Assembly: GCF_055900595.2 (NCBI RefSeq)
Contig: NZ_CM148325.1
Strand: one strand, 5' to 3'
Length of the DNA stretch: 64,000 nucleotides
In this document: positions 1-64,000 of the stretch, piece by piece
How the letters are laid out: the number at the start of each line of letters is the position of its first letter
Position numbering within the stretch: position 1 is the stretch's first letter
Notes under the pieces: model-generated
The model's input: the letters and a program-made list of their open reading frames with translations, nothing else
Database searches by the model: none
What the model was told of the DNA's origin: nothing
Made by a program: the position numbers and the translations under genes

Positions 1-1748
1 TGGCGGTCGGTGAAGCGTTAACCAATATTGCCGCAACGCAGATTGGCGATATCAAACGCATTAAACTTTCCGCCAACTGGATGGCGGCGGCAGGCCACCC
101 TGGTGAAGATGCAGGCCTGTATGAAGCCGTTAAAGCGGTGGGCGAAGAGCTTTGTCCGGCGCTGGGCCTGACGATTCCGGTGGGTAAAGACTCCATGTCG
201 ATGAAAACCCGCTGGCAGGAAGGTAGCGAAGAGCGCGAAATGACCTCGCCGCTTTCGCTGGTGATTTCTGCATTTGCCCGCGTGGAAGATGTACGTCACA
301 CCATCACGCCGCAGCTTTCTACCGAAGATAACGCACTGCTGCTGATTGATTTAGGCAAAGGCAATAACGCGCTGGGCGCAACGGCGCTGGCGCAGGTTTA
401 TCGTCAGCTTGGCGACAAACCGGCAGATGTACGCGATGTCGCGCAACTGAAAGGCTTCTATGACGCGGTTCAGGCGCTGGTAGCACAGCGTAAGCTGCTC
501 GCGTACCACGACCGCTCTGATGGCGGCCTGCTGGTAACGCTGGCGGAAATGGCCTTTGCTGGTCATTGCGGCATTGACGCGGATATCGCCACTCTGGGTG
601 ACGATCGCCTGGCGGCGTTGTTTAACGAAGAACTGGGTGCGGTGATTCAGGTTCGAGCCGCTGACCGTAAAGCAGTTGAAGCGGTACTGGCACAGCATGG
701 GCTTGCTGATTGCGTCCATTATGTTGGCCAGGCGGTTTCCGGTGACCGTTTTGTGATTACCGCCAACGGGCAGACTGTATTCAGCGAAAGCCGCACTACG
801 TTGCGTGTCTGGTGGGCAGAAACTACCTGGCAGATGCAGCGCCTGCGTGACAATCCGGAGTGTGCCGATCAGGAACATCAGGCGAAATCTAACGACGCCG
901 ATCCGGGCCTGAATGTGAAACTGTCGTTTGATATCAACGAAGATGTGGCAGCACCGTATATTGCCACTGGTGCGCGTCCGAAAGTTGCCGTGCTGCGTGA
1001 GCAGGGGGTGAACTCGCATGTTGAAATGGCGGCAGCTTTCCACCGTGCAGGCTTCGATGCAATCGATGTGCATATGAGCGACCTGCTGGCTGGACGCACG
1101 GGCCTGGAGGATTTCCACGCTCTGGTAGCGTGCGGCGGTTTCTCCTACGGTGATGTGCTGGGTGCTGGTGAAGGTTGGGCGAAGTCTATCCTGTTCAATG
1201 ACCGTGTACGCGATGAGTTTGCAACCTTCTTCCACCGTCCGCAAACGCTGGCGCTGGGGGTATGTAACGGTTGCCAGATGATGTCTAACCTACGTGAACT
1301 GATCCCAGGTAGCGAGTTGTGGCCACGTTTCGTGCGTAACACCTCCGATCGCTTTGAAGCGCGTTTCAGCCTGGTAGAAGTGACACAAAGCCCGTCGCTG
1401 CTGTTGCAAGGGATGGTGGGTTCGCAGATGCCGATTGCTGTCTCTCACGGCGAAGGACGCGTGGAAGTGCGCGATGCGGCGCATCTGGCGGCACTGGAAA
1501 GCAAAGGGCTGGTGGCACTGCGCTATGTCGATAACTTCGGCAAAGTCACTGAAACCTACCCGGCTAACCCGAACGGTTCTCCGAATGGTATTACGGCGGT
1601 CACGACTGAAAATGGTCGAGTCACCATTATGATGCCGCACCCGGAACGTGTTTTCCGTACTGTCAGTAACTCCTGGCATCCGGAAAACTGGGGCGAGGAT
1701 GGCCCATGGATGCGTATTTTCCGCAATGCGCGTAAGCAGTTGGGGTAA
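1..1748 (+). CDS. purL: phosphoribosylformylglycinamidine synthase, C-terminal ~580 aa (5' end lies outside the window)
   Basis: Frame is open from the window start to the stop at 1746-1748; translation carries the glutaminase-domain motif GVCNGCQMM; hairpin plus T-run terminator follows. Confidence 0.93.
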
Positions 1749-1775
1749 GTCGTCAAGCTATTGGTTTTGCTGCCT

Positions 1776-1815
1776 GGCTGTGGCATTCACGCCGCATCCG
1801 GCATTAAACGCCAAC
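1776..1815. repeat. REP-like palindromic element downstream of purL
   Basis: cgccgcatccggca matches the REP consensus core. Confidence 0.5.
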
Positions 1816-1825
1816 CACTATCATA

Positions 1826-1852
1826 AGCTCCCAGCTCCGGGAGCTTTTTTTG
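1826..1852 (+). terminator. rho-independent terminator of purL
   Basis: Stem agctccc(1826-1832)/gggagct(1839-1845) followed by a 7-T run. Confidence 0.75.
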
Positions 1853-1966
1853 TGTCTGTAAATCACGACAATGGGTGGTTTACCGTGTCGCTTTTTGACG
1901 ACATTTTATTGATTGATTTTATTGTAATTTAATAAGTTTATCTTAAGTTGTCTCTTTTTGGCGACA
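1853..1966 (+). promoter_or_regulatory. three GlrR (QseF) upstream activator sites, each TGTC-N10-GACA
   Basis: Exact TGTC-N10-GACA at 1853-1870, 1886-1903 and 1949-1966, upstream of a sigma54 promoter. Confidence 0.75.
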
Positions 1967-2055
1967 CAATGGCTGATTTACAGCCAAATAGCGAAGAAGT
2001 CATTAACCCATCAAAACAACGTATAATCAGTACGTTACCAAACTATTTTATTTAT

Positions 2056-2071
2056 TGGCACAGTTACTGCA
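2056..2071 (+). promoter_or_regulatory. sigma54 (-24/-12) promoter of glmY
   Basis: TGGCAC-N6-TGCA about 12 nt upstream of the sRNA 5' end; an overlapping cataat could serve as a sigma70 -10. Confidence 0.7.
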
Positions 2072-2082
2072 TAATAGTCATC

Positions 2083-2266
2083 AGTGGCTCATTCACCGAC
2101 TTATGTCAGCCCCTTCGGGACGTGCTACATAAAATTCGAATGACGCACAACAAGGTGCCTGCCGTCCAACTTCTGATATCAGCTTAGCTATATCAACCCT
2201 CGGGCGAAACGTCGAGTTAGGCACCGCCTTATTCCATAACAAAGCCGGGTTATTCCCGGCTTTGTT
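2083..2266 (+). ncRNA. glmY: GlmY small RNA
   Basis: Starts AGTGGCTCATTCACCGACTTATGTCAGCCCC, which matches GlmY from memory; about 184 nt; ends at hairpin agccggg/cccggct (2242-2260) plus T-rich tail; sits immediately upstream of glrK. Confidence 0.8.
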
Positions 2267-2324
2267 GTATCTGAACTTCCCCTCGGTTAGCATCAGGCTA
2301 TTCGCGTCTGACGAGAGTAACACC

Positions 2325-3752
2325 TTGAAACGCTGGCCCGTTTTTCCCCGCTCATTACGACAACTGGTAATGCTGGCATTTTTGCTGATTCTGCTACCCC
2401 TGTTGGTGCTGGCATGGCAAGCCTGGCAAAGCCTGAATGCGCTTAGCGATCAGGCGGCGCTGGTTAACCGCACTACGCTTATTGATGCCCGGCGCAGTGA
2501 AGCGATGACCAACGCGGCGCTGGAGATGGAGCGTAGCTACCGTCAGTATTGCGTGCTGGACGACCCAACTCTGGCGAAGGTTTATCAAAGCCAGCGCAAG
2601 CGTTACAGCGAAATGCTCGATGCCCACGCAGGCGTACTGCCGGACGATAAACTTTACCAGGCATTGCGTCAGGATTTGAACAATCTGGCTCAACTTCAGT
2701 GTAACAACAGCGGTCCCGATGCTGCTGCCGCCGCGCGTCTGGAAGCCTTTGCCAGTGCCAATACCGAAATGGTACAGGCCACGCGCACAGTGGTGTTCTC
2801 TCGCGGACAGCAGCTTCAGCGTGAAATCGCCGAACGTGGGCAATATTTTGGTTGGCAATCGCTGGTGTTATTTCTGGTAAGTCTGGTGATGGTACTGCTC
2901 TTCACGCGGATGATTATCGGCCCGGTGAAAAATATTGAACGGATGATCAACCGTCTGGGGGAAGGGCGTTCTCTGGGCAATAGCGTTTCGTTCAGTGGAC
3001 CGAGTGAGTTACGCTCGGTTGGGCAACGTATTCTCTGGTTAAGCGAACGCCTGTCATGGCTGGAATCCCAGCGCCATCAATTTTTAAGACATTTATCTCA
3101 TGAATTAAAAACGCCGCTGGCGAGTATGCGCGAGGGCACTGAATTACTGGCTGACCAGGTTGTCGGGCCGCTTACGCCCGAGCAAAAAGAGGTGGTGAGC
3201 ATCCTTGATAGCAGCAGCCGCAATTTGCAAAAACTGATCGAACAACTGCTTGATTACAACCGTAAACAGGCGGACGGCGCGGTGGAACTGGAGAGTGTAG
3301 AGCTGGCACCGCTGGTGGAAATGGTGGTTTCTGCTCATAGCCTGCCCGCACGGGCTAAAATGATGCATACCGACGTCGATCTCAAAGCAACTGTTTGCCT
3401 GGCGGAGCCAATGCTGCTGATGAGCGTACTGGATAATCTTTACTCCAATGCGGTGCACTACGGGGCTGAATCCGGTAACATTTGCCTTCGCAGCAGTTTA
3501 CATGGCGCGCGGGTTTATATTGATGTCATCAATACAGGCACACCCATTCCGCAAGAGGAACGCGCCATGATCTTCGAACCCTTTTTTCAGGGAAGCCACC
3601 AGCGAAAAGGGGCGGTGAAGGGCAGCGGTCTGGGATTAAGCATTGCCAGGGATTGTATTCGCCGTATGCAGGGGGAACTGTATCTGGTCGACGAGAGCGG
3701 GCAAGAGGTTTGCTTCCGCATTGAATTACCGTCGTCGAAAAACACGAAATAA
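2325..3752 (+). CDS. glrK: sensor histidine kinase GlrK (QseE)
   Basis: 475 aa from a TTG start at 2325 with GAGAG Shine-Dalgarno; N-terminus KRWPVFPRSL; HAMP, H-box (HELKTPL) and ATPase motifs; the upstream ATG in the ORF track has no ribosome-binding site. Confidence 0.9.
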   Translation: MKRWPVFPRSLRQLVMLAFLLILLPLLVLAWQAWQSLNALSDQAALVNRTTLIDARRSEAMTNAALEMERSYRQYCVLDDPTLAKVYQSQRKRYSEMLDAHAGVLPDDKLYQALRQDLNNLAQLQCNNSGPDAAAAARLEAFASANTEMVQATRTVVFSRGQQLQREIAERGQYFGWQSLVLFLVSLVMVLLFTRMIIGPVKNIERMINRLGEGRSLGNSVSFSGPSELRSVGQRILWLSERLSWLESQRHQFLRHLSHELKTPLASMREGTELLADQVVGPLTPEQKEVVSILDSSSRNLQKLIEQLLDYNRKQADGAVELESVELAPLVEMVVSAHSLPARAKMMHTDVDLKATVCLAEPMLLMSVLDNLYSNAVHYGAESGNICLRSSLHGARVYIDVINTGTPIPQEERAMIFEPFFQGSHQRKGAVKGSGLGLSIARDCIRRMQGELYLVDESGQEVCFRIELPSSKNTK

Positions 3753-3916
3753 TGTTAAGAGCCTATCCCATCAGGCTATTTTATTTGCCAGTTTGGCCCC
3801 GTGCAGTGCGCGAAATCATTACGTACTACGTGTACGCTCCGGTTTCTCCGCGCTGTCCATGTCCAAACTGCCTGCAACAATTACGCCCACTGGGGTAGGT
3901 TTTAAGTCTGGTGAAT

Positions 3917-4630
3917 ATGCGACACATTTTTCAACGATTATTGCCCCGACGGCTATGGCTGGCAGGGCTGCCATGTCTGGCATTGCTGGGTTGCGTGCAG
4001 AGTCACAATAAGCCAGCTATTGATACGCCAGCAGAAGAAAAAATTCCGGTTTATCAACTGGCTGACTATCTTTCTACTGAATGTAGCGACATCTGGGCAC
4101 TGCAAGGTAAGTCAACCGAAACCAATCCGCTTTACTGGCTGCGGGCGATGGATTGTGCTGATCGTTTAATGCCTGCGCAGTCGCGGCAGCAAGCCCGCCA
4201 ATATGACGACGGCAGCTGGCAAAATACCTTCAAACAAGGGATTTTGCTCGCCGACGCCAAAATTACGCCTTATGAGCGCCGCCAGCTGGTCGCGCGCATT
4301 GATGCGTTAAGTACCGAGATCCCGGCACAGGTTCGCCCACTGTATCAACTCTGGCGCGACGGTCAGGCGCTGCAACTGCAACTGGCGGAAGAGCGCCAAC
4401 GCTACAGCAAACTCCAGCAGTCCAGCGACAGCGAACTGGATACTTTGCGCCAGCAACATCACGTTCTACAGCAGCAACTGGAGCTCACCACCCGCAAGCT
4501 GGAAAATCTGACCGATATTGAACGTCAGCTCTCTACCCGCAAACCGGCTGGCAATTTCTCGCCGGATACGCCGCACGAGAGTGAAAAGCCCGCGCCATCT
4601 ACCCATGAGGTCACTCCTGATGAGCCATAA
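3917..4630 (+). CDS. qseG: outer-membrane lipoprotein QseG (YfhG)
   Basis: 237 aa; lipobox LLGC; coiled-coil Q-rich C-terminus; sits between the kinase and regulator genes. Confidence 0.85.
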   Translation: MRHIFQRLLPRRLWLAGLPCLALLGCVQSHNKPAIDTPAEEKIPVYQLADYLSTECSDIWALQGKSTETNPLYWLRAMDCADRLMPAQSRQQARQYDDGSWQNTFKQGILLADAKITPYERRQLVARIDALSTEIPAQVRPLYQLWRDGQALQLQLAEERQRYSKLQQSSDSELDTLRQQHHVLQQQLELTTRKLENLTDIERQLSTRKPAGNFSPDTPHESEKPAPSTHEVTPDEP

Positions 4631-5954
4631 ACCTGCGCATTTATTACTGGTCGATGACGATCCAGGATTGCTGAAACTGCTTGGTCTGCGTCTGACCAGC
4701 GAAGGTTATAGCGTGGTTACGGCGGAAAGTGGAGCTGAAGGATTGCGGATACTGAATCGTGAAAAAGTAGATTTAGTCATCAGCGATCTGCGGATGGATG
4801 AAATGGATGGTATGCAACTGTTTGCCGAAATCCAGAAAGTGCAGCCAGGTATGCCAGTAATCATCCTCACCGCGCATGGTTCCATTCCCGATGCCGTTGC
4901 CGCGACACAGCAGGGCGTGTTCAGTTTCCTCACCAAGCCTGTCGATAAAGACGCGCTGTATCAGGCAATTGACGATGCGCTGGAGCAATCAGCCCCCACT
5001 ACCGACGAACGCTGGCGCGAGGCGATTGTCACCCGCAGCCCGCTGATGCTGCGTTTGCTGGAACAGGCGAGGCTGGTGGCGCAGTCAGATGTTAGCGTTT
5101 TGATTAACGGTCAGAGCGGTACCGGGAAAGAGATTTTTGCCCAGGCGATCCACAACGCCAGCCCGCGCAACAGCAAACCGTTTATTGCTATTAACTGTGG
5201 CGCATTGCCCGAGCAATTGCTGGAGTCAGAGCTGTTTGGTCATGCGCGTGGCGCGTTTACTGGCGCTGTCAGCAATCGTGAAGGTTTATTCCAGGCGGCG
5301 GAAGGCGGTACGCTGTTTCTCGATGAGATTGGCGACATGCCCGCACCGTTGCAGGTCAAACTGCTACGCGTGTTGCAGGAGCGCAAAGTGCGCCCGCTGG
5401 GCAGCAACCGCGATATTGATATCGACGTGCGGATTATTTCCGCCACTCACCGTGACCTGCCAAAGGCGATGGCGCGCGGGGAATTCCGTGAAGATCTCTA
5501 CTATCGCCTCAACGTTGTCAGTCTGAAAATTCCGGCATTGGCGGAGCGCACAGAAGACATTCCGCTACTGGCAAACCACTTATTGCGCCAGGCGGCAGAG
5601 CGACATAAACCGTTTGTCCGCGCATTCTCCACCGATGCAATGAAACGACTGATGACCGCGAGCTGGCCGGGTAATGTGCGCCAGTTGGTCAACGTGATTG
5701 AACAGTGCGTGGCGCTAACATCATCTCCGGTGATTAGTGATGCGTTAGTCGAGCAGGCGCTGGAGGGCGAAAATACGGCTCTGCCAACCTTTGTTGAGGC
5801 GCGTAATCAGTTTGAACTCAACTACTTGCGTAAGCTGCTGCAAATCACCAAAGGGAATGTCACCCACGCGGCGAGAATGGCGGGGCGCAACCGGACAGAA
5901 TTTTATAAACTGCTTTCCCGACACGAGCTGGATGCAAACGATTTCAAGGAATGA
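4620..5954 (+). CDS. glrR: sigma54-dependent response regulator GlrR (QseF)
   Basis: 444 aa from the ATG at 4620; receiver domain, AAA+ sigma54-activator motifs (GESGTGKE, GAFTGA) and C-terminal HTH; overlaps the qseG stop by 11 nt. Confidence 0.92.
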
Positions 5955-5978
5955 ATCGGCGTAATGTGTTACGTTTAG

Positions 5979-6353
<375 letters not shown>

Positions 6354-6363
6354 ACCGCGTCAG

Positions 6364-6391
6364 GGTTGCCGGATGTCTCCATCCGGCAACC
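6364..6391. terminator. bidirectional hairpin between convergent glnB and hmp
   Basis: Perfect 12-bp stem ggttgccggatg/catccggcaacc with a tctc loop; no strong T-run on either side. Confidence 0.55.
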
Positions 6392-6396
6392 TCAAA

Positions 6397-7587
6397 TCAC
6401 AGCACTTTATGCGGGCCAAAGCATTCGTAATGAATGTTTTCCTGTTTCACACCCAGGTCCACTAACTGTTTCGCGGCAAACTGCATGAAGCCAACCGGGC
6501 CGCAGAGATAGAACTGCATTGTCGGATCGCTGAACGCACCTTCCAGTTTGCTCAAATCCATCAGACCTTCGCTATCAAACTGACCTTTAGCGCGATCGGC
6601 TTCGCTTGGCTGACGATACCAGGTGTGCGCGGTAAAGCGCGGCAGTGCTTGCCCCAGTTCCTTAACTTCATCGGCAAAGGCGTGAACATCGCCATTTTCT
6701 GCCGCATGGAACCAGTTCACTTGTGCGGTGTGGCCTGCTTTTGCCAGCGTGTCGAGCATTGCCAGCATTGGCGTCTGGCCGACACCGGCAGAGATTAACG
6801 TCACTGGTGTGTCATCTGCGACAGCCATAAAGAAATCACCTGCCGGAGCGACCAGTTTCACGACATCGCCAACATTGGCGTGATTGTGCAGCCAGTTGGA
6901 TACCTGCCCGCCATCTTCGCGTTTCACCGCAATACGATAGCCTTTGCCATCCGGTTTGCGAGTCAAAGAGTACTGACGAATTTCCTGATGCGGGAAACCT
7001 TCCGGCTTCAGCCAGACGCCGAGATATTGCCCCGGACGGTATTCTGCCACTGCGCCACCGTCGACCGGCTCCAGTTCGAAGCTGGTGATAAGCGCGCTGC
7101 GCGGTGTTTTAGCCACAATGCGGAAATCGCGAGTACCTTCCCAGCCACCGGCTTTGCTGGCGTTTTCGTTATAGATTTCCGCCTCGCGATTGATAAATAC
7201 ATTAGCCAGTACGCCATAGGCTTTACCCCACGCGTCCAGCACTTCCTGGCCCGGGCTGAACATTTCGTCCAGCGTCGCCAACAGGTGTTCGCCGACAATG
7301 TTGTACTGTTCCGGTTTGATCTGGAAACTGGTGTGCTTCTGGGCGATTTTTTCTACCGCTGGCAGCAGCGCAGGCAGGTTTTCAATATTACTGGCGTAGG
7401 CGGCAATAGCGTTAAACAGGGCTTCACGTTGATCGCCATTACGCTGGTTACTCATGTTAAAAATTTCTTTGAGTTCTGGGTTATGAGTAAACATACGGTC
7501 GTAGAAATGGGCGGTTAACTTTGGCCCTGTTTCCACCAGTAAAGGGATGGTGGCTTTTACTGTAGCGATGGTTTGAGCGTCAAGCAT
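6397..7587 (-). CDS. hmp: flavohaemoglobin (nitric oxide dioxygenase)
   Basis: 396 aa starting [17 protein letters not shown]; globin domain plus FAD/NAD reductase domain; AAGGAAG ribosome-binding site; the ORF-track start at 7608 adds seven residues with no support. Confidence 0.93.
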
Positions 7588-7599
7588 ATGGTCTTCCTT

Positions 7600-7636
7600 T
7601 TTTTGCATCTTAATTGATGTATCTCAAATGCATCTT
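7600..7636 (-). promoter_or_regulatory. NsrR operator(s) in the hmp promoter
   Basis: Minus strand reads AAGATGCATTTGAGATACATCAA, close to the NsrR inverted repeat, with an adjacent AAGATGCAAAAA half-site. Confidence 0.65.
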
Positions 7637-7781
7637 ATAAAAAATAGCCCTGCAATGTAAATGGTTCTTTGGTGTTTTTCAGAAAGAATGTGATGAAGTG
7701 AAAAATTTGCATCACAAACCTGAAAAGAAATCCGTTTACGGTTGCAAGCTCTTTATTCTCCAAAGCCTTGCGCAGCCTGAA

Positions 7782-7797
7782 GGTAATCGTTTGCGTA
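7782..7797 (+). promoter_or_regulatory. putative PurR box upstream of glyA
   Basis: aggtaatCGTTTGCGTaaat matches the right half of the PurR palindrome ACGCAAACGTTTGCGT. Confidence 0.4.
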
Positions 7798-7914
7798 AAT
7801 TCCTTTGTCAAGACCTGTTATCGCACAATGATTCGGTTATACTGTTCGCCGTTGTCCAACAGGACCGCCTATAAAGGCCGAAAATTTTATTGTTAGCTGA
7901 GTCAGGAGATGCGG

Positions 7915-9168
7915 ATGTTAAAGCGTGAAATGAACATTGCCGATTATGATGCCGAACTGTGGCAGGCTATGGAGCAGGAAAAAGTACGTCAGGAAGAGCA
8001 CATCGAACTGATCGCCTCCGAAAACTACACCAGCCCGCGCGTAATGCAGGCGCAGGGGTCTCAGCTGACCAACAAATATGCTGAAGGTTATCCGGGCAAA
8101 CGCTACTACGGCGGTTGCGAGTATGTTGATATCGTTGAACAACTGGCGATCGATCGCGCGAAAGAACTGTTCGGCGCTGACTACGCTAACGTCCAGCCGC
8201 ACTCCGGCTCCCAGGCGAACTTTGCGGTGTACACCGCGCTGCTGGAACCCGGCGACACCGTTCTGGGTATGAACCTGGCGCATGGCGGTCACCTGACTCA
8301 CGGTTCTCCGGTTAACTTCTCCGGTAAACTGTACAACATCGTTCCTTACGGTATCGATGCTACCGGTCATATCGACTACGCCGATCTGGAAAAACAAGCC
8401 AAAGAACACAAGCCGAAAATGATCATCGGTGGCTTCTCTGCATATTCCGGCGTGGTTGACTGGGCGAAAATGCGTGAAATCGCTGACAGCATCGGTGCTT
8501 ACCTGTTCGTTGATATGGCGCACGTTGCGGGACTGGTCGCTGCTGGCGTCTACCCGAACCCGGTTCCTCATGCTCACGTAGTGACTACCACCACTCACAA
8601 AACCCTGGCGGGTCCGCGCGGCGGCCTGATCCTGGCGAAAGGCGGTAGCGAAGAACTGTACAAAAAACTGAACTCTGCCGTTTTCCCTGGTGGTCAGGGC
8701 GGCCCGTTGATGCACGTAATCGCTGGTAAAGCGGTTGCTCTGAAAGAAGCGATGGAACCTGAGTTCAAAACTTACCAACAGCAGGTCGCGAAAAACGCTA
8801 AAGCGATGGTAGAAGTATTCCTGGAGCGCGGCTACAAAGTGGTTTCCGGCGGTACTGATAACCACCTGTTCCTGGTTGATCTGGTTGATAAAAACCTGAC
8901 CGGTAAAGAAGCTGACGCCGCTCTGGGCCGTGCTAACATCACCGTCAACAAAAACAGCGTACCGAACGATCCGAAGAGCCCGTTTGTAACCTCCGGTATT
9001 CGCGTGGGTACTCCGGCGATTACACGTCGTGGCTTTAAAGAAGCCGAAGCGAAAGAACTGGCTGGCTGGATGTGTGACGTGCTGGACAGCATCAATGATG
9101 AAGCCGTTATCGAGCGCATCAAAGGTAAAGTTCTCGACATCTGCGCACGTTACCCGGTTTACGCATAA
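7915..9168 (+). CDS. glyA: serine hydroxymethyltransferase
   Basis: 417 aa from the ATG at 7915, 6 nt after AGGAG; PLP-lysine motif [14 protein letters not shown]. Confidence 0.96.
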
Positions 9169-9202
9169 GCGAAACGGTGATTTGCTGACAATGTGCTCGT
9201 TG

Positions 9203-9306
9203 TTCATGCCGGATGCGGCGTGAACGCCTTATCCGGCCTACAAATTATTGCAAATTCAAGATATTGCAATCTCCGTGTAGGCCTGATAAGCGTAGCGCAT
9301 CAGGCA
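9203..9306. repeat. REP cluster (two inverted REP units) between glyA and yphH
   Basis: gccggatgcggcgtgaacgccttatccggcctac and gtaggcctgataagcgtagcgcatcaggc. Confidence 0.8.
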
Positions 9307-9365
9307 ATTTTTCGTTTGTGATCATCAAGGCTTCCTTAGGGAAGCCTTGTTACGTTATCGCGCCA

Positions 9366-10559
9366 TCAAATCTGTCGTAACTGCGCCTCAACATACAAAT
9401 AGCCAATCCCCAGCACCTGCTGTGCGCGGCTTAATTGCCCAAAGCCAATTTGCGTCGATTTCACGCTCGGTCCTTCGTCACGGTCGAACGGGTTAAATCC
9501 TGTCTGGCGAATAATGGAATTAAGCCAGTTCTCACCAAAGGCGCAGCTGCGACCATACAGCCAAATCTGATTAATATTGAGGATGTTGAGGAAGTTATAC
9601 AGACTCAAACCAATGGCGTTGGCACTGCGGTCAACCCAGCTGGTGATCCACGGTTCTCCACTCTGCCAGGCAGCGATTAATTGTGCGGTTGTCAATTTTT
9701 CAGGATCAAGCTGAGTATTCACCGGTTGTGATTTTAGCCATACTCGCGCCTGTTTTTTTAATGCGCTTAACGAGGCGACGGTTTCCAGGCAGCCATAATG
9801 TCCGCAGTCGCAGACGACACCATCCGGATTAACGATGGTGTGACCAATCTGTCCGCTACCATACAAACTGCCGCGATAAATTTGCTCGTTAATCACGAAC
9901 GACGAGCCAATACCGTAATCAACGTTGATCACGCAGAAATCCCGTCCTTGCGAATTATTTTGCCATTTCTCCGCCAGCGCCAGCATCACGCAGTCATTAT
10001 CGACCATCACCCGAATGCCCAGCTTCTCTTCCAGCAGATACTTCACCTCAACCGGCGTTGTCCACGGCGCTTGCGGCATGGTTTGCGACACGCCAGTCAC
10101 TGGATCAACCTGACCGTGGATTGCCAGCGCCAGGTTGATAGTACGGTCCGGCCACAGTTTACGATGACGATGCCAGCATTTTTCGATTTCGGACAACAGA
10201 GCCTGCGGTGTCGGTGCATCAATCTGAAAATACTCAAATTCGCCTTTCGGACTTAAACAGGCATTAGCGACCTGACACTCAATGCTGGTGGGCGTCACGT
10301 TCAGGCACAGCGTCCAGTCACCTTCCGGCGCGATCAGCCATGTACCGCTACTGTGCCCGCGCGTCTGGCTTTCATCGTCGATATTCACCACCCGTTTTTC
10401 GCTTTCCAGCTCCTGCAAAATATTACTGACTGCCGGAATCGAAATTTGCGCCAGCCGGGCCAGCGTTGATTTATTGGCGCGCTTTTGCCGGTACAGCAGT
10501 TCCAGAATCACGCATTTGTTATGGTGGCGAATCTGTTGATTATTAATGCAGGCTCTCAT
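9366..10559 (-). CDS. yphH: ROK-family (NagC/Mlc-like) transcriptional regulator
   Basis: 397 aa from the ATG at 10559 (the GTG two codons upstream is an alternative); N-terminal HTH and ROK sugar-kinase-like fold with the CDCGHYGC zinc motif. Confidence 0.85.
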   Translation of the reverse strand: MRACINNQQIRHHNKCVILELLYRQKRANKSTLARLAQISIPAVSNILQELESEKRVVNIDDESQTRGHSSGTWLIAPEGDWTLCLNVTPTSIECQVANACLSPKGEFEYFQIDAPTPQALLSEIEKCWHRHRKLWPDRTINLALAIHGQVDPVTGVSQTMPQAPWTTPVEVKYLLEEKLGIRVMVDNDCVMLALAEKWQNNSQGRDFCVINVDYGIGSSFVINEQIYRGSLYGSGQIGHTIVNPDGVVCDCGHYGCLETVASLSALKKQARVWLKSQPVNTQLDPEKLTTAQLIAAWQSGEPWITSWVDRSANAIGLSLYNFLNILNINQIWLYGRSCAFGENWLNSIIRQTGFNPFDRDEGPSVKSTQIGFGQLSRAQQVLGIGYLYVEAQLRQI

Positions 10560-10676
10560 CTTCACTAAACCTTGTTTAGTTAATTGCGTGATTATTCCGC
10601 GAAAACATTGCCAGATTGTTCAATACACTGCCACAAATCTTTTAATTCAGTATGTCTTGTTAATATTGAGGGCACC

Positions 10677-13600
10677 ATGACTCCAGTAAAAGTGTGGCAA
10701 GAGCGCGTTGAGATCCCGACTTATGAAACAGGTCCGCAGGATATACACCCTATGTTCCTGGAAAATCGCGTTTATCAGGGATCGTCCGGTGCGGTTTATC
10801 CCTACGGCGTGACCGATACGCTGAGCGAGCAGAAAGTCCTGAAATCCTGGCAAGCGGTGTGGCTGGAAAACGACTATATCAAAGTGATGATCCTGCCGGA
10901 GTTGGGCGGTCGGGTGCATCGCGCTTGGGATAAAGTGAAACAGCGCGATTTTGTCTATCACAATGAAGTCATTAAACCGGCGCTGGTGGGGCTGCTGGGG
11001 CCGTGGATCTCTGGCGGGATTGAGTTTAACTGGCCACAACACCATCGCCCAACCACCTTTATGCCCGTCGATTTCACCATCGAAGCCCATGAAGACGGCG
11101 CACAAACTGTGTGGGTTGGCGAAACGGAGCCGATGCACGGTTTACAGGTGATGACCGGTTTCACACTACGCCCTGACAGGGCGGCGCTGGAGATTGCCAG
11201 CCGCGTCTATAACGGCAATGCCACGCCGCGTCATTTCTTGTGGTGGGCCAACCCGGCAGTGAAAGGTGGCGAAGGGCATCAGAGCGTTTTCCCGCCGGAT
11301 GTAACGGCGGTGTTTGATCACGGCAAACGGGCTGTTTCAGCTTTCCCTATCGCTACCGGCACTTACTACAAAGTGGACTACTCCGCCGGAGTGGATATTT
11401 CTCGCTATAAAAATGTGCCAGTGCCGACTTCGTATATGGCCGAAAAATCGCAGTACGATTTTGTTGGCGCATGGTGTCACGATGAAGATGGCGGTTTGCT
11501 ACACGTTGCCAACCACCACATCGCGCCAGGTAAAAAACAGTGGAGCTGGGGACACAGTGAATTCGGCCAGGCGTGGGATAAGAGCCTGACCGACAATAAC
11601 GGCCCGTATATCGAACTGATGACGGGTATTTTTGCCGATAACCAGCCCGATTTTACCTGGCTTGATGCTTACGAAGAGAAGCGTTTCGAGCAGTATTTCC
11701 TGCCTTATCATTCTCTGGGCATGGTGCAAAACGCCTCCCGCGATGCGGTGATTAAACTCCAGCGTAGCGAGCGGGGGATTGAGTGGGGGCTGTATGCCAT
11801 CTCCCCGTTGAAAGGATGCCGCCTGGCGATCCGCGAAATCGGCAAATGCAACGCGTTGCTCGACGATGCCGTGGCTCTGACGCCAGCGACCGCCATTCAG
11901 GGCGTGTTGCATGGTATCAATCCTGACAGACTAACCATTGAACTCTCCGATGCCGATGGCAATATCGTACTGAGTTATCAGGAACATCAGCCACAAGAGT
12001 TGCCGTTGCCGGACGTCGCCAAAGCGCCACTGGCAGCACAAGAGATTACCAGTACAGATGAAGCCTGGTTTATCGGTCAGCATCTGGAGCAATATCATCA
12101 TGCCAGCCGTTCCCCCTTCGATTACTACCTGCGCGGCGTGGCGCTGGACCCGCTGGATTATCGCTGTAACCTGGCGTTGGCGATGCTGGAATATAACCGC
12201 GCCGACTTCCCGCAAACGGTGGCGTATGCCACTCAGGCGCTAAAACGCGCACATGCGTTGAACAAAAACCCGCAGTGCGGACAGGCGAGTTTAATTCGCG
12301 CCAGTGCTTACGAACGTCAGGGGCAATATCAACAAGCCGAAGAGGATTTCTGGCGTGCGGTCTGGAGCGGAAACAGTAAAGCCGGTGGCTATTATGGTCT
12401 GGCACGGCTGGCGGCGCGTAATGGTCACTTCGACGCGGGTCTGGATTTTTGCCAACAAAGTCTTCGCGCCTGCCCAACCAATCAGGAAGTGCTTTGCCTG
12501 CATAACCTGCTGCTGGTGTTAAGTGGTCGTCAGGACAACGCGCGTTTGCAGCGAGAGAAGTTGCTGCGTGATTATCCGCTGAACGCCACTCTGTGGTGGC
12601 TGAACTGGTTCGATGGTTGTAGCGAATCTGCCCTCGTACAGTGGCGAGGTCTGTGTCAGGGACGCGACGTTAACGCTCTGATGACCGCCGGGCAACTGAT
12701 TAACTGGGGCATGCCCGCTCTGGCGGCAGAGATGCTGAACGCACTGGACTGTCAGCGCACGCTACCGCTTTACCTGCAAGCCAGTTTGCTGCCAAAAGCT
12801 GAACGCGGAGAACTGGTCGCAAAAGCTATTGATGTCTTCCCGCAGTTTGTCCGTTTCCCTAATACGCTGGAAGAAGTGGCGGCGCTGGAGAGTATCGAAG
12901 AGTGCTGGTTTGCCCGGCATTTACTGGCCTGTTTCTACTACAACAAACGCAGCTACGGCAAAGCAATTGCCTTATGGCAACGTTGCGTTGAGATGTCGCC
13001 GGAGTTTGCCGACGGATGGCGTGGGCTGGCAATCCATGCGTGGAATAAGCAGCATGATTATGAACTGGCTGCGCGTTATCTTGATAATGCTTATCAACTT
13101 GCGCCGCAGGATGCACGTTTGCTATTCGAACGGGATTTGCTGGATAAGTTAACCGGTGCTGCACCAGAAAAACGTCTGGCGCGTCTGGAAGCTAATCTGG
13201 AAATCGCCCTGAAGCGTGATGACATGACCGCAGAATTGCTCAATTTGTGGCATCTCACTGGTCAGGCCGACAAAGCGGCAGAGATTCTCGCCACGCGTAA
13301 ATTCCATCCGTGGGAAGGCGGAGAAGGGAAAGTCACCAGTCAGTTTATCCTCAACCAGTTGTTACGCGCCTGGCAATACCTTGATGCCAGACAACCGCAG
13401 CAGGCCAGCGAACTGCTTCATGCCGCGCTGCACTATCCGGAGAATTTAAGCGAAGGCCGTTTACCGGGGCAAACTGACAACGACATCTGGTTCTGGCAGG
13501 CGATATGTGCCAAAGCCCAGGGCGATGAAACTGCAGCGACGCGTTGTTTACGTCTGGCGGCGACGGGTGATCGCACCATTAACATCCACAGTTATTACAA

Positions 13601-13958
13601 CGATCAACCGGTTGATTATCTCTTCTGGCAAGGGATGGCGTTGCGATTACTGGGCGAACAACAAACCGCACAGCAACTGTTTAGTGAAATGAAACAGTGG
13701 GCGCAAGAGATGGCGAAAACCAGTATCGAAGCGGATTTCTTTGCCGTCTCGCAGCCTGACTTGTTGTCGCTGTATGGCGATTTACAACAGCAGCATAAAG
13801 AAAAATGCCTGATGGTGGCGATGCTGGCGGCCGCGGGATTAGGCGAGATTGCGCAATACGAATCTGCTCGCGCTGAATTGACGGCGATTAATCCGGCCTG
13901 GCCGAAAGCGGCATTACTCATCACCGTGATGCCTTTTATTTTTAGCTACGTTCACTAA
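10677..13958 (+). CDS. yphG: large cytoplasmic protein with TPR-like repeats (YphG family), function unknown
   Basis: 1093 aa from the ATG at 10677 with GAGGG ribosome-binding site; the ORF-track TTG at 10584 adds 31 residues with no support; no signal peptide; TPR-like helices in the C-terminal half. Confidence 0.85.
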   Translation: MTPVKVWQERVEIPTYETGPQDIHPMFLENRVYQGSSGAVYPYGVTDTLSEQKVLKSWQAVWLENDYIKVMILPELGGRVHRAWDKVKQRDFVYHNEVIKPALVGLLGPWISGGIEFNWPQHHRPTTFMPVDFTIEAHEDGAQTVWVGETEPMHGLQVMTGFTLRPDRAALEIASRVYNGNATPRHFLWWANPAVKGGEGHQSVFPPDVTAVFDHGKRAVSAFPIATGTYYKVDYSAGVDISRYKNVPVPTSYMAEKSQYDFVGAWCHDEDGGLLHVANHHIAPGKKQWSWGHSEFGQAWDKSLTDNNGPYIELMTGIFADNQPDFTWLDAYEEKRFEQYFLPYHSLGMVQNASRDAVIKLQRSERGIEWGLYAISPLKGCRLAIREIGKCNALLDDAVALTPATAIQGVLHGINPDRLTIELSDADGNIVLSYQEHQPQELPLPDVAKAPLAAQEITSTDEAWFIGQHLEQYHHASRSPFDYYLRGVALDPLDYRCNLALAMLEYNRADFPQTVAYATQALKRAHALNKNPQCGQASLIRASAYERQGQYQQAEEDFWRAVWSGNSKAGGYYGLARLAARNGHFDAGLDFCQQSLRACPTNQEVLCLHNLLLVLSGRQDNARLQREKLLRDYPLNATLWWLNWFDGCSESALVQWRGLCQGRDVNALMTAGQLINWGMPALAAEMLNALDCQRTLPLYLQASLLPKAERGELVAKAIDVFPQFVRFPNTLEEVAALESIEECWFARHLLACFYYNKRSYGKAIALWQRCVEMSPEFADGWRGLAIHAWNKQHDYELAARYLDNAYQLAPQDARLLFERDLLDKLTGAAPEKRLARLEANLEIALKRDDMTAELLNLWHLTGQADKAAEILATRKFHPWEGGEGKVTSQFILNQLLRAWQYLDARQPQQASELLHAALHYPENLSEGRLPGQTDNDIWFWQAICAKAQGDETAATRCLRLAATGDRTINIHSYYNDQPVDYLFWQGMALRLLGEQQTAQQLFSEMKQWAQEMAKTSIEADFFAVSQPDLLSLYGDLQQQHKEKCLMVAMLAAAGLGEIAQYESARAELTAINPAWPKAALLITVMPFIFSYVH

Positions 13959-14054
13959 ACACTATTAACTGTAATATTTGAGCGGCACGCGCTGCCGCTC
14001 ACGCTCAAATAATTAAAATAAGCCGTTGTAAATAAAAACCCTACAGGAGGCACT

Positions 14055-15038
14055 ATGCCTAAAAAAATGAGAACAACCCGTAATCTATTATTAATGGCTA
14101 CGCTATTAGGTAGCACACTATTTGCCAACGCTGCGGAAAAAGAAATGACCATTGGTGCAATATACCTTGATACCCAGGGATATTACGCTGGAGTGCGCCA
14201 GGGCGTTCAGGATGCGGCAAAAGATTCTTCAGTACAGGTACAGTTAATTGAAACTAACGCCCAGGGCGATATTTCGAAAGAAAGTACCTTTGTTGATACC
14301 CTCGTGGCGCGTAATGTCGATGCCATTATTTTGTCGGCAGTGTCTGAAAATGGCAGTAGCCGCACCGTTCGCCGCGCCAGTGAGGCGGGTATTCCGGTGA
14401 TTTGCTACAACACCTGTATTAATCAAAAGGGTGTCGATAAATATGTCTCGGCATATCTGGTTGGCGATCCGCTGGAATTTGGTAAAAAACTGGGTAACGC
14501 TGCCGCCGATTATTTTATTGCTAACAAAATTGACCAGCCGAAAATTGCTGTCATCAATTGCGAAGCCTTTGAAGTTTGTGTGCAACGACGTAAAGGGTTT
14601 GAAGAAGTATTAAAAGCCCGCGTTCCCGGCGCGAAAATTGTCGCTAATCAGGAAGGGACTGTTTTAGATAAAGCGATTTCTGTTGGTGAAAAACTGATTA
14701 TCTCCACGCCAGATCTCAATGCCATTATGGGGGAATCGGGTGGAGCGACACTCGGCGCGGTAAAAGCGGTACGTAATCAAAATCAGGCTGGAAAAATTGC
14801 CGTTTTCGGTTCGGATATGACCACTGAAATTGCACAGGAACTGGAAAATAACCAGGTGCTGAAAGCGGTAGTGGATATTTCCGGTAAGAAAATGGGCAAT
14901 GCTGTTTTCGCGCAAACATTGAAGGTTATCAATAAACAAGCCGACGGTGAAAAAGTGATTCAGGTGCCAATCGATCTCTATACCAAAACGGAAGACGGTA
15001 AACAGTGGCTGGCAACGCACGTTGATGGTCTGCCCTAA
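14055..15038 (+). CDS. yphF: ABC transporter periplasmic sugar-binding protein
   Basis: 327 aa; signal peptide; periplasmic-binding-protein type I fold; AGGAGG ribosome-binding site. Confidence 0.88.
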   Translation: MPKKMRTTRNLLLMATLLGSTLFANAAEKEMTIGAIYLDTQGYYAGVRQGVQDAAKDSSVQVQLIETNAQGDISKESTFVDTLVARNVDAIILSAVSENGSSRTVRRASEAGIPVICYNTCINQKGVDKYVSAYLVGDPLEFGKKLGNAAADYFIANKIDQPKIAVINCEAFEVCVQRRKGFEEVLKARVPGAKIVANQEGTVLDKAISVGEKLIISTPDLNAIMGESGGATLGAVKAVRNQNQAGKIAVFGSDMTTEIAQELENNQVLKAVVDISGKKMGNAVFAQTLKVINKQADGEKVIQVPIDLYTKTEDGKQWLATHVDGLP

Positions 15039-15060
15039 TCGCTGATTCGCAGAGGTCCCT

Positions 15061-16572
15061 ATGTTCACGGCAACAGAGGCAGTTCCGGTAGCAAAAGTGG
15101 TGGCAGGAAATAAGCGTTACCCCGGTGTCGTTGCGCTGGATAACGTTAACTTCACGCTCAATAAAGGCGAAGTTCGCGCGCTGTTAGGTAAAAACGGTGC
15201 GGGAAAATCGACCCTCATTCGAATGCTTACCGGTAGCGAACGTCCGGATAGCGGTGATATCTGGATTGGCGAGACGCGACTGGAAGGCGACGAAGCTACG
15301 CTGACTCGCCGTGCCGCTGAACTGGGGGTACGCGCGGTTTATCAGGAATTAAGTCTGGTGGAGGGGCTGACGGTGGCGGAAAACCTCTGCCTCGGTCAGT
15401 GGCCCCGCCGCAACGGCATGATTGATTACCTGCAAATGGCGCAGGATGCCCAACGTTGCTTACAGGCGCTGGGCGTTGACGTTAGTCCTGAACAACTTGT
15501 TTCGACACTAAGCCCGGCGCAAAAGCAACTGGTGGAAATTGCGCGGGTGATGAAAGGCGAGCCGCGCGTGGTCATTCTTGATGAACCTACCAGTTCGCTT
15601 GCCAGTGCGGAAGTTGAACTGGTGATCAGCGCTGTGAAAAAGATGTCGGCACTGGGCGTGGCGGTGATTTATGTCAGCCACCGGATGGAAGAAATTCGCC
15701 GCATTGCCTCCTGTGCCACCGTTATGCGCGATGGTCAGGTGGCGGGCGATGTGATGCTCGAAAACACCTCTACGCATCATATTGTGTCGCTAATGCTCGG
15801 GCGCGATCACGTTGATATTGCGCCGGTTGCCCCTCAGGAAATTATGGATCAAGCCGTGCTGGAAGTCCGTGCGTTACGCCATAAGCCCAAGCTGGAGGAT
15901 ATCAGCTTTACGCTACGTCGCGGCGAAGTGCTCGGCATTGCTGGCCTGCTGGGGGCAGGGCGCAGTGAATTGCTGAAGGCGATTGTTGGGCTGGAGACGT
16001 ATGAACAGGGCGAAATTGTTATCAACGGCGAGAAAATCACGCGCCCCGATTACGGCGAGATGCTGAAACGCGGCATTGGCTATACGCCAGAAAACCGCAA
16101 AGAAGCGGGGATCATTCCCTGGCTGGGCGTTGACGAAAATACGGTACTGACCAATCGGCAAAAAATCAGCGCCAACGGTGTGCTGCAATGGTCCACCATC
16201 CGCCGCCTGACCGAAGAGGTGATGCAGCGGATGACGGTCAAGGCAGCCAGTAGCGAAACGCCTATTGGCACGCTTTCTGGCGGCAATCAGCAAAAAGTGG
16301 TGATCGGTCGTTGGGTCTATGCCGCCAGCCAGATTTTATTGCTCGACGAGCCAACGCGCGGCGTCGATATCGAAGCCAAACAGCAGATTTACCGTATTGT
16401 CCGCGAGCTGGCTGCCGAAGGGAAAAGCGTGGTGTTTATCTCCAGTGAAGTGGAGGAGTTGCCGCTGGTGTGCGACCGCATCCTGTTATTACAGCACGGT
16501 ACGTTCTCGCAGGAGTTTCACTCGCCGGTCAATGTGGATGAGCTGATGTCCGCCATTCTGTCTGTGCACTGA
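15061..16572 (+). CDS. yphE: ABC transporter ATP-binding protein with two fused nucleotide-binding domains
   Basis: 503 aa; Walker A GKNGAGKST and signature LSGGNQQK. Confidence 0.9.
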   Translation: MFTATEAVPVAKVVAGNKRYPGVVALDNVNFTLNKGEVRALLGKNGAGKSTLIRMLTGSERPDSGDIWIGETRLEGDEATLTRRAAELGVRAVYQELSLVEGLTVAENLCLGQWPRRNGMIDYLQMAQDAQRCLQALGVDVSPEQLVSTLSPAQKQLVEIARVMKGEPRVVILDEPTSSLASAEVELVISAVKKMSALGVAVIYVSHRMEEIRRIASCATVMRDGQVAGDVMLENTSTHHIVSLMLGRDHVDIAPVAPQEIMDQAVLEVRALRHKPKLEDISFTLRRGEVLGIAGLLGAGRSELLKAIVGLETYEQGEIVINGEKITRPDYGEMLKRGIGYTPENRKEAGIIPWLGVDENTVLTNRQKISANGVLQWSTIRRLTEEVMQRMTVKAASSETPIGTLSGGNQQKVVIGRWVYAASQILLLDEPTRGVDIEAKQQIYRIVRELAAEGKSVVFISSEVEELPLVCDRILLLQHGTFSQEFHSPVNVDELMSAILSVH

Positions 16573-16596
16573 TGAATTTTACCGAGGAACCTGAAG

Positions 16597-17595
16597 ATGT
16601 CTGCTTCGTCATTACCATTGCCGCAGGGCAAGAGCGTCTCGCTCAAACAATTTGTCAGTCGCCATATTAATGAGATCGGTTTGCTGGTGGTAATCGCCAT
16701 TCTTTATCTGGTCTTCTCCCTGAATGCGCCTGGCTTTATCTCATTGAATAACCAAATGAACGTGCTGCGCGATGCTGCCACCATCGGGATCGCCGCCTGG
16801 GCGATGACGCTGATTATTATCTCCGGTGAAATTGATGTCAGCGTTGGACCGATGGTGGCTTTTGTCTCGGTGTGCCTGGCATTTTTGCTGCAATTTAACG
16901 TTCCGCTGGCGATTGCTTGTCTGCTGGTGTTGCTGTTAGGCGCGCTGATGGGGACGCTGGCCGGCGTGCTGCGCGGCGTGTTTAACGTGCCCAGTTTCGT
17001 TGCCACGCTGGGGCTGTGGAGCGCCCTGCGCGGAATGGGGCTGTTTATGACTAACGCCCTGCCAGTGCCGATTGACGAAAACGAGGTACTGGACTGGCTG
17101 GGGGGACAATTTCTCGGTGTGCCAGTATCCGCGCTGATCATGATGGTGTTGTTTGCGCTGTTTGTGTTCATCAGCCGCAAAACCGCCTTCGGGCGCTCGG
17201 TTTTTGCTGTTGGCGGTAATGCGACGGCAGCGCAGTTGTGCGGTATCAACGTTCGTCGGGTGCGCATTCTTATTTTTACCCTTTCGGGATTATTAGCGGC
17301 GGTGACCGGCATTTTGCTGGCAGCTCGCCTCGGTTCTGGTAACGCAGGTGCGGCAAACGGTCTGGAGTTTGACGTCATCGCTGCGGTCGTGGTCGGCGGT
17401 ACGGCACTTTCCGGCGGTCGCGGTTCCTTGTTCGGTACGTTGCTTGGTGTGCTGGTGATTACGCTAATCGGTAACGGTCTGGTGTTGCTCGGGATTAACT
17501 CTTTTTTCCAGCAGGTGGTGCGCGGCGTCATCATCGTGGTGGCGGTTCTGGCGAATATCTTGCTGACCCAGCGAAGCAGTAAAGCGAAACGCTAA
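16597..17595 (+). CDS. yphD: ABC transporter permease (sugar/ribose-type)
   Basis: 332 aa, hydrophobic multi-span protein. Confidence 0.88.
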   Translation: MSASSLPLPQGKSVSLKQFVSRHINEIGLLVVIAILYLVFSLNAPGFISLNNQMNVLRDAATIGIAAWAMTLIIISGEIDVSVGPMVAFVSVCLAFLLQFNVPLAIACLLVLLLGALMGTLAGVLRGVFNVPSFVATLGLWSALRGMGLFMTNALPVPIDENEVLDWLGGQFLGVPVSALIMMVLFALFVFISRKTAFGRSVFAVGGNATAAQLCGINVRRVRILIFTLSGLLAAVTGILLAARLGSGNAGAANGLEFDVIAAVVVGGTALSGGRGSLFGTLLGVLVITLIGNGLVLLGINSFFQQVVRGVIIVVAVLANILLTQRSSKAKR

Positions 17596-17660
17596 ACCTT
17601 AACGCCCCTGGCGCGGGTGCGGCAGGGATGAAAATTAATCGTATTGTTAATGAGGGAATT

Positions 17661-18722
17661 ATGAAAACGATGCTGGCAGCTTATTTACCAGGAAATTCGA
17701 CCGTCGATCTGCGGGAAGTTGCGGTGCCGACACCGGGGATTAACCAGGTACTGATTAAAATGAAATCCTCCGGGATTTGCGGAAGCGATGTCCACTATAT
17801 CTATCATCAACACCGCGCCACAGCGGCGGCTCCCGATAAACCGTTATACCAGGGATTTATCAACGGTCATGAACCGTGCGGGCAAATTGTGGCGATGGGG
17901 CAAGGTTGTCGCCATTTTAAAGAGGGCGACCGCGTGCTGGTGTATCACATTTCTGGCTGTGGTTTTTGCCCGAACTGCCGTCGCGGTTTTCCTATCTCTT
18001 GTACTGGCGAAGGAAAAGCCGCTTACGGCTGGCAGCGTGACGGCGGTCATGCCGAATACCTGCTGGCGGAAGAAAAAGATCTGATCCTCCTGCCGGACGC
18101 GCTGAGCTATGAAGATGGTGCGTTTATCAGTTGCGGCGTTGGTACAGCGTATGAAGGGATTTTGCGCGGCGAAGTTTCCGGCAGTGATAACGTGCTGGTG
18201 GTCGGTCTGGGGCCGGTCGGGATGATGGCGATGATGCTGGCGAAAGGTCGCGGTGCAAAAAGGATCATCGGCGTTGATATGCTGCCGGAACGTCTGGCGA
18301 TGGCGAAACAGTTAGGGGTGATGGATCACGGCTATTTAGCAACGACCGAAGGTCTGCCGCAGATTATCGCCGAACTCACCCACGGTGGCGCGGATGTTGC
18401 GCTCGATTGTTCCGGTAATGCCGCAGGTCGCTTACTGGCGTTGCAATCCACTGCTGACTGGGGACGGGTGGTTTACATCGGGGAAACCGGAAAAGTGGAG
18501 TTCGAGGTTAGCGCTGATCTGATGCATCATCAACGGCGGATTATTGGCTCCTGGGTGACCAGTCTGTTCCATATGGAAAAATGCGCCCACGATTTAACGG
18601 ACTGGAAACTGTGGCCGCGTAATGCCATTACCCATCGCTTCTCACTGGAACAGGCAGGAGATGCCTATGCGCTGATGGCGAGCGGTAAATGCGGGAAAGT
18701 TGTGATTAACTTCCCGGATTAA
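17661..18722 (+). CDS. yphC: zinc-dependent alcohol/polyol dehydrogenase (MDR family)
   Basis: 353 aa from the ATG at 17661 with GAGGGAA ribosome-binding site; zinc ligands GICGSD...GHE; Rossmann GLGPVG. Confidence 0.88.
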   Translation: MKTMLAAYLPGNSTVDLREVAVPTPGINQVLIKMKSSGICGSDVHYIYHQHRATAAAPDKPLYQGFINGHEPCGQIVAMGQGCRHFKEGDRVLVYHISGCGFCPNCRRGFPISCTGEGKAAYGWQRDGGHAEYLLAEEKDLILLPDALSYEDGAFISCGVGTAYEGILRGEVSGSDNVLVVGLGPVGMMAMMLAKGRGAKRIIGVDMLPERLAMAKQLGVMDHGYLATTEGLPQIIAELTHGGADVALDCSGNAAGRLLALQSTADWGRVVYIGETGKVEFEVSADLMHHQRRIIGSWVTSLFHMEKCAHDLTDWKLWPRNAITHRFSLEQAGDAYALMASGKCGKVVINFPD

Positions 18723-18733
18723 GGAGTCAGCGG

Positions 18734-19606
18734 ATGACCATCTATACCTTATCTCACGGGCCGCTAAAGCTGGACGTTTCTGACCGGGGCGGCGTCATCG
18801 AAGGCTTCTGGCGTGACGCGACGCCGCTCTTACGTCCCGGTAAAAAAAGCGGTGTGGCAACCGATGCCTCTTGTTTTCCGCTGGTGCCGTTTGCAAACCG
18901 GGTGAGCGGCAACCATTTTGTCTGGCAGGGGCGTGAGTATCAACTGCAACCGAATATTGAATGGGATGCGCACTATCTGCACGGCGACGGCTGGCTGGGC
19001 GAGTGGCAATGTGTCTCGCGCAGCGATGAAAGCTTGTGTCTGGTATATGAACATCGCACAGGTATTTATCAGTATCGGGTAAGTCAGGCGTTTCATTTAA
19101 CGGCAGATACGCTGACGGTGACGCTCTCTGTCACCAACCAAGGGACAGAGACGCTGCCATTTGGTACCGGCTGGCATCCTTATTTTCCGTTGTCACCACA
19201 AACGCGGATTCAGGCGCAGGCGAGCGGTTACTGGCTGGAGCGGGAGCAGTGGCTGGCGGGTGAGTTTTGCGAGCAGCTACCGCAGGCGCTGGATTTCAAC
19301 CAGTTCGCGCCGTTGCCGCACCAGTGGGTGAACAATGGCTTTGCCGGATGGAATGGTCAGGCCCGCATCGAGCAGCCGCAGGAGGGTTACGCTATCACTA
19401 TGGAAACGATGCCGCCCGCGCCGTGCTATTTCATCTTTGTCTCCGACCCCGCGTTTGATAAAGGGTACGCGTTTGATTTCTTCTGTCTGGAGCCGATGAG
19501 TCATGCGCCGGATGACCATCATCGCCCGGAAGGGGGTGATCTCATTGCGCTTGCGCCGGGGGAATCAACAACCTCAGAGATGTCGTTGCGGGTGGAGTTG
19601 CTGTAA
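18734..19606 (+). CDS. yphB: aldose 1-epimerase (mutarotase) family protein
   Basis: 290 aa; sits at the end of the sugar-uptake operon. Confidence 0.85.
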   Translation: MTIYTLSHGPLKLDVSDRGGVIEGFWRDATPLLRPGKKSGVATDASCFPLVPFANRVSGNHFVWQGREYQLQPNIEWDAHYLHGDGWLGEWQCVSRSDESLCLVYEHRTGIYQYRVSQAFHLTADTLTVTLSVTNQGTETLPFGTGWHPYFPLSPQTRIQAQASGYWLEREQWLAGEFCEQLPQALDFNQFAPLPHQWVNNGFAGWNGQARIEQPQEGYAITMETMPPAPCYFIFVSDPAFDKGYAFDFFCLEPMSHAPDDHHRPEGGDLIALAPGESTTSEMSLRVELL

Positions 19607-19613
19607 TTTATAA

Positions 19614-19706
19614 AATGCCTGATGCGACGCTTGCCGCGTCTTATCAGGCCTACAATCGGTGTTGGAACGGTAGGCCGGATCTGGCGTTCACGCCGCATCC
19701 GGCATC
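19614..19706. repeat. REP cluster between yphB and yphA
   Basis: tgcctgatgcgacgcttgccgcgtcttatcaggcctaca and gtaggccggatctggcgttcacgccgcatccggca. Confidence 0.8.
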
Positions 19707-19710
19707 TTTC

Positions 19711-20133
19711 CTAACGTCGATCGAGAGAAATCGCTCCAGGCCCGGTAATTGCCAACAGCAGGAATGCGCCAGCGATACTGACATTCTTCCAGAAATTAAT
19801 CATATTTGGCCCAACCGCATCGCCGGTCATATCCCAGTAATGGTGACCAATCACCGCCGTACCCAGCGTGTAGAAAATAAACAGCACCGCCAGCGGACGG
19901 GTGAAAAAGCCAAGCACGATTAAAATCGCGGCGGGCACTTCCATAACTACCGCAATAATCGCTGCCAGCATCGGCATTGGCGCGCCCAGCGAGGCCATAT
20001 ATTGGACCGTACCGTCAAAGCCCATCATTTTGGGAAAACCAAAAATAATGAAAATTAAGACCACGGCGATACGGGCAATTAATAACAAAACGGGGCGGGC
20101 AGCACCAAAATCAAAATAACGTAGTGTGTTCAT
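19711..20133 (-). CDS. yphA: DoxX-family inner-membrane protein
   Basis: 140 aa from the internal ATG (MNTLRYFDF); four hydrophobic segments. Confidence 0.8.
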
Positions 20134-20229
20134 AACCAATCCCTTTGCAAGATAATGTGATTTAAACGTAATACACACTCTGGTACCTCGCCACGCCCCA
20201 GGCGTTGAGATATTCGCTAATTATCCTGG

Positions 20230-21441
<1,212 letters not shown>

Positions 21442-22254
21442 TTAAAGATCCAGCCCAGCCGCTACGTGGCGAATGCCGCGAATCGCTAAACCCGCATCAG
21501 CGTTGATCATCACACCGCTTAATGCGCGATTATTGCGCCGCGATGCCAACATCACATACGGACCCGTAAAATCCGCCGGTTGCGGGAAAAATTGCAGCGG
21601 TAATATGGCGGCAATTTTCTCCGGCGTCAGAGACTGCATTATCGAGGTTTCACTTTGCCCGAGCGCCTGTGGGCCGCGTAGATCGCTGGCCATACCGCAT
21701 GGCCCAACGCCATTCACCCGTACTTTAGGTGCCAGTTCATAGGCCAGTTGGCGAATAAGTCCGGTTGCGGCATGTTTACTGGCGGTGTACAGCGGGCCAC
21801 CGCCGCCGGGATACCAGGCAGCATTGGACAGGGTGAAAATCATGCTGCCTTCACTGGCGATTAACGCCGGAGCGCAGGCTTTTGCGCCCAGCAGGTAACC
21901 GAGTACGTTGACGTTAAACAGCTCGTGGAAGCCGGTTTCGAGCGTCTCTGCGGGAGTATTAACCAGTGAGGCATTGTGATCCCAGATGCCCGCATTGCCG
22001 ATAAAACAATCCAGCTTGCCAGAACGAGTCAGGATCTGATCGACCGCGCGTTGATAATCGGCATAGCAGGTCACGTTACCTTCCACCGCCAGAATATGTT
22101 CGCCAAATCGCTGACGCAGACTGGCGACTTTTGCCGCCGACAGTTCCAGCGTGGCAACCTGCGCACCTTCTTCGATAAATCGCTCGACCAGTGCCAGTCC
22201 TAATCCCGATCCGCCACCAGTAATAAAGATGGACTCGTTATGCAGATCGCTCAT
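21442..22254 (-). CDS. hcaB: 2,3-dihydroxy-2,3-dihydrophenylpropionate dehydrogenase (short-chain dehydrogenase)
   Basis: 270 aa; ITGGGSGLG Rossmann motif. Confidence 0.92.
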
Positions 22255-22570
22255 GGCTGCGCCTCCGGTAAGTCGATGAAGATATCACCACCTTCAACGT
22301 GTACTGGATAAGTGGTTAGCGGATCGGTGGCGGGCAGGCATAACGCTTTCCCCGTTTTCAGGCAAAAACTGGCGGCGTGCAGTGGGCACTCTACCGTAGC
22401 ATCATCTTCCAGATACCCTTCTGACATCGACGCATTACCATGACTGCAACGATCGTTAATGGCATAAAACTCGCCGCCAACGTTGAACAGGGCGATGACG
22501 GGCGAGGTATCGATCCGGAGAGCCTCACCCTCCGGCACATCCGCAACGGGACACGCATAAATTCGATTCA

Positions 22571-22571
<1 letters not shown>
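22251..22571 (-). CDS. hcaC: Rieske ferredoxin of the dioxygenase
   Basis: 106 aa; CSHGN...CPLH Rieske motif; 4-nt overlap with hcaB. Confidence 0.92.
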
Positions 22572-24483
<1,912 letters not shown>

Positions 24484-24582
24484 CTATTTTTGTGCCATAA
24501 GGATGTTGCTGGTTGGTTGCTGATATGTGAAATAGTTAATTTCTACCAACTGAGACGTTTTTTCGATAACAGGGGGAAGGTG

Positions 24583-25473
24583 ATGGAACTACGGCATTTA
24601 CGCTATTTCGTCGCAGTGGCGCAGGCACTGAACTTTACCCGTGCGGCGGAAAAACTGCATACCTCACAGCCTTCGTTAAGCAGCCAGATCCGCGATCTCG
24701 AAAACTGTGTTGGTGTTCCGCTACTGGTACGTGATAAACGTAAAGTCGCGTTGACGGCGGCGGGAGAATGTTTTCTCCAGGACGCGCAGGCAATCCTGGA
24801 ACAAGCGGAAAAGGCCAAACAACGAGCGCGGAAAATTGTTCAGGAAGATAAGCATTTAATCATCGGTTTCGTTCCATCGGCGGAAGTGAATTTACTGCCA
24901 AAAGTATTGCCCATGTTCCGACTGAAACAGCCAGAAACTTTGATCGAATTGGTGAGTTTAATTACCACGGAACAGGAAGAAAAAATTCGCCGTGGTGAAC
25001 TGGATGTCGGCTTAATGCGCCATCCTGTTTATAGCCCGGAGATTGATTATCTGGAACTTTTTGACGAACCATTAGTGGTGGTGTTGCCGGTTGATCATCC
25101 TTTAGCACAAGAAAAAGAGATCACCGCCGCGCAGCTGGATGGCGTGAATTTCGTTAGTACCGATCCGGCGTATTCCGGTTCGCTTGCGCCGATCGTTAAG
25201 GAGTGGTTTGCGCAAGAAAACAGCCAGCCGAATATCGTCCAGGTGGCAACCAATATTCTGGTAACGATGAATTTGGTGGGGATGGGGCTTGGCGTAACTT
25301 TGATACCCGGTTATATGAATAATTTTAATACCGGGCAGGTGGTATTTCGGCCAATTGCCGGAAATGTGCCTTCCATTGCCCTACTAATGGCGTGGAAGAA
25401 AGGCGAAATGAAACCGGCATTACGAGATTTCATCGCCATTGTGCAGGAACGTTTGGCAAGCGTAACGGCATAA
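24583..25473 (+). CDS. hcaR: LysR-family activator of the hca operon
   Basis: 296 aa from the ATG at 24583 with GGGGGAAGG ribosome-binding site; N-terminal HTH MELRHLRYFVAVA; divergent from hcaE. Confidence 0.92.
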   Translation: MELRHLRYFVAVAQALNFTRAAEKLHTSQPSLSSQIRDLENCVGVPLLVRDKRKVALTAAGECFLQDAQAILEQAEKAKQRARKIVQEDKHLIIGFVPSAEVNLLPKVLPMFRLKQPETLIELVSLITTEQEEKIRRGELDVGLMRHPVYSPEIDYLELFDEPLVVVLPVDHPLAQEKEITAAQLDGVNFVSTDPAYSGSLAPIVKEWFAQENSQPNIVQVATNILVTMNLVGMGLGVTLIPGYMNNFNTGQVVFRPIAGNVPSIALLMAWKKGEMKPALRDFIAIVQERLASVTA

Positions 25474-25633
25474 ATACGCAATAATTTTGCAAGGTGCGTT
25501 GTGGGGCGCAGCTTTTTTAGTGCTTGCGAACAGGCGTTACAGACATCGGGAAGCAGGCTCGAATATTCTTATTTTTCAACTTGCACCAACATTCGATTAA
25601 CCCCAGACTAACGCCTCCTGACGGGAGGGACTC

Positions 25634-26773
25634 ATGGTTTTGCAATCCACGCGCTGGTTGGCGCTCGGTTATTTCACATACTTTTTTAGTTACGGCATTT
25701 TTCTACCTTTCTGGAGCGTCTGGCTTAAGGGGATTGGCTTAACGCCAGAAACTATCGGCCTGTTATTGGGGGCTGGTCTGGTTGCCCGTTTTCTCGGGAG
25801 TTTGATCATCGCGCCCCGCGTTAGCGATCCTTCCCGCCTGATTTCCGCCTTGCGCGTACTGGCACTGCTGACACTTCTCTTTGCTGTCGCCTTCTGGGCG
25901 GGGGCGCATGTAGCGTGGTTGATGGTGGTGATGATTGGCTTTAACCTCTTTTTCTCACCGCTGGTACCGTTGACCGATGCACTGGCGAATACATGGCAAA
26001 AACAGTTCCCGCTTGATTACGGCAAAGTGCGACTGTGGGGCTCGGTGGCGTTTGTCATTGGCTCGGCGCTGACAGGCAAACTGGTCAGTATGTTGGATTA
26101 TCGGGTGATCCTCGCGCTGTTGACGTTGGGCGTGGCGTCCATGCTGCTCGGATTTCTCATTCGTCCAACGATTCAGCCACAAGGGGCTAGCCGTCAGCAG
26201 GAGAGCACGGGAGGGCCAGCCTGGCTGACACTGGTCCGCCAGAACTGGCGCTTTCTGGCCTGCGTTTGTTTATTACAGGGAGCGCATGCAGCCTATTACG
26301 GTTTTAGCGCTATTTACTGGCAGGCAGCTGGGTATTCTGCTTCAGCGGTGGGCTATTTGTGGTCGCTGGGCGTGGTGGCAGAAGTCATTATTTTTGCGCT
26401 GAGTAATAAACTTTTCCGCCGTTGTAGTGCACGCGATATGCTGCTGATCTCGGCAATTAGCGGCGTAATGCGCTGGGGAATTATGGGAGCAACGACGGCG
26501 TTGCCGTGGTTGATAGTAGTGCAAATTCTGCATTGCGGCACCTTCACGGTCTGCCACCTGGCGGCCATGCGTTATATTGCCGCCCGCCAGGGTAGCGAAG
26601 TCATTCGTTTGCAGGCGGTTTACTCTGCCGTTGCAATGGGCGGTAGTATCGCCATCATGACCGTCTTCGCCGGTTTCCTGTATCAATATCTGGGCCACGG
26701 CGTGTTCTGGGTGATGGCGCTGGTGGCGCTTCCGGCAATGTTCTTGCGCCCGAAAGTTGTTCCCTCATGCTGA
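25634..26773 (+). CDS. hcaT: MFS transporter (putative phenylpropionate permease)
   Basis: 379 aa, 12 transmembrane segments. Confidence 0.9.
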   Translation: MVLQSTRWLALGYFTYFFSYGIFLPFWSVWLKGIGLTPETIGLLLGAGLVARFLGSLIIAPRVSDPSRLISALRVLALLTLLFAVAFWAGAHVAWLMVVMIGFNLFFSPLVPLTDALANTWQKQFPLDYGKVRLWGSVAFVIGSALTGKLVSMLDYRVILALLTLGVASMLLGFLIRPTIQPQGASRQQESTGGPAWLTLVRQNWRFLACVCLLQGAHAAYYGFSAIYWQAAGYSASAVGYLWSLGVVAEVIIFALSNKLFRRCSARDMLLISAISGVMRWGIMGATTALPWLIVVQILHCGTFTVCHLAAMRYIAARQGSEVIRLQAVYSAVAMGGSIAIMTVFAGFLYQYLGHGVFWVMALVALPAMFLRPKVVPSC

Positions 26774-28045
26774 TTCGAGCATTTTGCGGATCTGCTCCTG
26801 TTGGTGTGTTGTCAGCGTCAGATCTGTGTAGATCAGCGGTGGTGAAAAGAGCGGTAACGGCGTGGTGTAAGGCGCAATAATCAGTGCCGCGCCGCGTGGA
26901 GCACCTCTCTGCAAAAATGCTTTTACCGACATATGCTTAATGTTGAGCGGCAGTAACGTTAGTTCACGTAACTGCTGCTCAATCTGCGCTTCACGCTCGC
27001 TATCATTCCCGGTCAGTAGAATAATCTGTTTTTCATGCAGGTCGTTTTCCTGCATTAGCCAGGCACCGAAAATCACCGCGACCAGACCGCTTTCCTCATC
27101 AGAAAGATGGACGCTGTATTCACTTTCAAATCCGGTCAGCGCCGCGCGGGTGGTGCGCACCAGGCGTGGGTACAGTCTGGAGAACTCTTCTGGCAGGGTG
27201 TTATCAATACCGATGGCAAACAAACTGCGATTTAACGCCTGGGCGAGGTGAGTATAAAGCTGATCTAATAACCCCTGTTCATCATAAAAACGAACATTTC
27301 CCAGCTCACGAAAATGGTTTACCAGACGTTTGATAGACTGACGCAATTGTCTATCCCGCTGATGCGCATCCCGAATTGGATCGGGAACTCGCAACATGGA
27401 AAAAAGTAATGCCATAAATAGTGGCTCATCAGGCGGTACAGGCTGGAGCGCCCGACGCTGCCAGTGGCGTCCAATTTCCTGCGCTACCTGAAATTCCAGG
27501 CAGGATTCTGCCCAGCGACGTTGGAGCGGATTAAACTGAGGCGTAATGCCAGCGTGGTGTTGCAGCAAGCAATATTGCAGATACAGACACAGGAAATGAA
27601 TATCGCGCGATTCAAAGCGTTTTTGTAGCCGTCGAGAGCAGAGATTCACTAACGCTTGTAGATTGGTATCGTCGTAAAAGTTACGCGAAATTCCGCGCCG
27701 CTTTAGTTCACTCTTCAGAGCAGGTGTGAATTGGCTGGTAATAAATGACGGACACAGACGGAAACCACGTCGTAGCCAATGAAATAAACACAAACGTTGG
27801 TTAAGCACTGTGCCTTCAACCCGGTAGCTACCGTCATAACCAGTAGTCAGTGTGAGTTGATGATAGCGCAGGATCTCCCGTCCTGTTTCGCTGATATCAA
27901 GACAGGCAATATCATCATCCACACCATTAAGCTCGCTGAAAGTTGCCGTGGTGGCGGTCAACCCCGGCTGAAAGAGTGTCAGCAAGATCTGGCAGCGGCG
28001 CTGGGGAGCCGAAAGGACAGATGGTGAAGCAAGCGTAGGCATCAT
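26765..28045 (-). CDS. csiE: stationary-phase inducible protein CsiE
   Basis: 426 aa from the internal ATG (MMPTLA...); PRD-type regulatory-domain protein; 3' end overlaps hcaT by 9 nt. Confidence 0.85.
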   Translation of the reverse strand: MMPTLASPSVLSAPQRRCQILLTLFQPGLTATTATFSELNGVDDDIACLDISETGREILRYHQLTLTTGYDGSYRVEGTVLNQRLCLFHWLRRGFRLCPSFITSQFTPALKSELKRRGISRNFYDDTNLQALVNLCSRRLQKRFESRDIHFLCLYLQYCLLQHHAGITPQFNPLQRRWAESCLEFQVAQEIGRHWQRRALQPVPPDEPLFMALLFSMLRVPDPIRDAHQRDRQLRQSIKRLVNHFRELGNVRFYDEQGLLDQLYTHLAQALNRSLFAIGIDNTLPEEFSRLYPRLVRTTRAALTGFESEYSVHLSDEESGLVAVIFGAWLMQENDLHEKQIILLTGNDSEREAQIEQQLRELTLLPLNIKHMSVKAFLQRGAPRGAALIIAPYTTPLPLFSPPLIYTDLTLTTHQQEQIRKMLESA

Positions 28046-28235
28046 CTGTAGATCTCCCATAAGCATAATTGATAAGAATAGCTAAAGTTTGCCCAGGGAA
28101 ATGGCGAAGGGAATGCTAATCATCAGAAATGTTGGCAAGCGTCACAGAATTTTTCTCATCTTAAACTGTTCTGACCAGTGGATTAGCTCGTCTAAAGGTG
28201 GATTTGTGAATGATTATCGCGCTAGCGATCATGGG

Positions 28236-29090
28236 TTAGTTGTGCGGATTCAACGTGCTAAGGATAAAATCCACTATTTGTTCGCGATAAACATCACCGT
28301 GACGATCGGAAAAAGCATCAATGTGTTCGCCGTCAGGGATTAAGATTAAACGTTTTGGCTCTTTTGCCAGATCATACAACTTTTGGCTGTGCTGCCATGG
28401 GATAACGTGATCGGCCTTACCGTGAATGAGTAAAACTGGGATCGGGCTGACGCTGGCGATGTAATTTTCGCCGCTGTAACTCTCATCAAGTAAGTAGCCA
28501 CTGCCGGGGATCATCTGGTTGGCAATGGTTGCATAAGAGGCAAATGTGGAGTCGAGGATCACTGCACGTATGCCCTCACGATCACCCTGACCAACAACAT
28601 CAAGAATATTCGCCCCGCCAATACTCTGCCCGAACAGTACCAGTCGTTGTGGGTTTACATCACTGCGATGGCGCACCACATTGATGGCACTTAGCGTATC
28701 GTCCAGCAATCCGGCCTGAGACGGCGTGCCTTTTGATTTACCAAACCCGCGATAATCAAACATAAAAACGTTGAAATTACGCTCAGGTAACCAACTGACC
28801 AGCGGCCAGTGGGCGGACATATTTCCGGCATTGCCGTGAGCATGAATGATGGTTGCGATGGCGTTGTCAGCGGGGCCTGTCGAAGAAGGGATAAACCAGC
28901 CTTGCAGACGAGTACCGTCCTTAGCTGTAAATTCGACGGATTCCGCCGACCAGGGGTCGGGACCGTAAATTTTGTCGTCGGGATAATAGAAGAAGTTGAT
29001 GGCAACGCGCGGCACTAAATAAACGCAGAAGGCAACAACAAAGAGAATAAACAGAATTTTGAGAACGCGTGTGTTCACTGGCAGTGCCAT
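28236..29090 (-). CDS. yfhR: alpha/beta-hydrolase (S9-peptidase-like) membrane-anchored protein
   Basis: 284 aa; N-terminal transmembrane helix; nucleophile elbow GQSIGG. Confidence 0.85.
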   Translation of the reverse strand: MALPVNTRVLKILFILFVVAFCVYLVPRVAINFFYYPDDKIYGPDPWSAESVEFTAKDGTRLQGWFIPSSTGPADNAIATIIHAHGNAGNMSAHWPLVSWLPERNFNVFMFDYRGFGKSKGTPSQAGLLDDTLSAINVVRHRSDVNPQRLVLFGQSIGGANILDVVGQGDREGIRAVILDSTFASYATIANQMIPGSGYLLDESYSGENYIASVSPIPVLLIHGKADHVIPWQHSQKLYDLAKEPKRLILIPDGEHIDAFSDRHGDVYREQIVDFILSTLNPHN

Positions 29091-29234
29091 AACCTTTCCT
29101 TGCGACTTCTTTATCATCCATTAATCGGGGAAAGATGGTGGGAGAGTGACGAAAGAAAGTAAAGCAGAGCGGAAGCATTTCGGAATAGCGCCTGAAAGGC
29201 GAGGGCGGGTGAGAGAAATCACCCGCCAGAGAAA

Positions 29235-30038
29235 TTAACGCTTCAGGGCGTCGCTTAACTCGTCACGCATGTTCGCCAGCATGGCTTTAACAACGCGCGG
29301 GTTACCGGCAACGATGTTACCGGTCAGCATGTAGTTATGACCACCGTTGAAGTCGCTGACGATGCCGCCCGCTTCACGAACCAGCAGCTCACCTGCGGCG
29401 AAATCCCACGGACGCAGACCGATTTCAAAGAAACCGTCAACGCGACCCGCAGCAACGTAAGCCAGATCCAGCGCCGCAGAACCGGTACGACGGAAGTCTG
29501 CACATTCGTTGAACAGTTTGCCGACGATGTTGATGTAGGTGGTGGCGTACTGTTTTGCTTTGAACGGGAAGCCGGTCGCCAGAATAGTACCGTCGAGATC
29601 GCGAGCGGTGCTGCCGCGCAGACGGTAGCCGTTCAGCTGTGCGCCCTGACCGCGAGTCGCGGTGAACAGTTCGTTACGCATAGGATCATAAACCACAGCA
29701 ACTTCAGTGCGGCCTTTGATACGAACGGCAATAGATACCGCGAAGTGCGGCAGGCGTTTGATAAAGTTGGTAGTGCCATCCAGTGGATCGATAACCCATT
29801 GAACATCCTGATCGGTACCTTCAAGTTCACCGCTTTCTTCGGTGATGATGGTGTGCTGTGGGTAAGATTTACGAATCGTGTCGATAATCACCGCTTCGGC
29901 AGCTTTATCTACGTTGGTCACGAAATCGTTACTGCCTTTCTGGCTCGCTTCTACAGCGTCCGGGGTTTCATAGTTTTTGGCAATTAAATTACCCGCCTTG
30001 CGCGCTGCGCGCACGGCGATGTTCAGCATCGGATGCAT
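29235..30038 (-). CDS. suhB: inositol monophosphatase / NusB-binding protein
   Basis: 267 aa; IMPase motifs DPLDGT and WDFAAG. Confidence 0.95.
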   Translation of the reverse strand: MHPMLNIAVRAARKAGNLIAKNYETPDAVEASQKGSNDFVTNVDKAAEAVIIDTIRKSYPQHTIITEESGELEGTDQDVQWVIDPLDGTTNFIKRLPHFAVSIAVRIKGRTEVAVVYDPMRNELFTATRGQGAQLNGYRLRGSTARDLDGTILATGFPFKAKQYATTYINIVGKLFNECADFRRTGSAALDLAYVAAGRVDGFFEIGLRPWDFAAGELLVREAGGIVSDFNGGHNYMLTGNIVAGNPRVVKAMLANMRDELSDALKR

Positions 30039-30156
30039 CGGTCTCTCTCACTGGATGTTAAAGAACGGGAAAACGGCGCAGAGTATAGCAGCGAGATCGG
30101 CATCTGTCTTCGTTTTATGATAAGATGCGCAAATAATCTTTAGACGAAGAAAGACA

Positions 30157-30897
30157 ATGCTGCAAAATATTCGAATTGTGCTGGTGGAGACGTCACACAC
30201 CGGCAATATGGGTTCTGTTGCCCGTGCCATGAAAACAATGGGCTTAACCAATCTGTGGCTGGTTAATCCATTGGTGAAACCTGACTCCCAGGCGATTGCT
30301 CTGGCAGCAGGGGCCAACGATGTGATTGGTAATGCTCACATTGTCGATACGCTCGACGAAGCGTTAGCCGGTTGTAGCCTGGTGGTTGGCACCAGCGCAC
30401 GTTCCCGCACGCTGCCGTGGCCGATGCTCGACCCGCGTGAATGCGGTTTGAAAAGCGTCGCTGAAGCGGCAAATACGCCGGTGGCACTGGTTTTTGGTCG
30501 TGAGCGCGTTGGCTTGACCAATGAAGAGTTGCAAAAGTGCCATTATCATGTCGCCATTGCCGCTAATCCGGAATACAGTTCGCTGAACCTGGCGATGGCT
30601 GTTCAGGTTATTGCCTATGAAGTGCGCATGGCCTGGCTGGCGACTCAGGAGAACAGCGAGCAGGTTGAACATGACGAGACGCCGTATCCGCTGGTCGATG
30701 ATCTGGAACGTTTTTACGGTCATCTTGAACAAACGCTGCTGGCAACCGGCTTTATCCGTGAAAACCATCCGGGGCAGGTGATGAATAAGCTGCGTCGTCT
30801 GTTTACCCGTGCGCGCCCGGAAAGCCAGGAGTTGAATATCCTGCGCGGGATTCTGGCTTCTATTGAGCAGCAGAATAAAGGTAACAAGGCCGAATAA
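30157..30897 (+). CDS. trmJ: tRNA (Cm32/Um32) 2'-O-methyltransferase (SPOUT)
   Basis: 246 aa; SpoU-type fold. Confidence 0.92.
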
Positions 30898-30903
30898 CCG
30901 AGG

Positions 30904-30992
30904 TTGCCTGATACGGCGCTTAACGCGTCTTGTCAGGCCTACATTGTACTGAACCCCTGGTCGGATAAAGTGTTTACGCCGCACCCGACAAC
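30904..30992. repeat. REP cluster between trmJ and iscR
   Basis: gcctgatacggcgcttaacgcgtcttgtcaggcctaca plus a partial second unit. Confidence 0.75.
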
Positions 30993-31059
30993 AGGTACAA
31001 ACGCCACGATAAAAAAATGGCACTGAAGGTTAAATACCCGACTAAATCAGTCAAGTAAA

Positions 31060-31166
31060 TAGTTGACCAATTTACTCGGGAATGTCAGACTTGACCCTGC
31101 TATGCAATACCCCCACTTTTACAATAAAAAACCCCGGGCAGGGGCGAGTTTGAGGTGAAGTAAGAC
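31060..31166 (+). promoter_or_regulatory. iscR promoter region with IscR autoregulatory sites
   Basis: AT-rich region with TTGACC motifs at 31063 and 31091; matches the known autorepressed isc promoter from memory; exact site boundaries not resolved. Confidence 0.55.
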
Positions 31167-31655
31167 ATGAGACTGACATCTAAAGGGCGCTATGCCGTGA
31201 CCGCAATGCTTGACGTTGCGCTCAACTCTGAAGCGGGCCCGGTACCGTTGGCTGATATTTCCGAACGTCAGGGAATTTCCCTTTCTTATCTGGAACAACT
31301 GTTTTCCCGTCTGCGTAAAAATGGTCTGGTTTCCAGCGTACGCGGACCAGGCGGTGGTTATCTGTTAGGCAAAGATGCCAGCAGCATCGCCGTTGGCGAA
31401 GTGATTAGCGCCGTTGACGAATCTGTAGATGCCACCCGTTGTCAGGGTAAAGGCGGCTGCCAGGGGGGCGATAAATGCCTGACCCATGCGCTGTGGCGTG
31501 ATTTGAGCGACCGCCTCACCGGTTTTCTCAACAACATTACTTTAGGCGAACTGGTTAATAACCAGGAAGTGCTGGATGTATCTGGTCGTCAGCATACTCA
31601 CGACGCGCCACGCACCCGCACACAAGACGCGATCGACGTTAAGTTACGCGCTTAA
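31167..31655 (+). CDS. iscR: Fe-S cluster regulator IscR (Rrf2 family)
   Basis: 162 aa; cluster ligands in [16 protein letters not shown]. Confidence 0.96.
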
Positions 31656-31664
31656 TTTAACCGT

Positions 31665-31800
31665 CCTGTTTCGTGTTGCATCTGCGTTGACTGTACATAC
31701 TCACTCCGGTCACTTACTTATGTAAGCTCCCGGAGATTCGTAAGTTTGTCAACTTGCTGAAACCCGAAACAGTTAGGTTAAAGATAACAAGATATTAGAA
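31665..31800. repeat. ERIC-like element inside the iscR-iscS intergenic region
   Basis: 31698-31741 tactcactccggtcacttacttatgtaagctcccggagattcg matches the conserved ERIC central inverted repeat; outer boundaries are approximate. Confidence 0.6.
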
Positions 31801-31895
31801 TCAGGCCGGGGCGTCTCGCGCTCCGTAAACACGGTCGTACATCCAGCCGGTAGCCTGGTTCCTTGCATTGAGTGATGTACGGAGTTTATAGAGCA

Positions 31896-33110
31896 ATGAA
31901 ATTACCGATTTATCTCGACTACTCCGCAACCACGCCGGTGGACCCGCGTGTTGCCGAGAAAATGATGCAGTTTATGACGATGGACGGAACCTTTGGTAAC
32001 CCGGCCTCCCGTTCTCACCGTTTCGGCTGGCAGGCTGAAGAAGCGGTAGATATCGCTCGTAATCAGATTGCCGATCTGGTTGGCGCTGATCCGCGTGAAA
32101 TTGTCTTTACCTCTGGTGCTACCGAATCTGACAACCTGGCGATCAAAGGTGCTGCTAACTTTTATCAGAAAAAAGGCAAGCACATCATCACCAGCAAAAC
32201 CGAACACAAAGCGGTACTGGATACCTGCCGTCAACTGGAGCGCGAAGGTTTTGAAGTCACTTACCTGGCACCGCAGCGTAACGGTATTATCGACCTGAAA
32301 GAACTCGAAGCAGCGATGCGTGATGACACCATCCTTGTTTCCATCATGCACGTAAATAACGAAATCGGCGTGGTGCAGGATATCGCGGCTATCGGTGAAA
32401 TGTGCCGTGCTCGTGGCATTATCTATCACGTTGATGCAACCCAGAGCGTGGGCAAACTGCCTATCGACCTGAGCCAGTTGAAAGTTGACCTGATGTCTTT
32501 CTCCGGTCACAAAATCTACGGCCCGAAAGGTATCGGTGCGCTGTATGTGCGTCGTAAACCGCGCGTACGTATCGAAGCACAAATGCACGGCGGCGGTCAC
32601 GAGCGCGGTATGCGTTCCGGTACTCTGCCTGTTCACCAGATCGTCGGTATGGGCGAAGCCTATCGCATCGCAAAAGAAGAGATGGCGACCGAGATGGAAC
32701 GTCTGCGCGGCCTGCGTAACCGTCTGTGGAACGGCATCAAAGATATCGAAGAAGTTTACCTGAACGGTGACCTGGAACACGGTGCGCCGAACATTCTCAA
32801 CGTCAGCTTTAATTACGTTGAAGGTGAGTCGCTGATTATGGCGCTGAAAGACCTTGCGGTTTCTTCCGGTTCTGCCTGTACGTCAGCAAGCCTCGAACCG
32901 TCCTACGTGCTGCGCGCGCTGGGGCTGAACGACGAGCTGGCACATAGCTCTATCCGTTTCTCTTTAGGTCGTTTTACTACTGAAGAAGAGATCGACTACA
33001 CCATCGAGTTAGTTCGTAAATCCATCGGTCGTCTGCGTGACCTTTCTCCGCTGTGGGAAATGTACAAGCAGGGCGTGGATCTGAACAGCATCGAATGGGC
33101 ACATCATTAA
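31896..33110 (+). CDS. iscS: cysteine desulfurase
   Basis: 404 aa from the ATG at 31896 ([14 protein letters not shown]); PLP-lysine SGHK; active-site SSGSACTS. Confidence 0.96.
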
Positions 33111-33137
33111 TCGGTATCGGAATCAGGAGAATTTATA

Positions 33138-33524
33138 ATGGCTTACAGCGAAAAAGTTATCGATCATTACGAGAATCCACGTAACGTGGGTTCCTTTGAC
33201 AACAACGACGAGAACGTGGGCAGCGGCATGGTGGGTGCACCGGCCTGTGGCGACGTGATGAAGTTGCAGATTAAAGTCAACGATGAAGGTATCATTGAAG
33301 ACGCGCGTTTTAAAACTTACGGCTGCGGTTCCGCTATCGCTTCCAGCTCCCTGGTCACCGAATGGGTGAAAGGGAAGTCTCTCGACGAAGCACAGGCGAT
33401 CAAAAACACCGATATTGCTGAAGAACTTGAACTGCCGCCGGTGAAAATTCACTGTTCTATTCTGGCAGAAGACGCGATCAAAGCCGCCATTGCGGACTAT
33501 AAAAGCAAACGTGAAGCAAAATAA
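33138..33524 (+). CDS. iscU: Fe-S cluster scaffold protein
   Basis: 128 aa; LPPVK motif and conserved Cys residues. Confidence 0.96.
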   Translation: MAYSEKVIDHYENPRNVGSFDNNDENVGSGMVGAPACGDVMKLQIKVNDEGIIEDARFKTYGCGSAIASSSLVTEWVKGKSLDEAQAIKNTDIAEELELPPVKIHCSILAEDAIKAAIADYKSKREAK

Positions 33525-33540
33525 GAGTTGAGGTTTGGTT

Positions 33541-33864
33541 ATGTCGATTACACTGAGCGACAGTGCAGCAGCGCGAGTAAATACCTTTCTGGCTAACCGC
33601 GGCAAAGGGTTTGGCCTGCGTCTGGGCGTGAGAACCTCCGGATGTTCAGGTATGGCTTATGTACTGGAATTTGTTGACGAACCGACGCCGGAAGACATCG
33701 TGTTTGAAGACAAAGGCGTGAAAGTCGTGGTCGATGGCAAAAGCCTGCAATTTCTGGACGGTACGCAACTGGATTTCGTAAAAGAAGGCCTGAACGAAGG
33801 GTTTAAATTTACCAACCCGAACGTCAAAGATGAGTGTGGTTGCGGCGAAAGCTTCCACGTTTGA
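33541..33864 (+). CDS. iscA: A-type Fe-S carrier
   Basis: 107 aa; C-terminal CGCGESF. Confidence 0.95.
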
Positions 33865-33959
33865 TGCGCATACCGATAACCCCACCGTGGTCAGCTGCGC
33901 GTGGGGTTTGTTTTACCTGATTCGTCGTTATTGCGGCGGATCGCAGCCCTGAGAATGTT

Positions 33960-34475
33960 ATGGATTACTTCACCCTCTTTGGCTTGCCTGCCCGTTATCA
34001 ACTCGATACCCAGGCACTGAGCCTGCGTTTTCAGGATCTACAACGTCAGTATCATCCTGATAAATTCGCCAGCGGAAGCCAGGCGGAACAACTCGCCGCC
34101 GTACAGCAATCTGCAACCATTAACCAGGCCTGGCAAACGCTGCGTCATCCGTTAATGCGCGCGGAATATTTACTTTCTTTGCACGGTTTTGATCTCGCCA
34201 GCGAGCAGCATACTGTGCGCGACACCGCGTTCCTGATGGAACAGCTGGAGCTTCGCGAAGAACTGGACGAGATCGAACAGGCGAAAGATGAAGCGCGGCT
34301 GGAAAGCTTTATCAAACGTGTGAAAAAGATGTTTGATACCCGCCATCAGTTGATGGTTGAACAGTTAGACAACGAGACGTGGGACGCGGCGGCGGATACC
34401 GTGCGTAAGCTGCGTTTTCTCGATAAACTGCGAAGCAGTGCCGAACAACTCGAAGAAAAACTGCTCGATTTTTAA
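33960..34475 (+). CDS. hscB: J-domain co-chaperone HscB
   Basis: 171 aa; J-domain HPD motif. Confidence 0.95.
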
Positions 34476-34491
34476 TTTCTGGAAGCTAAAC

Positions 34492-43800: not shown

Positions 43801-45783
43801 GGTGAATTGCGCGTCATGGCACAAGCATGGACGGCAGATGATTTCGGTAGCAACGAAAGCAAAGTGGTTGTTGCCGCACCGGTGATAGCAGAACTGAATA
43901 TGCCGCGCTTTATGGCCAGCGGTGACACCTCACGTCTGACGCTGGATATCACTAATCTTACCGATAAACCGCAAAAACTGAACGTTGCTCTGACCGCCAG
44001 TGGCTTGCTTGAACTGGTTAGCGATTCACCCGCAGCCGTTGAATTAGCGCCGGGCGTGCGAACCACGCTGTTTATCCCGGTGCGAGCATTGCCGGGTTAT
44101 GGTGATGGTGAAATTCAGGCCACTATTAGCGGGTTAGCGTTACCGGGCGAAACCGTTGCCGATCAGCATAAGCAGTGGAAAATGGGTGTCCGTCCGGCAT
44201 TTCCGGCACAAACCGTCAATTACGGTACGGCGTTGCAGCCTGGTGAGACATGGGCGATTCCAGCTGATGGATTGCAAAACTTCTCGCCTGTTACGCTGGA
44301 AGGGCAATTGTTGTTGAGCGGCAAAGCACCGTTGAATATTGCACGTTATATCAAAGAGTTAAAAGCGTATCCGTACGGTTGTCTGGAGCAAACCGCCAGC
44401 GGCCTGTTCCCGTCACTTTACACCAACGCAGCCCAACTGCAGGCGTTGGGAATCAAAGGCGACAGTGATGAGAAGCGCCGTGCGGCAGTCGATATCGGCA
44501 TTTCTCGTTTACTGCAAATGCAACGTGATAACGGTGGCTTTGCGCTGTGGGATAAAAACGGTGATGAAGAGTACTGGCTGACGGCTTACGTGATGGATTT
44601 CCTGGTCCGCGCAGGTGAGCAGGGTTACAGCGTGCCGACAGAAGCCATTAACCGGGGGAATGAGCGTCTACTGCGCTATTTACAAGATCCGGGCATGATG
44701 TCGATTCCGTATGCGGATAATCTCAAAGCCAGTAAATTCGCCGTACAGTCTTACGCTGCGCTGGTGCTGGCCCGTCAGCAAAAGGCACCGCTGGGTGCGC
44801 TGCGTGAAATCTGGGAGCATCGTGCCGATGCTGCGTCTGGATTACCGCTGCTGCAACTTGGCGTTGCGCTGAAAACCATGGGCGATGCAACGCGTGGTGA
44901 AGAAGCGATTGTGCTGGCGCTGAAAACGCCGCGCAATAGTGATGAGCGGATATGGCTGGGTGATTACGGTAGTCCACTGCGCGACAACGCATTGATGCTC
45001 TCCTTGCTGGAAGAGAACAAATTGCTATCCGATGAGCAGTACCCTCTGCTGAACACACTTTCGCAGCAGGCGTTCGGTGAACGCTGGTTATCAACTCAGG
45101 AAAGTAACGCGCTGTTCCTGGCTGCCCGTACGATTCAGGATTTACCGGGCAAATGGCAGGCGCAAACGTCTTTCTCTGCTGAGCTGCTGACAGGTGAGAA
45201 AGCGCAAACCAGCAATCTGAATAGCGATCAACTTGCCACCTTACAGGTGACCAACAGTGGCGATCAGCCGTTATGGCTGCGTGTGGATGCCAGCGGTTAT
45301 CCGCAATCCGCCCCTTTACCGGCGAGCAATGTGCTGCAAATCGAGCGCCATATTCTTGGCACTGACGGTAAGAGCAAATCGCTGGATTCGTTACGTAGCG
45401 GCGATCTGGTACTGGTCTGGTTGCAGGTCAAAGCCAGTAACAGCGTGCCGGATGCTTTGGTCGTTGATTTACTGCCTGCTGGCCTGGAACTGGAAAACCA
45501 GAACCTGGCTAACGGCAGCGCCAGCCTGGAGCAAAGTGGTAGCGAAGTGCAAAACCTACTCAGTCAAATGCAACAAGCGAACATTAAGCATATTGAGTTT
45601 CGTGACGATCGCTTTGTGGCGGCGGTTGCCGTTGATGAATATCAACCAGTCACGCTGGTGTATCTGGCGCGGGCGGTAACGCCGGGAACATACAATGTTC
45701 CGCAACCAATGGTGGAATCGATGTATGTTCCCCACTGGCGGGCGACTGGCGCGGCTGAAGATCTGTTGATTGTCAGACCGTAA
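40822..45783 (+). CDS. yfhM: alpha-2-macroglobulin family lipoprotein
   Basis: 1653 aa; lipobox LALAGC; thioester motif CLEQ at about aa 1187. Confidence 0.93.
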   Translation: MKKLRVAACMLMLALAGCDNNDNAPTAVKKDAPSEVTKAASSENASSAKLSAPERQKLAQQSAGKALTLLDLSEVQLDGAATLVLTFSIPLDPDQDFSRVIHVVDKKSGKVDGAWELSDNLKELRLRHLEPKRDLIVTIGKEVKALNNATFSKDYEKTITTRDIQPSVGFASRGSLLPGKVIEGLPVMALNVNNVDVNFFRVKPESLPAFISQWEYRNSLANWQSDKLLQMADLVYTGRFDLNPARNTREKLLLPLGDIKPLQQAGVYLAVMNQAGRYDYSNPATLFTLSDIGVSAHRYHNRLDIFTQSLGNGAAQQGVEVSLLNEKGQTLTQATSDAQGHVQLENDKNAALLLARKDGQTTLLDLKLPALDLAEFNIAGAPGYNKQFFMFGPRDLYRPGETVILNGLLRDADGKALPDQPIKLDVIKPDGQVLRSVVSQPENGLYHFTWPLDSNAATGMWHIRANTGDNQYRMWDFHVEDFMPERMALNLTGEKTPLTPKDEVKFSVVGYYLYGAPANGNTLQGQLFLRPLREAVSALPGFEFGDIAAENLSRTLDEVQLTLDDKGRGEVSTESQWKETHSPLQVIFQGSLLESGGRPVTRRAEQAIWPADALPGIRPQFASKSVYDYRTDSTVKQPIVDEGSNAAFDIVYSDAQGVKKAVSGLQVRLIRERRDYYWNWSEDEGWQSQFDQKDLIENEQTLDLQADETGKVSFPVEWGAYRLEVKAPNEAVSSVRFWAGYSWQDNSDGSGAVRPDRVTLKLDKASYRPGDTIKLHIAAPTAGKGYAMVESSEGPLWWQEIDVPAQGLDLTIPVDKTWNRHDLYLSTLVVRPGDKSRSATPKRAVGVLHLPLGDENRRLDLALETPAKIRPNQPLTVKIKASNKNGEMPKQVNVLVSAVDSGVLNITDYVTPDPWQAFFGQKRYGADIYDIYGQVIEGQGRLAALRFGGDGDELKRGGKPPVNHVNIVAQQALPVTLNEQGEGTVTLPIGDFNGELRVMAQAWTADDFGSNESKVVVAAPVIAELNMPRFMASGDTSRLTLDITNLTDKPQKLNVALTASGLLELVSDSPAAVELAPGVRTTLFIPVRALPGYGDGEIQATISGLALPGETVADQHKQWKMGVRPAFPAQTVNYGTALQPGETWAIPADGLQNFSPVTLEGQLLLSGKAPLNIARYIKELKAYPYGCLEQTASGLFPSLYTNAAQLQALGIKGDSDEKRRAAVDIGISRLLQMQRDNGGFALWDKNGDEEYWLTAYVMDFLVRAGEQGYSVPTEAINRGNERLLRYLQDPGMMSIPYADNLKASKFAVQSYAALVLARQQKAPLGALREIWEHRADAASGLPLLQLGVALKTMGDATRGEEAIVLALKTPRNSDERIWLGDYGSPLRDNALMLSLLEENKLLSDEQYPLLNTLSQQAFGERWLSTQESNALFLAARTIQDLPGKWQAQTSFSAELLTGEKAQTSNLNSDQLATLQVTNSGDQPLWLRVDASGYPQSAPLPASNVLQIERHILGTDGKSKSLDSLRSGDLVLVWLQVKASNSVPDALVVDLLPAGLELENQNLANGSASLEQSGSEVQNLLSQMQQANIKHIEFRDDRFVAAVAVDEYQPVTLVYLARAVTPGTYNVPQPMVESMYVPHWRATGAAEDLLIVRP

Positions 45784-48096
45784 ATGCCTCGCCTGTTAAC
45801 CAAACGCGGCTGCTGGATAGCGCTGGCAGCTGCGCCTTTTCTCCTTTTTTTTGCCGCGTGGGGAGCAGATAAACTCTGGCCCCTGCCATTGCATGAAGTC
45901 AATCCCGCACGCGTAGTCGTGGCGCAGGATGGTACGCCACTCTGGCGTTTCGCCGATGCTGAGGGCATCTGGCGCTATCCGGTAACCATCGAAGATGTCT
46001 CTCCGCGTTACCTTGAAGCACTGATCAATTATGAAGATCGCTGGTTCTGGAAGCATCCGGGGGTGAATCCATTCTCGGTGGCGCGCGCAGCATGGCAAGA
46101 TCTCACTTCGGGACGGGTTATTTCCGGCGGCAGCACACTCACCATGCAGGTTGCTCGTCTGCTTGATCCTCACCCCAAAACTTTTGGCGGCAAAATTCGC
46201 CAGCTCTGGCGCGCGTTTCAACTGGAATGGCACTTGTCTAAACGTGACATTCTGACCTTGTATCTTAATCGCGCTCCGTTTGGTGGTACGTTGCAGGGGA
46301 TCGGTGCGGCAAGCTGGGCATATCTCGGAAAATCGCCTGCGAATTTAAGCTATTCCGAGGCGGCAATGCTGGCGGTGTTACCACAAGCGCCCAGCCGACT
46401 GCGTCCGGATCGCTGGCCGGAACGAGCCGAGGCCGCACGTAATAAAGTGCTCAATCGGATGGCTGCGCAAGGTGTGTGGTCCCGTGAGCAGGTAAAAGAA
46501 TCTAGTGAAGAGCCCATCTGGTTGGCACCCAGACAAATGCCGCAACTGGCACCGCTGTTTTCGCGCATGATGCTCGGTAAAAGCAAAAGCGACAAAATCG
46601 TTACTACGCTGGATGCTGGTTTACAGCGTCGTCTGGAAGAACTGGCGCAAAACTGGAAAGGACGATTGCCACCGCGCAGTTCGTTGGCAATGATCGTTGT
46701 TGATCATACTGATATGAGTGTGCGCGGCTGGGTAGGATCGGTTGATCTTAATGATGATTCCCGCTTTGGGCATGTCGATATGGTCAATGCGATCCGATCG
46801 CCGGGATCGGTACTCAAACCGTTTGTTTATGGTCTGGCGCTGGATGAAGGCTTGATCCACCCTGCATCGCTGTTGCAAGACGTTCCCCGGCGCACTGGTG
46901 ATTATCGACCAGGCAACTTTGACAGCGGTTTTCATGGCCCGATCAGCATGAGCGAGGCGCTGGTGCGCTCTCTGAATTTACCTGCTGTGCAGGTGCTGGA
47001 AGCCTATGGGCCGAAACGGTTTGCGGCAAAGTTACGCAATGTTGGATTGCCGTTATATCTGCCCAACGGCGCTGCACCGAATCTTTCGCTCATTCTCGGC
47101 GGCGCAGGTGCAAAACTGGAGGATATGGCTGCAGCGTATACCGCATTTGCTCGCCACGGTAAGGCGGGTAAGTTGCGCTTACAGCCGGGGGACCCATTAC
47201 TTGAGCGACCGTTAATGTCGCCGGGGGCCGCGTGGATTATCCGCCGTATTATGGCAGATGAAGCGCAGCCGCTTCCGGATGGCGCTTTGCCACGCGTCGT
47301 ACCACTGGCGTGGAAAACAGGAACCAGTTATGGCTATCGCGATGCATGGGCTATTGGCGTTAACGCTCGTTACGTAATTGGGATCTGGACTGGCAGACCG
47401 GACGGTACGCCCGTTGTCGGTCAGTTTGGCTTTGCCAGCGCCGTACCGCTGTTGAATCAGGTCAATAATATCTTACTGTCGCGCAGTGCGAATCTGCCGG
47501 AAGACCCGCGTCCTGATTCTGTAAGCCGTGGCGTTATCTGCTGGCCGGGTGGGCAATCATTGCCAGAAGGCGATAGCAATTGCCGCCGTCGTCTTGCCAC
47601 CTGGCTGCTCGAAGATAGCCAGCCACCAACATTACTTTTACCGGAGCAAGAAGGAATAAGTGGGATTCGTTTCCCCATCTGGCTTGATGAGCAAGGTAAA
47701 CGTGTTGCTGCTGATTGTCCTCAGGCTCGACAAGAAATGATTAATGTCTGGCCATTACCACTTGAACCCTGGCTACCTGCTGCTGAACGACGAGTAGCGC
47801 GCTTACCTGGAGCATCAACAAATTGCCCGCCCTATGGTCGCGATGCTCAGGTACCTTTACAGTTGATTGGTGTGCGTGATGGCGTAATTATCAAACGTCT
47901 GCCAGGAGCTACTGATGCGTCATTACCAGTACAATTAAGCGGAGGAACAGGCGAACGCTGGTGGTTTCTTAATGGTGAACCGTTAGCTGAACGCGGGCGT
48001 AACGTGACTCTGCATTTGACAGAGAAAGGCGATTATCAATTGCTGGTAATGGACGAAATGGGGCAGGTGGCGACAGTGAGATTTGTCATGCAGTAG
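45784..48096 (+). CDS. pbpC: penicillin-binding protein 1C (transglycosylase/transpeptidase)
   Basis: 770 aa; start codon immediately follows the yfhM stop; glycosyltransferase motif EDRWFWKHPG; SxxK motif SVLK. Confidence 0.93.
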   Translation: MPRLLTKRGCWIALAAAPFLLFFAAWGADKLWPLPLHEVNPARVVVAQDGTPLWRFADAEGIWRYPVTIEDVSPRYLEALINYEDRWFWKHPGVNPFSVARAAWQDLTSGRVISGGSTLTMQVARLLDPHPKTFGGKIRQLWRAFQLEWHLSKRDILTLYLNRAPFGGTLQGIGAASWAYLGKSPANLSYSEAAMLAVLPQAPSRLRPDRWPERAEAARNKVLNRMAAQGVWSREQVKESSEEPIWLAPRQMPQLAPLFSRMMLGKSKSDKIVTTLDAGLQRRLEELAQNWKGRLPPRSSLAMIVVDHTDMSVRGWVGSVDLNDDSRFGHVDMVNAIRSPGSVLKPFVYGLALDEGLIHPASLLQDVPRRTGDYRPGNFDSGFHGPISMSEALVRSLNLPAVQVLEAYGPKRFAAKLRNVGLPLYLPNGAAPNLSLILGGAGAKLEDMAAAYTAFARHGKAGKLRLQPGDPLLERPLMSPGAAWIIRRIMADEAQPLPDGALPRVVPLAWKTGTSYGYRDAWAIGVNARYVIGIWTGRPDGTPVVGQFGFASAVPLLNQVNNILLSRSANLPEDPRPDSVSRGVICWPGGQSLPEGDSNCRRRLATWLLEDSQPPTLLLPEQEGISGIRFPIWLDEQGKRVAADCPQARQEMINVWPLPLEPWLPAAERRVARLPGASTNCPPYGRDAQVPLQLIGVRDGVIIKRLPGATDASLPVQLSGGTGERWWFLNGEPLAERGRNVTLHLTEKGDYQLLVMDEMGQVATVRFVMQ

Positions 48097-48244
48097 TCTG
48101 TTTTGCTCATATTTGTTGCTTAAACTCGTTTTATTTTAAAAAAATGTTACCTTCATCAATAGTCAACGGCCCTGTTGCTCATTATAATCCGCGCCATCTC
48201 GTACGCTGGTACAGACAACAACAGAATAATTTACAGAGGTAAAA

Positions 48245-48676
48245 ATGGCTATTGAACGTACTTTTTCCATCATCAAACCGAACGCGGTAGCAAAAAACGT
48301 CATTGGCAATATCTTTGCGCGCTTTGAAGCTGCAGGGTTCAAAATTGTCGGCACCAAAATGCTGCACCTGACCGTTGAACAGGCTCGTGGCTTTTATGCT
48401 GAACACGATGGAAAACCGTTCTTTGATGGTCTGGTTGAATTCATGACCTCTGGCCCGATCGTGGTTTCCGTGCTGGAAGGTGAAAACGCCGTTCAGCGTC
48501 ACCGCGATCTGCTGGGCGCGACCAATCCGGCAAACGCACTGGCTGGTACTCTGCGTGCTGATTACGCTGACAGCCTGACCGAAAACGGTACTCACGGTTC
48601 TGATTCCGTCGAATCTGCCGCTCGCGAAATCGCTTATTTCTTCGGCGAAGGTGAAGTGTGCTCGCGCACGCGTTAA
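48245..48676 (+). CDS. ndk: nucleoside diphosphate kinase
   Basis: 143 aa; active-site NGTHGSDS. Confidence 0.96.
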
Positions 48677-48737
48677 TAATTTCGTAAATGCCGCGTGCAA
48701 ACGTGGCATCCATGCGCCAGAATTTGTACAATGCAGC

Positions 48738-48778
48738 GCCCCCGGACGAGCAGCCGCTCACCGGGGCGTTTCTTTTTT
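48738..48778 (+). terminator. ndk rho-independent terminator
   Basis: ccccggacgagc-agcc-gctcaccgggg followed by a T-rich tail. Confidence 0.7.
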
Positions 48779-48825
48779 CAACCCTCCAGGGGCCATAACG
48801 TGTAATAACGAGGCCGGAATAGCAT

Positions 48826-49980
48826 ATGTCTGAACAATTAGTCACACCTGAAAACGTCACCACGAAAGATGGAAAAATCAACCTGCTGGATCTCAACCGT
48901 CAGCAGATGCGGGAGTTTTTTAAAGATTTAGGTGAAAAACCCTTCCGCGCCGATCAGGTGATGAAGTGGATGTATCACTATTGCTGCGACAACTTTGATG
49001 AGATGACCGACATCAACAAAGTGTTGCGCGGCAAACTAAAAGAGGTGGCGGAAATCCGCGCACCGGAAGTGGTTGAAGAACAGCGTTCATCTGACGGCAC
49101 CATTAAATGGGCGATTGCCGTTGGCGATCAGCGCGTTGAAACGGTGTATATCCCGGAAGACGACCGTGCCACGCTTTGCGTTTCCTCGCAGGTGGGGTGT
49201 GCGCTGGAGTGTAAATTCTGTTCCACCGCCCAGCAGGGCTTTAACCGCAATCTGCGGGTGTCGGAAATTATCGGCCAGGTGTGGCGTGCAGCGAAAATCG
49301 TTGGCGCAGCAAAAGTCACCGGTCAGCGCCCAATCACTAACGTAGTGATGATGGGTATGGGCGAGCCGCTGCTCAACCTGAACAACGTCGTTCCGGCGAT
49401 GGAAATCATGCTCGATGATTTCGGTTTTGGTCTGTCTAAACGTCGCGTTACGCTCTCTACATCAGGCGTTGTTCCGGCGCTGGATAAACTGGGCGATATG
49501 ATCGACGTAGCGCTGGCAATTTCCCTGCACGCGCCGAACGACGAAATTCGTGACGAAATTGTGCCGATCAACAAAAAGTACAATATCGAAACGTTCCTTG
49601 CTGCGGTGCGCCGCTATCTGGAGAAATCTAACGCCAATCAGGGCCGAGTCACTATTGAATACGTGATGCTTGATCACGTTAACGACGGCACTGAACACGC
49701 GCACCAACTGGCGGAGCTGCTGAAAGATACGCCGTGTAAGATCAACCTGATCCCGTGGAACCCGTTCCCTGGCGCGCCGTATGGACGCAGCTCAAACAGT
49801 CGTATCGACCGTTTCTCAAAAGTGCTGATGAGCTACGGTTTCACCACTATTGTGCGTAAAACTCGTGGTGATGATATCGATGCTGCCTGTGGTCAGTTGG
49901 CGGGCGATGTTATCGACCGTACGAAACGTACCCTGCGTAAACGAATGCAGGGTGAGGCCATCGACATTAAAGCGGTCTGA
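48826..49980 (+). CDS. rlmN: radical-SAM rRNA/tRNA adenine-C2 methyltransferase
   Basis: 384 aa; CALECKFC radical-SAM cluster motif. Confidence 0.95.
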
Positions 49981-49985
49981 TAGCC

Positions 49986-50028
49986 ATTACGCCACGGTTA
50001 CTTTATGTACCGTGGCGTAATCTTTTAT
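49986..50028 (+). terminator. rlmN rho-independent terminator
   Basis: 13-bp stem attacgccacggt/accgtggcgtaat followed by cttttat. Confidence 0.75.
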
Positions 50029-50264
50029 GAATGAAGTATTAAGTTGCAATTGTCTGGTCAATATTAACGGTGCGTTTTTGCTGACTTTAAGGCAGTATGT
50101 AACGATGCAACAGTAAGTTAGCCTTAGTGAATGTGGGCTTTGTCACGAGCACACAGACGGTCTTATACTGTATGATAACGGTTAACTTAACGGATGTTTC
50201 GCGGTGTGGGTGAGCATGATGGTTCACCGGCATCTCAATTCTCATTTAAACGTACCTGCAGCGA

Positions 50265-51278
50265 ATGAATACTGAAGCCACGCACGACCAAAATGAAGCA
50301 CTTACTACCGGCGCTCGCCTGCGTAATGCTCGCGAACAACTAGGACTTAGTCAGCAGGCCGTTGCTGAGCGACTTTGCCTGAAGGTTTCCACGGTACGCG
50401 ACATTGAAGAAGATAAGGCACCTGCCGATCTTGCTTCAACATTCCTGCGCGGATATATCCGCTCTTATGCGCGTCTGGTACATATTCCAGAAGAAGAACT
50501 GCTACCGGGGCTGGAAAAACAGGCTCCACTACGAGCTGCAAAAGTTGCGCCGATGCAGAGTTTTTCCCTCGGTAAACGCCGCAAAAAACGTGACGGCTGG
50601 CTGATGACCTTCACCTGGCTGGTGTTGTTTGTGGTTATTGGCCTGAGCGGTGCCTGGTGGTGGCAAGACCACAAAGCTCAGCAGGAAGAGATCACTACTA
50701 TGGCCGATCAATCTTCTGCGGAACTGAGCAGTAATAACGAACAGGGGCAGAGTGTTCCGTTAGATACGTCGACAACCACAGACCCGACTACGACGTCCAC
50801 GCCGCCAGCGTCTGTGGATACTACCGCAACTAACACGCAAACACCTGCCATAACTTCGCCAGCACCAGCTGTTGATTCACAACAGAATGCAGTTGTTTCA
50901 CCTTCGCAGGCAAATGTTGATACCGCTGCGACCCCGGCACCAACGGCAACAACAACGCCAGATGGTGCTGCGCCGTTGCCAACCGATCAGGCTGGCGTGA
51001 CCACGCCGGCGGCTGACCCGAATGCGCTGGTGATGAACTTTACTGCCGATTGCTGGCTGGAAGTCACTGATGCTACCGGTAAAAAACTGTTTAGCGGTAT
51101 GCAGCGTAAAGACGGTAATTTGAACTTAACCGGCCAGGCTCCGTATAAACTGAAAATTGGTGCGCCAGCCGCAGTACAGATCCAGTATCAAGGGAAACCT
51201 GTCGATCTGAGTCGTTTTATCAGAACTAACCAGGTTGCGCGTCTGACCCTAAATGCCGAACAATCACCGGCGCAGTAA
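50265..51278 (+). CDS. rodZ: cytoskeleton protein RodZ
   Basis: 337 aa; N-terminal HTH, one transmembrane helix, Thr/Pro/Ala-rich periplasmic linker, C-terminal domain. Confidence 0.93.
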
Positions 51279-51304
51279 CAGACGGGTAACGCGGGAGATT
51301 TTTC

Positions 51305-52423
51305 ATGCATAACCAGGCTCCAATTCAACGTAGAAAATCAACACGTATTTACGTTGGGAATGTGCCGATTGGCGATGGTGCCCCCATCGCCGTACAGTCC
51401 ATGACCAATACGCGTACGACAGACGTCGAAGCTACGGTCAATCAAATTAAGGCGCTGGAACGTGTTGGCGCTGATATCGTCCGTGTCTCCGTACCGACGA
51501 TGGACGCGGCAGAAGCGTTCAAGCTCATCAAACAACAGGTTAACGTACCGCTGGTGGCTGATATCCACTTTGACTATCGCATTGCGCTGAAAGTAGCGGA
51601 ATACGGGGTCGATTGTTTGCGTATTAACCCTGGCAATATCGGTAATGAAGAGCGTATTCGCATGGTGGTTGACTGCGCGCGCGATAAAAACATTCCGATC
51701 CGTATTGGCGTTAACGCTGGATCGCTGGAAAAAGATCTGCAAGAAAAGTATGGCGAACCGACGCCGCAGGCGTTGCTGGAATCTGCCATGCGTCATGTTG
51801 ATCATCTCGATCGCCTGAACTTCGATCAGTTCAAAGTCAGCGTGAAAGCGTCTGACGTCTTCCTCGCTGTTGAGTCTTATCGTTTGCTGGCAAAACAGAT
51901 CGATCAACCGCTGCATCTTGGGATCACCGAAGCGGGCGGCGCACGTAGTGGGGCAGTAAAATCTGCCATTGGTTTAGGCCTGCTGCTGTCTGAAGGCATC
52001 GGCGACACGCTGCGCGTATCGCTGGCGGCCGATCCGGTCGAAGAGATCAAAGTCGGTTTCGATATTTTGAAATCGCTGCGTATCCGTTCGCGCGGGATCA
52101 ACTTCATCGCCTGCCCGACCTGTTCGCGTCAGGAGTTTGACGTTATCGGTACGGTTAACGCCCTGGAGCAACGCCTGGAAGATATCATCACTCCGATGGA
52201 CGTTTCGATTATCGGCTGCGTGGTGAATGGACCAGGTGAGGCGCTGGTTTCTACACTCGGCGTCACCGGCGGCAACAAGAAAAGCGGCCTCTATGAAGAT
52301 GGCGTGCGCAAAGACCGTCTGGACAACAACGATATGATCGACCAGCTGGAAGCGCGCATTCGTGCGAAAGCCAGCCAACTGGATGAAGCGCGTCGAATTG
52401 ACATTCAGCAGGTTGAAAAATAA
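51305..52423 (+). CDS. ispG: 4-hydroxy-3-methylbut-2-enyl diphosphate synthase (flavodoxin)
   Basis: 372 aa; C-terminal [4Fe-4S] Cys motif CPTCSR...C. Confidence 0.95.
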
Positions 52424-52533
52424 TAACGTGATGGGAAGCGCCTCGCTTCCCGTGTATGATTGAACCCGCATGGCTCCCGAAATATTGAGGGGCGCGTTGA
52501 GGGTTCATTTTTATATTCAGAAAGAGAATAAAC

Positions 52534-53808
52534 GTGGCAAAAAACATTCAAGCCATTCGCGGCATGAACGATTACCTGCCTGGCGAAACGGCCATCTGGC
52601 AGCGCATTGAAGGCACACTGAAAAACGTGCTCGGCAGCTACGGTTACAGTGAAATCCGCTTGCCGATTGTAGAGCAGACCCCGCTATTCAAACGTGCGAT
52701 TGGTGAAGTCACCGACGTGGTTGAAAAAGAGATGTACACCTTTGAGGATCGCAATGGCGACAGCCTGACTCTGCGCCCTGAAGGGACGGCGGGCTGTGTA
52801 CGCGCCGGCATCGAGCATGGTCTTCTGTACAATCAGGAACAGCGTCTATGGTATATCGGGCCGATGTTCCGTCACGAGCGTCCGCAGAAAGGGCGTTATC
52901 GTCAGTTCCACCAGTTGGGCTGCGAAGTTTTCGGTCTACAAGGTCCTGATATCGACGCTGAACTGATTATGCTCACCGCCCGCTGGTGGCGTGCGCTGGG
53001 TATCTCTGAACACGTAACTCTTGAGCTGAACTCTATCGGTTCGCTGGAAGCACGCGCCAATTATCGCGATGCGCTGGTTGCATTCCTTGAGCAGCATAAA
53101 GAAAAGCTGGACGAAGACTGCAAACGCCGCATGTACACTAACCCGCTGCGCGTGCTGGATTCCAAAAATCCGGAAGTGCAGGCCCTTCTCAACGACGCCC
53201 CAGCATTAGGTGACTATCTTGACGAGGAATCTCGTGAGCACTTTGCTGGTCTGTGCAAACTGCTGGAGAGCGCGGGTATCGCTTACACCGTAAACCAGCG
53301 TCTGGTGCGTGGTCTGGATTACTATAACCGTACTGTTTTTGAGTGGGTGACTAACAGCCTCGGTTCCCAGGGCACCGTGTGCGCAGGCGGTCGTTATGAC
53401 GGTCTGGTGGAACAACTGGGTGGTCGTGCAACACCGGCAGTCGGTTTCGCGATGGGCCTCGAACGTCTTGTATTGTTAGTTCAGGCCGTTAATCCGGAAT
53501 TTAAAGCCGATCCTGTTGTCGATATATATCTGGTGGCTTCAGGTGCTGACACACAATCTGCGGCTATGGCATTAGCAGAGCGTTTGCGTGATGAATTACC
53601 GGGCGTGAAACTGATGACCAACCACGGCGGCGGCAACTTTAAGAAGCAGTTTGCCCGTGCTGATAAATGGGGCGCCCGCGTTGCTGTGGTGCTGGGTGAG
53701 TCTGAAGTGGCTAACGGCACAGCAGTAGTGAAGGATTTGCGCTCTGGTGAGCAAACGGCAGTTGCGCAGGATAGCGTAGCCGCGCATTTGCGCACGTTAC
53801 TGGGTTAA
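52534..53808 (+). CDS. hisS: histidine--tRNA ligase
   Basis: 424 aa from a GTG start; class II aminoacyl-tRNA synthetase motifs. Confidence 0.95.
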
Positions 53809-53825
53809 GGAAGGAGAAGGACAGC

Positions 53826-54446
53826 GTGGAAATTTACGAGAACGAAAACGACCAGGTTGAAGCGGTTAAACGCTTTTTTGCTGAAAATGGCAAAGCACTG
53901 GCTGTTGGGGTGATTTTGGGCGTTGGCGCATTGATTGGCTGGCGCTACTGGAACAGCCATCAGGTTGATTCTACACGCTCCGCTTCTCTTGCCTATCAAA
54001 ATGCGGTTACCGCAGTGAGCGAAGGCAAACCGGATAGCATCCCGGCGGCGGAAAAATTTGCTGCTGAAAATAAAAATACCTATGGTGCGCTGGCTTCTTT
54101 GGAACTTGCGCAGCAATTTGTTGACAAAAATGAACTAGAGAAAGCTGCCACCCAGTTACAACAGGGATTGGCGGACACGAGCGATGAAAATCTCAAAGCC
54201 GTGATAAATCTGCGTCTTGCTCGCGTTCAGGTTCAGCTCAAGCAGGCTGATGCCGCGCTGAAAACCCTTGATACCATCAAAGGTGAAGGGTGGGCTGCCA
54301 TTGTTGCCGACCTGCGTGGTGAAGCATTGCTGAGCAAAGGTGATAAGCAAGGTGCGCGTAGTGCATGGGAAGCAGGCGTGAAAAGCGATGTTACCCCGGC
54401 ACTGAGCGAAATGATGCAGATGAAAATTAATAATTTGTCCATCTGA
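53826..54446 (+). CDS. yfgM: membrane-anchored periplasmic TPR protein YfgM
   Basis: 206 aa from a GTG start; one N-terminal transmembrane helix. Confidence 0.9.
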   Translation: MEIYENENDQVEAVKRFFAENGKALAVGVILGVGALIGWRYWNSHQVDSTRSASLAYQNAVTAVSEGKPDSIPAAEKFAAENKNTYGALASLELAQQFVDKNELEKAATQLQQGLADTSDENLKAVINLRLARVQVQLKQADAALKTLDTIKGEGWAAIVADLRGEALLSKGDKQGARSAWEAGVKSDVTPALSEMMQMKINNLSI

Positions 54447-54456
54447 GAGGGACCCG

Positions 54457-64000: not shown

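Follow-up and report, generated by a model that had tools for sequence, protein, structure and literature searches.

The original account of the glmY promoter is reportedly that of Reichenbach et al. 2009 (Mol Microbiol), which we know through the papers that cite it. The glmY circuit is already known, having been published by Reichenbach 2009 and by Göpel et al. 2011 (PMC3045617), and an initial annotation of the locus described here was right in calling it a known circuit, since it matches the published glmY module of Escherichia coli K-12 (PMC3045617). The dependence of glmY transcription on rpoN, glrR and ihf comes from K-12 experiments only (PMC3045617). Three GlrR (QseF) sites, ABS1 to ABS3, lie upstream of the K-12 gene, with ABS2 and ABS3 being essential and ABS1 dispensable (Göpel et al. 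2011, PMC3045617). A sigma-70 promoter with the -10 element CATAAT overlaps the -12 element of the sigma-54 promoter and uses the same start (PMC3045617), and genome-wide ChIP-seq of sigma-54 in K-12 mapped OS24, a glmY site whose motif reads TTGGCACAGTTACTGCA (PMC4591121). The 184-nt GlmY RNA is processed at its 3' end to an active form of 148 nt, which acts as a decoy for RapZ and protects GlmZ (PMC4152352); because GlmY sequesters RapZ, GlmZ is stabilised (PMC4152352, PMC7073468).

GlmZ (Rfam RF00083, clan CL00011) is a base-pairing sRNA whose 5' and central stem-loops are homologous to those of GlmY. The glmZ genes of Salmonella and Yersinia have the same GlrR/sigma-54/IHF promoter architecture as glmY (PMC3045617), whereas Escherichia glmZ has a plain sigma-70 promoter without GlrR sites. 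The promoters glnHp2 (NtrC), pspA (PspF) and the QseF-dependent promoter of rpoE likewise combine bEBP sites more than 100 bp upstream with an IHF bend and a -24/-12 element, but as a group they differ from glmY in the activator and its recognition sequence. Unusually for a promoter of this kind, that of glmY is exactly overlapped by a sigma-70 promoter with the same start nucleotide.

We compared K-12 glmY (b4441; formerly sroF/tke1) with the corresponding locus in the window, by which we mean the whole 64,000-nucleotide (64-kb) stretch of DNA that was analysed. The two share their place in the order purL-glmY-glrK-qseG-glrR-glnB, an RNA of 184 nt without indels, the sigma-54 motif, the -10 element CATAAT, the second IHF-like site, the 58-bp spacer before glrK, and three TGTC-N10-GACA sites with the same offsets and the same spacing. 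The window differs in its promoter region (1793-2082), which is about 90% identical to that of K-12 with the divergence falling mostly in the spacers between motifs, including the N10 spacers of ABS2 and ABS3; in four substitutions at unpaired positions of the sRNA; in an 18-nt indel downstream of purL; and in a T at position 1907 that breaks an otherwise perfect IHF consensus by ABS2. All of the elements are present, in position and conserved, the RNA and the proteins are those of K-12 in identity, and the locus is colinear with K-12. We put the probability at about 95% that the region represents an Escherichia glmY locus which should work as it does in E. coli K-12, and nothing that we observed speaks against this identification. 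Every element that the initial annotation named in what it called a complete module held up, but it left out the sigma-70 promoter, the need for IHF and the two IHF-like sites, the processing to 148 nt and the operon's own promoter.

Predicted GlrR sites and overlapping promoters upstream of glmY

The regulatory elements upstream of glmY are as follows, with offsets counted from position 2083.

1853-1870 (-230 to -213), no strand assigned: GlrR/QseF site 1 (ABS1), TGTCTGTAAATCACGACA, an exact palindrome and a published GlrR site (PMC3045617)
1886-1903 (-197 to -180), no strand assigned: GlrR/QseF site 2 (ABS2), TGTCGCTTTTTGACGACA, an exact palindrome
1906-1918 (-177 to -165), minus strand: IHF-like motif by ABS2, reading AATCAATCAATAA on that strand, one mismatch to WATCARNNNNTTR
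1949-1966 (-134 to -117), no strand assigned: GlrR/QseF site 3 (ABS3), TGTCTCTTTTTGGCGACA, an exact palindrome
2025-2037 (-58 to -46), plus strand: second IHF-like motif, AATCAGTACGTTA, an exact WATCARNNNNTTR between ABS3 and the promoter
2056-2071, plus strand: sigma-54 promoter, TGGCACAGTTACTGCA (GG 2057-2058, GC 2069-2070), the sole exact TGGCAC-N6-TGCA in the window
2070-2075, plus strand: predicted sigma-70 -10 element CATAAT, overlapping the -12 element and identical to the experimentally characterised K-12 -10 (PMC3045617)

The pattern TGTCNNNNNNNNNNGACA has three exact matches in the 64-kb window, namely ABS1, ABS2 and ABS3, and none elsewhere, so that the three exact TGTC-N10-GACA palindromes claimed by the initial annotation are where it had put them and are the only three in the 64 kb. 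By chance 0.79 matches would be expected (100 shuffles), and a count of three anywhere was found in 1 of the 100 shuffles. The trio is confined to 114 bp, with centre-to-centre distances of 33 and 63 bp, or about three and six helical turns; the centres lie at -221.5, -188.5 and -125.5 relative to position 2083, and the full span runs from -230 to -117. The placing of these sites 115-230 bp upstream, also claimed, is right when counted from the transcription start but wrong when counted from the promoter hexamers.

ABS1 is the same in all five aligned E. coli alleles, and its TGTC and GACA blocks are kept across 57 species in the alignment (among the matches listed). The changes in ABS2 relative to K-12 are limited to the N10 spacer, at positions 1895 and 1898, and its half-sites are the most conserved block of the cross-species footprint among the matches listed. 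The half-sites of ABS3 show no variation among the E. coli alleles; across species, among the matches listed, its TGT and GACA are conserved and the C is variable. E. coli 2013C-4282 (L126) has TGTT, not TGTC, as the left half-site of ABS2 (aligned to window 1886-1889). ABS2 was also flagged as terminator-like by a simple terminator scan, which we treated as a scanner artefact.

The sigma-54 promoter had been claimed as TGGCAC-N6-TGCA, and its single exact match in the window is that at 2056-2071. When one mismatch was allowed, the 64-kb window gave 8 matches against 7.0 expected; this is about the chance number, and therefore only the exact match is meaningful. The canonical form of the element is TGGCAC-N5-TTGCW, from which the window differs by one base (CTGCA for TTGCA). 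The 17 nt at 2055-2071 are identical to the OS24 motif of the K-12 ChIP-seq study. A generic sigma-70 scan of 1700-2400, requiring at least 9 of 12 matches, found no promoter, and because no match reached this threshold the -35 element belonging to the overlapping sigma-70 promoter is judged to be weak; we took the miss as a shortcoming of a simple scanner. The best -35 candidate, TTTATT at 2047-2052, has three of six matches, judged by eye. The window has one extra match to TTGACA at 2047-2052.

For comparison between species, loci were found in a genome collection by a pattern from the sRNA only, with one genome per species. Among the matches listed, 56 loci were kept that had glrK beside the match, mostly with purL too, and enough flanking DNA. 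Roughly half of the at least 120 pattern matches were chance matches in unrelated phyla, and Escherichia fergusonii, Escherichia marmotae and Escherichia ruysiae were unsampled. Among the matches listed, TGGCA[CT]-N6-TGC[AT] is found before the start in 56/56 loci, at an offset of -27 in 55 and -26 in one, and CATAAT stands at -13 to -8 in 35/56 species. Exact TGTC-N10-GACA sites, again among the matches listed, number two in 38 of the 56 species, one in 10 and none in 2, and all three are exact in only 6; judged by its sequence, the locus in the window is an unusually good fit to the GlrR-site consensus.

A MAFFT alignment of the matches listed has conserved blocks at the TGTC and GACA half-sites, at a core TTGATT with its TAA partner by ABS2, and at TGGCA and TGC; part of the -58 motif and the start region are conserved as well, and the remaining spacer has diverged. 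The comparison of 57 species, among the matches listed, thus amounts to a clean natural footprint of the GlrR half-sites, the sigma-54 element and the IHF-like core. The loci were not selected for promoter motifs, and the footprint therefore independently supports the regulatory annotation.

In Escherichia albertii NBRC 107761 (L007, 8920-9960), purL and the upstream sites of glmY are about 700 bp further apart, and this extra DNA holds a reverse-strand gene for a 193-aa GNAT acetyltransferase (Pfam PF00583, 49 bits). The two upstream GlrR sites of this strain end in GACG, not GACA, the third reads AGTC-N10-GACG, and the -24 element is TGGCAT.

IHF-like motifs and the substitution at position 1907

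Göpel et al. describe two IHF-like regions in K-12, with the consensus WATCARNNNNTTR, that flank ABS3, and state that IHF and an 'IHF site 1' are essential for the K-12 glmY sigma-54 promoter (PMC3045617). The same paper notes that IHF binding also occurs with little sequence dependence (PMC3045617). From the 'two regions flanking ABS3' of Göpel 2011, we infer that the motif at 1906-1918 is an IHF site. In K-12 and three other E. coli alleles this motif is a perfect consensus, and an exact minus-strand consensus stands just past ABS2 in 39/56 other species among the matches listed. The second motif, at 2025-2037, is invariant in 5/5 E. coli alleles; among the matches listed it is moderately conserved across species and is exact at about -58 in 10/56 others.

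Position 1907 is T in the window and A in 56/56 other species (among the matches listed), as it is in all four other E. coli alleles aligned. T1907 turns the TTR element of the -177 motif from TTA to TAA, and no alternative register giving a perfect IHF consensus was found around this position. Among 5,426 complete E. coli genomes, only 8 carry the promoter region 1793-2082 at 100% identity; the next best reach 95.9% (4 genomes) and the others 80-95%. A 36-nt query, all of whose 28-nt seed words include 1907, matched only the same 8 of the 5,426.

It is possible, if unlikely, that these observations reflect a weakened sigma-54 arm. T1907 would damage the TTR of the IHF-like site by ABS2 and so lessen bending by IHF, and glmY might then, though we doubt it, lean more on its basal promoter, the sigma-70 one, or on the other IHF-like site, at -58. 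The uniqueness of T at 1907, the restriction of the local haplotype to 8 of 5,426 complete genomes, the lack of another perfect register and the essential role of IHF and 'IHF site 1' in K-12 (PMC3045617) are all in line with such a weakening. However, the change affects a single base in a degenerate motif, the WATCAA core of which is intact; the consensus of the second site, at 2025-2037, is perfect; and IHF can also bind with little regard to sequence. The allele also persists in 8 independent isolates with glrK, qseG and glrR intact, which argues against loss of the circuit. We continue to prefer a glmY locus that works as in K-12. An altered GlrR/sigma-54 induction of glmY in this rare allele, should the -177 motif be the essential IHF site, is a tentative proposal with the odds well against it.

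Piece by piece, the 57 kb that the window shares with K-12 (1-57226) show 94.9-97.3% identity to it; at both of the loci tested, near-identical relatives were limited to the same 8 of the 5,426 genomes. These comparisons suggest that the window belongs to a divergent Escherichia lineage or cryptic clade and does not owe its promoter to local import. A local recombinant import was considered in view of the low identity of the promoter to most E. coli, and was rejected, since identity to K-12 is about 95% over the whole shared 57 kb.

Just past der the window ceases to be colinear with K-12, and 57227-64000 differs. This part holds sinH (57695-59887), encoding an intimin-like inverse autotransporter (NCBIfam, 1474 bits), and a SinI-family partner gene (59937-60935), followed by further adhesin-like sequence; the sinH island is found in 1,749 of 5,426 E. 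coli genomes, and K-12 is without it. Other Rfam matches above threshold lie in positions colinear with K-12, namely ryfA (39270-39574, minus strand, 312 bits), sroE (52423-52514, plus strand, 110 bits) and iscRS, the iscR stability element (31785-31894, plus strand, 118 bits). The ryfA locus of K-12 also encodes the small toxin TimP. The BLAST alignment with K-12 is interrupted at about 39666-39754, where the flanking alignments overlap by about 88 nt, and about 237 bp of K-12 between timR and ryfA are unmatched in the window.

The GlmY RNA, its terminator and the neighbouring genes

The transcribed features around glmY are the following.

1-1748, plus strand: 3' part of purL (phosphoribosylformylglycinamidine synthase), NCBIfam NF003672, 948 bits (cut-off 783)
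1825-1852, plus strand: purL terminator-like hairpin and T-run, AAGCTCCCAGCTCCGGGAGCTT then TTTTTGTGTC (terminator scan), abutting GlrR site 1
2083-2266, plus strand: predicted glmY primary transcript, 184 nt, by Rfam RF00128 and ungapped alignment to K-12 b4441
2236-2268, plus strand: glmY intrinsic terminator, with a GC core at 2244-2260, the loop TTATT at 2250-2254 and a U-tract at 2261-2268
2267-2324, plus strand: glmY-glrK spacer, 58/58 identical to K-12, in which the operon's own sigma-70 promoter is expected (PMC6075780)
2325-3752, plus strand: glrK (qseE), TTG start, coding for a sensor histidine kinase of 475 aa, 6 aa differences from K-12 GlrK
3917-4630, plus strand: qseG (yfhG), outer-membrane lipoprotein, NCBIfam NF007997, 358.9 bits (cut-off 234)
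4620-5954, plus strand: glrR (qseF), sigma-54-dependent response regulator, NCBIfam NF011695 equivalog, 980.6 bits (cut-off 763)

An Rfam scan of 2083-2266 with the GlmY model had been named in the initial annotation as the check on its RNA, with a miss as the refuting outcome. In a scan of the whole window the GlmY_tke1 model (RF00128) matched 2083-2230 on the plus strand with E 2.3e-32 and 145.3 bits (against a gathering score of 33), over the full model, positions 1-163 of 163, and the refuting outcome therefore did not occur. The match ends at 2230 and not at 2266 because the model represents the first 148 nt, without the terminator. Overlaps within clan CL00011 were resolved to the best model, and GlmY was kept over GlmZ. 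The flanking genes purL and glrK are the glmY context, as in K-12, where the MG1655 annotation has glmY (b4441) as a 184-nt ncRNA between them. Against the curated K-12 glmY, 2083-2266 aligns with no gaps and four substitutions, at 2136, 2184, 2199 and 2251, all of them the unpaired positions referred to above. From the GlmY sequences of 25 species RNAalifold derived 37 pairs, and in 10 of these there are compensatory double changes; the MFE z-score of the RNA is -5.75. The claim that this RNA is GlmY is borne out by the Rfam match, by purL-glmY-glrK synteny and by covariation in the 25 species. The Rfam match is 148 nt long, the same length as the processed active form, to which 2083-2230 would correspond, and the motif GCCUUAU at 2226-2232 spans the expected processing point. 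Both rapZ and glmZ are absent from the window.

The core of the terminator is formed by GCCGGG (2244-2249), which pairs perfectly with CCCGGC (2255-2260), and extension by A/U pairing brings the stem to 14 pairs; the hairpin adjoins or overlaps UUUGUUGU. Its folding energy is -23.3 kcal/mol (z -8.6), which 0 of 200 shuffles equalled. A generic terminator scan did not pick up this terminator, probably because the scanner extends the stem through the U-tract. The 184-nt RNA with a clean terminator of the initial annotation is consistent with these results, its length matching the K-12 feature and a strong hairpin ending it at 2266. So is the remark that gene callers usually miss glmY: a feature between purL and qseE was absent in all four PGAP-annotated E. 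coli records inspected, and the curated K-12 record has one.

On the upstream side, the ORF ending at 1748 covers profile positions 737-1289 and encodes the C-terminal half of PurL. It is colinear with purL of K-12, and as the gene next to glmY on this side it defines the synteny of the locus. Relative to K-12 there is an 18-nt insertion at 1778-1795 in the purL-glmY intergenic region, within a GC-rich REP-like stretch (GCCGCATCCGGCATT), and this stretch is variable, some E. coli genomes aligning only from about 1792 or 1846. On the downstream side, QseG has 2 aa differences from K-12. QseG is needed for the activity of GlrK and GlrR. GlrR has 3 aa differences overall, with D56 present, GAFTGA at 211-216 and a C-terminal HTH identical to that of K-12. 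A glrK-qseG-glrR operon whose product binds the upstream sites had been claimed, and the claim agrees with QseG passing its NCBIfam cut-off, GlrR its equivalog cut-off and the motifs of GlrR being intact. In the NCBIfam profile search all kinase matches of GlrK fell below cut-off and no GlrK-specific model was found. The identity of GlrK rests on its 469/475 aa identity to K-12 and on its RefSeq name; an identical gene in NZ_CP098223.1 is annotated QseE/GlrK.

Background identity to K-12 is about 95%, but the glmY-glrK spacer reaches 100% and roughly the opening 180 nt of glrK reach 99.5%. In K-12 the qseEGF operon has a weak sigma-70 promoter of its own right after glmY, with a start 25 bp before qseE; read-through from glmY 'does virtually not occur' there, nor was any autoregulation seen (PMC6075780). 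The spacer identity fits the presence there of the published qseEGF sigma-70 promoter and leader, and in the window the operon would start near 2300, 25 bp upstream of the glrK start codon. The glmY terminator and the start of glrK are only 58 bp apart, and in Proteus mirabilis the four genes were found by RT-PCR to be co-transcribed (PMC8745638), which could mean that glmY and glrK-qseG-glrR form one sigma-54-driven transcription unit that autoregulates its two-component system. We think this quite improbable, given a terminator hairpin of the strength described, a 58-bp spacer that is identical to that of K-12, and a K-12 operon that has its own promoter, virtually no read-through and no autoregulation (PMC6075780). 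A glmY RNA that ends at its terminator, ahead of a separately transcribed operon, is the reading that we retain. That the motifs arose by chance, or that the stretch codes for an overlapping small ORF (1948-2187 on the plus strand or 2093-2323 on the minus strand), has next to no chance of being right, for although a mechanical ORF list has ORFs of 79 and 76 aa over the region and the simple scan called ABS2 terminator-like, the three palindromes lie within 114 bp and nowhere else in 64 kb, the motifs keep fixed offsets in 56 species (among the matches listed), the Rfam score is far over threshold with compensatory base-pair changes in the RNA, curated K-12 has an ncRNA here without a CDS, and the stop-free stretches, in themselves uninformative, are anywhere from 50 to 115 codons long, depending on the species, and share no conserved frame.

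Expected operation of the circuit and its significance

If the locus works as in K-12, phosphorylated GlrR (QseF), which is encoded about 2.5 kb downstream together with GlrK and QseG, would bind the three TGTC-N10-GACA sites. IHF would bend the intervening DNA, so that the GlrR oligomer could touch sigma-54 RNA polymerase at 2056-2071 and bring about the open complex. The weak sigma-70 promoter, with CATAAT at 2070-2075 over the -12 element, would provide basal transcription from the same start. Transcription from about 2083 to the hairpin at 2266 would yield the 184-nt RNA, and 3' trimming would leave 148 nt (2083-2230). The processed GlmY may then mimic GlmZ and sequester the adaptor protein RapZ, in which case GlmZ would escape cleavage by RNase E and the translation of glmS would be activated when glucosamine-6-phosphate is scarce. 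A separate, weak sigma-70 promoter, located in the 58-bp spacer between the glmY terminator and glrK, would drive glrK-qseG-glrR. In this scheme the start and 3' end of the RNA, the binding of GlrR, IHF and sigma-54, the processing of the RNA and its role as a RapZ decoy are carried over from experiments in K-12.

The circuit ties the sensing of envelope precursors to GlmS synthesis and, in pathogens, to virulence, and it has been dissected since 2008-2011. The glmY locus described here adds nothing mechanistic to that work, and its practical value lies in a precise annotation where PGAP records are without glmY. T1907, a lineage-specific change at an otherwise invariant position of an IHF motif, provides a small hypothesis that is cheap to test. 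If it is true, these strains would be a natural variant lineage in which the balance between two overlapping promoters has been shifted.

What the first reader, a model, noticed from the sequence alone, without database searches (positions are those of the whole stretch)
2325..2327. Non-canonical start codons on regulatory and housekeeping genes
glrK appears to start at TTG (2325) 7 nt after GAGAG, while the upstream in-frame ATG lacks a ribosome-binding site. hisS (52534) and yfgM (53826) start at GTG. A TTG start on a sensor kinase fits low-level expression, and it sits directly downstream of the glmY terminator, which allows read-through control.
Basis: inference. Interest (0 to 1): 0.2.

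Follow-up and report, generated by a model that had tools for sequence, protein, structure and literature searches.

The report
Known non-ATG starts: glrK, hisS, yfgM
The three unusual start codons are the real, already annotated starts of three ordinary E. coli genes, and the suggested control of glrK by read-through from the glmY small-RNA gene was tested and excluded in published work.

Summary
The window is an E. coli chromosome segment (purL-glmY-glrK/qseE-qseG-glrR ... hisS-yfgM-bamB).

**What holds up**
- TTG at 2325-2327 sits 7 nt after GAGAG (2313-2317), as described.
- GTG at 52534 (hisS) and GTG at 53826 (yfgM) are also present.
- All three are the annotated starts in K-12 MG1655 and RefSeq.
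- The glrK site is TTG in 74 and GTG in 6 of 80 Enterobacteriaceae sequences, and never ATG. Codon-periodic conservation begins right after it.
- Three distant homologues start with ATG at the equivalent place.
- The hisS and yfgM GTGs are conserved in every related metagenomic locus examined.

**What does not**
- No upstream in-frame ATG exists. The only in-frame ATG is downstream, at codon 16 (2370), and 18 of 80 sequences lack it.
- Three non-ATG starts among 48 mapped genes is below the E. coli average of about 17%.
- Read-through from glmY is contradicted for E. coli K-12. qseEGF has its own weak sigma-70 promoter with a start 25 nt upstream (window 2300). Reporter fusions with or without glmY gave the same activity.

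Low kinase expression is supported by the literature. Verdict: real, ordinary and already known. The one mildly new point is family-wide retention of a weak start codon.

The parts
2083..2266 (+). glmY small RNA gene. The Rfam match covers 2083-2230. The full K-12 feature, including the terminator, runs to 2266.
   Evidence: RF00128, 145.3 bits. (K-12 b4441 at 2691157-2691340, mapped through the glrK start).
2236..2268 (+). glmY intrinsic terminator hairpin: a 14-bp stem with loop UUAUU, followed by a U-rich tail.
   Evidence: fold of 2083-2400, z = -4.2. The hairpin is conserved in the 80-sequence alignment. The simple terminator scan missed it because the T-run is interrupted.
2265..2270 (+). 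-35-like hexamer TTGTAT of the glrK/qseEGF sigma-70 promoter, lying in the tail of the glmY terminator.
   Evidence: Inferred from a 17-nt spacing to the -10 box and from the published promoter location 'immediately downstream of glmY'. It matches 4 of 6 positions, below the scan threshold.
2288..2293 (+). -10-like hexamer TAGCAT, inside the conserved box CTCGGTTAGCATC (2282-2294).
   Evidence: The box is conserved at about -38 from the start in nearly all 80 sequences. It lies 6 nt upstream of the published transcription start.
2300..2300 (+). Transcription start of qseEGF, 25 nt upstream of the start codon.
   Evidence: PMC6075780. The numbering was checked: their -480 relative to qseE equals glmY -238 only if qseE +1 is the TTG at 2325.
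2313..2317 (+). Shine-Dalgarno-like GAGAG, 7 nt before the TTG.
   Evidence: Columns -12 to -8 read G70/A64/G75/A68/G54 of 80.
2325..2327 (+). TTG initiation codon of glrK/qseE.
   Evidence: Annotated start in RefSeq PGAP and in K-12 NP_417051.2. T74/G6/A0 at the first base and TG invariant in 80 sequences.
2325..3752 (+). glrK/qseE coding sequence: 475 aa, a HAMP-HisKA-HATPase_c sensor kinase.
   Evidence: Precomputed Pfam domains of near-identical proteins.
2370..2372 (+). In-frame ATG at codon 16. It is the rival start chosen by some gene callers, giving 460-aa products.
   Evidence: ATG in only 62 of 80 sequences, and 12 of 80 have no ATG at codon 16 or 17.
2262..2267 (+). Two in-frame TTG codons that open the mechanical ORF (496 aa). 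They are not a start.
   Evidence: They lie inside the glmY terminator and upstream of the transcription start. Many other species carry in-frame stops between -12 and -57.
52423..52514 (+). sroE small RNA, ending 19 nt before the hisS start.
   Evidence: RF00371, 110 bits. K-12 feature b4761.
52534..53808 (+). hisS coding sequence starting at GTG 52534. AGAGA (52523-52527) lies 6 nt upstream.
   Evidence: GTG in 33 of 33 distinct metagenomic variants. PDB E. coli HisRS chains match residues 1-424 or 2-424.
53826..54446 (+). yfgM coding sequence starting at GTG 53826. AAGGAG (53811-53816) and AAGGA (53817-53821) lie upstream.
   Evidence: GTG in all complete related loci.

Best explanation
The three sites are genuine near-cognate initiation codons, already annotated, each read by initiator tRNA as fMet.

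For glrK/qseE, the steps are:
- The mRNA starts at window 2300 from a weak sigma-70 promoter. Its -10 (TAGCAT, 2288-2293) sits in a conserved box, and its -35-like hexamer overlaps the tail of the glmY terminator.
- The leader is 25 nt and unstructured. It carries a modest Shine-Dalgarno (GAGAG) 7 nt before UUG 2325.
- The product is the 475-aa kinase. Its N-terminus, MKRWPVFPRSLRQLV, carries four positive charges ahead of transmembrane helix 1.
- A weak promoter, a modest SD and a weak start codon together keep the kinase very scarce.

Shown here or in the literature: the position of the start, the promoter and transcription start, the absence of read-through, and the low expression.

Inferred: that UUG itself contributes to the low level, and that it is retained by selection.

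hisS and yfgM likewise start at conserved GUG codons behind SD-like sequences. In both cases the GTG is the first possible start of the ORF.
For: Annotation:
- K-12 and PGAP place glrK at the TTG, giving 475 aa.

Comparative evidence from 80 Enterobacteriaceae sequences:
- The first base is T in 74, G in 6 and A in 0. TG is invariant.
- Conservation by codon position is 0.85/0.98/0.69 downstream of the start. There is no periodicity at -30 to -13 (0.44-0.55).
- GAGAG is conserved at -12 to -8.
- In-frame stops lie between -12 and -57 in many species.
- Codon 16 is not ATG in 18 of 80, and 12 of 80 have no ATG at codon 16 or 17.

Distant homologues:
- Three homologues at 38-40% identity, with the same kinase / small protein / sigma-54 activator layout, start with ATG 2-5 codons before the shared RPRSLxQLV motif.

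Rate of change:
- On a neighbour-joining tree, the first base of the start codon changed 4 times, always T to G. Twenty-one fourfold-degenerate sites changed 7-30 times, mean 18.8.

E. coli population:
- 3,886 of 5,424 genomes are identical over 2300-2359. The two variants inspected keep the TTG and the SD.

Literature:
- Transcription starts 25 bp upstream, there is no read-through, and expression is weak (numbering check).
- UUG and GUG initiate at 10-100% of AUG.

Structure:
- The leader shows no significant fold (z = -0.07 and +0.88).

hisS and yfgM:
- Both GTGs are the first start codon of their ORFs and are annotated in K-12.
- GTG is conserved in 33 of 33 distinct hisS variants and in all complete yfgM loci.
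- PDB HisRS sequences span residues 1-424 or 2-424.
Against: - I found no direct protein-level or ribosome-footprint evidence for the glrK N-terminus. The supplements of two start-site mapping papers held no entry for glrK, hisS or yfgM.
- Six of the 80 sequences, and one more distant genome (L209), have an in-frame ATG 3 codons upstream that may be the start there.
- Enterobacter species have a GTG immediately before the TTG.
- Many automated gene calls in public databases pick ATG 2370 instead.
- The parsimony comparison is rough. It ignores transition/transversion bias and codon-usage bias.
Confidence: 0.9

Rival explanations
1. glrK really starts at the in-frame ATG at 2370 (codon 16), giving a 460-aa kinase, and the TTG is an annotation artefact.
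For: ATG is the preferred start codon in general. Many public gene calls give 460/462-aa products beginning MLAFLL or MMAFLL.
Against: - Codons 2-15 are under strong amino-acid constraint, and the motif FPRSLRQLV is nearly invariant.
- The same motif is kept in distant homologues whose ATG lies upstream of it.
- Codon 16 is Thr, Val or Ile in 18 of 80 sequences. Twelve of 80 have no ATG at codon 16 or 17.
- There is no SD-like sequence before 2370.
- The protein would lose the positively charged segment ahead of TM1. That this matters rests on the positive-inside rule, which is established knowledge and was not tested here.
Confidence: 0.03
2. Both TTG 2325 and ATG 2370 are used, producing two isoforms of the kinase.
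For: Both codons are in frame on the same mRNA in E. coli. Nothing in the sequence forbids internal initiation.
Against: There is no SD before 2370, and the ATG is absent in a fifth of the species. The short form would begin inside the first transmembrane helix.
Confidence: 0.04
3. glrK expression in E. coli is set by read-through of the glmY terminator. The kinase would then be coupled to glmY promoter activity, which its own response regulator controls.
For: - The terminator ends only 58 nt before the TTG.
- glmY-qseEGF synteny is conserved (PMC3045617).
- In Proteus mirabilis the four genes are one operon driven by the glmY promoter.
Against: - In E. coli K-12, lacZ fusions from -70 and from -480 (the latter including all of glmY and its control region) gave the same low activity. 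Neither was affected by qseF or qseG deletions.
- RT-PCR showed virtually no read-through, and an own sigma-70 promoter with a start at -25 is mapped.
- A strong 14-bp terminator hairpin is present, and the -10 box is conserved.
Confidence: 0.05
4. The gene starts further upstream at TTG 2262/2265 (496 aa), as the longest ORF suggests.
For: The mechanical ORF opens there. 497-aa calls exist for Citrobacter rodentium.
Against: These codons lie in the glmY terminator stem and tail, upstream of the mapped transcription start. The stretch shows no coding-type conservation and is interrupted by in-frame stops in many species.
Confidence: 0.01

Closest known systems
E. coli K-12 glrK/qseE (b2556, NP_417051.2), hisS (b2514) and yfgM (b2513) as annotated
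   Same: The start positions and codons are identical. The window sequence from the promoter to codon 20 matches K-12.
   Different: Nothing relevant. The strain differs from K-12 elsewhere, for example in the sinH island at the end of the window.
qseEGF promoter and expression as described by Reichenbach et al. 2009 and Gopel & Gorke 2018 (PMC6075780)
   Same: The promoter lies immediately downstream of glmY, transcription starts 25 nt before the start codon, there is no read-through, and kinase abundance is very low. The conserved TAGCAT box found here fits that start.
   Different: In the text I could search, the papers do not discuss the identity of the start codon.
Proteus mirabilis glmY-qseE-qseG-qseF operon (PMC8745638)
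   Same: Same gene order, with an sRNA gene directly ahead of the kinase gene.
   Different: There, glmY lacks a Rho-independent terminator, no intergenic promoter was detected, and the genes are co-transcribed. E. coli has both a terminator and its own promoter.
Weak-start-codon genes of E. coli: cya (UUG limits adenylate cyclase synthesis), lacI (GUG) and infC (AUU, IF3 autoregulation). Recalled from memory except where cited.
   Same: A near-cognate start codon on a low-abundance regulatory protein. UUG and GUG give 10-100% of AUG output. The title and the opening of the abstract of a 2024 study link non-canonical start codons, in work on the E. coli lactose utilization operon, to context-dependent advantages in the mouse gut (PMC11445065, listed; only title and abstract start seen).
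   Different: No experiment has changed the glrK start codon. There is no evidence for IF3-type autoregulation here.

Membership tests
Bacterial near-cognate (UUG/GUG) initiation site | An NTG codon in frame at the 5' boundary of the conserved coding region. | tested here: met
   Codon periodicity and amino-acid conservation begin at the codon after 2325-2327. There is none upstream. The same holds for the hisS and yfgM GTGs, each the first start codon of its ORF and conserved.
Bacterial near-cognate (UUG/GUG) initiation site | A Shine-Dalgarno-like purine run 5-10 nt upstream. | tested here: met
   glrK has GAGAG 7 nt upstream, conserved across species. hisS has AGAGA 6 nt upstream. yfgM has AAGGAG/AAGGA 9 and 4 nt upstream.
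Bacterial near-cognate (UUG/GUG) initiation site | The codon lies on the mRNA, downstream of the transcription start. | tested here: met
   The published start is 25 bp upstream, at window 2300, with the numbering verified. A conserved -10-like box sits at the right distance.
Bacterial near-cognate (UUG/GUG) initiation site | Direct evidence of initiation: an N-terminal peptide or an initiation-complex footprint. | not testable with these tools
   The supplements of two start-site papers had no entries for these genes. For HisRS, PDB chain 1HTT begins at Ala2, which is only suggestive.
QseE/GlrK-type sensor kinase locus | HAMP, HisKA and HATPase_c domains, with glmY-glrK-qseG-glrR synteny. | tested here: met
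   Precomputed Pfam PF00672, PF00512 and PF02518 on 99%-identical proteins. Gene order.
sRNA-mRNA read-through operon (Proteus-type glmY-qseEGF) | No effective terminator after the sRNA and no promoter between the sRNA and the kinase gene. | tested here: not met
   A 14-bp terminator hairpin is present. An intergenic sigma-70 promoter is documented and read-through was excluded experimentally in K-12.

The most novel reading that the evidence does not exclude
The weak start codon of glrK is itself a selected trait of Enterobacteriaceae.
- After the ancestral ATG start (kept in distant homologues, and as an in-frame ATG at -9 in some genera) was lost or bypassed, the lineage fixed UUG.
- It has since tolerated only UUG-to-GUG changes and never ATG. 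This would keep the kinase far below QseG and QseF, so that QseG stays the limiting activator.
- If so, changing TTG to ATG should raise QseE and disturb glmY/rpoE control.
Probability: 0.4. Interest if true: 0.25.

Novelty: already known. Interest (0 to 1): 0.1.

Why it matters
It matters little for biology. These start codons are in the reference annotation, and non-ATG starts account for about one E. coli gene in six.

Two practical points remain:
- Public protein collections hold at least five different N-termini for this kinase: 460/462, 475, 481, 497 and 538 aa. The 538-aa version is translated through the glmY sRNA gene. The comparative evidence here shows which one is right.
- Family-wide retention of a weak start codon on a barely detectable kinase is a cheap, testable example of expression set at the start codon.

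Tried and rejected
- **Start-site data.** I searched the supplements of a tetracycline ribosome-profiling paper (PMC4909307) and of a ribosome-signature/N-terminomics paper (PMC5576327). Neither held an entry for glrK, yfhK, qseE, hisS or yfgM.
- **TSS data.** The supplement of Kim et al. 2012 (PMC3415461) lists TSS rows assigned to hisS and yfgM. No glrK TSS appears in the stored part.
- **Primary promoter paper.** Reichenbach et al. 2009 is not held, so I relied on later papers from the same group.
- **Promoter scan.** The consensus scan found no sigma-70 site in 1750-2450. The real promoter matches only 8 of 12 positions, below that tool's threshold.
- **SD sequestration.** I considered a hairpin pairing the conserved box (CTCG/CTCA) with the SD (CGAG/TGAG). 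I rejected it because the box lies upstream of the transcription start at 2300, and folds of 2270-2390 and 2300-2375 are no better than shuffles.
- **SigmaE-like promoter.** GAACTT at 2273-2278 looked like a possible -35. I rejected it because it is not conserved outside Escherichia.
- **Intermediate families.** I could not sample Yersinia, Serratia or Klebsiella systematically. The genome scan kept only the best 80 loci, and the protein searches listed only close relatives or relatives at 42% identity or less. One intermediate genome (L209) was examined.
- **hisS literature.** A search for the hisS GTG start found nothing relevant.

Full report
**Identity of the region**

- The window is an E. 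coli chromosome segment. An 801-nt query around the finding matched 5,425 of 5,426 complete E. coli genomes.
- The gene order is purL, glmY, glrK (qseE), qseG, glrR, glnB ... ispG, sroE, hisS, yfgM, bamB, der. It runs in reverse orientation relative to K-12 coordinates.
- Rfam places glmY at 2083-2230 (145 bits). The K-12 feature, which includes the terminator, maps to 2083-2266.

**Check of the observation**

- TTG is at 2325-2327 and GAGAG at 2313-2317, with 7 nt between them.
- GTG 52534 and GTG 53826 open the hisS (424 aa) and yfgM (206 aa) ORFs. In both cases the GTG is the first possible start codon after the upstream stop.
- One stated detail is wrong. There is no upstream in-frame ATG.
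  - The mechanical ORF opens with two TTG codons at 2262-2267.
  - The 63 nt between them and 2325 contain no ATG in any frame.
  - The only nearby in-frame ATG is downstream at 2370, codon 16.
- The 'theme' is not statistically unusual.
  - I mapped 48 K-12-annotated starts onto the window and found 45 ATG, 2 GTG and 1 TTG.
  - That is 6% non-ATG against roughly 17% for E. coli genes (figures quoted).
  - The binomial probability of three or fewer is 0.027, so the window is slightly poor in non-ATG starts.

**Annotation**

- RefSeq PGAP and K-12 MG1655 (b2556, NP_417051.2) both start glrK at exactly this TTG, giving 475 aa. Two divergent E. coli strains do the same.
- hisS and yfgM are annotated at the two GTGs.
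- The finding therefore restates the reference annotation.

**Comparative test of the glrK start**

A genome scan returned 80 loci from different Enterobacteriaceae species at 77-99% protein identity. Seventy-nine of them cover the start.

- With the window included, the first base of the start codon is T in 74, G in 6 and A in 0. The TG is invariant.
- Downstream of the start, mean column conservation by codon position is 0.85, 0.98 and 0.69, which is the signature of coding sequence.
- Upstream, at -30 to -13, conservation is 0.44-0.55 with no periodicity.
- A conserved purine run GAGAG occupies -12 to -8.
- Many species have in-frame stop codons between -12 and -57, so an upstream extension is impossible there.
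- The downstream ATG is not conserved. Codon 16 is Thr, Ile or Val in 18 of 80 sequences, and 12 have no ATG at codon 16 or 17.
- Residues 2-15 (KRW..FPRSLRQLV) are strongly conserved.
- More distant homologues were found by an exhaustive representative search (38-42% identity). They keep the RPRSLxQLV motif a few residues from their N-termini.
- Three of these were inspected at the DNA level. They have the same kinase / small protein / sigma-54 activator layout and begin with ATG 2-5 codons before the motif.
- Together these results place the N-terminus where the TTG is. They also show that the non-ATG codon is a trait of the Enterobacteriaceae rather than of the whole kinase family.

Qualifications:

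- Five sequences of the Buttiauxella/Cedecea/Dryocola group, and one other, have an in-frame ATG three codons upstream that may be the start there.
- Buttiauxella gaviniae has ATA at that place yet keeps the TTG.
- A more distant Enterobacterales genome (L209, 57% identity, with glmY upstream) also has ATG at -9 followed by the conserved TTG.
- Enterobacter species have GTG immediately before the TTG.

A rough rate comparison:

- On a neighbour-joining tree, 21 fourfold-degenerate sites in the first 130 codons changed 7-30 times, mean 18.8.
- The first base of the start codon changed 4 times, always T to G.
- This suggests that GTG is tolerated and ATG is not.
- The test ignores transversion and codon-usage biases, so it is only indicative.

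Within E. coli, 3,886 of 5,424 genomes are identical over 2300-2359. The two variants I inspected keep the SD and the TTG.

**Transcription and the read-through idea**

- The intergenic alignment shows the conserved glmY terminator, then a variable spacer, then a conserved box (consensus CTCAGTTAGCATC; in the window CTCGGTTAGCATC at 2282-2294). The box sits about 38 nt before the start in nearly all species.
- Their numbering uses the TTG. Their fragment end at -480 equals the group's standard glmY -238 end only if qseE +1 is window 2325.
- The transcription start is therefore window 2300. That puts TAGCAT (2288-2293) at the -10 position and TTGTAT (2265-2270, in the terminator tail) at -35 with a 17-nt spacer.
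- At 8 of 12 matches, the promoter falls below the threshold of the scan.
- The same paper reports the following:
  - lacZ fusions with or without the complete glmY locus gave indistinguishable low activity.
  - The fusions did not respond to qseF or qseG deletions.
  - Earlier RT-PCR showed virtually no read-through.
  - qseE is weakly expressed.
  - A proteomics study counted 11 QseG and 36 QseF molecules per cell but could not detect QseE.
- An earlier paper from the group says the two-component system is 'transcribed independently' of glmY.
- Proteus mirabilis differs. It lacks the glmY terminator and co-transcribes glmY-qseEGF.
- The 25-nt leader and the early coding region show no fold better than shuffled controls. 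I see no structural regulation of the start.

**hisS and yfgM**

- A degenerate DNA pattern for the HisRS peptide [11 protein letters not shown] retrieved 120 metagenomic stretches.
- All 33 distinct variants with enough upstream sequence have GTG 18 nt before the pattern, behind AGAGAATAAAC.
- In every locus that also contained a complete hisS (HisRS identity 0.88-1.00), yfgM begins with GTG behind AGGAGAAGGA. Thirty-two were matched automatically. The remaining ten or so complete loci show GTG GAA on inspection.
- Solved E. coli HisRS structures carry residues 1-424 or 2-424 of this ORF. Codon 11, the next ATG, lies inside the conserved RGMND motif, so it cannot be the start.
- For yfgM there is no in-frame ATG until near the C-terminus.

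**Mechanism and confidence**

- I conclude with about 0.9 confidence that UUG 2325 is the glrK start.
- I also conclude that the kinase is kept scarce by a weak promoter, a modest SD and a weak start codon acting together.
- The first part rests on annotation, comparative evidence and the published transcription start.
- The contribution of the codon itself is inferred from general measurements (UUG/GUG give 10-100% of AUG) and from its evolutionary retention.
- No direct N-terminal or initiation-footprint evidence was found.

**Novelty**

- The finding is already known.
- The only increment is the family-wide retention of TTG or GTG and the absence of ATG at this position, with ATG in distant homologues.
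- Interest is low.

Noticed in passing
window 57713-64000: A sinH (57713-59887), sinI-family (59943-60935) and large adhesion-domain gene (from 61045, running off the window) island follows the yfgJ-like gene. It is absent from K-12, where xseA-guaBA follow directly. It matched in 1,749 of 5,426 complete E. coli genomes.
   Followed up: partly
window 2265-2300: The glrK/qseEGF promoter is packed against the glmY terminator. The -35-like TTGTAT lies in the terminator's U-rich tail, and the -10-like TAGCAT lies in a box conserved across 80 species. Several genera have 1-35 nt inserted between the terminator and the box, so their -35 element must be different.
   Followed up: partly
window 52423-52536: sroE (Rfam RF00371, 110 bits) ends 19 nt before the hisS GTG. 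A small-RNA gene directly ahead of a non-ATG start therefore occurs twice in this window, as glmY-glrK and sroE-hisS.
   Followed up: no
window 2140-2372 and proteins P0003, P0010, P0011, P0027 and P0066: Public protein collections hold at least five different N-termini for this kinase: 460/462, 475, 481, 497 and 538 aa. The 538-aa Citrobacter-type product starts at an ATG inside glmY and is translated through the sRNA gene.
   Followed up: yes
L070, L071, L077, L080, L083, L061 and L209, around -9 from the glrK start: An in-frame ATG three codons upstream of the conserved TTG (GAGATGAAGCTATTG) sits where E. coli has its SD (GAGAGTAACACCTTG). This hints that the start moved from an ATG to the TTG during evolution. 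Buttiauxella gaviniae (L075) has ATA there.
   Followed up: partly
L032, L037, L041, L042, L047 and L050 (Enterobacter group), -5 to +4 around the start: GTG lies directly before the TTG, giving tandem non-ATG starts. In 13 of 80 sequences an out-of-frame ATG at -5 forms a two-codon mini-ORF (such as ATG-CGT-TGA or ATG-TGT-TGA) that overlaps the start codon. E. coli lacks both features.
   Followed up: no
L206, L207 and L208: Distant GlrK homologues (38-40% identity) outside Enterobacteriaceae keep the layout of kinase, then a 180-200-aa protein, then a sigma-54 activator, with overlapping or abutting stop and start codons. No Rfam search for glmY was run on these loci.
   Followed up: no
window 3911-3919: The qseG ORF opens at GTG 3911, but the annotated start is the ATG two codons later at 3917.
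   Followed up: no

Follow-up and report, generated by a model that had tools for sequence, protein, structure and literature searches.

The flavohaemoglobin Hmp, an NO dioxygenase, is a virulence factor and the chief enzyme with which enteric bacteria detoxify NO under aerobic conditions. Serine hydroxymethyltransferase, encoded by glyA, provides the one-carbon units needed to make purines, thymidylate and methionine. The control logic of the hmp-glyA pair, which involves NsrR, FNR, MetR and PurR, has been the subject of experiments since the 1990s and is curated in RegulonDB. The NsrR operator of E. coli hmp has reportedly also been described by Bodenmiller and Spiro in 2006 and by Partridge and colleagues in 2009. 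The glyA PurR operator is likewise said to have been described by Steiert and colleagues in 1990 and 1992, and the MetR sites of the region are attributed to Lorenz and Stauffer, in 1995 and 1996, and to Membrillo-Hernandez and colleagues, in 1998.

NsrR, which carries an NO-sensitive Fe-S cluster, is known from the literature as the main repressor of hmp, and FNR is also described as repressing this gene. The hmp NsrR site was predicted and aligned across enterobacteria by Rodionov (2005). Chromatin immunoprecipitation of NsrR in strain CFT073 (Mehta et al. 2015, PMC5320621) gave a 3.79-fold enriched ChIP-seq peak, 34 bp away from where hmp starts; this is a modest enrichment (3.8-fold) compared with 9.7-fold at ytfE and 12-fold at hcp, and hmp is also among the K-12 NsrR ChIP-chip targets. 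A predicted FNR site at hmp, together with earlier evidence of FNR binding, is mentioned in PMC3688515, but hmp was not detected by FNR ChIP-seq in that work. On the glyA side, PurR ChIP-chip gave peaks both with and without adenine, with log2 enrichments of 2.08 and 1.13, respectively (Cho et al. 2011, PMC3159470), and RegulonDB grades the glyA PurR site as 'confirmed' on the basis of footprinting, site mutation and ChIP (PMC3548332). Two MetR sites are reported in the hmp-glyA intergenic region (PMC5002191). Reviews and comparative papers describe MetR with homocysteine as an activator of glyA and state that MetR also controls hmp, and a comparative study assigned both genes to the MetR regulon in Enterobacteriales.

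The divergent hmp-glyA region

We analysed a 64-kb stretch of E. coli DNA, hereafter the window. From the sequence and the list of open reading frames, the hmp ATG lies at 7587-7585 on the minus strand, where it opens a 396-residue flavohaemoglobin reading frame, and the ATG of glyA, whose product is serine hydroxymethyltransferase, lies at 7915 on the plus strand. The interval 7588-7914 is thus exactly the intergenic region of the two divergent genes, 327 bp long, as the first-pass annotation of this DNA had described it. The RefSeq annotation of a 99.96%-identical strain agrees: it shows these same genes, with glnB, glrR, qseG, glrK and purL to the left of hmp, and no feature within the 327-bp gap. 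At a threshold of at least 95% identity, the gap is present in one copy in 5425 of 5426 complete E. coli genomes. An Rfam scan of 7300-8200 revealed no known RNA family, only a meaningless mir-67 match (E = 0.42).

In order to compare this region between genera, we searched with a degenerate pattern covering the first 15 hmp codons and retrieved 80 Enterobacteriaceae loci. The whole intergenic region was held by 72 of them, and in all 72 a divergent glyA was found at a distance of 272-333 bp. The alignment comprises 73 sequences, with a median identity to the window of 0.75 and a mean per-base conservation of 0.76. At closer range, three divergent E. coli strains (98.5-99.1% identity) showed no polymorphism in the NsrR, PurR, MetR or FNR sites described below.

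These data make us nearly certain that 7588-7914 is the textbook divergent control region, with two separate promoters placed back to back and under largely separate controls. The observation made in the first-pass annotation is confirmed, and its interpretation is supported as essentially right. The sites that it named are real, but each had already been published letter for letter. The result is thus a rediscovery from raw sequence, in which a first reading recognised real operators, and not new biology. The comparison adds a few small points: the NsrR operator of hmp is at its weakest in Escherichia, the FNR box and the extra NsrR-like half-site are restricted to particular lineages, and some strongly conserved stretches have no assigned factor.

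The NsrR operator and the hmp promoter

A promoter scan found a sole promoter-like site on the hmp strand, TTTACA-18-TAAGAT (7661-7632). The putative -35 hexamer TTTACA (7656-7661, minus strand) has a conservation of 1.0 and is separated by an 18-bp spacer from the putative -10 hexamer TAAGAT (7632-7637, minus strand), with a conservation of 0.99. Judging from the hexamers and their conservation, transcription of hmp would start near 7625. The leader ends with a conserved ribosome-binding site, AAGGAAGA (7592-7599, minus strand), 4 nt upstream of the ATG.

The NsrR operator occupies 7614-7636, where the plus strand reads TTGATGTATCTCAAATGCATCTT and its reverse complement AAGATGCATTTGAGATACATCAA. 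On the hmp strand it is organized as an 11-1-11 imperfect inverted repeat, AAGATGCATTT G AGATACATCAA, which spans the -10 hexamer and the probable transcription start. We scored it with a matrix built from 25 published sites (PMC5320621, Table 4), leaving out the tested site. The 23-mer reached 18.8 bits and ranked first in the window, ahead of a runner-up at 16.4 bits, and such a score was attained anywhere in only 3 of 200 shuffled windows. The promoter-proximal half-site AAGATGCATTT (7626-7636, minus strand), which overlaps the -10 hexamer by 5 bp, is the top 11-mer among the 127,980 of the window and has a mean conservation of 0.96. The two arms agree at 7 of 11 positions. Since they share only 4-bp exact runs, symmetry was judged by the matrices; a repeat finder run over the region reported no inverted repeat. 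The inverted repeat announced by the first-pass annotation is an imperfect one. Elsewhere in the window, an NsrR-like site at 48126-48148 is very A/T-rich and was set aside as a probable chance match.

The operator is the same element as that of E. coli K-12 and CFT073, seen in another E. coli strain: the 23-bp sequence is identical and lies at the same 26 bp from the hmp ATG, and AAGATGCAAAA flanks it in both cases, with 19 bp between this half-site and the start codon, so that no difference separates them (PMC5320621). Table 4 of that study lists the 23-mer verbatim (hmp, strand +) with a PatSer ln(P) of -18.22, for a cut-off of -14.28, and its Table 2 assigns to the glyA/hmp peak the half-site AAGATGCATTT, 44 bp from the start codon, with an ln P of -15.25. 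A matrix scan had been proposed as the check that could refute the sites; the NsrR operator and the PurR operator analysed below both rank first, and the published ln(P) of the former passes its cut-off, so the scan brings no refutation. The operators of E. coli ytfE and hcp share the 11-1-11 architecture placed over the core promoter, and each half of the ytfE site has the sequence AAGATGCATTT (PMC5320621, Table 2). The hmp operator differs from them in being far less symmetric, 7/11 as against a perfect palindrome at ytfE, and in having a distal arm that also reads as an FNR box.

All 73 regions hold an NsrR site of at least 18.8 bits (range 18.8-31.9 bits), whose distance from the hmp ATG is 23-38 bp and mostly 25-27 bp; the Enterobacter/Klebsiella version is ATGATGTATTTTAAATGCATCTT. 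With 18.8 bits, where the median is 26.6, the Escherichia operator is the weakest of these 73 orthologues, a consequence of its having the most FNR-like distal arm.

This arrangement suggests how hmp would be repressed. The operator covers its sigma-70 promoter (-35 at 7661-7656, -10 at 7637-7632, start around 7625) from the last 5 bp of the -10 hexamer to about +12, so that binding should exclude RNA polymerase. NsrR in its holo form, with a [4Fe-4S] cluster, would thus block the polymerase on the operator; NO would damage the cluster, NsrR would leave and hmp would be switched on. In this scheme, and in its extension to glyA below, the sequence, matrix ranks, conservation and verbatim table matches come from the present analysis, and in vivo binding and regulatory effects from the literature; the exact transcription starts and the steric mechanism are what we infer.

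An FNR-type box, TTGATgtatCTCAA (7614-7627, plus strand), which departs from TTGAT-N4-ATCAA at one position, coincides with the distal NsrR arm and sits over the probable hmp start, which is a repressing position. Matches of this stringency occur near chance frequency, with 5 in the window for 2.2 expected. Among the 73 regions, a match with 0-1 mismatch was found only in Escherichia, Citrobacter and one Salmonella, in agreement with Rodionov (2005), who noted conservation of the hmp FNR site in E. coli and Salmonella alone. The match by itself is weak evidence; the literature supports binding, although FNR ChIP-seq was negative at hmp. In Escherichia we take the distal NsrR arm to serve as an FNR box too, which would place a second NO- and O2-sensitive repressor over the same stretch.

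Closer to hmp, 7600-7611 reads TTTTTGCATCTT on the plus strand and AAGATGCAAAAA in reverse complement, and contains the weak NsrR-like half-site AAGATGCAAAA (7601-7611, minus strand) in the hmp 5' leader. The first-pass annotation had taken this adjacent half-site as part of the NsrR control. The string is indeed present, and Table 2 of PMC5320621 lists it, at 19 bp from the start codon, as a 'possible NsrR site' with a score of 5.00 and an ln(P) of -7.08, which passes the lax listing cut-off of that study. However, it scores 7.6 bits with the NsrR matrix and ranks 90th among the 127,980 11-mers of the window, and 370 of 5000 shuffles (7.4%) of the local 26-bp segment yield an 11-mer as good. 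On its own, the score of AAGATGCAAAA is within chance. Its mean conservation is 0.49, below the regional 0.76, and among the 73 regions only those of Escherichia have the exact motif. The segment also takes part in a 9-bp exact direct repeat found by the repeat finder, TGCATCTTA, at 7604-7612 and 7629-7637. Read on the hmp strand this repeat is TAAGATGCA, so the half-site also bears a -10-like TAAGAT.

We consider it probable that AAGATGCAAAA binds no protein, and is either an incidental piece of A/T-rich leader or a place where TAAGAT, at about +14 to +19, acts as a sigma-70 pause element or weak secondary promoter. The local shuffle test is not significant, and the motif varies freely between genera next to a conserved ribosome-binding site. 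The adjoining T-run varies in length among the E. coli strains; this is one of the few polymorphisms seen between the three compared above. The exact duplication of TAAGAT together with the real -10 also favours this reading. Against it, coincidence alone is an improbable origin for a 9-bp exact repeat of the operator half at a distance of no more than 25 bp.

Alternatively, AAGATGCAAAA could function as a second NsrR site, acting cooperatively with the main operator and offsetting the drift of the Escherichia distal arm towards an FNR box. It is listed as a possible site beside a ChIP-seq peak (PMC5320621), it repeats 9 bp of the strong proximal half exactly, and single 11-bp motifs are able to bind NsrR according to Partridge (2009), as related by the papers that cite it. 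The exact motif is moreover confined to the species with the weakest operator of the 73 orthologues, and several Citrobacter species carry AAGATTCAcAT-like 11-mers of 9-10 bits at the same position. Yet this co-occurrence with a weak operator is a single evolutionary event in one genus, and the ChIP-seq resolution is too coarse to separate AAGATGCAAAA from the main site 14 bp away. Given also its rank, its chance-level score and its low conservation, we regard a working second site as somewhat unlikely; the half-site would be at most an auxiliary one of low affinity.

A broader reading links these features: the hmp operator may have been remodelled in Escherichia, with the distal arm drifting towards an FNR box, NsrR affinity lowered, and the TAAGATGCA copy 25 bp downstream serving either as an auxiliary half-site that could bring NsrR occupancy back or as a -10-like pause element. 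This reading depends on a correlation within a single genus, and we hold it to be unlikely. If true, it would describe a lineage-specific rewiring in which NsrR affinity was traded for dual NsrR/FNR control.

MetR-type sites between the two promoters

Two MetR-type sites in tandem, with centres 22 bp or about two helical turns apart, lie between the promoters. Site A, GTGAAAAATTTGCAT (7698-7712), is the nearer to hmp and has 2 mismatches to ATGAA-N5-TTCAT. Site B, CTGAAAAGAAATCCG (7720-7734), has 4 mismatches, with one good half (TGAA) and one degenerate half. A match to the consensus is not distinctive alone: the TGAA-N5-TTCA core with 1 mismatch occurs 24 times in the window for 27.6 expected, and 27 15-mers of the window have at most 2 mismatches to ATGAA-N5-TTCAT. 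As the core is found at chance frequency, conservation was used to judge these sites. Site A is found with 1-3 mismatches at the orthologous position in all 73 regions, with a conservation of 0.87, and site B has a conservation of 0.96, its 15-mer being identical in 48 of the 73. Together they form a 37-bp block, 7698-7734, that is among the best-conserved parts of the region.

They share with the sites known from the literature the arrangement of two tandem TGAA-N5-TTCA-like sites between the genes, conserved in Enterobacteriaceae, although the footprinted boundaries may lie a few bases away from those given here, 7698-7712 and 7720-7734. The consensus and the literature statement suggest that 7720-7734, too, belongs to MetR.

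The first-pass annotation had overlooked both these sites, which answer to the one known shared regulator, and the FNR box over the distal NsrR arm. It had presented the region as integrating nitric-oxide and purine/one-carbon signals. Both signals are present, but integration is an overstatement, as they act on separate promoters about 160 bp apart. Because the regulator that the genes share is MetR with homocysteine, and not NsrR or PurR, any integration is looser than had been implied. In the scheme that we propose, the two sites for MetR, a LysR-type regulator, would be the only known element common to both promoters: MetR would activate glyA when homocysteine is present, and would favour hmp when homocysteine is depleted, for instance by nitrosation.

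The PurR operator and the glyA promoter

The glyA side carries a complete 16-bp PurR operator, AGGTAATCGTTTGCGT (7781-7796, plus strand), which is attested by matrix score, published tables and conservation. PurR operators were recognized as 16-bp imperfect palindromes of the form ACGNAAACGTTTGCNT, with a central CG and a score like that of accepted sites. The matrix was built from 27 ChIP-chip sites (PMC3159470, Table 1), again leaving out the tested site. AGGTAATCGTTTGCGT scored 21.1 bits, within the 12.0-25.0 bits of the training sites, and ranked first in the window; the best score in 20 shuffled windows was 18.7 bits. Two further PurR-like sequences are at or below the shuffle maxima and are probably due to chance: 53574-53589 lies within the hisS coding sequence, and 59832-59847 apparently also lies within coding sequence. 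The PurR box of guaB, as an internal positive control, is absent from the 64-kb window, since the window departs from the reference strain after 58952, short of guaB.

Table 1 of PMC3159470 gives the same glyA 16-mer verbatim, at the same 119-134 bp from the ATG, and no difference from the E. coli operator was found. The first-pass annotation had called this element a half-box at 7782-7797, about 120 bp upstream of glyA. The assignment to PurR and the distance are correct, but the operator is complete and its coordinates were off by 1 bp. The half-box label reflects a good match to the consensus in the right half alone; the left half, AGGTAATCG, nevertheless falls inside the range seen among accepted PurR sites, for instance those of tsx (ACGTAATCG) and purB (AGGTAACCG) (PMC3159470). 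In the comparative set, a PurR site of at least 17.2 bits is present in all 73 regions, its end being 95-120 bp, and mostly 115-119 bp, away from the glyA ATG; its right half, CGTTTGCGT, is invariant (1.0) and its left half variable (0.88).

For the glyA promoter, the best candidate -10 hexamer is TATACT (7838-7843, plus strand), with a conservation of 0.998; its position would fit a leader of about 65 nt, and transcription would start near 7850. Upstream of it lies an invariant block, TTTGTCAAGACCTGTTATC (7803-7822, plus strand), which probably contains more than the -35 hexamer alone; the latter would be CTGTTA or CCTGTT, at a spacing of 17-18 bp. The promoter scan had picked TTGTCA (7805-7810), but at 27 bp from TATACT it is too far away to be its -35. 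Translation signals were read directly from the sequence: the ribosome-binding site AGGAG (7904-7908, plus strand) stands 6 nt before the ATG, and 7890-7914 is almost invariant among the 73 regions. Two conserved stretches, 7803-7822 and 7751-7770, have no assignable factor.

With a start near 7850, the positions would be near -62 for the PurR box and near -123 and -145 for the MetR-like sites. With hypoxanthine or guanine as its ligand, PurR would then bind about 60 bp upstream of the start and cause a modest drop in transcription, thereby tying one-carbon supply to purine sufficiency.

The position of the MetR-like sites relative to TATACT leaves room for another layout, in which glyA would have a second, MetR-dependent promoter with a -10 hexamer TATTCT at 7754-7759 and a start around 7766. 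The MetR sites would then fall at about -61 and -39, which fits a LysR-type layout much better than -145 and -123, and PurR would form a downstream roadblock at about +15 to +30, a mode known at purB and purR (PMC3159470). The conservation across genera of CTTTATTC (7751-7758) and of CCTTG (7766-7770) is in line with this idea. On the other hand, the layout is deduced from spacing alone, the promoter scan found no promoter there and the -35 would be very poor. Since TATACT is invariant, and since just one glyA promoter is described in the literature, we judge a second promoter to be very unlikely and retain TATACT as the -10 hexamer of glyA.

In the glyA leader, two small hairpins can form, at 7854-7865 and 7867-7878. 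Indels disturb the comparison of the second one. In the first, 9 of 39 distinct leaders show a double change, from U-A to C-G, that keeps the pairing, and 93% of cells are paired.

Conserved blocks and potential leader hairpins on the glyA side

The stretch at 7803-7822, TTTGTCAAGACCTGTTATC, is unchanged in nearly all of the 73 aligned enterobacterial hmp-glyA intergenic regions. Such invariance exceeds the requirement of a -35 hexamer. The distance between the near-consensus hexamer TTGTCA and the -10 element TATACT (7838-7843), which is itself invariant, is 27 bp; this rules out TTGTCA as the -35 of the TATACT promoter. Another conserved stretch, CTTTATTCtcCAAAgCCTTG at 7751-7770, is located between the MetR-like sites (7698-7712 and 7720-7734) and the PurR box (7781-7796). 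Speculatively, it could hold a second glyA promoter, with a -10-like TATTCT at 7754-7759 and a predicted start at about 7766. This start would put the MetR sites at -61 and -39, the classical positions for LysR-type regulators, and the PurR box would lie downstream of it.

Two short potential hairpins occur at 7854-7878 in the glyA 5' leader, the first being GUCC-AACA-GGAC and the second GCCU-AUAA-AGGC; no Rfam family matched them. Among 39 distinct enterobacterial leaders, 93% of the cells of the first hairpin are paired, and a double change from U-A to C-G retains pairing in 9 of the 39. For the second hairpin, the comparison of enterobacterial leaders is disturbed by indels.

The hmp promoter and the start codons of both genes

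The spacer of the hmp promoter contains ATAGCCCTG at 7644-7652, which is kept across genera. Control of hmp by NarP in enterobacteria is mentioned by Rodionov 2005. The T-run at 7598-7604, which separates the ribosome-binding site of hmp from the weak NsrR-like half-site, varies in length among E. coli strains, with T7 in the window and in O157, and T8 in ST131 and AR_0372. Longer hmp and glyA frames appear in the mechanical ORF list because in-frame ATGs precede the annotated starts, for hmp at 7606-7608 on the minus strand and for glyA at 7909-7911 on the plus strand. Both of these ATGs lack a ribosome-binding site at a suitable distance, whereas the annotated start codons of hmp (7587) and glyA (7915) each have one.

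Other regulator-like matches and architecture of the window

The second-best match to the NsrR matrix in the window (16.4 bits) is the 23-mer TCGTTTTATTTTAAAAAAATGTT at 48126-48148, which precedes ndk by about 100 bp and falls between pbpC and ndk. This 23-mer is highly A/T-rich and has no entry in the published NsrR site tables that we compared (PMC5320621), and is therefore probably due to chance. The fifth-best PurR-matrix match in the window, TTGAAATCGTTTGCAT at 5932-5947 (minus strand, 13.2 bits), falls within the final glrR codons and precedes the start codon (ATG) of glnB by 68-83 bp. The glnB gene has been reported as a target of PurR, but the PurR ChIP-chip study did not detect it (PMC3159470). 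Towards the 3' end of the yfhM reading frame, which encodes an alpha-2-macroglobulin, there is a perfect FNR consensus, TTGATGAATATCAA at 45632-45645.

Collinearity with strain Z0117EC0005, which is otherwise 99.97% identical, is lost over 58953-64000. At this point Z0117EC0005 holds adhesin/SinH-like pseudogene fragments, and the window thus seems to have a longer version, which may be intact. Finally, a repeat of about 104 bp is present in two copies of inverted orientation sharing 88% identity, one directly downstream of glyA (9206-9309) and the other directly upstream of pepB, in the sseB-pepB intergenic region (38359-38462); these copies probably belong to the REP/BIME type of intergenic repeats.

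Follow-up and report, generated by a model that had tools for sequence, protein, structure and literature searches.

The first descriptions of REP and BIME elements date from 1984, and the literature covers their classification and placement, their interactions with IHF, gyrase, and RayT, and their variability between strains. BIME-1 elements, also named RIB or RIP, were reportedly described by Boccard and Prentki (1993), Oppenheim (1993), and Bachellier (1994), whereas the REPIN/RAYT systems are said to have been described by Bertels and Rainey in 2011 and TnpA_REP by Ton-Hoang in 2012. A BIME-1 combines one y and one z1 unit around a long, conserved L linker, which often contains an IHF site, and is present in a single copy per locus (PMC3333891). 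The linkers of BIME-1 elements bind IHF, and BIME-2 binds gyrase (PMC3333891). GC-rich cores of 9 bp for z1 and 14 bp for z2 support the view that Z1 is shorter than Z2 (PMC1584274). Citations of Gilson (1991), Boccard and Prentki (1993), Bachellier (1997), and Liang (2015) follow what PMC3333891, PMC8266576, and PMC12306157 convey of these works.

The DNA analyzed, termed the window in the following, is a 64-kb stretch of an E. coli chromosome. It contains nine REP units at five sites, one of which lies between glyA and yphH. The relevant features are the following:

9207–9241, + strand: y-type REP, first arm of the glyA BIME-1 (TGCCGGATGCGGCGTGAACGCCTTATCCGGCCTAC; nhmmer E = 1.9e-10; exact head and tail motifs)
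9242–9276, + strand: L-type linker of 35 nt with an IHF-consensus-like site (ATTCAAGATATTG at 9254–9266)
9277–9306, − strand: z1-type (short) REP, inverted, second arm of the glyA BIME-1 (TGCCTGATGCGCTACGCTTATCAGGCCTAC on the − strand; nhmmer E = 3.3e-5)
9326–9349, no strand assigned: 10-bp GC-rich hairpin past the BIME (CAAGGCTTCC TTAG GGAAGCCTTG; predicted in both RNA senses)
38360–38459, strand by unit: second BIME-1, with y REP 38360–38394 (+), 35-nt L linker, and z1 REP 38430–38459 (−)
19616–19705, strand by unit: BIME-2-type pair, with z2 REP 19616–19653 (+), 16-nt linker, and y REP 19670–19705 (−)
30905–30992, strand by unit: diverged BIME-2-type pair, with z2 REP 30905–30942 (+), 15-nt linker, and decayed y REP 30958–30992 (−)
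1771–1803, − strand: lone degenerate y-type REP (nhmmer E = 8e-6; hairpin of −18.6 kcal/mol)

The elements at 9207–9306 and 38360–38459 share with BIME-1 (RIB, RIP) the inverted y and z1 units around an L linker of about 35 nt, the single copy per locus, the IHF-type site, and the location at the 3′ end of a transcription unit. No structural difference from BIME-1 was found in either; the IHF-like site ATTCAAGATATTG is one mismatch away from the IHF consensus WATCAANNNNTTR, and such sites occur 1.19 times per kb in the window. The short z of both elements is presumably z1, an assignment that fits the linker associations, as the short z accompanies a 35-nt linker twice and the long z a 15- to 16-nt linker twice. 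The pairs at 19616–19705 and 30905–30992 each resemble BIME-2 in combining z2 and y across a 15- to 16-nt linker and in occupying loci that vary in copy number; however, BIME-2 is the tandemly amplified class, whereas each of the two sites in the window holds one pair and no tandem array. With REPIN/RAYT systems the window shares inverted REP doublets and GTAG-tagged hairpins with a stem mismatch, but a REPIN is built from one REP present twice, whereas the BIMEs of E. coli combine different classes (y with z). ERIC/IRU elements are likewise short imperfect palindromes in transcribed intergenic regions whose presence varies between strains; they represent a different sequence family of approximately 127 bp without the GTAG foot and unrelated to RayT. 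An ERIC-like copy was found at approximately 31657–31783 and is not among the five REP sites.

Detection and folding of the REP units

The REP head motif GCCKGATGCG was found seven times as an exact match in the window, compared to 0.73 expected occurrences, and none of 100 shuffled sequences reached this number. The tail or foot motif TTATCMGGCCTAC, with at most one mismatch allowed, occurred six times versus 0.11 expected, and again no shuffled sequence reached this count. Searches allowing one or two mismatches were performed as Hamming scans. Single-mismatch matches to the head motif were scattered in coding DNA, and head and tail motifs were found together solely at the five sites. A tail match with two mismatches at 63688–63700 falls within repeats in the coding sequence of a large adhesin gene; as it lacks the head motif, it was rejected as a REP. 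An nhmmer profile constructed from the window's own aligned REP units and run on the window returned nine units, all with E values of at most 3.3e-5 and all confined to the five sites, followed in rank by palindromic opposite-strand self-matches of these units and then by noise at E > 0.8. Because of this clean gap between units and noise, the list of five sites can be regarded as complete for the window.

All nine units could be aligned to each other and match the y, z1, and z2 REP classes. Eight of them form the REP hairpin, with folding energies between −12.9 and −21.7 kcal/mol and z scores between −3.3 and −6.4. An internal stem mismatch, i.e., one unpaired position, was present in six units, namely, the five intact y and z2 units and the degenerate unit downstream of purL. 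The GTAG/CTAC foot was kept in six of the nine, replaced by CTTAC in one, and absent from the decayed units 1771–1803 and 30958–30992. With nine units in 64 kb, compared to approximately eight expected from the K-12 rate of 584 REPs per 4.64 Mb (PMC3333891), the REP density of the window is average. Genome-wide repetition was evident as well: a 331-bp query including the glyA BIME gave a median of at least 39 matches per genome among the matches listed (5,425 genomes).

A preliminary description of this DNA had placed REP clusters at five sites and called them expected for E. coli. REP sequences are indeed present at all five, with four of the sites located to within 0 to 5 nt, and the y, z1, and z2 classes together with the ordinary density agree with what is expected for this species. 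The proposed scan for a REP consensus, performed with the head and tail motifs and nhmmer, recovered exactly these sites. Only the cluster placed at 1776–1815 had to be revised: a REP is present there, but it is the single degenerate y unit 1771–1803, and the interval had been extended 12 nt too far. The suggested comparison with K-12 was made by aligning the five spacers, as REPs do not appear among the annotated features in the RefSeq tables of NC_000913.3. Taken together, the five sites very probably represent ordinary REP/BIME repeats of E. coli, and 9207–9306 is with the same high confidence a BIME-1 in the 3′UTR of glyA.

Placement relative to genes

Gene positions were taken from the nearest genome. 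Each of the five sites falls between genes, even though intergenic DNA represents only 8.9% of the annotated DNA; random placement of five sites would give this outcome with a probability of 0.089^5, i.e., approximately 6e-6. The distance from the stop codon to the first REP is 22 nt for purL, 38 nt for glyA, 9 nt for yphB, 5 nt for yphA, and 7 nt for both trmJ and pepB, in line with the earlier assignment of the sites to gene ends. Among the spacers of at least 40 bp, REPs occupy two of three convergent, three of 20 tandem, and none of five divergent ones. The convergent sites are glyA/yphH and yphB/yphA, whereas the remaining three lie between codirectional genes, so the claim that the sites are often at convergent junctions holds for two of the five. 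As regards the term operon boundaries, pepB-sseB is a codirectional junction for which an operon boundary is not established. For practical purposes, the five sites are reliable landmarks for gene and 3′UTR ends in the window, with little import beyond annotation.

The BIME-1 downstream of glyA

The glyA stop codon occupies positions 9166 to 9168, and the first arm of the BIME-1 follows at 9207. The hairpin of this y REP has a folding energy of −21.3 kcal/mol (z = −5.3) and one stem mismatch; that of the z1 REP at 9277–9306, whose sequence is identical to that of 38430–38459, has −12.9 kcal/mol (z = −3.3). The CTAC/GTAG feet of both REPs point toward the L linker. The BIME is followed by the hairpin 9326–9349, which is 16 nt away from the yphH stop codon (9366–9368, − strand) and is kept in every allele, including those lacking the BIME. 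This hairpin is not followed by a T-run, and a terminator scanner made no call in 9100–9450; from its predicted fold in both senses, it is likely a shared 3′-end hairpin of glyA and yphH. With the glyA stop codon on one side and this conserved hairpin on the other, the BIME is almost certainly transcribed within the glyA 3′UTR. In the glyA sense, the RNA segment that begins at the stop codon and extends beyond the hairpin folds with −85.6 kcal/mol (z = −8.4). For K-12, Plamann and Stauffer (around 1990) reportedly located the 3′ end of glyA approximately 185 nt after the stop codon and are said to have observed lower glyA mRNA stability upon removal of the REP-containing 3′ region. This reported distance would correspond to position 9168 + 185, i.e., approximately 9353 in the window.

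The other four sites

The second BIME-1 starts 7 nt past the pepB stop codon, ahead of sseB. Its y REP has a mutated foot, with CTTAC in place of CCTAC, and its linker carries the IHF-like sequence ATTCAAAAAATTG, likewise one mismatch from the consensus, at 38407–38419 and thus at the same offset as in the glyA BIME-1. The two linkers are identical at 26 of 35 positions, and the two elements, located 29 kb apart, are 88% identical over 104 nt. The BIME-2-type pair 19616–19705 fills the 104-bp convergent yphB/yphA spacer, leaving 9 nt to the yphB stop codon and 5 nt to that of yphA. The diverged pair 30905–30992 starts 7 nt past the trmJ stop codon and is located upstream of the iscR promoter region; its y unit has decayed and no longer folds well (z = −1.0). 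Compared to 19616–19653, the z2 unit 30905–30942 shows three stem transitions (G·U to A-U, U-A to U·G, and A-U to G·U), all of which keep pairing, and its fold still reaches −20.8 kcal/mol. The lone unit 1771–1803 lies 22 nt downstream of the purL stop codon (position 1748) and is followed by the intrinsic terminator of purL, consisting of the hairpin 1825–1846 and a T-run.

Variation between strains and age of the glyA element

For comparison, 5,426 complete genomes of E. coli were used, and the K-12 spacers (NC_000913.3) were aligned directly. In both the window and K-12, the glyA-yphH spacer comprises 197 bp, with differences limited to the linker. Of the 5,426 genomes, 1,932 (36%) contained the full region with the glyA BIME-1; in the other approximately 3,490 (about 64%), which include O157:H7, ST131, and O111, the match to the 331-bp query spans 197 bp. 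In three genomes with the BIME-less allele that were examined, the spacer measures 62 to 63 bp and approximately 134 bp are missing, corresponding to the BIME plus flanks of approximately 16 and 20 nt, with an identical junction in all three and the hairpin intact.

The glyA BIME-1 is found at the same place in E. albertii NBRC 107761, in Escherichia sp. MOD1-EC7003, and in the divergent "E. coli" SCPM-O-B-8794. As these three outgroup Escherichia genomes carry it, its presence is most simply explained as ancestral; judged from these alignments, the element probably predates the split of E. coli and E. albertii, and the short allele is probably a deletion that has spread. Hardly any changes separate the outgroup alleles in the z1 arm or in the IHF-like site of the L linker, and the y arm has been changed by substitutions in E. 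albertii and MOD1-EC7003. Read in the glyA sense, the changes in the stems keep pairing as G·U at eight sites versus one A·C, and one change is a compensatory CG-to-UA exchange. A covariation test of the hairpins on six Escherichia alleles was not significant, as 78 and 62 out of 500 shuffles scored at least as well. The 8:1 excess of G·U over A·C is at most suggestive, and a C-to-T bias on the nontemplate strand could also explain it.

Both BIME-2 sites of the window differ from K-12 in copy number. At yphB/yphA, K-12 has a y unit alone in a 47-bp spacer, the window has two REPs, and in Nissle 1917 a REP remnant accompanies the pair. At trmJ-iscR, the number of BIME-2 units is one in the window, two in Z1323PEC0012, three in tandem in K-12, and zero in D1. 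Such differences in copy number between strains are as published for BIMEs, a subject on which Bachellier et al. (1997) bears according to its title. The BIME-1 at pepB-sseB was retained in all but two genomes of the set (5,424), and the purL REP was intact in approximately 58%, K-12-like genomes having an 18-bp internal deletion. That the glyA BIME-1 is old yet absent from about two-thirds of the sequenced E. coli genomes, together with the BIME-2 copy differences from K-12, is a modest, mildly useful addition to what has been described. The presence or absence of the glyA element and the copy numbers at trmJ-iscR and yphB/yphA are possible typing markers, and strain-variable REP loci of this kind could confound short-read assembly or expression comparisons.

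Two further repeats were observed around iscR. In D1, the trmJ-iscR spacer (L021:136-270, equivalent to 30898–31000) contains an unrelated GC-rich repeat, CCCCTCGCCCCTTCGGGGAGAGGGTTAGGGTGAGGGG, and no REPs. This repeat was found at trmJ-iscR in 1,432 genomes (approximately 26%), occurs at a median of two places per genome, and may be boxC-like; the spacer thus hosts two different repeat families, depending on the strain. The iscR-iscS spacer comprises 240 bp in the window versus 111 bp in K-12 owing to an insertion of approximately 127 bp at 31657–31783, directly upstream of the Rfam iscRS element (31785–31894). This insertion was present in 489 to 492 of the 5,426 genomes, and its core, tcacttacttatgtaagctcccggagattc, resembles the ERIC/IRU central palindrome. 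Its location in the iscRS regulatory spacer could alter expression of the isc operon.

Possible functions and alternative explanations

Mechanisms known for the REP/BIME family likely operate at the glyA locus as well. At the RNA level, REP hairpins in 3′UTRs impede 3′-to-5′ exonucleases and stabilize the upstream message (PMC3333891 and, as far as conveyed by citing work, the Newbury and Higgins references); by analogy, the stable stem-loops of the BIME-1 would slow these enzymes and protect the glyA message upstream. At the DNA level, the L linker would bind IHF, and gyrase as well as Pol I could bind to the REPs. In single-stranded form, the GTAG-tagged hairpins may serve as substrates that are bound and cut by RayT/TnpA_REP, and cutting of such hairpins by RayT would explain the variation in BIME copy number between strains. 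For binding and cleavage, RayT/TnpA_REP needs both GTAG 5′ of the hairpin foot and a mismatch in the stem; its cuts fall between CC and T at CCT sites, which may lie in a linker or in the inverted partner (PMC3333891). The combination of a GTAG/CTAC foot and a stem mismatch was found in 9207–9241, 19616–19653, 19670–19705, and 30905–30942, as well as, with a mutated foot, in 38360–38394, so the earlier suggestion that the sites are potential targets of REP-associated transposases is consistent with the sequence of five units. The two z1 units keep GTAG and fold without a stem mismatch. No rayT gene was found within the 64-kb window; among the E. coli genomes, rayT was present in 3,574 of 5,426 (66%), the same two-thirds as in the published count of 74 of 110 genomes (PMC3333891). 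Finally, REPs less than 16 nt past a stop codon can stall terminating ribosomes and lower translation, according to Liang et al. (2015) as conveyed by PMC12306157. The REPs of yphB, yphA, trmJ, and pepB, at 5 to 9 nt, would fall inside this range, whereas those of glyA (38 nt) and purL (22 nt) are outside.

Whether the sites represent a repeat family at all, whether their hairpins act as terminators, and whether the glyA element serves the host are separate questions. Short GC-rich palindromes do arise by chance, and single-mismatch head matches do occur in coding DNA; nevertheless, that all matches are chance palindromes or ordinary hairpins is practically excluded by the seven exact heads and six tails versus 0.73 and 0.11 expected, by the co-occurrence of head and tail at the five sites alone, by the separation of the units from noise in nhmmer, by two 104-nt elements that are 88% identical at a distance of 29 kb, and by dozens of repeat matches in every E. 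coli genome. We consider this reading refuted. It is also highly improbable that the REP hairpins themselves are transcription terminators setting operon ends. They are GC-rich stem-loops just past stop codons, and BIMEs have been linked to transcription attenuation (PMC3333891; Espeli et al., 2001, as far as conveyed through citing work). However, T-runs are absent downstream of the REP units, the scanner called no terminator in 9100–9450, separate hairpins follow the REPs at purL (1825–1846, a classic terminator) and at glyA (9326–9349), and genomes without the BIME keep the hairpin at glyA. Because of the missing T-runs and the separate downstream hairpins, this role was rejected, and the REPs are regarded as 3′UTR hairpins instead.

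The glyA BIME could also be a selfish or neutral passenger without host function, a relic of past RayT-driven spread that tolerates a 3′UTR position. This possibility, which we consider somewhat doubtful, would agree with the approximately 134-bp deletion that about 3,490 genomes of the set carry and that left a 62- to 63-bp spacer and the hairpin intact, with the decay of the y arm in outgroup genomes, with the visible decay of the purL unit and one trmJ-iscR unit, and with the different repeat that about 26% of the genomes hold at trmJ-iscR. It is at odds with the retention of the same glyA site since before the split of E. coli and E. albertii, with the near invariance of the z1 arm and the IHF-like site across outgroup genomes, and with the functions published for the family (PMC3333891); the stem changes, mostly to G·U (eight versus one A·C) plus one CG-to-UA exchange, also speak against it, although a transcription-linked C-to-T bias may have produced them too. 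A stronger functional proposal is that the glyA BIME-1 is an ancient 3′UTR module under RNA-level selection in the glyA sense and that its loss from approximately 64% of the genomes constitutes a regulatory polymorphism. We regard this proposal as unlikely. If it were true, stability of the mRNA for glyA (serine hydroxymethyltransferase) and local IHF binding would differ between K-12-like strains and O157:H7 or ST131. With regard to any function of the element at this locus, including those known for the family, the whole BIME-1 is missing from about 64% of E. coli genomes, O157:H7 and ST131 among them, which indicates that it is dispensable at glyA. The alleles with (36%) and without (64%) the BIME represent a natural experiment on the share of BIME-1 in mRNA stability.

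Genomic context of the window

The window corresponds to the K-12 chromosome from approximately 2.693 to 2.63 Mb, read in reverse. Its gene order is purL - glmY - glrK/qseG/glrR - glnB - hmp - glyA - yphHGFEDCBA in the first part, hca - csiE - suhB - trmJ - iscRSUA-hscBA-fdx-iscX - pepB - sseB - ryfA - sseA in the middle, and yfhM - pbpC - ndk - rlmN - rodZ - ispG - hisS - bamB - der - yfgJ - sinH in the last part. At gathering thresholds, Rfam models identified GlmY, iscRS, ryfA, and sroE, each at the expected place, and gave no match to a REP family in the whole window. Among complete genomes, NZ_CP098223.1 comes closest, with 99.96% identity and a collinear alignment as far as approximately position 58,952. 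Identity between K-12 and the window is approximately 95 to 96% and ranges from about 93 to 97% over long core-gene stretches, lower than the identity usually seen from one E. coli phylogroup to another. For the segments tested, just 8 to 16 of the 5,426 complete genomes reached at least 99% identity, so the window comes from an unusual lineage.

Past position 58,952, the window diverges from NZ_CP098223.1, in which sinH and the neighboring adhesin gene are split pseudogenes. Three direct repeats spaced 804 bp apart at 61989–63656 resemble the repeated domains that a long adhesin gene of the intimin/invasin-like type would encode, and K-12 has no such gene at the same position. Between ryfA/timP and sseA, at 39666–39757, the alignment to K-12 breaks and overlaps, indicating, at the level of the alignment, a possible rearrangement or duplication difference from K-12 in the ryfA/timR/timP small-RNA toxin region.

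Follow-up and report, generated by a model that had tools for sequence, protein, structure and literature searches.

YphG, a probable new carbohydrate-processing enzyme of mutarotase fold, in the conserved yph sugar-uptake locus of Escherichia coli

The yph region of E. coli is best explained as a sugar uptake and catabolism operon controlled by YphH, in which YphG, a cytoplasmic protein of ~1,090 residues, would be the key glycoside-cleaving enzyme; we give this explanation a probability of about 0.45. Since members of the YphG family adjoin galactose-releasing enzymes in many bacteria, YphG is probably a new carbohydrate-processing enzyme, and on our best reading it would cleave a small galactose-type glycoside. 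The family (DUF5107 plus TPR) is widespread, large and unstudied.

The locus was analysed within a window of 64,000 nt (NCBI RefSeq assembly GCF_055900595.2, contig NZ_CM148325.1). A first-pass annotation made from the letters alone had described a ROK regulator gene, yphH, divergent from yphG-yphF-yphE-yphD-yphC-yphB; this layout was confirmed, with all seven genes where they had been placed and all seven reading frames intact (Table 1). Alternatively, yphH may be read as a longer GTG ORF reaching 10565. The divergent yphH-yphG intergenic region (10560-10676) measures 117 bp, and the successive spacings downstream of yphG are 96, 22, 24, 32 and 11 bp.

Table 1. Genes, protein domains and candidate regulatory elements of the yph locus (positions in the window).
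Feature	Position	Strand	Description
yphH	9366-10559	-	397 aa; ROK-family transcriptional regulator
O1, candidate YphH operator (TTCACTAAACCTTGTTTAGTTAAT)	10561-10584	.	24 bp; yphH-yphG region
Invariant block ATTGCGTGA	10583-10591	.	next to O1; columns invariant in all 14 genera
Possible yphG -10 element TACACT	10624-10629	+	TAnACTGCC conserved in most genera of alignment A2
yphG	10677-13958	+	1093 aa
yphG N-terminal domain	10677-11711	+	residues 1-345; mutarotase-fold supersandwich, putative catalytic core
yphG second beta-sandwich domain	11712-11996	+	~residues 346-440; from secondary structure of the model
yphG TPR-like alpha-solenoid	12054-13958	+	residues 460-1093
Terminator-like hairpin and T-run	13910-13943	+	inside yphG 3' end; from consensus scan only
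O2, candidate operator (TTCACTAAACACTATTAACTGTAA)	13951-13974	.	24 bp; overlaps yphG stop codon
9-bp GC-rich hairpin (TGAGCGGCA-N5-TGCCGCTCA)	13979-14001	+	conserved, between yphG and yphF
yphF	14055-15038	+	periplasmic sugar-binding protein, CUT2 type
yphE	15061-16572	+	503 aa; fused double ABC ATPase, two ABC halves
yphD	16597-17595	+	ABC permease
yphC	17628-18722	+	Zn-dependent MDR dehydrogenase
yphB	18734-19606	+	aldose-1-epimerase family protein

All NCBIfam matches of the Yph proteins lie far under the equivalog cut-offs, and the family assignments nonetheless hold. YphH matches NagC (5.9e-32) and Mlc (3.4e-31, residues 9-334) and carries the ROK zinc motif CDCGHYGC at residue 250. It has been called uncharacterised (PMC4288165, PMC9308461) and assigned to a small ROK branch of its own, with an atypical linker motif, that differs from NagC, Mlc and XylR (PMC4288165). 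YphF is best matched by AlsB (3e-18), MglB (5e-16) and RbsB (8e-15), each under its cut-off, and in the PDB by 5hsg (2.4e-24). YphE matches AraG, XylG, AlsA and MglA-like proteins (E 1e-136 to 1e-124), with a Walker A motif at residue 43 and LSGGN at residue 405, while YphD is RbsC- and AraH-like (E 1e-66). YphC, whose matches to Tdh (2e-50) and IolM (1.5e-49) both fall under the cut-off, has all its motifs in place (C51, GHE at residue 80, the structural Cys4 site at 111-125 and GLGPVG at 193), and YphB, with the motifs HGDGW, GWHPYF and CLEPM, is PDB 3NRE (match 2.6e-197), annotated as an aldose 1-epimerase. These assignments support the earlier view of the gene content as a regulator-controlled sugar uptake and catabolism operon; in agreement with the same annotation, no substrate assignment was found in the literature searched.

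YphG matches Pfam DUF5107 (residues 39-324, E 2e-55) and TPR_16. The suggestion that its N-terminal domain might be a glycoside hydrolase or lyase did not hold: no GH or PL match was found in Pfam or NCBIfam, nor is such a domain recognisable, and the AF2 model (pLDDT 94.7, pTM 0.93) instead predicts an aldose-1-epimerase (mutarotase) fold, like that of YphB. The presence of an enzyme-like fold, as predicted by this model, agrees with the rest of the earlier interpretation. Conservation is concentrated in this domain, where distant homologues share 49% identity vs 25% in the helical part and where 69 near-invariant positions are rich in His, Glu, Asp, Lys, Arg and Asn. The second beta-sandwich is poorly conserved (mean column identity 0.32), and the solenoid holds a few conserved polar residues (Q472, Y483, D491, W563, R782, E818 and E880), among them the invariant R782, together with the PWEGGEG motif. 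By motif comparison, IELM...NQPD of YphG parallels the catalytic-Glu motif CLEPM..APD of YphB, and Asn192 seems to take the place of the acid His of mutarotases (found in GWHPYF of YphB); profile-profile alignment of YphG with mutarotases reached a probability <1% and confirmed no residue mapping.

At 50% identity and E<=1e-30 the family falls into 1143 clusters, most of them full length, from Proteobacteria, Bacteroidota, Firmicutes and Bifidobacterium. Gene neighbourhoods were compared in 80-85 loci, which are the best tblastn matches and not a random sample. Out of 85 loci, 60 had a transporter within 6 kb of YphG, 60 an AraC or ROK regulator nearby and 31 an MFS sugar porter directly adjoining, which MelB-like carriers replaced in three loci. 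At least one GH2 was found in 34 loci and any galactose-linked gene (BT4151-like GH2, GH35, GH36, GH97, GalM or MelB) in 46; the galactosidases GH2, GH35, GH36 and GH97, as well as GalM and MelB, adjoin YphG in other phyla. A YphB-type or GalM mutarotase occurred in 24 loci and DUF4432-like proteins in 3 more. YphH orthologues are divergent from YphG in 16-18 loci, and YphF orthologues were seen only in a few Enterobacterales loci. The conserved core of the system is thus a regulator, YphG, a sugar-porter MFS and a mutarotase; the ABC transporter and the zinc dehydrogenase are outside it, and the E. coli locus, which has no MFS gene, is a derived variant. Minimal modules, for example AraC-MFS-YphG and ROK-YphG-MFS-YphB, contain no kinase, and neither a kinase nor an aldolase is found in the conserved modules.

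Because TPR solenoids are typical protein-protein interaction modules, YphG could instead be a non-enzymatic scaffold or sensor, its mutarotase-like domain binding sugar and its solenoid contacting YphH or the AraC regulator, the transporter or metabolic enzymes so as to modulate induction or channel substrate. The near-constant company of a regulator and a transporter and the apparent loss of the acid His would fit such a role. We consider it quite improbable, since the partner regulators come from two unrelated families, each with its own ligand-binding domain, the minimal three-gene modules would then have no enzyme whatever, and the dense invariant charged residues of the N-terminal domain, together with the invariant polar residues of the solenoid, are more typical of an active site. 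The scaffold role is also opposed by apparently secreted members of the family: signal-peptide-like N-termini, judged by a hydrophobicity heuristic rather than a dedicated predictor, were found in 22 of 89 full-length distant representatives, and one distant relative carries a CBM9-like module as a fusion (E 5e-8). This combination is a signature of carbohydrate-active enzymes, not of isomerases or regulators.

Whether the substrate is a glycoside or a free sugar is a closer matter. To our knowledge, no glycoside hydrolase or lyase has a mutarotase-fold catalytic domain, and this fold normally binds free reducing sugars; both main classes of transporter in these loci, the XylE-like sugar porters and the CUT2 ABC systems, typically take up monosaccharides. 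YphG might therefore act on a free galacto-configured monosaccharide (D-galactose, L-arabinose, D-fucose or a related rare sugar) as an isomerase, epimerase or ring-form converter, the sugar being scavenged or released by neighbouring galactosidases, imported by monosaccharide-class transporters and its product passed to housekeeping pathways. Monosaccharide pathways classically pair their first enzyme with a mutarotase (galM, fucU, rhaM, rbsD), and the YphG-linked MFS proteins, 45-57% identical between Klebsiella and Bacteroidota, suggest one conserved small solute. YphG is cytoplasmic in Bacteroidota, where its GH2, GH35, GH97 and GH36 neighbours carry signal peptides, an arrangement that a free monosaccharide fits just as well as a glycoside. 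We nonetheless judge action on a free sugar unlikely. The missing kinase and aldolase speak against it, a monosaccharide isomerase would hardly be expected to have a secreted subfamily or a CBM9-like fusion, and the galactose and arabinose pathways are already complete in E. coli. Moreover, the GH2 and GH35 operon partners in Firmicutes are cytoplasmic, which implies import of a glycoside; in the YphG-GH35-GH2-MFS operon of Bacillus sp. REN16 both GH35 and GH2 are without signal peptide, so that the MFS must import a glycoside.

Under the preferred reading, glycoside cleavage, a small galacto-configured glycoside would be captured by YphF, imported by YphE/YphD and cleaved by YphG at the anomeric carbon, in an active site formed by the supersandwich with the TPR solenoid as a cap. 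YphB would equilibrate the anomers of the released sugar, and YphC would oxidise the released polyol, the aglycone or the sugar itself. Repression would be exerted by YphH, bound to a 24-bp operator at the yphH/yphG promoter and before yphF, and would end once YphH binds the sugar or a product.

The candidate for this operator is a duplicated, conserved DNA motif, matched 2-3 times in the window vs 0.05 expected. O1 forms the inverted repeat ACTAAAC-N3-GTTTAGT in E. coli, scores 31 bits with the PWM and belongs to a block that alignment A2 shows to be conserved in 14 genera, ranging from E. coli to Aeromonas. O2 scores 27.5 bits and fits the degenerate motif exactly; only ABC-type loci have a second site, namely those of E. 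coli and E. albertii (28.5 bits) and, with a weak match, that of Budvicia. The invariant block beside O1 may be a promoter element or the site of a further regulator, and TACACT is a possible -10 element of yphG; no consensus sigma-70 promoter was found in 10400-14200.

The palindrome noted earlier between yphG and yphF is real and consists of two nested perfect inverted repeats at 13975-14011, the outer of which is strain-specific. O2, which the first-pass annotation had missed, lies immediately upstream of it. The intergenic region is single-copy per genome and its RNA fold has z = -2.3; the 9-bp hairpin is conserved across four genera. A role in transcript processing or attenuation is no more than plausible, given that E. 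coli has no U-tract after the stem and that a single base pair, compared in five sequences, provides the covariation. Alternatively, the palindrome may be a protein-binding site at the DNA level or a relic of cassette insertion, which would suit the lack of a U-tract and a hairpin beginning 5 bp downstream of the second operator-like motif; 7 of the 9 pairs never vary in alignment A4, leaving RNA pairing putative. This seems somewhat unlikely, as the stem is retained around a freely varying loop, the closing pair changes among AU, GU and CG, of which the G-U form suits RNA and not DNA, and in relatives the stem is followed by part of a U-run (GTTTC, GTTTTC). The terminator-like hairpin within yphG is a weak candidate, because seven such sites occur in the region vs 4.0 expected.

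That E. coli keeps the locus as an evolutionary remnant, now silent or in decay, deprived of its original MFS transporter and with no current physiological role, appears very improbable. The MFS partner of its relatives has left no remnant within the window, a consensus promoter is lacking, YphG is truncated or split in some strains (L007, 841 + 244 aa; P0003; P0030; P0049) and no published phenotype was found in the literature searched. Against this, the locus belongs to the species core as a single copy, being found in 5425 of 5426 complete E. coli genomes and covered to at least 80% of its length in 5370, mostly at 95-99% identity; its reading frames are intact and its regulatory motifs are conserved across genera. 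Furthermore, YphF protein has been detected, with levels ~3- to 4.6-fold higher on levoglucosan than on fructose in an engineered strain (PMC8753852).

Compared with known systems, YphG differs from the aldose 1-epimerases (GalM, YeaD, YphB) in giving no Pfam Aldose_epim match, in its apparent Asn for His replacement and in its added beta-sandwich and 630-residue TPR solenoid, which make it three to four times larger. PDB 5CD6 (BDI_1685 of Parabacteroides distasonis, a structural genomics entry) has 580 aa, half the size of YphG, and in the alignment differs from the family at several invariant residues (H122, R124 and the NQPD motif); its molecule name, 'TPR-domain containing protein', gives no function, and no paper on it was found. 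In GH15, GH65 and PL8/PL15/PL17 enzymes, too, a beta-supersandwich is joined to a large alpha-helical domain, and YphG resembles them in having conserved residues in both parts. Their catalytic residues are located in an (alpha/alpha)6 toroid, whereas conservation in YphG is concentrated in the sandwich and its helices match open TPR solenoids. YphH shares with NagC, Mlc and XylR an HTH region at the N-terminus, which aligns to Mlc, as well as the ROK domain, the zinc motif, a divergent gene arrangement and a pseudo-palindromic candidate operator, but scores only 111 bits against the NagC cut-off of 650 and 109 against the Mlc cut-off of 530. YphF/E/D have the cluster-B binding protein, fused double ATPase and RbsC-type permease of CUT2 importers (rbsACB, alsBAC, mglBAC, araFGH, ytfQRT-yjfF) but reach no equivalog cut-off. 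Finally, melR-melAB is a unit of regulator, transporter and glycosidase, which the minimal YphG modules resemble; lacI-lacZYA is built likewise, and yihQ-yihR joins a glycosidase to a mutarotase. Like these systems, YphG modules have a divergent sugar-responsive regulator, one transporter and one large cytoplasmic enzyme; they lack a kinase and often include a mutarotase. YphG differs from the glycosidases of those systems in not being a GH4, GH36, GH2 or GH31 protein, in matching no CAZy-type Pfam family by sequence and in its mutarotase-fold core.

The yph locus is an already known but uncharacterised set of y-genes, and its existence is not new. It sits between glyA and yphA/hca and is annotated in RefSeq as yphH (ROK family), yphG (DUF5107 domain protein), yphF, yphE, yphD, yphC and yphB. 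The ORF positions agree with the first-pass annotation, which had yphH diverging from yphG-yphB, and the description given there is largely right; the genes downstream of yphG follow at spacings of 96, 22, 24, 32 and 11 bp. The 10.2-kb stretch was matched in 5425 of 5426 complete E. coli genomes, always on the chromosome, and at least 80% of it was covered in 5370. Disrupted copies of yphG are found: strain SCPM-O-B-8794 (locus L007, 2379-5657) encodes it in two pieces of 841 and 244 aa, and the truncated database proteins P0003, P0030 and P0049 measure 955, 741 and 643 aa. Because such split or truncated copies occur in some strains, yphG must be inactivated now and then, while the species overall retains the gene; that the locus is a decaying remnant in E. 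coli is, in our judgement, very improbable. Sub-threshold Rfam matches to naRNA4 and ES036, which we take to be REP-derived palindromes, flank the locus at 9187-9238 (-), 9242-9284 (+) and 19562-19718 (both strands), on one side between glyA and yphH and on the other between yphB and yphA; those downstream of yphB occupy the place of an MFS gene in related genera.

Features of the yph locus and of the YphG model (nucleotide positions unless residues are indicated)
Feature	Position	Remark
yphH	9366-10559	minus strand
yphG-F-E-D-C-B	10677-19606	plus strand
Divergent yphH/yphG intergenic region	10560-10676	
Inverted repeat, candidate operator O1	10561-10584	in E. coli; left part of the conserved block
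-10-like TAnACTGCC	10624-10632	conserved in most genera of the 14-genus alignment
Terminator-like hairpin followed by TTTTATTTTT (T-run)	13910-13943	within the final 50 nt of the yphG reading frame
Candidate operator O2	13951-13974	yphG/yphF junction
Inner stem TGAGCGGCA-N5-TGCCGCTCA	13979-14001	9-bp perfect stem, 5-nt loop, GC-rich
YphG model domain 1	residues 1-345	beta-rich
YphG model domain 2	residues about 350-435	small beta-sandwich
YphG model domain 3	residues 460-1092	all-helical

The locus can be classed as a sugar operon headed by an enzyme family whose chemistry is uncharacterised, and within the E. coli core genome it counts among the sugar systems still without an assignment. A catabolic sugar-uptake gene content had been proposed for it, and NCBIfam confirmed the families, with motifs intact, at the family level only, since the matches of all yph proteins fell far under any equivalog cut-off. 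YphFED constitute a CUT2 ABC importer set according to NCBIfam, with a type-I periplasmic binding protein (YphF, nearest models AlsB, MglB and RbsB), a fused double ATPase (YphE, Walker A at residue 43 and signature LSGGN at residue 405) and an RbsC/AraH-like permease (YphD). By the equivalog cut-offs, this importer fits no CUT2 substrate subfamily among ribose, allose, galactose, xylose, arabinose, AI-2 and galactofuranose; for example, AlsB reached 66 of the 335 bits needed and MglB 59 of 420. YphC is a Zn-dependent MDR dehydrogenase carrying C51, GHE at 80-82, the structural Cys4 motif CGFCPNCRRGFPISC at 111-125 and a Rossmann GLGPVG at 193. Its nearest NCBIfam models are Tdh and IolM, its best PDB relatives are a generic ADH, xylitol DH and Tdh (~1e-36), and it did not reach any of the substrate classes considered (Tdh, IolM, GatD, IdnD etc.; 171 versus 380 bits for Tdh, 169 versus 450 for IolM). 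YphB corresponds to the structural-genomics entry PDB 3NRE, annotated as an aldose 1-epimerase (E 2.6e-197, residues 1-289), and carries the predicted His/His/Glu catalytic motifs HGDGW, GWHPYF and CLEPM.

We found no published substrate assignment for the yph system, as the first-pass annotation had also stated, in a search that left most subscription journals outside; the searchable literature likewise returned no functional study of yph genes, DUF5107/PF17128, 5CD6 or BT4151. YphF was about 3- to 4.6-fold up in a levoglucosan proteomics study (PMC8753852). The mention of yphE/yphF in an Ensifer paper is an annotation list only, and yphG has found use in PCR as a marker specific to Klebsiella pneumoniae (PMC10569728).

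In Pfam, YphG comprises DUF5107 at residues 39-324 (E 2e-55) and TPR_16 repeats. Its only solved relative is 5CD6, a 580-residue structure named "TPR-domain containing protein", and all of its neighbours in AFDB50 are DUF5107 or TPR proteins without a name. An AlphaFold2 model built from an alignment of 71 full-length homologues, with identity down to 27%, had a pLDDT of 94.7 and a pTM of 0.93. In this model the N-domain is predicted to adopt the supersandwich fold of aldose 1-epimerases and the C-terminal region forms tandem helix-turn-helix repeats, that is, a TPR-type solenoid. This predicted structural identity, a mutarotase fold joined to TPR in a high-confidence model, is new here. The modelled fold is enzyme-like, a point on which the first-pass annotation had staked its reading beforehand, but the glycoside hydrolase or lyase raised there as a question for the N-domain gives way to a mutarotase fold, which is not known as a catalytic fold of hydrolases or lyases. 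YphG matched none of the established CAZy GH/PL families by sequence or by catalytic-domain fold, nor was there a match to Pfam PF01263 (aldose epimerase).

Conservation was concentrated in the N-domain, where mean column identity was 0.60 and 69 positions were at least 90% conserved, including E116, N118, H122, H123, R124, H215, K286, K287, D306, E313, N322, Q323 and D325. Distant homologues shared 49% identity with E. coli YphG in the N-domain versus 25% in the solenoid, which keeps an invariant R782 and a PWEGGEG motif (E880). From this pattern, it looks as if the sandwich and the solenoid together build a common active site. The competing view that YphG is a non-catalytic sensor or scaffold has to be set beside the same pattern, and we hold it to be improbable. 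Mapping of catalytic residues by profile-profile comparison (hhalign) of the N-domain with the YphB and GalM families gave probabilities below 1% and was unusable. At the level of motifs, IELM...NQPD of YphG parallels the catalytic-Glu motif CLEPM..APD of YphB, so that E313 may match the base Glu. At the position of the acid His of YphB (H148, GWHPYF), YphG has WWANPAV with N192, which makes a plain mutarotase unlikely.

Searched exhaustively, 1.84 billion representative proteins yielded 5612 matches at E<=0.001, among them 1143 YphG clusters at E<=1e-30. Most of these clusters measure 1,050-1,150 residues and align over their full length. When a single genome was scanned for each species, at least 597 YphG loci were recovered. 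The best 80, which were retained, come from the Proteobacteria side (Enterobacterales, Aeromonas, Photobacterium), from many Bacteroidota (Mucilaginibacter, Sphingobacterium, Prevotella, Parabacteroides, Zobellia, Maribacter), from Firmicutes (Paenibacillus, Bacillus, Lachnospiraceae, Ruminococcaceae) and from Bifidobacterium. Signal-peptide-like N-termini were present in 22 of 89 full-length distant representatives. Two homologues with such N-termini carry additional C-terminal domains, namely a CBM9-like carbohydrate-binding module in P0258 (1417 aa, E 5e-8) and an Exo_endo_phos domain in P0204 (1399 aa, E 5e-19). The size and spread of the family and its apparently secreted and CBM-fused relatives are new here. 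A single paper in the searched literature mentions DUF5107: in its ortholog-group table, from a comparison of marine stramenopile (MAST) genomes, DUF5107 is listed as "unknown function" with high indicator values, and its neighbours in the table are mostly labelled as digestive enzymes (PMC8163842).

We called ORFs around YphG in 86 loci and clustered them by BLASTP, both in a crude way, and annotated neighbour representatives with NCBIfam, Pfam and precomputed Pfam tables; these loci are the best matches and not a random sample. Within 6 kb of YphG, 60 of 85 loci encoded some transporter and the same number an AraC-type or ROK regulator. An XylE-like MFS sugar porter or a MelB-like carrier, the latter scoring over the MelB cut-off, was present in 50 of the 85, at least one GH2 in 34, and a YphB-type or GalM mutarotase in 24, with DUF4432-like proteins in three more. 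Any galactose-linked gene, a set comprising BT4151-like GH2, GH35, GH36 (Melibiase), GH97-type retaining alpha-galactosidase, GalM and the MelB-like carrier, was found in 46 of 85. The commonest direct neighbours were MFS (31), AraC (29), GH2 (21) and ROK (16). In B. thetaiotaomicron, BT4151 itself belongs to the RG-I locus and acts in the periplasm as an exo-beta-1,4-galactosidase (PMC8002723). Klebsiella and Bacteroidota share 45-57% identity in the MFS that accompanies YphG (L003, L014, L020, L036, L038 and other loci), compared with about 40% in YphG, suggesting either one shared solute under strong constraint or co-transfer of the MFS and YphG as a pair. The consistent association of YphG with galactosidases, mutarotases and a conserved sugar porter is new here.

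Some loci have a composition of their own. Eight loci of marine Flavobacteriia (L020, L036, L038, L040, L054, L056, L058, L076) share a block of sulfatase (in most), MFS, GDSL-type acylhydrolase (240 aa), BT4151-like GH2 and YphG, and in most of them further sulfatases and a second GH2 lie downstream. On a Ruminococcaceae metagenome contig (L088, 9165-17840), YphG is followed by Metallophos, a 401-aa protein, Zn-ADH, Mannitol_dh, Amidohydro_2, a beta-helix protein and a GH29 fucosidase-family protein. The trio of ADH, lactonase-family protein and Mannitol_dh recalls the published L-galactose/L-galactonate route, and this single locus is suggestive of an L-galactose pathway. In two Firmicutes loci YphG is followed by a small protein (cluster c83) that was considered as an RbsD/FucU-type mutarotase; it weakly matched the ureidoglycolate lyase family PF04115 instead.

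Comparison with close relatives indicates that E. coli carries a derived ABC/dehydrogenase variant of the system, which had not been recognised before. The arrangement ROK < YphG > MFS > YphB, without ABC transporter or dehydrogenase, occurs in Aeromonas, Klebsiella oxytoca, Serratia, Citrobacter, Cedecea and Hafnia, and the Klebsiella oxytoca module occupies the same glyA-yphA site as E. coli yph. In Enterobacter sp. BIGb0383, Enterobacteriaceae bacterium RIT691 and Budvicia diplopodorum the order is ROK < YphG > SBP-ATPase-permease-ZnADH-YphB-MFS, and E. coli and E. albertii have this order minus the MFS; tblastn detected no remnant of a lost MFS gene within the window. The ABC-ZnADH-YphB block looks like a separately acquired cassette, because E. 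coli YphB is only 30-33% identical to YphB from MFS-type loci. The conserved part of the system is YphG, not the ABC transporter or the dehydrogenase.

YphH has the architecture of a ROK repressor, an N-terminal HTH followed by a ROK domain, with the Mlc model aligning at residues 9-334 and the NagC model at 118-341, and it contains the ROK zinc motif CxCGxxGC as CDCGHYGC at residue 250. Its scores remained under the NCBIfam equivalog cut-offs (NagC 111 versus 650 bits, Mlc 109 versus 530 bits), and Pfam assigns a weak MarR plus ROK to its Aeromonas orthologue. It has been described as the third ROK repressor of E. coli, one not yet characterised (PMC4288165), and in 2022 was still counted among the E. 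coli transcription factors of unknown function (PMC9308461).

When the yphH-yphG intergenic region was aligned across 14 genera, a conserved block emerged at 10564-10591, within which ATTGCGTGA is invariant even in Aeromonas. A hairpin at the candidate YphH operator O1 that would sequester the yphH ribosome-binding site was considered and discarded: the repeat is perfect only in Escherichia and the sequence block is kept elsewhere. Since the inverted repeat is not retained outside Escherichia though the block is conserved, a DNA site is favoured at O1. A degenerate pattern derived from O1 matched, in the 64-kb window, only O1 itself (both strands) and 13953-13973, against 0.05 matches expected. 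This second candidate, O2, overlaps the yphG stop codon and scores 27.5 bits with a PWM that gives O1 31 bits. A second PWM site was found only in ABC-cassette loci (E. coli, E. albertii and, weakly, Budvicia), which suggests that the cassette may be under separate control of the same regulator, presumably YphH. The duplicated candidate operator is a new observation. No consensus sigma-70 promoter was found in 10400-14200, which fits a weak or activator-dependent promoter. A CRP site at ATTGCGTGA was rejected: the left half CGTGA fits and its centre lies near -41.5 from the guessed -10, but the right half is CGCGA (yGCrw across genera) and not TCACA. At 10583-10603 and in the orthologous regions, many genera have a second ATTGCG-like word 11 bp downstream, by ATTGCGTGA; the one-helical-turn direct repeat of K. 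oxytoca (TATTGCGTGAGCATTGCGCA) is an example.

The palindrome between yphG and yphF had been read as a signal for transcript processing or attenuation, and this reading is plausible. The GC-rich stem-loop is real and its inner stem is retained in E. coli, E. albertii, Enterobacter sp. BIGb0383 and Enterobacteriaceae bacterium RIT691, with varying loops and a closing pair that is AU, GU or CG; the outer repeat is strain-specific. On the other side, E. coli has no U-tract after the stem (CACGCTCAAAT), relatives have only GTTTC or GTTTTC, the terminator scan skips the hairpin, and covariation was not significant among five sequences with seven invariant pairs (90 of 500 shuffles reached the observed score). 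The intergenic region is single-copy (median 1 place per genome, highest 2) and lacks an Rfam match, so that a REP/BIME or other dispersed repeat and a known RNA were both discarded. It is plausible that the hairpin acts as a partial terminator or 3'-end stabiliser uncoupling yphG from yphF-B. The terminator-like hairpin at the end of yphG lies directly upstream of O2 and of the conserved hairpin.

We propose that YphG-type proteins (DUF5107 + TPR, ~1,100 residues) form a new class of carbohydrate-active enzymes, in which a TPR solenoid would cap a catalytic centre of aldose-1-epimerase fold. Their substrate would be a galactose-type glycoside left by the known GH2, GH35, GH36 and GH97 enzymes, which they would cleave or change in some other way at its anomeric carbon. 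The members of this class, secreted and CBM-fused ones included, would range from E. coli, as part of the core genome, through Firmicutes and Bifidobacterium to the polysaccharide-utilisation loci of Bacteroidota; we give this proposal a probability of about 0.4. By association, a galacto-configured sugar is the most likely, of the D-galactose type and possibly of the L-arabinopyranose type. Gut, soil and marine bacteria carry the family in their galactoside-utilisation loci. If YphG does cleave glycosides with a mutarotase scaffold, carbohydrate enzymology would gain a catalytic fold, and a missing step in the final breakdown of galactose-containing glycans by gut Bacteroidota and Firmicutes would be supplied.

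Two readings of the reaction compete, each compatible with most of the data. That YphG acts on a free monosaccharide agrees with its mutarotase fold, with the monosaccharide classes to which sugar porters and CUT2 ABC systems belong, and with the Bacteroidota loci, where the neighbouring GH2, GH35, GH97 and GH36 all have signal peptides and YphG never does; we consider this rather unlikely. Cleavage of a small glycoside, which we favour over it and place just short of even odds, is supported by the minimal modules AraC-MFS-YphG and ROK-YphG-MFS-YphB, which have no kinase, and by secretion and CBM fusion, as expected of a glycan-active enzyme. It is also supported by the YphG-GH35-GH2-MFS operon of Bacillus sp. 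REN16, in which both glycosidases lack a signal peptide and the MFS must therefore import a glycoside. The Mgl system, related to YphFED, carries methyl- and glyceryl-galactosides. Glycoside cleavage would give each E. coli yph gene a role: YphFED would import the glycoside, YphG would cleave it, YphB would equilibrate the anomers and YphC would oxidise the released polyol or sugar. The kinase-free YphG modules resemble melR-melAB or lacIZY-type units, and those with YphB are like other systems in which a mutarotase lies beside a glycosidase, such as yihQ-yihR.

Follow-up and report, generated by a model that had tools for sequence, protein, structure and literature searches.

A conserved intercistronic hairpin in the yphG-yphF spacer of Escherichia coli and the putative internal promoter region around it

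What is a GC-rich inverted repeat doing between two genes that are read in the same direction, and does it act as a structure in the RNA or as a site on the DNA? The yph cluster of Escherichia coli raises this question in the 96-nt spacer that separates yphG from yphF. The cluster comprises genes for a ROK regulator, a DUF5107/TPR protein, an ABC sugar transporter, a dehydrogenase, and a mutarotase, and it belongs to those sugar-utilisation loci of E. coli that have yet to be characterised. The DNA considered here, called the window, is a stretch of 64 kb from E. coli, in which the yph genes were identified from their open reading frames and by BLAST. These are yphH, the ROK regulator gene, on the minus strand (9366-10559), yphG on the plus strand (10677-13958, with its TAA stop at 13956-13958), and yphF on the plus strand (14055-15038, with its ATG at 14055), followed on the 3' side by yphE, yphD, yphC, and yphB, all on the plus strand. 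The Shine-Dalgarno sequence of yphF, AGGAGG (14045-14050, plus strand), lies inside a conserved block, CCCTACAGGAGGCAC. The yphH protein has a ROK match along with a weak N-terminal MarR-type match that stays under the cut-off of Pfam, and the cluster has no gene for a second regulator. Regarding the locus at large, YphF appears in RefSeq under two differing product names, and positions 13800-14200 (401 bp) are 90-95% identical to 4,912 of 5,420 E. coli genomes and at least 99% identical to 8 only, a divergence that suggests deeply separated haplotypes around the yphG-yphF junction.

A sequence-only reading of this DNA had singled out tttgagcggcacgcgctgccgctcacgctcaaa as a nested palindrome with two alternative stems and no following T-run, and had proposed two roles for it: either an element for RNA processing or stability, by which yphG is uncoupled from the transporter genes, or a site bound by a protein. 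The sequence is found exactly at 13977-14009, between the yphG stop and the yphF ATG, and both pairings are present in it. The inner hairpin (13979-14001, plus strand), TGAGCGGCA-cgcgc-TGCCGCTCA, has a stem of 9 bp and a 5-nt loop; in this stem GAGCGGCA (13980-13987) pairs with TGCCGCTC (13993-14000), the pair T13979-A14001 extends it, and GAGCGGC/GCCGCTC forms its conserved core. The hairpin begins 21-22 nt past the yphG stop and folds at about -16 kcal/mol. Folding, which that reading had named as a check, gave -16.1 kcal/mol for a 43-nt segment (z = -3.3), and only 2 of 200 shuffles folded as well. The stem is followed by ACGCTCAAATAATT in the window and by ATCACAAAATAATT in K-12, neither of which is a U-tract, and a T-run is indeed missing on either strand. 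The terminator scan makes no call in E. coli, and it is positive in one of the three orthologues scanned (RIT691). An RNase E motif (AU/AUU just 5' of the stem) is present in E. coli and absent from other genera.

The 21-mer of the hairpin is single in the window, with 0 copies expected by chance, and the hairpin locus is found in exactly one place per genome in 5,411 E. coli genomes, which rules out a dispersed repeat. The MG1655 record has no repeat or other feature annotated in the yphG-yphF spacer, and an Rfam scan of 13500-14500 returned only two sub-threshold chance matches, one of them to osmY RNA on the minus strand (14.6 bits vs a gathering score of 46.9).

The two pairings differ in their standing. 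The outer stem, with its 5' arm TATTTGAGCG at 13975-13984 and its 3' arm CGCTCAAATA at 14002-14011 (both plus strand), has GAGCG in common with the inner hairpin and depends on a 5-nt patch, CGCTC (14002-14006), that is carried by ~29% of E. coli genomes. Where the window has CTCACGCTCAAAT, K-12, O157, and the majority of strains have CTCATCACAAAAT, so that the patch of K-12 is TCACA, a type carried by ~71% of the 5,411 genomes. A 51-nt search of these genomes gave a bimodal result, with 1,579 genomes at 95% identity to the window or above, 3,827 at 80-90%, and 4 between. Elsewhere in Escherichia, E69, E. whittamii, and SCPM-O-B-8794 carry TCACT at the patch, E. albertii carries TTGCC, and Escherichia sp. 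E1V33 shares the CGCTC of the window; the patch is absent in three of the four other Escherichia-lineage genomes examined and also in E. albertii. The K-12-like state is read as ancestral because the Escherichia outgroups carry TCACT or TTGCC. Across genera the outer pairing, and with it the nestedness that the earlier reading stressed, is not conserved and stays at the level of shuffles (62%).

The CGCTC patch is the exact reverse complement of GAGCG at 13980-13984, it leaves the spacer at 96 nt, and it turns a 5-bp TATTT/AAATA pairing into a perfect 10-bp pairing. In consequence of this derived patch the allele of the window is bistable, as its two folds are isoenergetic (-15.9 vs -16.1 kcal/mol; ~28% vs 71% at equilibrium), with the inner fold forming first during transcription, whereas in the K-12-type allele only the inner hairpin is possible. 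In quasi-palindrome template switching, known as the Ripley model, several bases are rewritten together as the exact complement of an arm close by. The CGCTC patch is probably best explained by a one-step event of this kind, and would then be a mutational by-product in a minority allele: the change is clustered and spans several bases, it is the complement of an arm, the length is unchanged, intermediates are missing (the 4 genomes between), and the outgroups give its polarity. As in Ripley-model mutations, an imperfect repeat has been made more perfect at constant length; the event is deduced from natural alleles only. Replacement by the adjacent direct repeat CGCTCA is an alternative origin with the same product, and it needs two events. 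If the template switch is the right account, the locus offers a clean natural example of such a mutation segregating at high frequency in a species.

The history of the inner stem is of another kind. Spacers were aligned first among E. coli lineages and then among 19 enterobacterial lineages that had been recovered via YphF. In these 19 lineages both arms are the best-conserved intergenic columns, and the 7-bp core is paired in 132 of the 133 cells of the alignment (A4), the remaining one being a mismatch. Between lineages the loop (5-7 nt) and the sequence 3' of the stem vary greatly, and the arms are spaced by N6 or N7 according to the lineage; the GCCGC of the 3' arm, directly beside the variable bases, is invariant in all 19. 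Where only one side of the core has changed, the result is G·U on the plus strand in 7 of 7 cells (4 + 2 + 1), namely C51>T in both Citrobacter, L072, and Cedecea, C46>T in Cedecea and L070, and C37>T in R. ornithinolytica, and no change of the mirror A·C type occurs among the 133 cells. This asymmetry goes back to only about three to four independent events. In addition, lineage L074 has a full G-C to A-U double change in a perfect stem of 11 bp, and UBA3516, Phytobacter, and Entomohabitans have a stem lengthened by C-G/G-C pairs. The covariation of the inner stem is not above that of shuffles because the stem hardly varies. What argues for a structure is thus its conservation together with the strand-asymmetric substitutions, not strong covariation.

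Other lineages have different arrangements. Upstream of yphF, at a nearby position, Ewingella and Rahnella carry a strong hairpin of another sequence that likewise lacks a U-tract, and the two genera differ in it by compensatory changes. Budvicia has the 5'-arm sequence TGTGAGCAGCATGATC at the homologous position, where its homologue of the 5' arm reads TGTGAGCAGCA, and it has no complementary 3' arm. In the short spacers of L013, L018/L073, L027, L030, and L071, the hairpin and the -10-like hexamer described below are jointly missing, a co-loss that speaks for the role that we propose for the hairpin; that several lineages do without it is counted against that role. In some genera short T-runs (GTTTTCG, TTTTCC, TTTCTTC) lie 3' of the hairpin. 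As a separate observation, the non-Escherichia spacers of L017, L019, L020, L025, L016, L012, and L014 are ~130-190 nt long and hold a second hairpin, variable in sequence, that lies ~60-110 nt past the yphG stop and between the TAGAAT hexamer and a conserved AAACAACAATAAATGCC...CCCTACAGGAGG block. This second hairpin is absent from Escherichia, and by eye its stems differ among genera.

Both earlier suggestions, an RNA element and a protein-binding site, have some indirect support, though not in the shape in which they were put forward. For the latter, it is the flanks more than the palindrome itself that resemble protein sites, through a second palindrome, a GTGA-type site, and a -10-like hexamer. 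The 21 nt that separate the yphG stop from the hairpin are conserved as well, and they proved to belong to this second palindrome. The palindrome called O1, TTCACTAAAC-CTT-GTTTAGTTAA (10561-10583), abuts the yphH start codon in the divergent yphH-yphG region and has a 14/14 core. Its only other match in the 64 kb is O2, TTCACTAAAC-ACT-ATTAACTGTA (13951-13973), a 23-bp putative second operator that overlaps the yphG stop and is a degenerate copy (11/14) of the perfect core ACTAAAC-N3-GTTTAGT. The palindrome is kept at both places across Enterobacterales. O1 is conserved at 12-14/14 in 11 of 11 yphH-yphG spacers from different genera. The orthologues of O2 score 13-14/14 in Ewingella, Rahnella, Serratia, L075, Budvicia, and L026, and 10-12/14 in those Enterobacteriaceae where the script located the site. 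In Serratia an MFS gene stands between yphG and yphF, and O2 remains upstream of yphF; in L075 the O2 module is again upstream of yphF, a sequence read as a terminator tail precedes it by ~150 nt, and the 356 nt of contig upstream contain no called yphG. It was also seen that the inserted sugar MFS gene of Serratia quinivorans (L069, 3422-4843) has its stop inside the left half of O2, where other genera have the stop of yphG.

NagC and Mlc sites are 23-bp quasi-palindromes in which TT/AA are invariant at positions ±5,6, and YphH has been described as an uncharacterised ROK repressor that belongs to a separate ROK branch (PMC4288165). Later papers continue to list YphH as a factor of unknown function. 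Like the NagC/Mlc operators, O1 and O2 are 23-bp quasi-palindromes beside a ROK gene, with two sites per locus; unlike them, O1 has TA at -6,-5 and TA at +5,+6, so that the format appears to be the same while the specificity would differ. The hairpin that O1 and O2 flank is itself not a NagC/Mlc-like site. O1 and O2 are candidate operators for the ROK repressor YphH, and, if this reading is right, the only E. coli ROK repressor without known targets gains a testable operator motif, ACTAAAC-N3-GTTTAGT, with two sites.

The resemblance between the two spacers extends beyond the palindromes. Both have the same layout with identical spacing: a palindrome, six bases, a (C/T)(G/T)TGA-N6-N5 site, and a TAnnnT hexamer. 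Upstream of yphG, these elements are the activator-like site CGTGA-TTATTC-CGCGA (10587-10602) and, 21 nt after it, the -10-like hexamer TACACT (10624-10629, plus strand, followed by GCC) of a putative yphG promoter. Upstream of yphF, the counterpart site is TTTGA-GCGGCA-CGCGC (13977-13992), which overlaps the 5' arm and the loop of the hairpin, and the -10-like hexamer of the putative promoter P_yphF is TAAAAT (14014-14019, plus strand; TAGAAT in K-12), which would place the start near 14026. In each case the centre of the activator-like site lies ~29-30 nt before the TAnnnT hexamer, which is the -41.5 geometry, and the spacing of palindrome, GTGA site, and hexamer is identical in both spacers and in two bacterial families. 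The hexamer of the putative yphG promoter reads TAnACT in 10 of 11 genera, with GCC after it in 9 of these. That of P_yphF, TAGAAT or TAAAAT at 13 nt past the 3' arm, is found in most Enterobacteriaceae lineages (roughly 14 of 19, counted from the alignments), and the Yersiniaceae have other TAnnnT forms upstream of yphF. The region 10587-10629 as a whole is conserved in 10-11 of 11 genera.

Since O2, the GTGA site, and the hexamer copy the layout of the yphG promoter, we infer an internal operator and a repressor-controlled promoter for yphFEDCB within the yphG-yphF spacer. The hexamer of P_yphF has A at position 2 and T at position 6, as a sigma-70 -10 does. A -35 hexamer is absent at 16-18 bp from it, where GCTGCC stands, and a sigma-70 consensus scan made no plus-strand promoter call in E. 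coli and three other genera; a missing -35 with an activator-type geometry is consistent with the failure of full-consensus scans. On this map the inverted repeat would span about -46 to -26 of the yphF promoter.

Class II promoters of the CRP type have their activator site at about -41.5. The yph layout is like them in having a GTGA-type half-site in a 16-bp site at -41.5, no -35, and sugar genes downstream; it is unlike CRP sites in that the right half-site does not match TCACA and that the left half in E. coli is TTTGA. The likeness of the GTGA site to a CRP site is best taken as a geometric resemblance. A proteomics paper reports that, on a non-PTS sugar, the level of YphF goes up along with those of XylF, MalE, MglA, and YtfQ (PMC8753852), and this co-rise with CRP-regulon transporters fits catabolite-sensitive expression, as weak evidence. 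Two other identities for the palindrome were considered and rejected: a sigma-54 promoter (GGCAC...TGC in the loop), for which the spacing, judged by eye, is out by 2 and the loop shows no conservation, and a LacI-family operator (TGAGCG...CGCTCA), whose halves are 17 nt apart in a cluster that has no LacI-family gene.

Intercistronic stabilising hairpins, such as the REP/BIME sequences of malE-malF and the hairpins of the puf and pap operons, block 3' exonucleases and give unequal gene expression. The yph hairpin is like them in being stable, in lacking a U-tract, and in lying between co-directional cistrons, with an AU-rich single-stranded tract after it. It differs from REP/BIME in being present as a single copy, with no REP annotation in MG1655 and, judged by eye only, no resemblance to the REP consensus, and it differs from the whole malE-malF/puf/pap group in overlapping promoter-like DNA elements and in that its effect on the mRNA is a prediction from sequence. 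The comparison with intrinsic terminators is a mixed one. The hairpin shares with them a GC-rich stem-loop of 7-9 bp with a loop of 5-7 nt, ~20 nt after a stop codon, and some orthologues have short T-runs, with one passing a simple terminator scan; unlike terminators, it has no U-tract in Escherichia or in most genera, and its flanks are U-rich on the 5' side and A-rich on the 3' side, the reverse of a terminator. We infer an intercistronic hairpin of known kind that lies within a repressor-controlled internal promoter region.

The role that we propose for it, tentatively and as something a little short of probable, is that the hairpin, inside this internal operator and promoter region, sets the 3' boundary of the yphG message and shields the message there. 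O2, the activator site at ~-41.5 that overlaps the 5' arm, and the TAAAAT -10 would form an internal yphFEDCB promoter that copies the yphG promoter. The hairpin would lie upstream of the yphF start and, because of this position, would be transcribed only in read-through RNA from the yphG promoter, where it would form a barrier of ~-16 kcal/mol 21-22 nt after the yphG stop. The AU-rich tract downstream may be cleaved, after which the hairpin would block 3'-to-5' exonucleases on the yphG message; it could perhaps also act as a weak or decayed terminator. In this way yphG would be expressed as one unit and the transporter genes, from a promoter of their own, as another, and the earlier idea that the element uncouples yphG from the transporter genes fits such an internal promoter.

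This proposal would also make sense of how the stem has evolved. The 5' arm falls on the GA of the TTGA half-site and on its spacer, and would be under a double constraint, as a DNA site and as an RNA arm. The stem would then be nearly invariant, and would not covary, because both constraints hold the 5' arm in place and the 3' arm has to match it. As Budvicia has a homologue of the 5' arm without the 3' arm, the 5' arm appears to be the older, DNA-constrained part, and the 3' arm appears to be an addition of the Enterobacteriaceae obliged to match it. The nested outer stem would be no selected feature, only a derived allele left by a single template switch. A more specific version holds that the 21-bp sequence is used twice, as the DNA activator site and -35 region of a YphH-controlled promoter and as the RNA hairpin that ends the yphG message, and that the bistable allele of ~29% of genomes could alter the yphG:yphF ratio between strains; we regard this version as decidedly doubtful.

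How far can the same observations be explained otherwise? By compensatory changes an RNA hairpin cannot be told from a DNA site with dyad symmetry, and it is conceivable, if unlikely, that the inverted repeat is such a site for a regulator of the internal yphF promoter, with the RNA hairpin incidental. The arms stand at rigid distances from O2 (6 + 3 nt) and from the -10-like hexamer (13 nt), the same across genera, which suggests a DNA-level constraint; moreover, the stem is conserved in sequence and not in pairing alone, it is a palindrome within a region of other protein-site-like elements, and double changes such as that of L074 keep the dyad symmetry as well. A regulator site would, however, have to tolerate half-sites spaced by either N6 or N7 and a stem whose length depends on the lineage, from 7 to 11 or more bp, and it would not account for one-sided changes that are all G·U on one strand and never A·C, for the hairpin of unrelated sequence that the Yersiniaceae use instead, or for the 5'-arm sequence of Budvicia without a 3' arm; nor does the cluster encode a second regulator. 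The G·U-only changes, the stem extensions, the N6/N7 loop variation, and the unrelated hairpin of Ewingella and Rahnella favour an RNA role. Unlikely too is a functionless remnant in E. coli of an intrinsic terminator of yphG, whose 5' arm is kept by the overlap with the promoter and whose 3' arm is kept or regenerated by quasi-palindrome mutational bias. Template switching appears to act at the locus, the hairpin has been deleted several times, and the short T-runs after the orthologues of some genera, with RIT691 passing the terminator scan, can be set beside the loss of the T-run in Escherichia; but an invariant GCCGC in the 3' arm beside highly variable bases is hard to explain without selection, and most genera lack a T-run, so that a canonical terminator may never have existed.

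The other readings are less probable still. A transcript of yphF that starts near 13980, from a promoter over O2 (TGTAAT, 13970-13975), would carry the hairpin as its 5'-terminal stem-loop and as a stabiliser of the transporter mRNA. A hairpin at the very 5' end with an AU-rich leader behind it is a layout known to stabilise messages, as in the ompA 5' hairpin, and T(G/T)TAAT follows the palindrome in most lineages. This account is improbable, since TGTAAT/TTTAAT lacks the key A at position 2 of a -10, no -35 lies at a workable distance, and a much better hexamer (TAGAAT/TAAAAT) stands farther downstream, with the offset that is also seen in the yphG promoter; the Cappable-seq tables, where the locus is probably silent, record no start site for it. 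The isoenergetic folds of the window allele (-15.9 vs -16.1 kcal/mol, with a 28% to 71% split) could in principle be a two-state RNA switch, which we consider highly improbable, as the second state is restricted to the derived allele and is not conserved across genera, and neither state touches the Shine-Dalgarno sequence or a U-tract. Least credible of all is that the conserved bases are coding, either as a 17-codon in-frame read-through extension of YphG or as a 65-aa antisense ORF (13955-14152). The variable columns from the stop to the hairpin fall mostly on every third base, and both frames are open in Escherichia, but the same palindrome is present in clearly non-coding DNA (the yphH-yphG spacer and L075), the YphG extension is closed after 2 codons in L074 and varies widely in length and sequence, and the antisense ORF has lost its ATG in G749 and cannot persist where the spacer length changes. 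This ORF, on the minus strand, runs antisense to the yphF start and to the entire spacer; several Escherichia species keep it open, and we judge it to be a by-product of the conserved sense features.

Published transcript maps were searched for the locus. The supplementary tables of Adams 2021 (Term-seq) and of TRS have no 3'-end entry for yphG, yphF, or coordinates 26794xx, and those of Cappable-seq and SMRT-Cappable-seq have no start site at the locus; in both the locus or operon is probably silent under the conditions used, in the latter case in the media employed. The most likely cause of this gap is that the cluster is silent in laboratory media, and it is read as an absence of data and not as a refutation. 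If the preferred reading, a protective hairpin inside an internal promoter region, is right, the cluster is split by that promoter into yphG and yphFEDCB and gains a defined RNA boundary element, a useful annotation that brings no surprise and leaves general principles unchanged.

Two minor observations concern the end of yphG. Within its final 16 codons there is a terminator-like hairpin with TTTTATTTTT (13910-13943), which is weak (-9.6 to -13.4 kcal/mol) and whose T-run, in the codons for MPFIF, is Escherichia-specific, other genera encoding MPFVL without a T-run. In E. coli P276M (L005, NZ_CP044293.1, positions 1-1600), yphG is in pseudogene fragments and yphF is frameshifted; the sequence directly 5' of the hairpin is strongly diverged and shortened, and the hairpin and all of the sequence 3' of it are intact.

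Follow-up and report, generated by a model that had tools for sequence, protein, structure and literature searches.

Convergent genes whose coding sequences run into each other at their 3' ends raise the question of whether the shared end affects the expression of either gene. This question is posed here by hcaT and csiE, two genes within a window of 64,000 nucleotides (the whole stretch of DNA that was analysed, from RefSeq contig NZ_CM148325.1); an earlier note on this DNA had reported that the two overlap without a terminator between them, and had proposed that they could interfere transcriptionally. The gene identities, their convergent orientation, their coordinates and the extent of the overlap were confirmed from the open reading frames and the RefSeq annotation (Table 1). 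The two coding sequences lie on opposite strands with facing 3' ends and have 9 bp in common (5'-TCATGCTGA-3'), and thus belong to the convergent overlapping pairs, for which at least one shared base is required. Both are genuine coding genes, as indicated by Pfam domains (MFS_1_like in HcaT, E = 5e-55; PRD in CsiE, E = 2.6e-25, in two stretches), by orthologues at 36 loci and by the RefSeq annotation. The overlap itself was already known; it is contained in the reference annotation, in a published Term-seq table and in a published list of excludons.

Table 1. Features of the hcaT/csiE locus, in window coordinates.
Feature	Position	Strand	Description	Source
hcaT CDS	25634..26773	+	379-aa MFS transporter, putative 3-phenylpropionate transporter; TGA at 26771-26773	ORF and RefSeq
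csiE CDS	26765..28045	-	426-aa PRD-domain stationary-phase-inducible protein; TGA at 26767-26765	ORF and RefSeq
Shared stretch TCATGCTGA	26765..26773	both	plus strand, HcaT Ser378-Cys379-stop; minus strand, CsiE Ser425-Ala426-stop	window sequence and ORFs
csiE 3' UTR	26718..26764	-	opposite the final hcaT codons; mRNA 3' end at 26718	Term-seq
csiE transcription start	28079	-	K-12 2,665,401; promoter TTCCCT-18-AACTTT, sigma-S/CRP dependent	PMC10301672
Weak hairpin ATGCT-GATTCG-AGCAT, then TTTTG	26767..26786	+	spans the hcaT stop	fold
17-bp inverted repeat, peptide IEQQLRELTLLPLNI	26943..26982	both	within csiE codons, 170-210 nt past the hcaT stop	

On the plus strand the hcaT reading frame ends with ...CCC TCA TGC TGA, and on the minus strand that of csiE ends with ...CTC GAA TCA GCA TGA. 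The codons of the two genes stand in exact antiparallel register across the shared stretch, so that each TGA complements a serine codon TCA of the partner; the csiE stop pairs with the HcaT Ser378 codon, and the hcaT stop with the CsiE Ser425 codon. Since in-frame stop codons fix the ends of both genes, an alternative end would need a change in the sequence; an overlap-removing alternative end of hcaT or csiE, which had been named as a way of refuting the overlap, is therefore not applicable. The start of csiE is ambiguous (the longest open reading frame begins at 28066, 21 nt further upstream than the annotated start at 28045), with no effect on the overlap.

Within E. coli, the junction is conserved almost without exception. 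RefSeq NZ_CP098223.1 carries the same 9-bp overlap and is 100% identical to the window across the 2.9 kb compared; when 2.9 kb around the site serve as the query, 5,424 of the 5,426 complete E. coli genomes are matched, with 100% identity to at least eight genomes among the matches listed. An 81-bp query centred on the junction likewise has one full-length hit, at 95% identity or more, in each of 5,424/5,426 genomes. In the RefSeq annotation of K-12 MG1655, csiE (b2535, 2665435..2666715, plus strand) and hcaT (b2536, 2666707..2667846, minus strand) overlap by 9 bp; relative to the window, the K-12 junction has two differences, both outside the central 60 bp. The 9-bp overlap is annotated in the same way in BL21-Gold, in a soil isolate and in an O6:H16 strain, which were picked from the low-identity end of the ranking.

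A scan with CsiE, using one genome per species, yielded 36 loci from Escherichia, Citrobacter, Salmonella (arizonae and diarizonae), Intestinirhabdus, Pseudenterobacter, Kosakonia, Leclercia, Enterobacter, Pseudescherichia, Silvania, Dryocola, Cedecea and Buttiauxella, and overlap lengths were obtained by extending each hcaT and csiE frame to its stop. The orthologues of the two genes show 59-98% amino acid identity across the 36 loci; an HcaT orthologue (74-96% amino acid identity) is convergent with csiE in 35 of them, and one of these convergent loci is apparently frameshifted. In 31 of the 34 intact pairs the genes overlap or abut, by 0, 4, 6, 9 or 14 bp. Nine bp are shared in most Escherichia, where the 9-bp stretch of the window is identical in K-12, E. 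albertii, E. whittamii and SCPM-O-B-8794, and outside this genus in C. amalonaticus, C. sedlakii, a Citrobacter MAG, Intestinirhabdus and Pseudenterobacter. The overlap measures 6 bp in Salmonella arizonae/diarizonae (TCATGA) and in three Citrobacter (TCATAG), 4 bp (CTAA, TTAG, CTAG or TTAA) in nine genomes (Kosakonia, Leclercia, Silvania, Pseudescherichia, two Cedecea-like genomes and C. freundii M-21), and 14 bp in seven Buttiauxella. The genes abut at 0 bp (TAATCA) in Enterobacter soli and in the divergent "E. coli" E69. In E69, a 3-nt AAT duplication creates a TAA right after CsiE Glu424, and CsiE is two residues shorter, with loss of the overlap; this allele had no megablast match in the 5,426 E. 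coli genomes, a comparison for which E69 is too divergent, and it is unseen in E. coli proper. Spacers between hcaT and csiE occur in three genomes only (38, 89 and 186 bp) and consist of REP-like palindromes in two of them and of an ERIC-like element in the third. At the protein level, the lineages agree in the CsiE C-terminus (...IRKMLES, give or take one residue) and differ in the length and sequence of the HcaT tail beyond LRPKV, as would be expected from drift of the hcaT stop.

These comparisons show that hcaT and csiE have been converging end-to-end since before the sampled genera of the Enterobacteriaceae split. Among the overlaps all three reading phases are found, which argues against selection for one particular overlap; a spacer-less ancestral junction, the occurrence of all phases, and the tolerance of repeats and of overlap loss are predicted by neutral drift of stop codons, not by a sequence-specific device. 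The likely explanation is a commonplace short overlap, tail to tail, between two independently transcribed core genes, which neutral stop-codon drift has made and keeps, and not a product of regulatory selection. As no promoter or terminator is needed between csiE and hcaT, the spacer is zero or negative, and the stop positions shift from lineage to lineage, with overlaps of 0, 4, 6, 9 or 14 bp. As a caveat, selection could also explain why a spacer of zero or less has been kept almost everywhere for so long. Overlaps of this kind are well represented in E. coli, with 75 convergent cases among 663 overlapping adjacent gene pairs (Huvet and Stumpf, 2014; PMC4161906). As in other short convergent overlapping pairs of bacterial genomes, genes on opposite strands share their 3'-terminal bases, including both stops, and the overlap, which originates when stop codons move, varies in length between related species. 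Nothing essential distinguishes hcaT/csiE from a typical convergent pair; the spacer of zero or less spans unusually many genera, as judged from this pair alone. The comparison across genera provides a small, tidy case of stop-codon drift at a junction without a spacer.

The transcripts of the two genes overlap further than their coding sequences. Term-seq of K-12 (Adams, 2021, eLife; PMC7815308) places a csiE 3' end at 2666762 (+), which is 47 nt beyond the stop and inside hcaT, and classifies it as "primary csiE / antisense hcaT"; the entry appears in the LB OD600 2.0 sheet only (supplementary file 1), in other words at the density at which csiE is induced. By the convention of this table, checked on the thrL entry, the 3' end is position 51 of the printed 61-mer, and the K-12 coordinates of the 3' end and the transcription start were moved to the window through gap-free alignments. 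From start to 3' end, the csiE mRNA measures about 1.36 kb; of this mRNA, the final 56 nt are the complement of the terminal part of the hcaT coding sequence. No 3' end of hcaT is listed in the same Term-seq tables. In the preferred reading, the hcaT transcript would behave like that of csiE, each running beyond its own stop into the antisense strand of the partner, and with both genes switched on their mRNAs would share at least 56 complementary nt (26718-26773). The two genes are transcribed independently: besides its mapped promoter, csiE has an E-sigmaS ChIP-seq peak (PMC4447067) and is induced at stationary phase (Marschall and Hengge-Aronis, 1995, as cited in later work); hcaT has its own promoter, up-mutations of which matter in genome-reduced strains and in long-term stationary survival (PMC10249474). 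The hcaT mRNA is one of three that were chosen as qPCR references for being invariant whatever the strain, temperature or growth stage (PMC3110127).

The strongest competitor of stop-codon drift, although an unlikely one, is a functional convergent excludon, in which the lack of a spacer is selected and one gene is repressed when its partner is transcribed, through either RNA polymerase collision or RNase III cleavage of the 3'-3' duplex, so that hcaT is coupled to the sigma-S/CRP-induced csiE. The layout resembles that of the excludons of Listeria and S. aureus, and of those mapped in E. coli (PMC12288877), in that convergent 3' ends overlap, here with the csiE 3' end 47 nt into hcaT. The pair is indeed on the ExcludonFinder list for MG1655, where 165 convergent excludons were each called in at least 50% of the 58 RNA-seq sets (PMC12288877); yet this method evaluates coverage overlap only, a requirement that an overlap of coding sequences satisfies automatically. 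The persistence of the end-to-end layout in 31/34 intact pairs across genera also speaks for an excludon, but core-genome synteny alone explains the conserved adjacency, and neither the length nor the phase of the overlap is conserved; repeat insertions are tolerated, and E69 does without any overlap. Both genes are linked to stationary phase, csiE through its induction and hcaT through the promoter-up mutations connected with long-term survival (PMC10249474); however, hcaT is among the three most invariant mRNAs over growth stages, temperatures and strains (PMC3110127). Finally, as to RNase III products captured with p19, in the entries listed the csiE clusters are confined to the 5' half of the gene and are attributed to internal antisense starts, and no cluster is listed at the junction or under hcaT (PMC7373196).

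The proposal of the earlier note that hcaT and csiE could interfere with each other has to be divided. The overlap of the transcripts is real, as documented by Term-seq and by ExcludonFinder, whereas regulatory interference between the genes is unproven and probably weak, considering the invariant hcaT mRNA and the overlap-free E69. Any interference would be expected to be weak at the levels at which csiE and hcaT are expressed. Mutually exclusive expression in particular is indirectly disfavoured, being hard to square with an invariant hcaT mRNA next to a stationary-phase csiE. A different form of coupling can be imagined, in which csiE and hcaT are a selected couple: stationary-phase transcription of csiE, driven by sigma-S and CRP, would act on the stability or completion of the 3' end of an otherwise constitutive hcaT mRNA, and HcaT, whose gene outside Escherichia goes with csiE and not with the hca catabolic genes, would have a stationary role broader than phenylpropionate uptake. 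This scenario is quite improbable.

How transcription ends at a junction without a spacer is a separate matter. The observation that no terminator lies between the genes holds, as there is no intergenic DNA, and no canonical intrinsic terminator was found within approximately 150 nt inside either partner. A consensus terminator scan found none at the hcaT or the csiE end; downstream of both stops, the G+C-rich stem-loop with a following U-tract that marks an intrinsic terminator is missing. The 160-180 nt after each stop fold no better than shuffled sequences (z = -1.65 and -0.34), and RNAalifold of 18 genera-level sequences gave 0 conserved pairs past the csiE stop and 8 marginal pairs (-3.5 kcal/mol) past the hcaT stop. 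Near the stops, an inverted-repeat search likewise turned up no more than the weak 5-bp hairpin at the hcaT stop, and an Rfam search of the junction returned no known RNA family. Bidirectional intrinsic terminators are reportedly found between convergent genes; hcaT and csiE resemble such sites in their convergence and in termination from both sides within a very short space, but differ from them in that no G+C-rich hairpin stands between an A-tract and a U-tract.

Because no intrinsic signal was found, the untranslated RNA may instead be ended by a factor-dependent mechanism, most likely Rho, followed by 3' trimming. Rho is known to terminate untranslated and antisense RNAs, which are then trimmed at their 3' ends. 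The csiE transcript is similar to RNAs produced in this way: its 3' end (...GCCGGAAGCGCCACCAGCG) lies past the stop in antisense RNA and has no U-tract, only a modest hairpin about 11 nt upstream, and the fold of the 3' UTR is unremarkable (-9.7 kcal/mol, z = +0.36). In contrast to Rho-terminated RNAs, the excess of C over G near the stops is mild for csiE and nil for hcaT, and Rho dependence is no more than plausible for both. In numbers, the 78 nt that follow the csiE stop have a C/G of 1.29, with C-rich stretches from about +220, and the first approximately 120 nt past the hcaT stop one of 0.35-0.54, with C-rich stretches from about +180; as an indication of Rho loading, the composition near the stops does not clearly help, since it is mildly favourable for csiE and gives nothing for the first approximately 120 nt after hcaT. 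A bicyclomycin table from exponential phase, when csiE is off, contains no Rho-termination region near the locus (PMC7815308), and a literature search for csiE together with Rho-dependent termination found nothing relevant.

Intrinsic termination by hairpins embedded in the coding sequence of the partner, either the ATGCT/AGCAT hairpin with its UUUU, or the 17-bp inverted repeat acting on hcaT read-through, or both, is a very doubtful alternative. In Escherichia, the small hairpin and its U4 overlap the hcaT stop and resemble a terminator; but the stem has only 5 bp with two G-C pairs, and in its 29-nt context it folds at -6.4 kcal/mol with z = -0.94, a value that 40 of 200 shuffles equal or surpass. 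No proper U-tract follows it, it is not called by the terminator scan, it is absent outside Escherichia, and it is dictated by the CsiE codons Met-Leu...Ser-Ala-stop; as a terminator it was rejected for its weakness and its restriction to Escherichia. The inverted repeat is the sole strong hairpin that a read-through transcript of hcaT could reach (-26.3 kcal/mol on the plus strand, z = -4.5), and in most species it folds better on the hcaT-sense strand. The pairing occurs in all genera; across 36 sequences 82.2% of its cells are paired, and 19 cells have changed on both sides, compared with 9.5 +/- 2.8 in shuffles. Column-preserving shuffles, however, retain 81.0% pairing, nearly the same value, and the pairing can thus be ascribed to the invariant peptide IEQQLRELTLLPLNI; the covariation consists mainly of TTA/TTA versus CTG/CTG leucine codons, and such double-sided changes can come from the codon preference of a lineage. 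The repeat ranks about 34th among the local structures of the window, it is followed by no proper U-tract, it is likewise not called by the scan, and the Term-seq tables contain no 3' end near the corresponding K-12 position 2666490 (-) (PMC7815308). A function for this repeat is doubtful, and as the missing hcaT terminator it stays a candidate of low probability.

The suspicion that one of the reading frames ends wrongly, through a frameshift or a sequencing error, and that no real overlap exists has practically no chance of being right and is refuted by the conservation data, in that the junction is identical in the window, in K-12 and in three other Escherichia lineages, its 81 bp recur at 95% identity or more in 5,424 genomes, HcaT and CsiE align with their orthologues to the last residues, and the ambiguous csiE start sits at the opposite end of the gene.

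As an annotated member of a common class, with its transcript overlap catalogued, the hcaT/csiE overlap carries little biological weight; two practical consequences can be named. Since the two genes share bases, deletion of hcaT or csiE can damage the partner, and the original Keio primer for csiE deletes the 3' end of hcaT (PMC9431181). The wide use of hcaT as a qPCR reference has a further implication, namely that, where an assay does not distinguish the strands, amplicons close to its 3' end could detect cDNA from csiE read-through.

The comparison across genera also bears on the name of hcaT. In genera outside Escherichia, the approximately 2.8 kb beyond hcaT showed neither hcaR nor hcaE, which identifies the hcaR-hcaEFCBD-yphA-H block (window 9366-25473) as an insertion on the Escherichia side, and suggests that hcaT was named from a secondary, Escherichia-specific neighbourhood. 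A name of this origin fits the finding that an hcaT deletion mutant still grows on 3-phenylpropionate (PMC10249474). A further feature of the locus outside Escherichia is that hcaT stays beside csiE, and that in several genera glyA directly follows.

Outside Escherichia (loci L007-L038 of the comparison), an hcaT orthologue adjoins csiE, and neither hcaR nor hcaE was found within the roughly 2.8 kb past hcaT that were searched in these loci. The gene that follows hcaT at a distance of no more than about 1.5 kb is glyA in Salmonella arizonae/diarizonae, Intestinirhabdus, Pseudenterobacter and Kosakonia, and likewise in Enterobacter soli, Dryocola, Silvania, Cedecea colo and C. freundii M-21. 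This gene order suggests that the hca/yph block of the window was inserted, on the Escherichia side, between hcaT and glyA, and that the role of hcaT may be older than phenylpropionate uptake.

Within this pair, CsiE evolves much faster than its neighbor HcaT; in other Escherichia species, identity to the window's proteins is 84-89% for CsiE and 95-96% for HcaT, and in Buttiauxella about 60% and about 75%, respectively. At the nucleotide level, the 2.9-kb region around the junction is only 90-95% identical to the window in 4,757 E. coli genomes; for the junction itself, identity does not fall below 95% in any matching E. coli genome.

Spacers between csiE and hcaT occur in only three of the 36 Enterobacteriaceae loci, and are filled with repeats in every case (see table). 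A different variant is found in the strain deposited as 'E. coli' E69, where an AAT duplication (GAA TAA TCA GCA TGA) ends CsiE two residues early; csiE and hcaT therefore abut, with zero overlap. A megablast search of 5,426 complete E. coli genomes found nothing matching the 81-bp junction of E69, so this strain is a member of a divergent lineage. In C. amalonaticus AUH_CA_2023_1 (locus L036, 4330-6416), the tblastn matches to both genes were fragmented, with csiE matching from residue 110 only and hcaT over residues 1-217 only, followed by an early stop; this fragmentation suggests that csiE and hcaT are frameshifted here, by assembly error or by pseudogenization.

Antisense transcription is documented inside csiE: RNase III-cleaved dsRNA clusters in approximately the first 660 nt of the gene were recovered by p19 dsRNA capture, and the same study lists three antisense transcription start sites within csiE at U00096.2 positions 2664156, 2663957 and 2663579, minus strand (PMC7373196). 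No convincing -10/-35 pair was seen upstream of the start near 27350. The antisense RNA from within csiE has no connection with the overlap that the gene shares with hcaT at its 3' end. A 17-bp inverted repeat, also inside csiE, folds at -26.3 kcal/mol (z -4.5), and 82% of cells are paired across 36 Enterobacteriaceae sequences; the peptide that it encodes, IEQQLRELTLLPLNI, is nearly invariant, and this fixed peptide mostly accounts for the pairing. Folding and pairing across these sequences made no function of the repeat evident. Rfam matches above the gathering score mark four RNA families elsewhere in the window, none of them close to the csiE/hcaT junction.

Two further points concern annotation and strain resources. 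The K-12 annotation includes IroK (b4706), a 21-residue protein whose gene ends at the same 3' coordinate as hcaR (K-12 MG1655 locus L002, 6007-6072); RefSeq does not list it for the genome that matches the window. According to a published curation of the Keio collection, the original deletion primer for csiE was misplaced and also deletes the 3' end of hcaT, with the consequence that the last transmembrane helix of HcaT is lost and the penultimate one disrupted; the Keio library appears to contain both the wrong and the corrected csiE mutant (PMC9431181), which matters to users of Keio csiE or hcaT strains.

Coordinates of features in the window and in the compared loci (L-numbers)
Feature	Position	Strand	Remarks
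GlmY sRNA	window 2083-2230	+	Rfam
hca/yph block	window 9366-25473		hcaR to yphH; ~16 kb
IroK-equivalent stretch	window 25408-25473	+	last 66 nt of hcaR
hcaT 3' end (site of the Keio csiE primer problem)	window 26600-26773		
17-bp inverted repeat	window 26943-26982		overlies the IEQQLRELTLLPLNI codons of csiE; arms TTGAGCGGCAGTAACGT / ACGTAACTGCTGCTCAA
Antisense starts inside csiE	window near 27350, 27549, 27927	+	PMC7373196
csiE dsRNA cluster region	window ~27384-28047		5' half of csiE; PMC7373196
iscR stability element (iscRS)	window 31785-31894	+	Rfam
ryfA	window 39270-39574	-	Rfam; adjoins annotated small toxin gene timP
sroE	window 52423-52514	+	Rfam
E69 junction	L004 3625-3633		CP089930.1; 3-nt AAT duplication
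csiE-hcaT spacer, Dryocola	L022 5237-5325		REP-like palindromes
csiE-hcaT spacer, Cedecea sulfonylureivorans	L023 5237-5274		REP-like palindromes
csiE-hcaT spacer, Buttiauxella sp. A111	L031 4152-4337		ERIC-like element, core atccccaggagcttactcaagtaagtgactggggtga

Follow-up and report, generated by a model that had tools for sequence, protein, structure and literature searches.

The window analysed here, a stretch of 64,000 nucleotides from contig NZ_CM148325.1 (assembly GCF_055900595.2), carries suhB, trmJ, iscR, iscS, iscU, iscA, hscB and hscA in the gene order of Escherichia coli. The TAA stop codon of iscR (31653-31655) is separated from iscS by a spacer of 240 nt (31656-31895), exactly as delimited in the initial annotation, which also expected a shorter spacer in K-12; this is correct, the spacer of K-12 MG1655 being 111 nt long. 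Alignment with K-12 places 129 extra bases directly 3' of the iscR TAA and shows that, from 31785 on, the window is collinear with the entire K-12 spacer. When alleles are compared, 125 bp of this segment (31656-31780) are missing from a rare 115-nt allele. The features of the spacer and of its two flanking genes are the following:

31167..31655, + strand, iscR coding sequence (from the list of open reading frames and its translation; the same gene is annotated iscR in E. coli genomes)
31656..31784, + strand, extra DNA relative to the common K-12-type allele, 129 bp (K-12 alignment and comparison of the spacer across alleles)
31656..31782, + strand, full-length diverged ERIC/IRU repeat, 127 bp (nhmmer profile and alignments to other copies)
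31656..31680, + strand, left terminal inverted repeat of the ERIC, 25 nt, 80% complementary, forming the basal helices of the minimum free energy (MFE) hairpin
31698..31741, + strand, ERIC central core, with 36 of the 44 consensus positions matched
31758..31782, + strand, right terminal inverted repeat of the ERIC, with an A/U-rich 3' end
31783..31803, + strand, A/U-rich linker from the ERIC hairpin to the iscRS structure, GAUAACAAGAUAUUAGAAUC, unpaired probability of about 0.5 in the folds
31785..31894, + strand, iscRS "iscR stability element" (Rfam RF01517; cmscan 117.8 bits for a gathering score of 40, E = 1.9e-31)
31868..31899, + strand, predicted RyhB pairing region over the Shine-Dalgarno sequence and start codon of iscS (RNAduplex), identical to K-12
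31896..33110, + strand, iscS coding sequence, with its ATG at 31896

The extra DNA was assigned to the ERIC (IRU) family with an nhmmer profile built on five other copies, those of yajO-dxs, aceF-lpdA and ybhI-ybhJ, one from an integrative element and the iscX-pepB copy of this window, the iscR copy being excluded. Positions 7-133 of this model match 31656-31782 end to end (E = 8.6e-24, 81.6 bits), and the ERIC assignment proposed from the core thus withstands a proper alignment. The element was also aligned with the yajO-dxs, aceF-lpdA, ybhI-ybhJ, iscX-pepB and Yersinia copies, and shares 65-69% identity with the other copies examined. Its unit length of 127 bp (31656-31782) is that of the family, for which two papers give a canonical length of about 127 bp (PMC2229807, PMC3184786). 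The same sources describe ERICs as having 5'-TA-3' at both termini and as generating a TA target-site duplication (PMC2229807, PMC3184786); the termini of the present copy are TT...AA and not TA...TA, and no intact target duplication is left.

The core was described in the initial annotation as near-perfect, which is overstated: a core does occupy 31698-31741, but it matches the consensus at 36 of 44 positions and a search with the 44-nt core at up to 3 mismatches gives no match for the iscR-iscS copy, the classical core being here made of the ERIC1R and ERIC2 primer sequences. By the same measure, the number of core mismatches over 44 positions is 2 in the yajO-dxs copy, 3 in aceF-lpdA, 0 in ybhI-ybhJ, 2 in the integrative-element copy and 6 in iscX-pepB. 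Relative to the classical ERIC1R/ERIC2 orientation, the core is reverse-complemented on the + strand, the strand of mRNA sense. Half of the eight differences in the core correspond to two compensatory stem pairs (CCCCAG/CTGGGG changed into CUCCGG/CCGGAG), and two more, by eye, also preserve pairing. With 17 private changes, the iscR-iscS copy is the farthest from the consensus among the copies examined. It shares with the ERIC/IRU family its length of 127 bp, a full-length homology, a central inverted repeat in diverged form, long imperfect terminal inverted repeats, the folding into a single long hairpin, an extragenic position inside a transcription unit and the occurrence of several copies per genome (a distant-mode search gives a median of 7 matching sites for each E. 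coli genome), but differs by its unusual divergence, its TT...AA termini and its lack of a close E. coli paralog. The family was reportedly described by Sharples and Lloyd in 1990 and by Hulton et al. in 1991. The iscR-iscS stretch bears no annotation of the repeat in E. coli records, and the literature searched contained no description of an ERIC or of any other repeat within the iscR-iscS spacer; the element is an unannotated copy of a well-known repeat family.

As an RNA, the element is predicted to form a stable hairpin (MFE of -46.1 kcal/mol, z = -5.4), none of 200 shuffled sequences folding as well. An inverted-repeat search located the arms of the core at 31704-17 and 31722-35; together with the terminal inverted repeats and the iscRS element at 31785-31894, they account for the further palindromic sequence that had been perceived in the spacer. 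Covariation over nine ERIC copies bears on the same hairpin, both sides having changed in 21 of its 44 pairs, and the proportion of paired cells amounts to 83% over these copies versus 24-42% with the partners slid. The base of the hairpin starts 1 nt after the iscR stop codon, a position in which the left repeat would lie within reach of a ribosome terminating at this stop.

For sRNA-driven differential decay within an operon, the iscR-iscS spacer serves as a textbook example. According to a 2025 paper by the laboratory behind the original description of the mechanism, RyhB leads to the cleavage of iscRSUA while the iscR part is unaffected, and the accumulation of iscR is due to a strong secondary structure of the iscR-iscS intergenic region (PMC12533949, citing Desnoyers 2009). 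This stabilising function was assigned in K-12, whose spacer has no ERIC. In the window, the RF01517 match covers positions 1-110 of the 110 positions of the model and is the intact counterpart of the entire K-12 spacer; it is confined to 31785-31894, the ERIC segment (31656-31784) giving no RF01517 match. The predicted fold of iscRS is that of K-12, in both the MFE and the centroid structures, and the element is present in both filled and ERIC-free strains. Over the final 30 nt leading up to and surrounding the iscS start, the window does not differ from K-12. There, at 31868-31899, the best predicted RyhB duplex reaches -24.7 kcal/mol versus -13.4 kcal/mol at the best site within the ERIC (RNAduplex), these values being for the core region of RyhB alone, as the energy of the whole-RyhB duplex is implausible. 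The initial annotation rightly placed the repeat within the iscR-iscS spacer of iscRSUA, ahead of the start of iscS and of the predicted RyhB pairing region. The ERIC shares with RF01517 the same spacer and transcript, and both are structured RNA located 3' of iscR, but the ERIC is a separate and unrelated module lying upstream, and the function was defined in a strain devoid of it. We hold with high confidence that the spacer is composed of an ERIC copy followed by an intact module of the K-12 type.

Some variation was observed within the iscRS element itself. The upper stem and the loop of its first hairpin (31810-31826) vary with pairing kept, being GGGGCGUCUCGCGCUCC here, GGAGUGCUAAAUACUCC in K-12 and GGAGUGUUUAGCGCUCC in GN02050, and these variants occur on filled and empty alleles alike, which suggests recombination within the spacer. 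The outermost helix of the Rfam alignment (31792-31796 with 31882-31886), in which the linker (AUAUU here, AAUUC in K-12) is matched with GAGUU at the Shine-Dalgarno sequence of iscS, forms all of its five pairs in K-12 but has two non-canonical ones among the five here. This linker variant is common to the filled alleles of E. coli and Citrobacter. Over the whole 31783-31803 linker, comparison of the alleles also shows a sequence unlike that of empty alleles.

The two modules appear to fold independently of each other. When the entire spacer is folded, the MFE and centroid structures both show the ERIC hairpin and iscRS as adjacent units. A partition function was computed on 31600-31930, with and without the 129 bp: pairs of the ERIC hairpin have a mean probability of 0.84, and the probability that an ERIC base pairs outside the element is 0.039. 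The pair probability of iscRS is 0.67 with the ERIC and 0.67 without it, the accessibility of the RyhB site is essentially unchanged (0.34 with versus 0.29 without), and that of the Shine-Dalgarno/AUG region is 0.40 in both cases. On these thermodynamic grounds, the predicted folds show the ERIC as an insert insulated from the iscRS element.

The filled allele was found in 489 of 5,426 complete E. coli genomes (9.0%), nearly all the others having a spacer 129 bp shorter; the ERIC is thus absent from 91% of E. coli genomes. Strains with the filled allele include the reference strain ATCC 8739, O26:H11 str. 11368, several O111 strains, porcine ETEC and many commensals, and their alleles are nearly identical, 417 of the 489 being at least 99% identical to the window copy. 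A rare third allele of 115 nt (TAA-AAGA-TAAAAAG...) was retrieved from about ten E. coli genomes, of farm and soil isolates, and from E. albertii. It equals the filled allele minus exactly 125 bp, the gain expected from a 127-bp element duplicating TA, although no intact duplication remains. Contigs encoding the exact IscR of the window, collapsed by their neighbouring proteins, have spacers of 111 nt and 115 nt, a comparison that is uninformative as to filled alleles. No paralog above 80% identity to the iscR-iscS ERIC was detected in the 5,426 E. coli genomes, the best matches elsewhere reaching 60-80%.

Outside E. coli, genomes encoding relatives of IscR were scanned (80 genomes listed, a thin sample of Enterobacterales lacking Salmonella, Shigella, E. 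fergusonii and Klebsiella pneumoniae). In Citrobacter werkmanii, the spacer is 242 nt long and contains an ERIC directly after the TAA, with the same junction and orientation as in the window, followed by a nearly similar linker (AAAGATAATAAGATATTAGAATCAGG in C. werkmanii, AAAGATAACAAGATATTAGAATCAGG in the window). The two ERICs are 74% identical and share 10 derived positions, defined as those differing from the majority of other ERICs, although such bases are not independent of each other in a palindrome. Between the two copies, 8 pairs have changed on both sides in a compensatory way. Within the C. freundii complex, 9 of 10 contigs encoding one same IscR protein are empty, with a 112-nt spacer. 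The tenth is JBEHAK010000001.1 (L099 1393-1585), where a 193-nt spacer holds an ERIC that has kept both arms without its central ~49 bp, core included. The site is thus polymorphic in both E. coli and Citrobacter. A scan of metagenomes for an ERIC core located about 100 nt upstream of an iscRS core returned two contigs, both with the E. coli filled allele, and no intermediate or donor lineage.

The 14-nt linker (AAGATATTAG in filled alleles, AAGTATTCAG in empty ones) was considered as a marker of a haplotype shared across genera; this idea was dropped as weak, since the stretch is rich in A/T, easily acquires indels and looks alike across many genera. In Pluralibacter, Pseudocitrobacter, Superficieibacter, Enterobacter sp. 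and Shimwellia (L008, L010, L011, L012, L015, L019), unrelated short G+C-rich palindromes were noticed by eye between the iscR stop and iscRS, which gives the position 3' of the iscR stop the look of a general hot spot where hairpins insert in Enterobacteriaceae.

The initial annotation suspected a strain-specific insertion and regarded a spacer identical in all reference E. coli as contrary to it. The spacer is indeed polymorphic, as the 489 filled genomes demonstrate, but the term "strain-specific" is misleading. The lack of a close paralog, the occurrence in many unrelated strains and the counterpart in C. werkmanii point to an old element with presence/absence variation. An old, orthologous origin, by one insertion shared with Citrobacter and followed by losses or by exchange among lineages, is on sequence comparison the rather likely scenario. 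The case for orthology with the Citrobacter copy is weakened by the low complexity of the A/T-rich linker, by the TT...AA termini and by the non-independence of palindrome bases, and independent insertions at a favoured site in both genera may be an alternative to the single old insertion. A recent, strain-specific transposition of an active ERIC, possibly independent in Escherichia and Citrobacter, would agree with the presence/absence polymorphism, with the near identity of 417 of the 489 filled alleles and with a filled allele that equals the 115-nt allele plus 125 bp, as left by a 127-bp element with duplicated TA. It is nevertheless very unlikely, considering that no source copy exceeds 80% identity in the 5,426 E. 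coli genomes, that the copy is the most diverged of those examined, that it shares derived bases with the Citrobacter copy at the same junction, and that its termini are TT/AA and not an intact TA duplication.

In the overall explanation of the locus that we consider probable, the 129 extra bp are a diverged yet complete ERIC/IRU element, downstream of which the iscRS stability element and the translation-initiation region of iscS have been left intact. Given its position within the operon, and with neither promoter-like nor terminator-like sites found in its sequence, the ERIC would be transcribed together with iscRSUA. The divergent fates of iscR and iscSUA under RyhB would still be governed by RF01517 and by RyhB pairing at the start of iscS, with the ERIC mainly a passenger and, at most, a second stable hairpin directly 3' of iscR. 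When RyhB triggers the loss of iscSUA, or when the transcript is cut within the 31783-31803 linker, this hairpin could put a further obstacle in the way of 3'-to-5' exonucleases at the iscR end, and the stability of the iscR fragment would then equal or exceed that in K-12. Such a neutral or mildly stabilising role, as the folding models suggest, is somewhat favoured over its opposite, given the modular folds, the persistence of both alleles and the 91% of genomes that lack the element. The one experimental precedent, in Yersinia, counts against it by analogy, as its direction is opposite: stop-adjacent ERICs lower their upstream transcripts there.

A stronger role was proposed in the initial annotation, where the repeat itself was suggested to confer stability on the iscR fragment once RyhB has induced cleavage. 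So stable a hairpin immediately following iscR might in principle stop 3' exonucleases, but the stabilising function was assigned to a K-12-type structure, in a 111-nt spacer without ERIC, and RF01517 is present and intact downstream of the ERIC at 31785-31894. Because the function was defined in the ERIC-free K-12 and its module is retained here, the ERIC is not the element to which that role is assigned; as the sole stabiliser it is already contradicted, 91% of E. coli genomes lack it, and the proposal is left with a very low probability. Another reading is that the ERIC polymorphism acts as a natural switch retuning the RyhB-controlled IscR:IscSUA ratio, through the second 3' barrier or through a translation-coupled entry of RNase E. 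We regard it as quite unlikely; if true, IscR homeostasis under iron limitation would differ heritably in some 9% of E. coli, EHEC O26 and O111 among them, and selection, not drift, would account for both alleles recurring in Escherichia and in Citrobacter.

The element could also act in the opposite direction, as a destabiliser comparable to those described in Yersinia. By analogy, ribosomes at the iscR stop would melt the left arm and expose the right arm and the linker (~31765-31803) to RNase E, the iscRS protective structure would be cut off, and the iscR mRNA would fall relative to iscSUA. In Yersinia, ERICs adjacent to stop codons lower upstream transcripts (De Gregorio 2005, as reported in PMC2229807 and PMC3184786, which also describe the mechanism). 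The present copy has the corresponding position, 1 nt after the iscR TAA and inside the iscRSUA operon with which it is presumably co-transcribed, and its right arm and linker are A/U-rich. In Yersinia, De Gregorio and colleagues (2005) reportedly considered that terminating ribosomes keep the hairpin open and thereby expose an RNase E site in the right arm. The orientation of the iscR copy relative to transcription is that of the stop-adjacent E. coli ERICs of iscX and ybhI and the opposite of that of the non-adjacent aceF-lpdA and dxs-yajO copies, a pattern that fits the orientation bias reported for Yersinia, although five E. coli copies are too few for a test. The window copy thus resembles the "B-oriented" Yersinia ERICs in lying directly after a stop codon in an operon, the B label being given here by relative orientation and not by its original definition, but it differs from them in that a dedicated protective element, RF01517, follows the ERIC, which is absent from the Yersinia cases. 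After a cut, moreover, the refolded ERIC hairpin would remain at the 3' end of iscR, and the RNase E site is here putative only; we thus judge a destabilising effect unlikely.

Intercistronic palindromes of another type, the REP/BIME repeats, are also transcribed within operons and could set a differential stability of cistrons, but they belong to a repeat family other than ERIC. They are said to protect upstream mRNA from 3' exonucleases, for example in malE-malF, as reported by Higgins et al. in 1982 and Newbury et al. in 1987. The REP-derived naRNA4 family of Rfam has no match in 31656-31784, its matches being restricted to 30900-31022 in the trmJ-iscR spacer.

An independent function of the element, as a small RNA or antisense gene, an intrinsic terminator or attenuator, or a small ORF, has only a negligible probability. 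It could be evoked from weak Rfam matches to the sRNA families V_AS5 (22.3 bits), RmaA (20.1 bits) and CssrA (15.9 bits) and from a 49-aa ORF (31576-31725) that overlaps the ERIC. These scores are however far below the respective gathering scores of 96, 57 and 93, and the same families match the canonical iscX-pepB ERIC better, which indicates that they reflect ERIC content. The element has neither a promoter-like site nor a U-tract terminator, and the 49-aa ORF, which runs out of iscR in another frame, is without support. The terminator, promoter and sRNA readings were consequently rejected, given the lack of signals and the sub-threshold Rfam scores. The three families, V_AS5 of Vibrio, CssrA of Shigella and RmaA of Erwinia, match both ERICs of the window on the - strand (31660-31782 and 36893-37017), below their gathering scores; V_AS5 reaches 44.9 bits on the canonical copy against 22.3 bits on the iscR copy. 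They appear to contain ERIC-like sequence.

The interest of the element lies only in its position beside a well-studied RNA switch and in a polymorphism that is directly testable. The model of differential decay was built on K-12, which has no ERIC at this site, while about one E. coli genome in 11 has a 127-nt hairpin between the iscR stop and the stability element. The filled allele provides a natural variant for testing the robustness of the mechanism of iscR stability, as well as the effect of an ERIC on mRNA fate in E. coli as compared with the Yersinia report. If the repeat has no effect, it would keep its value for the study of ERIC evolution and of differences in ERIC-PCR bands between strains.

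Other repeats surround the isc genes in this window. A second and more canonical ERIC (36888-37021, + strand, nhmmer E = 1.6e-39, 6/44 core mismatches) overlaps the iscX stop codon (36889-36891) and precedes pepB, in the same orientation as the iscR-iscS copy; the isc-hsc-fdx-iscX region thus has an ERIC directly after two of its stop codons. Upstream of iscR, the matches to naRNA4 at 30900-31022 are weak. The trmJ-iscR spacer in which they lie (30898-31166) measures 269 bp here and 451 bp in K-12, and is built of tandem units of ~91 bp, each a REP pair (BIME), of which K-12 has three and the window one.
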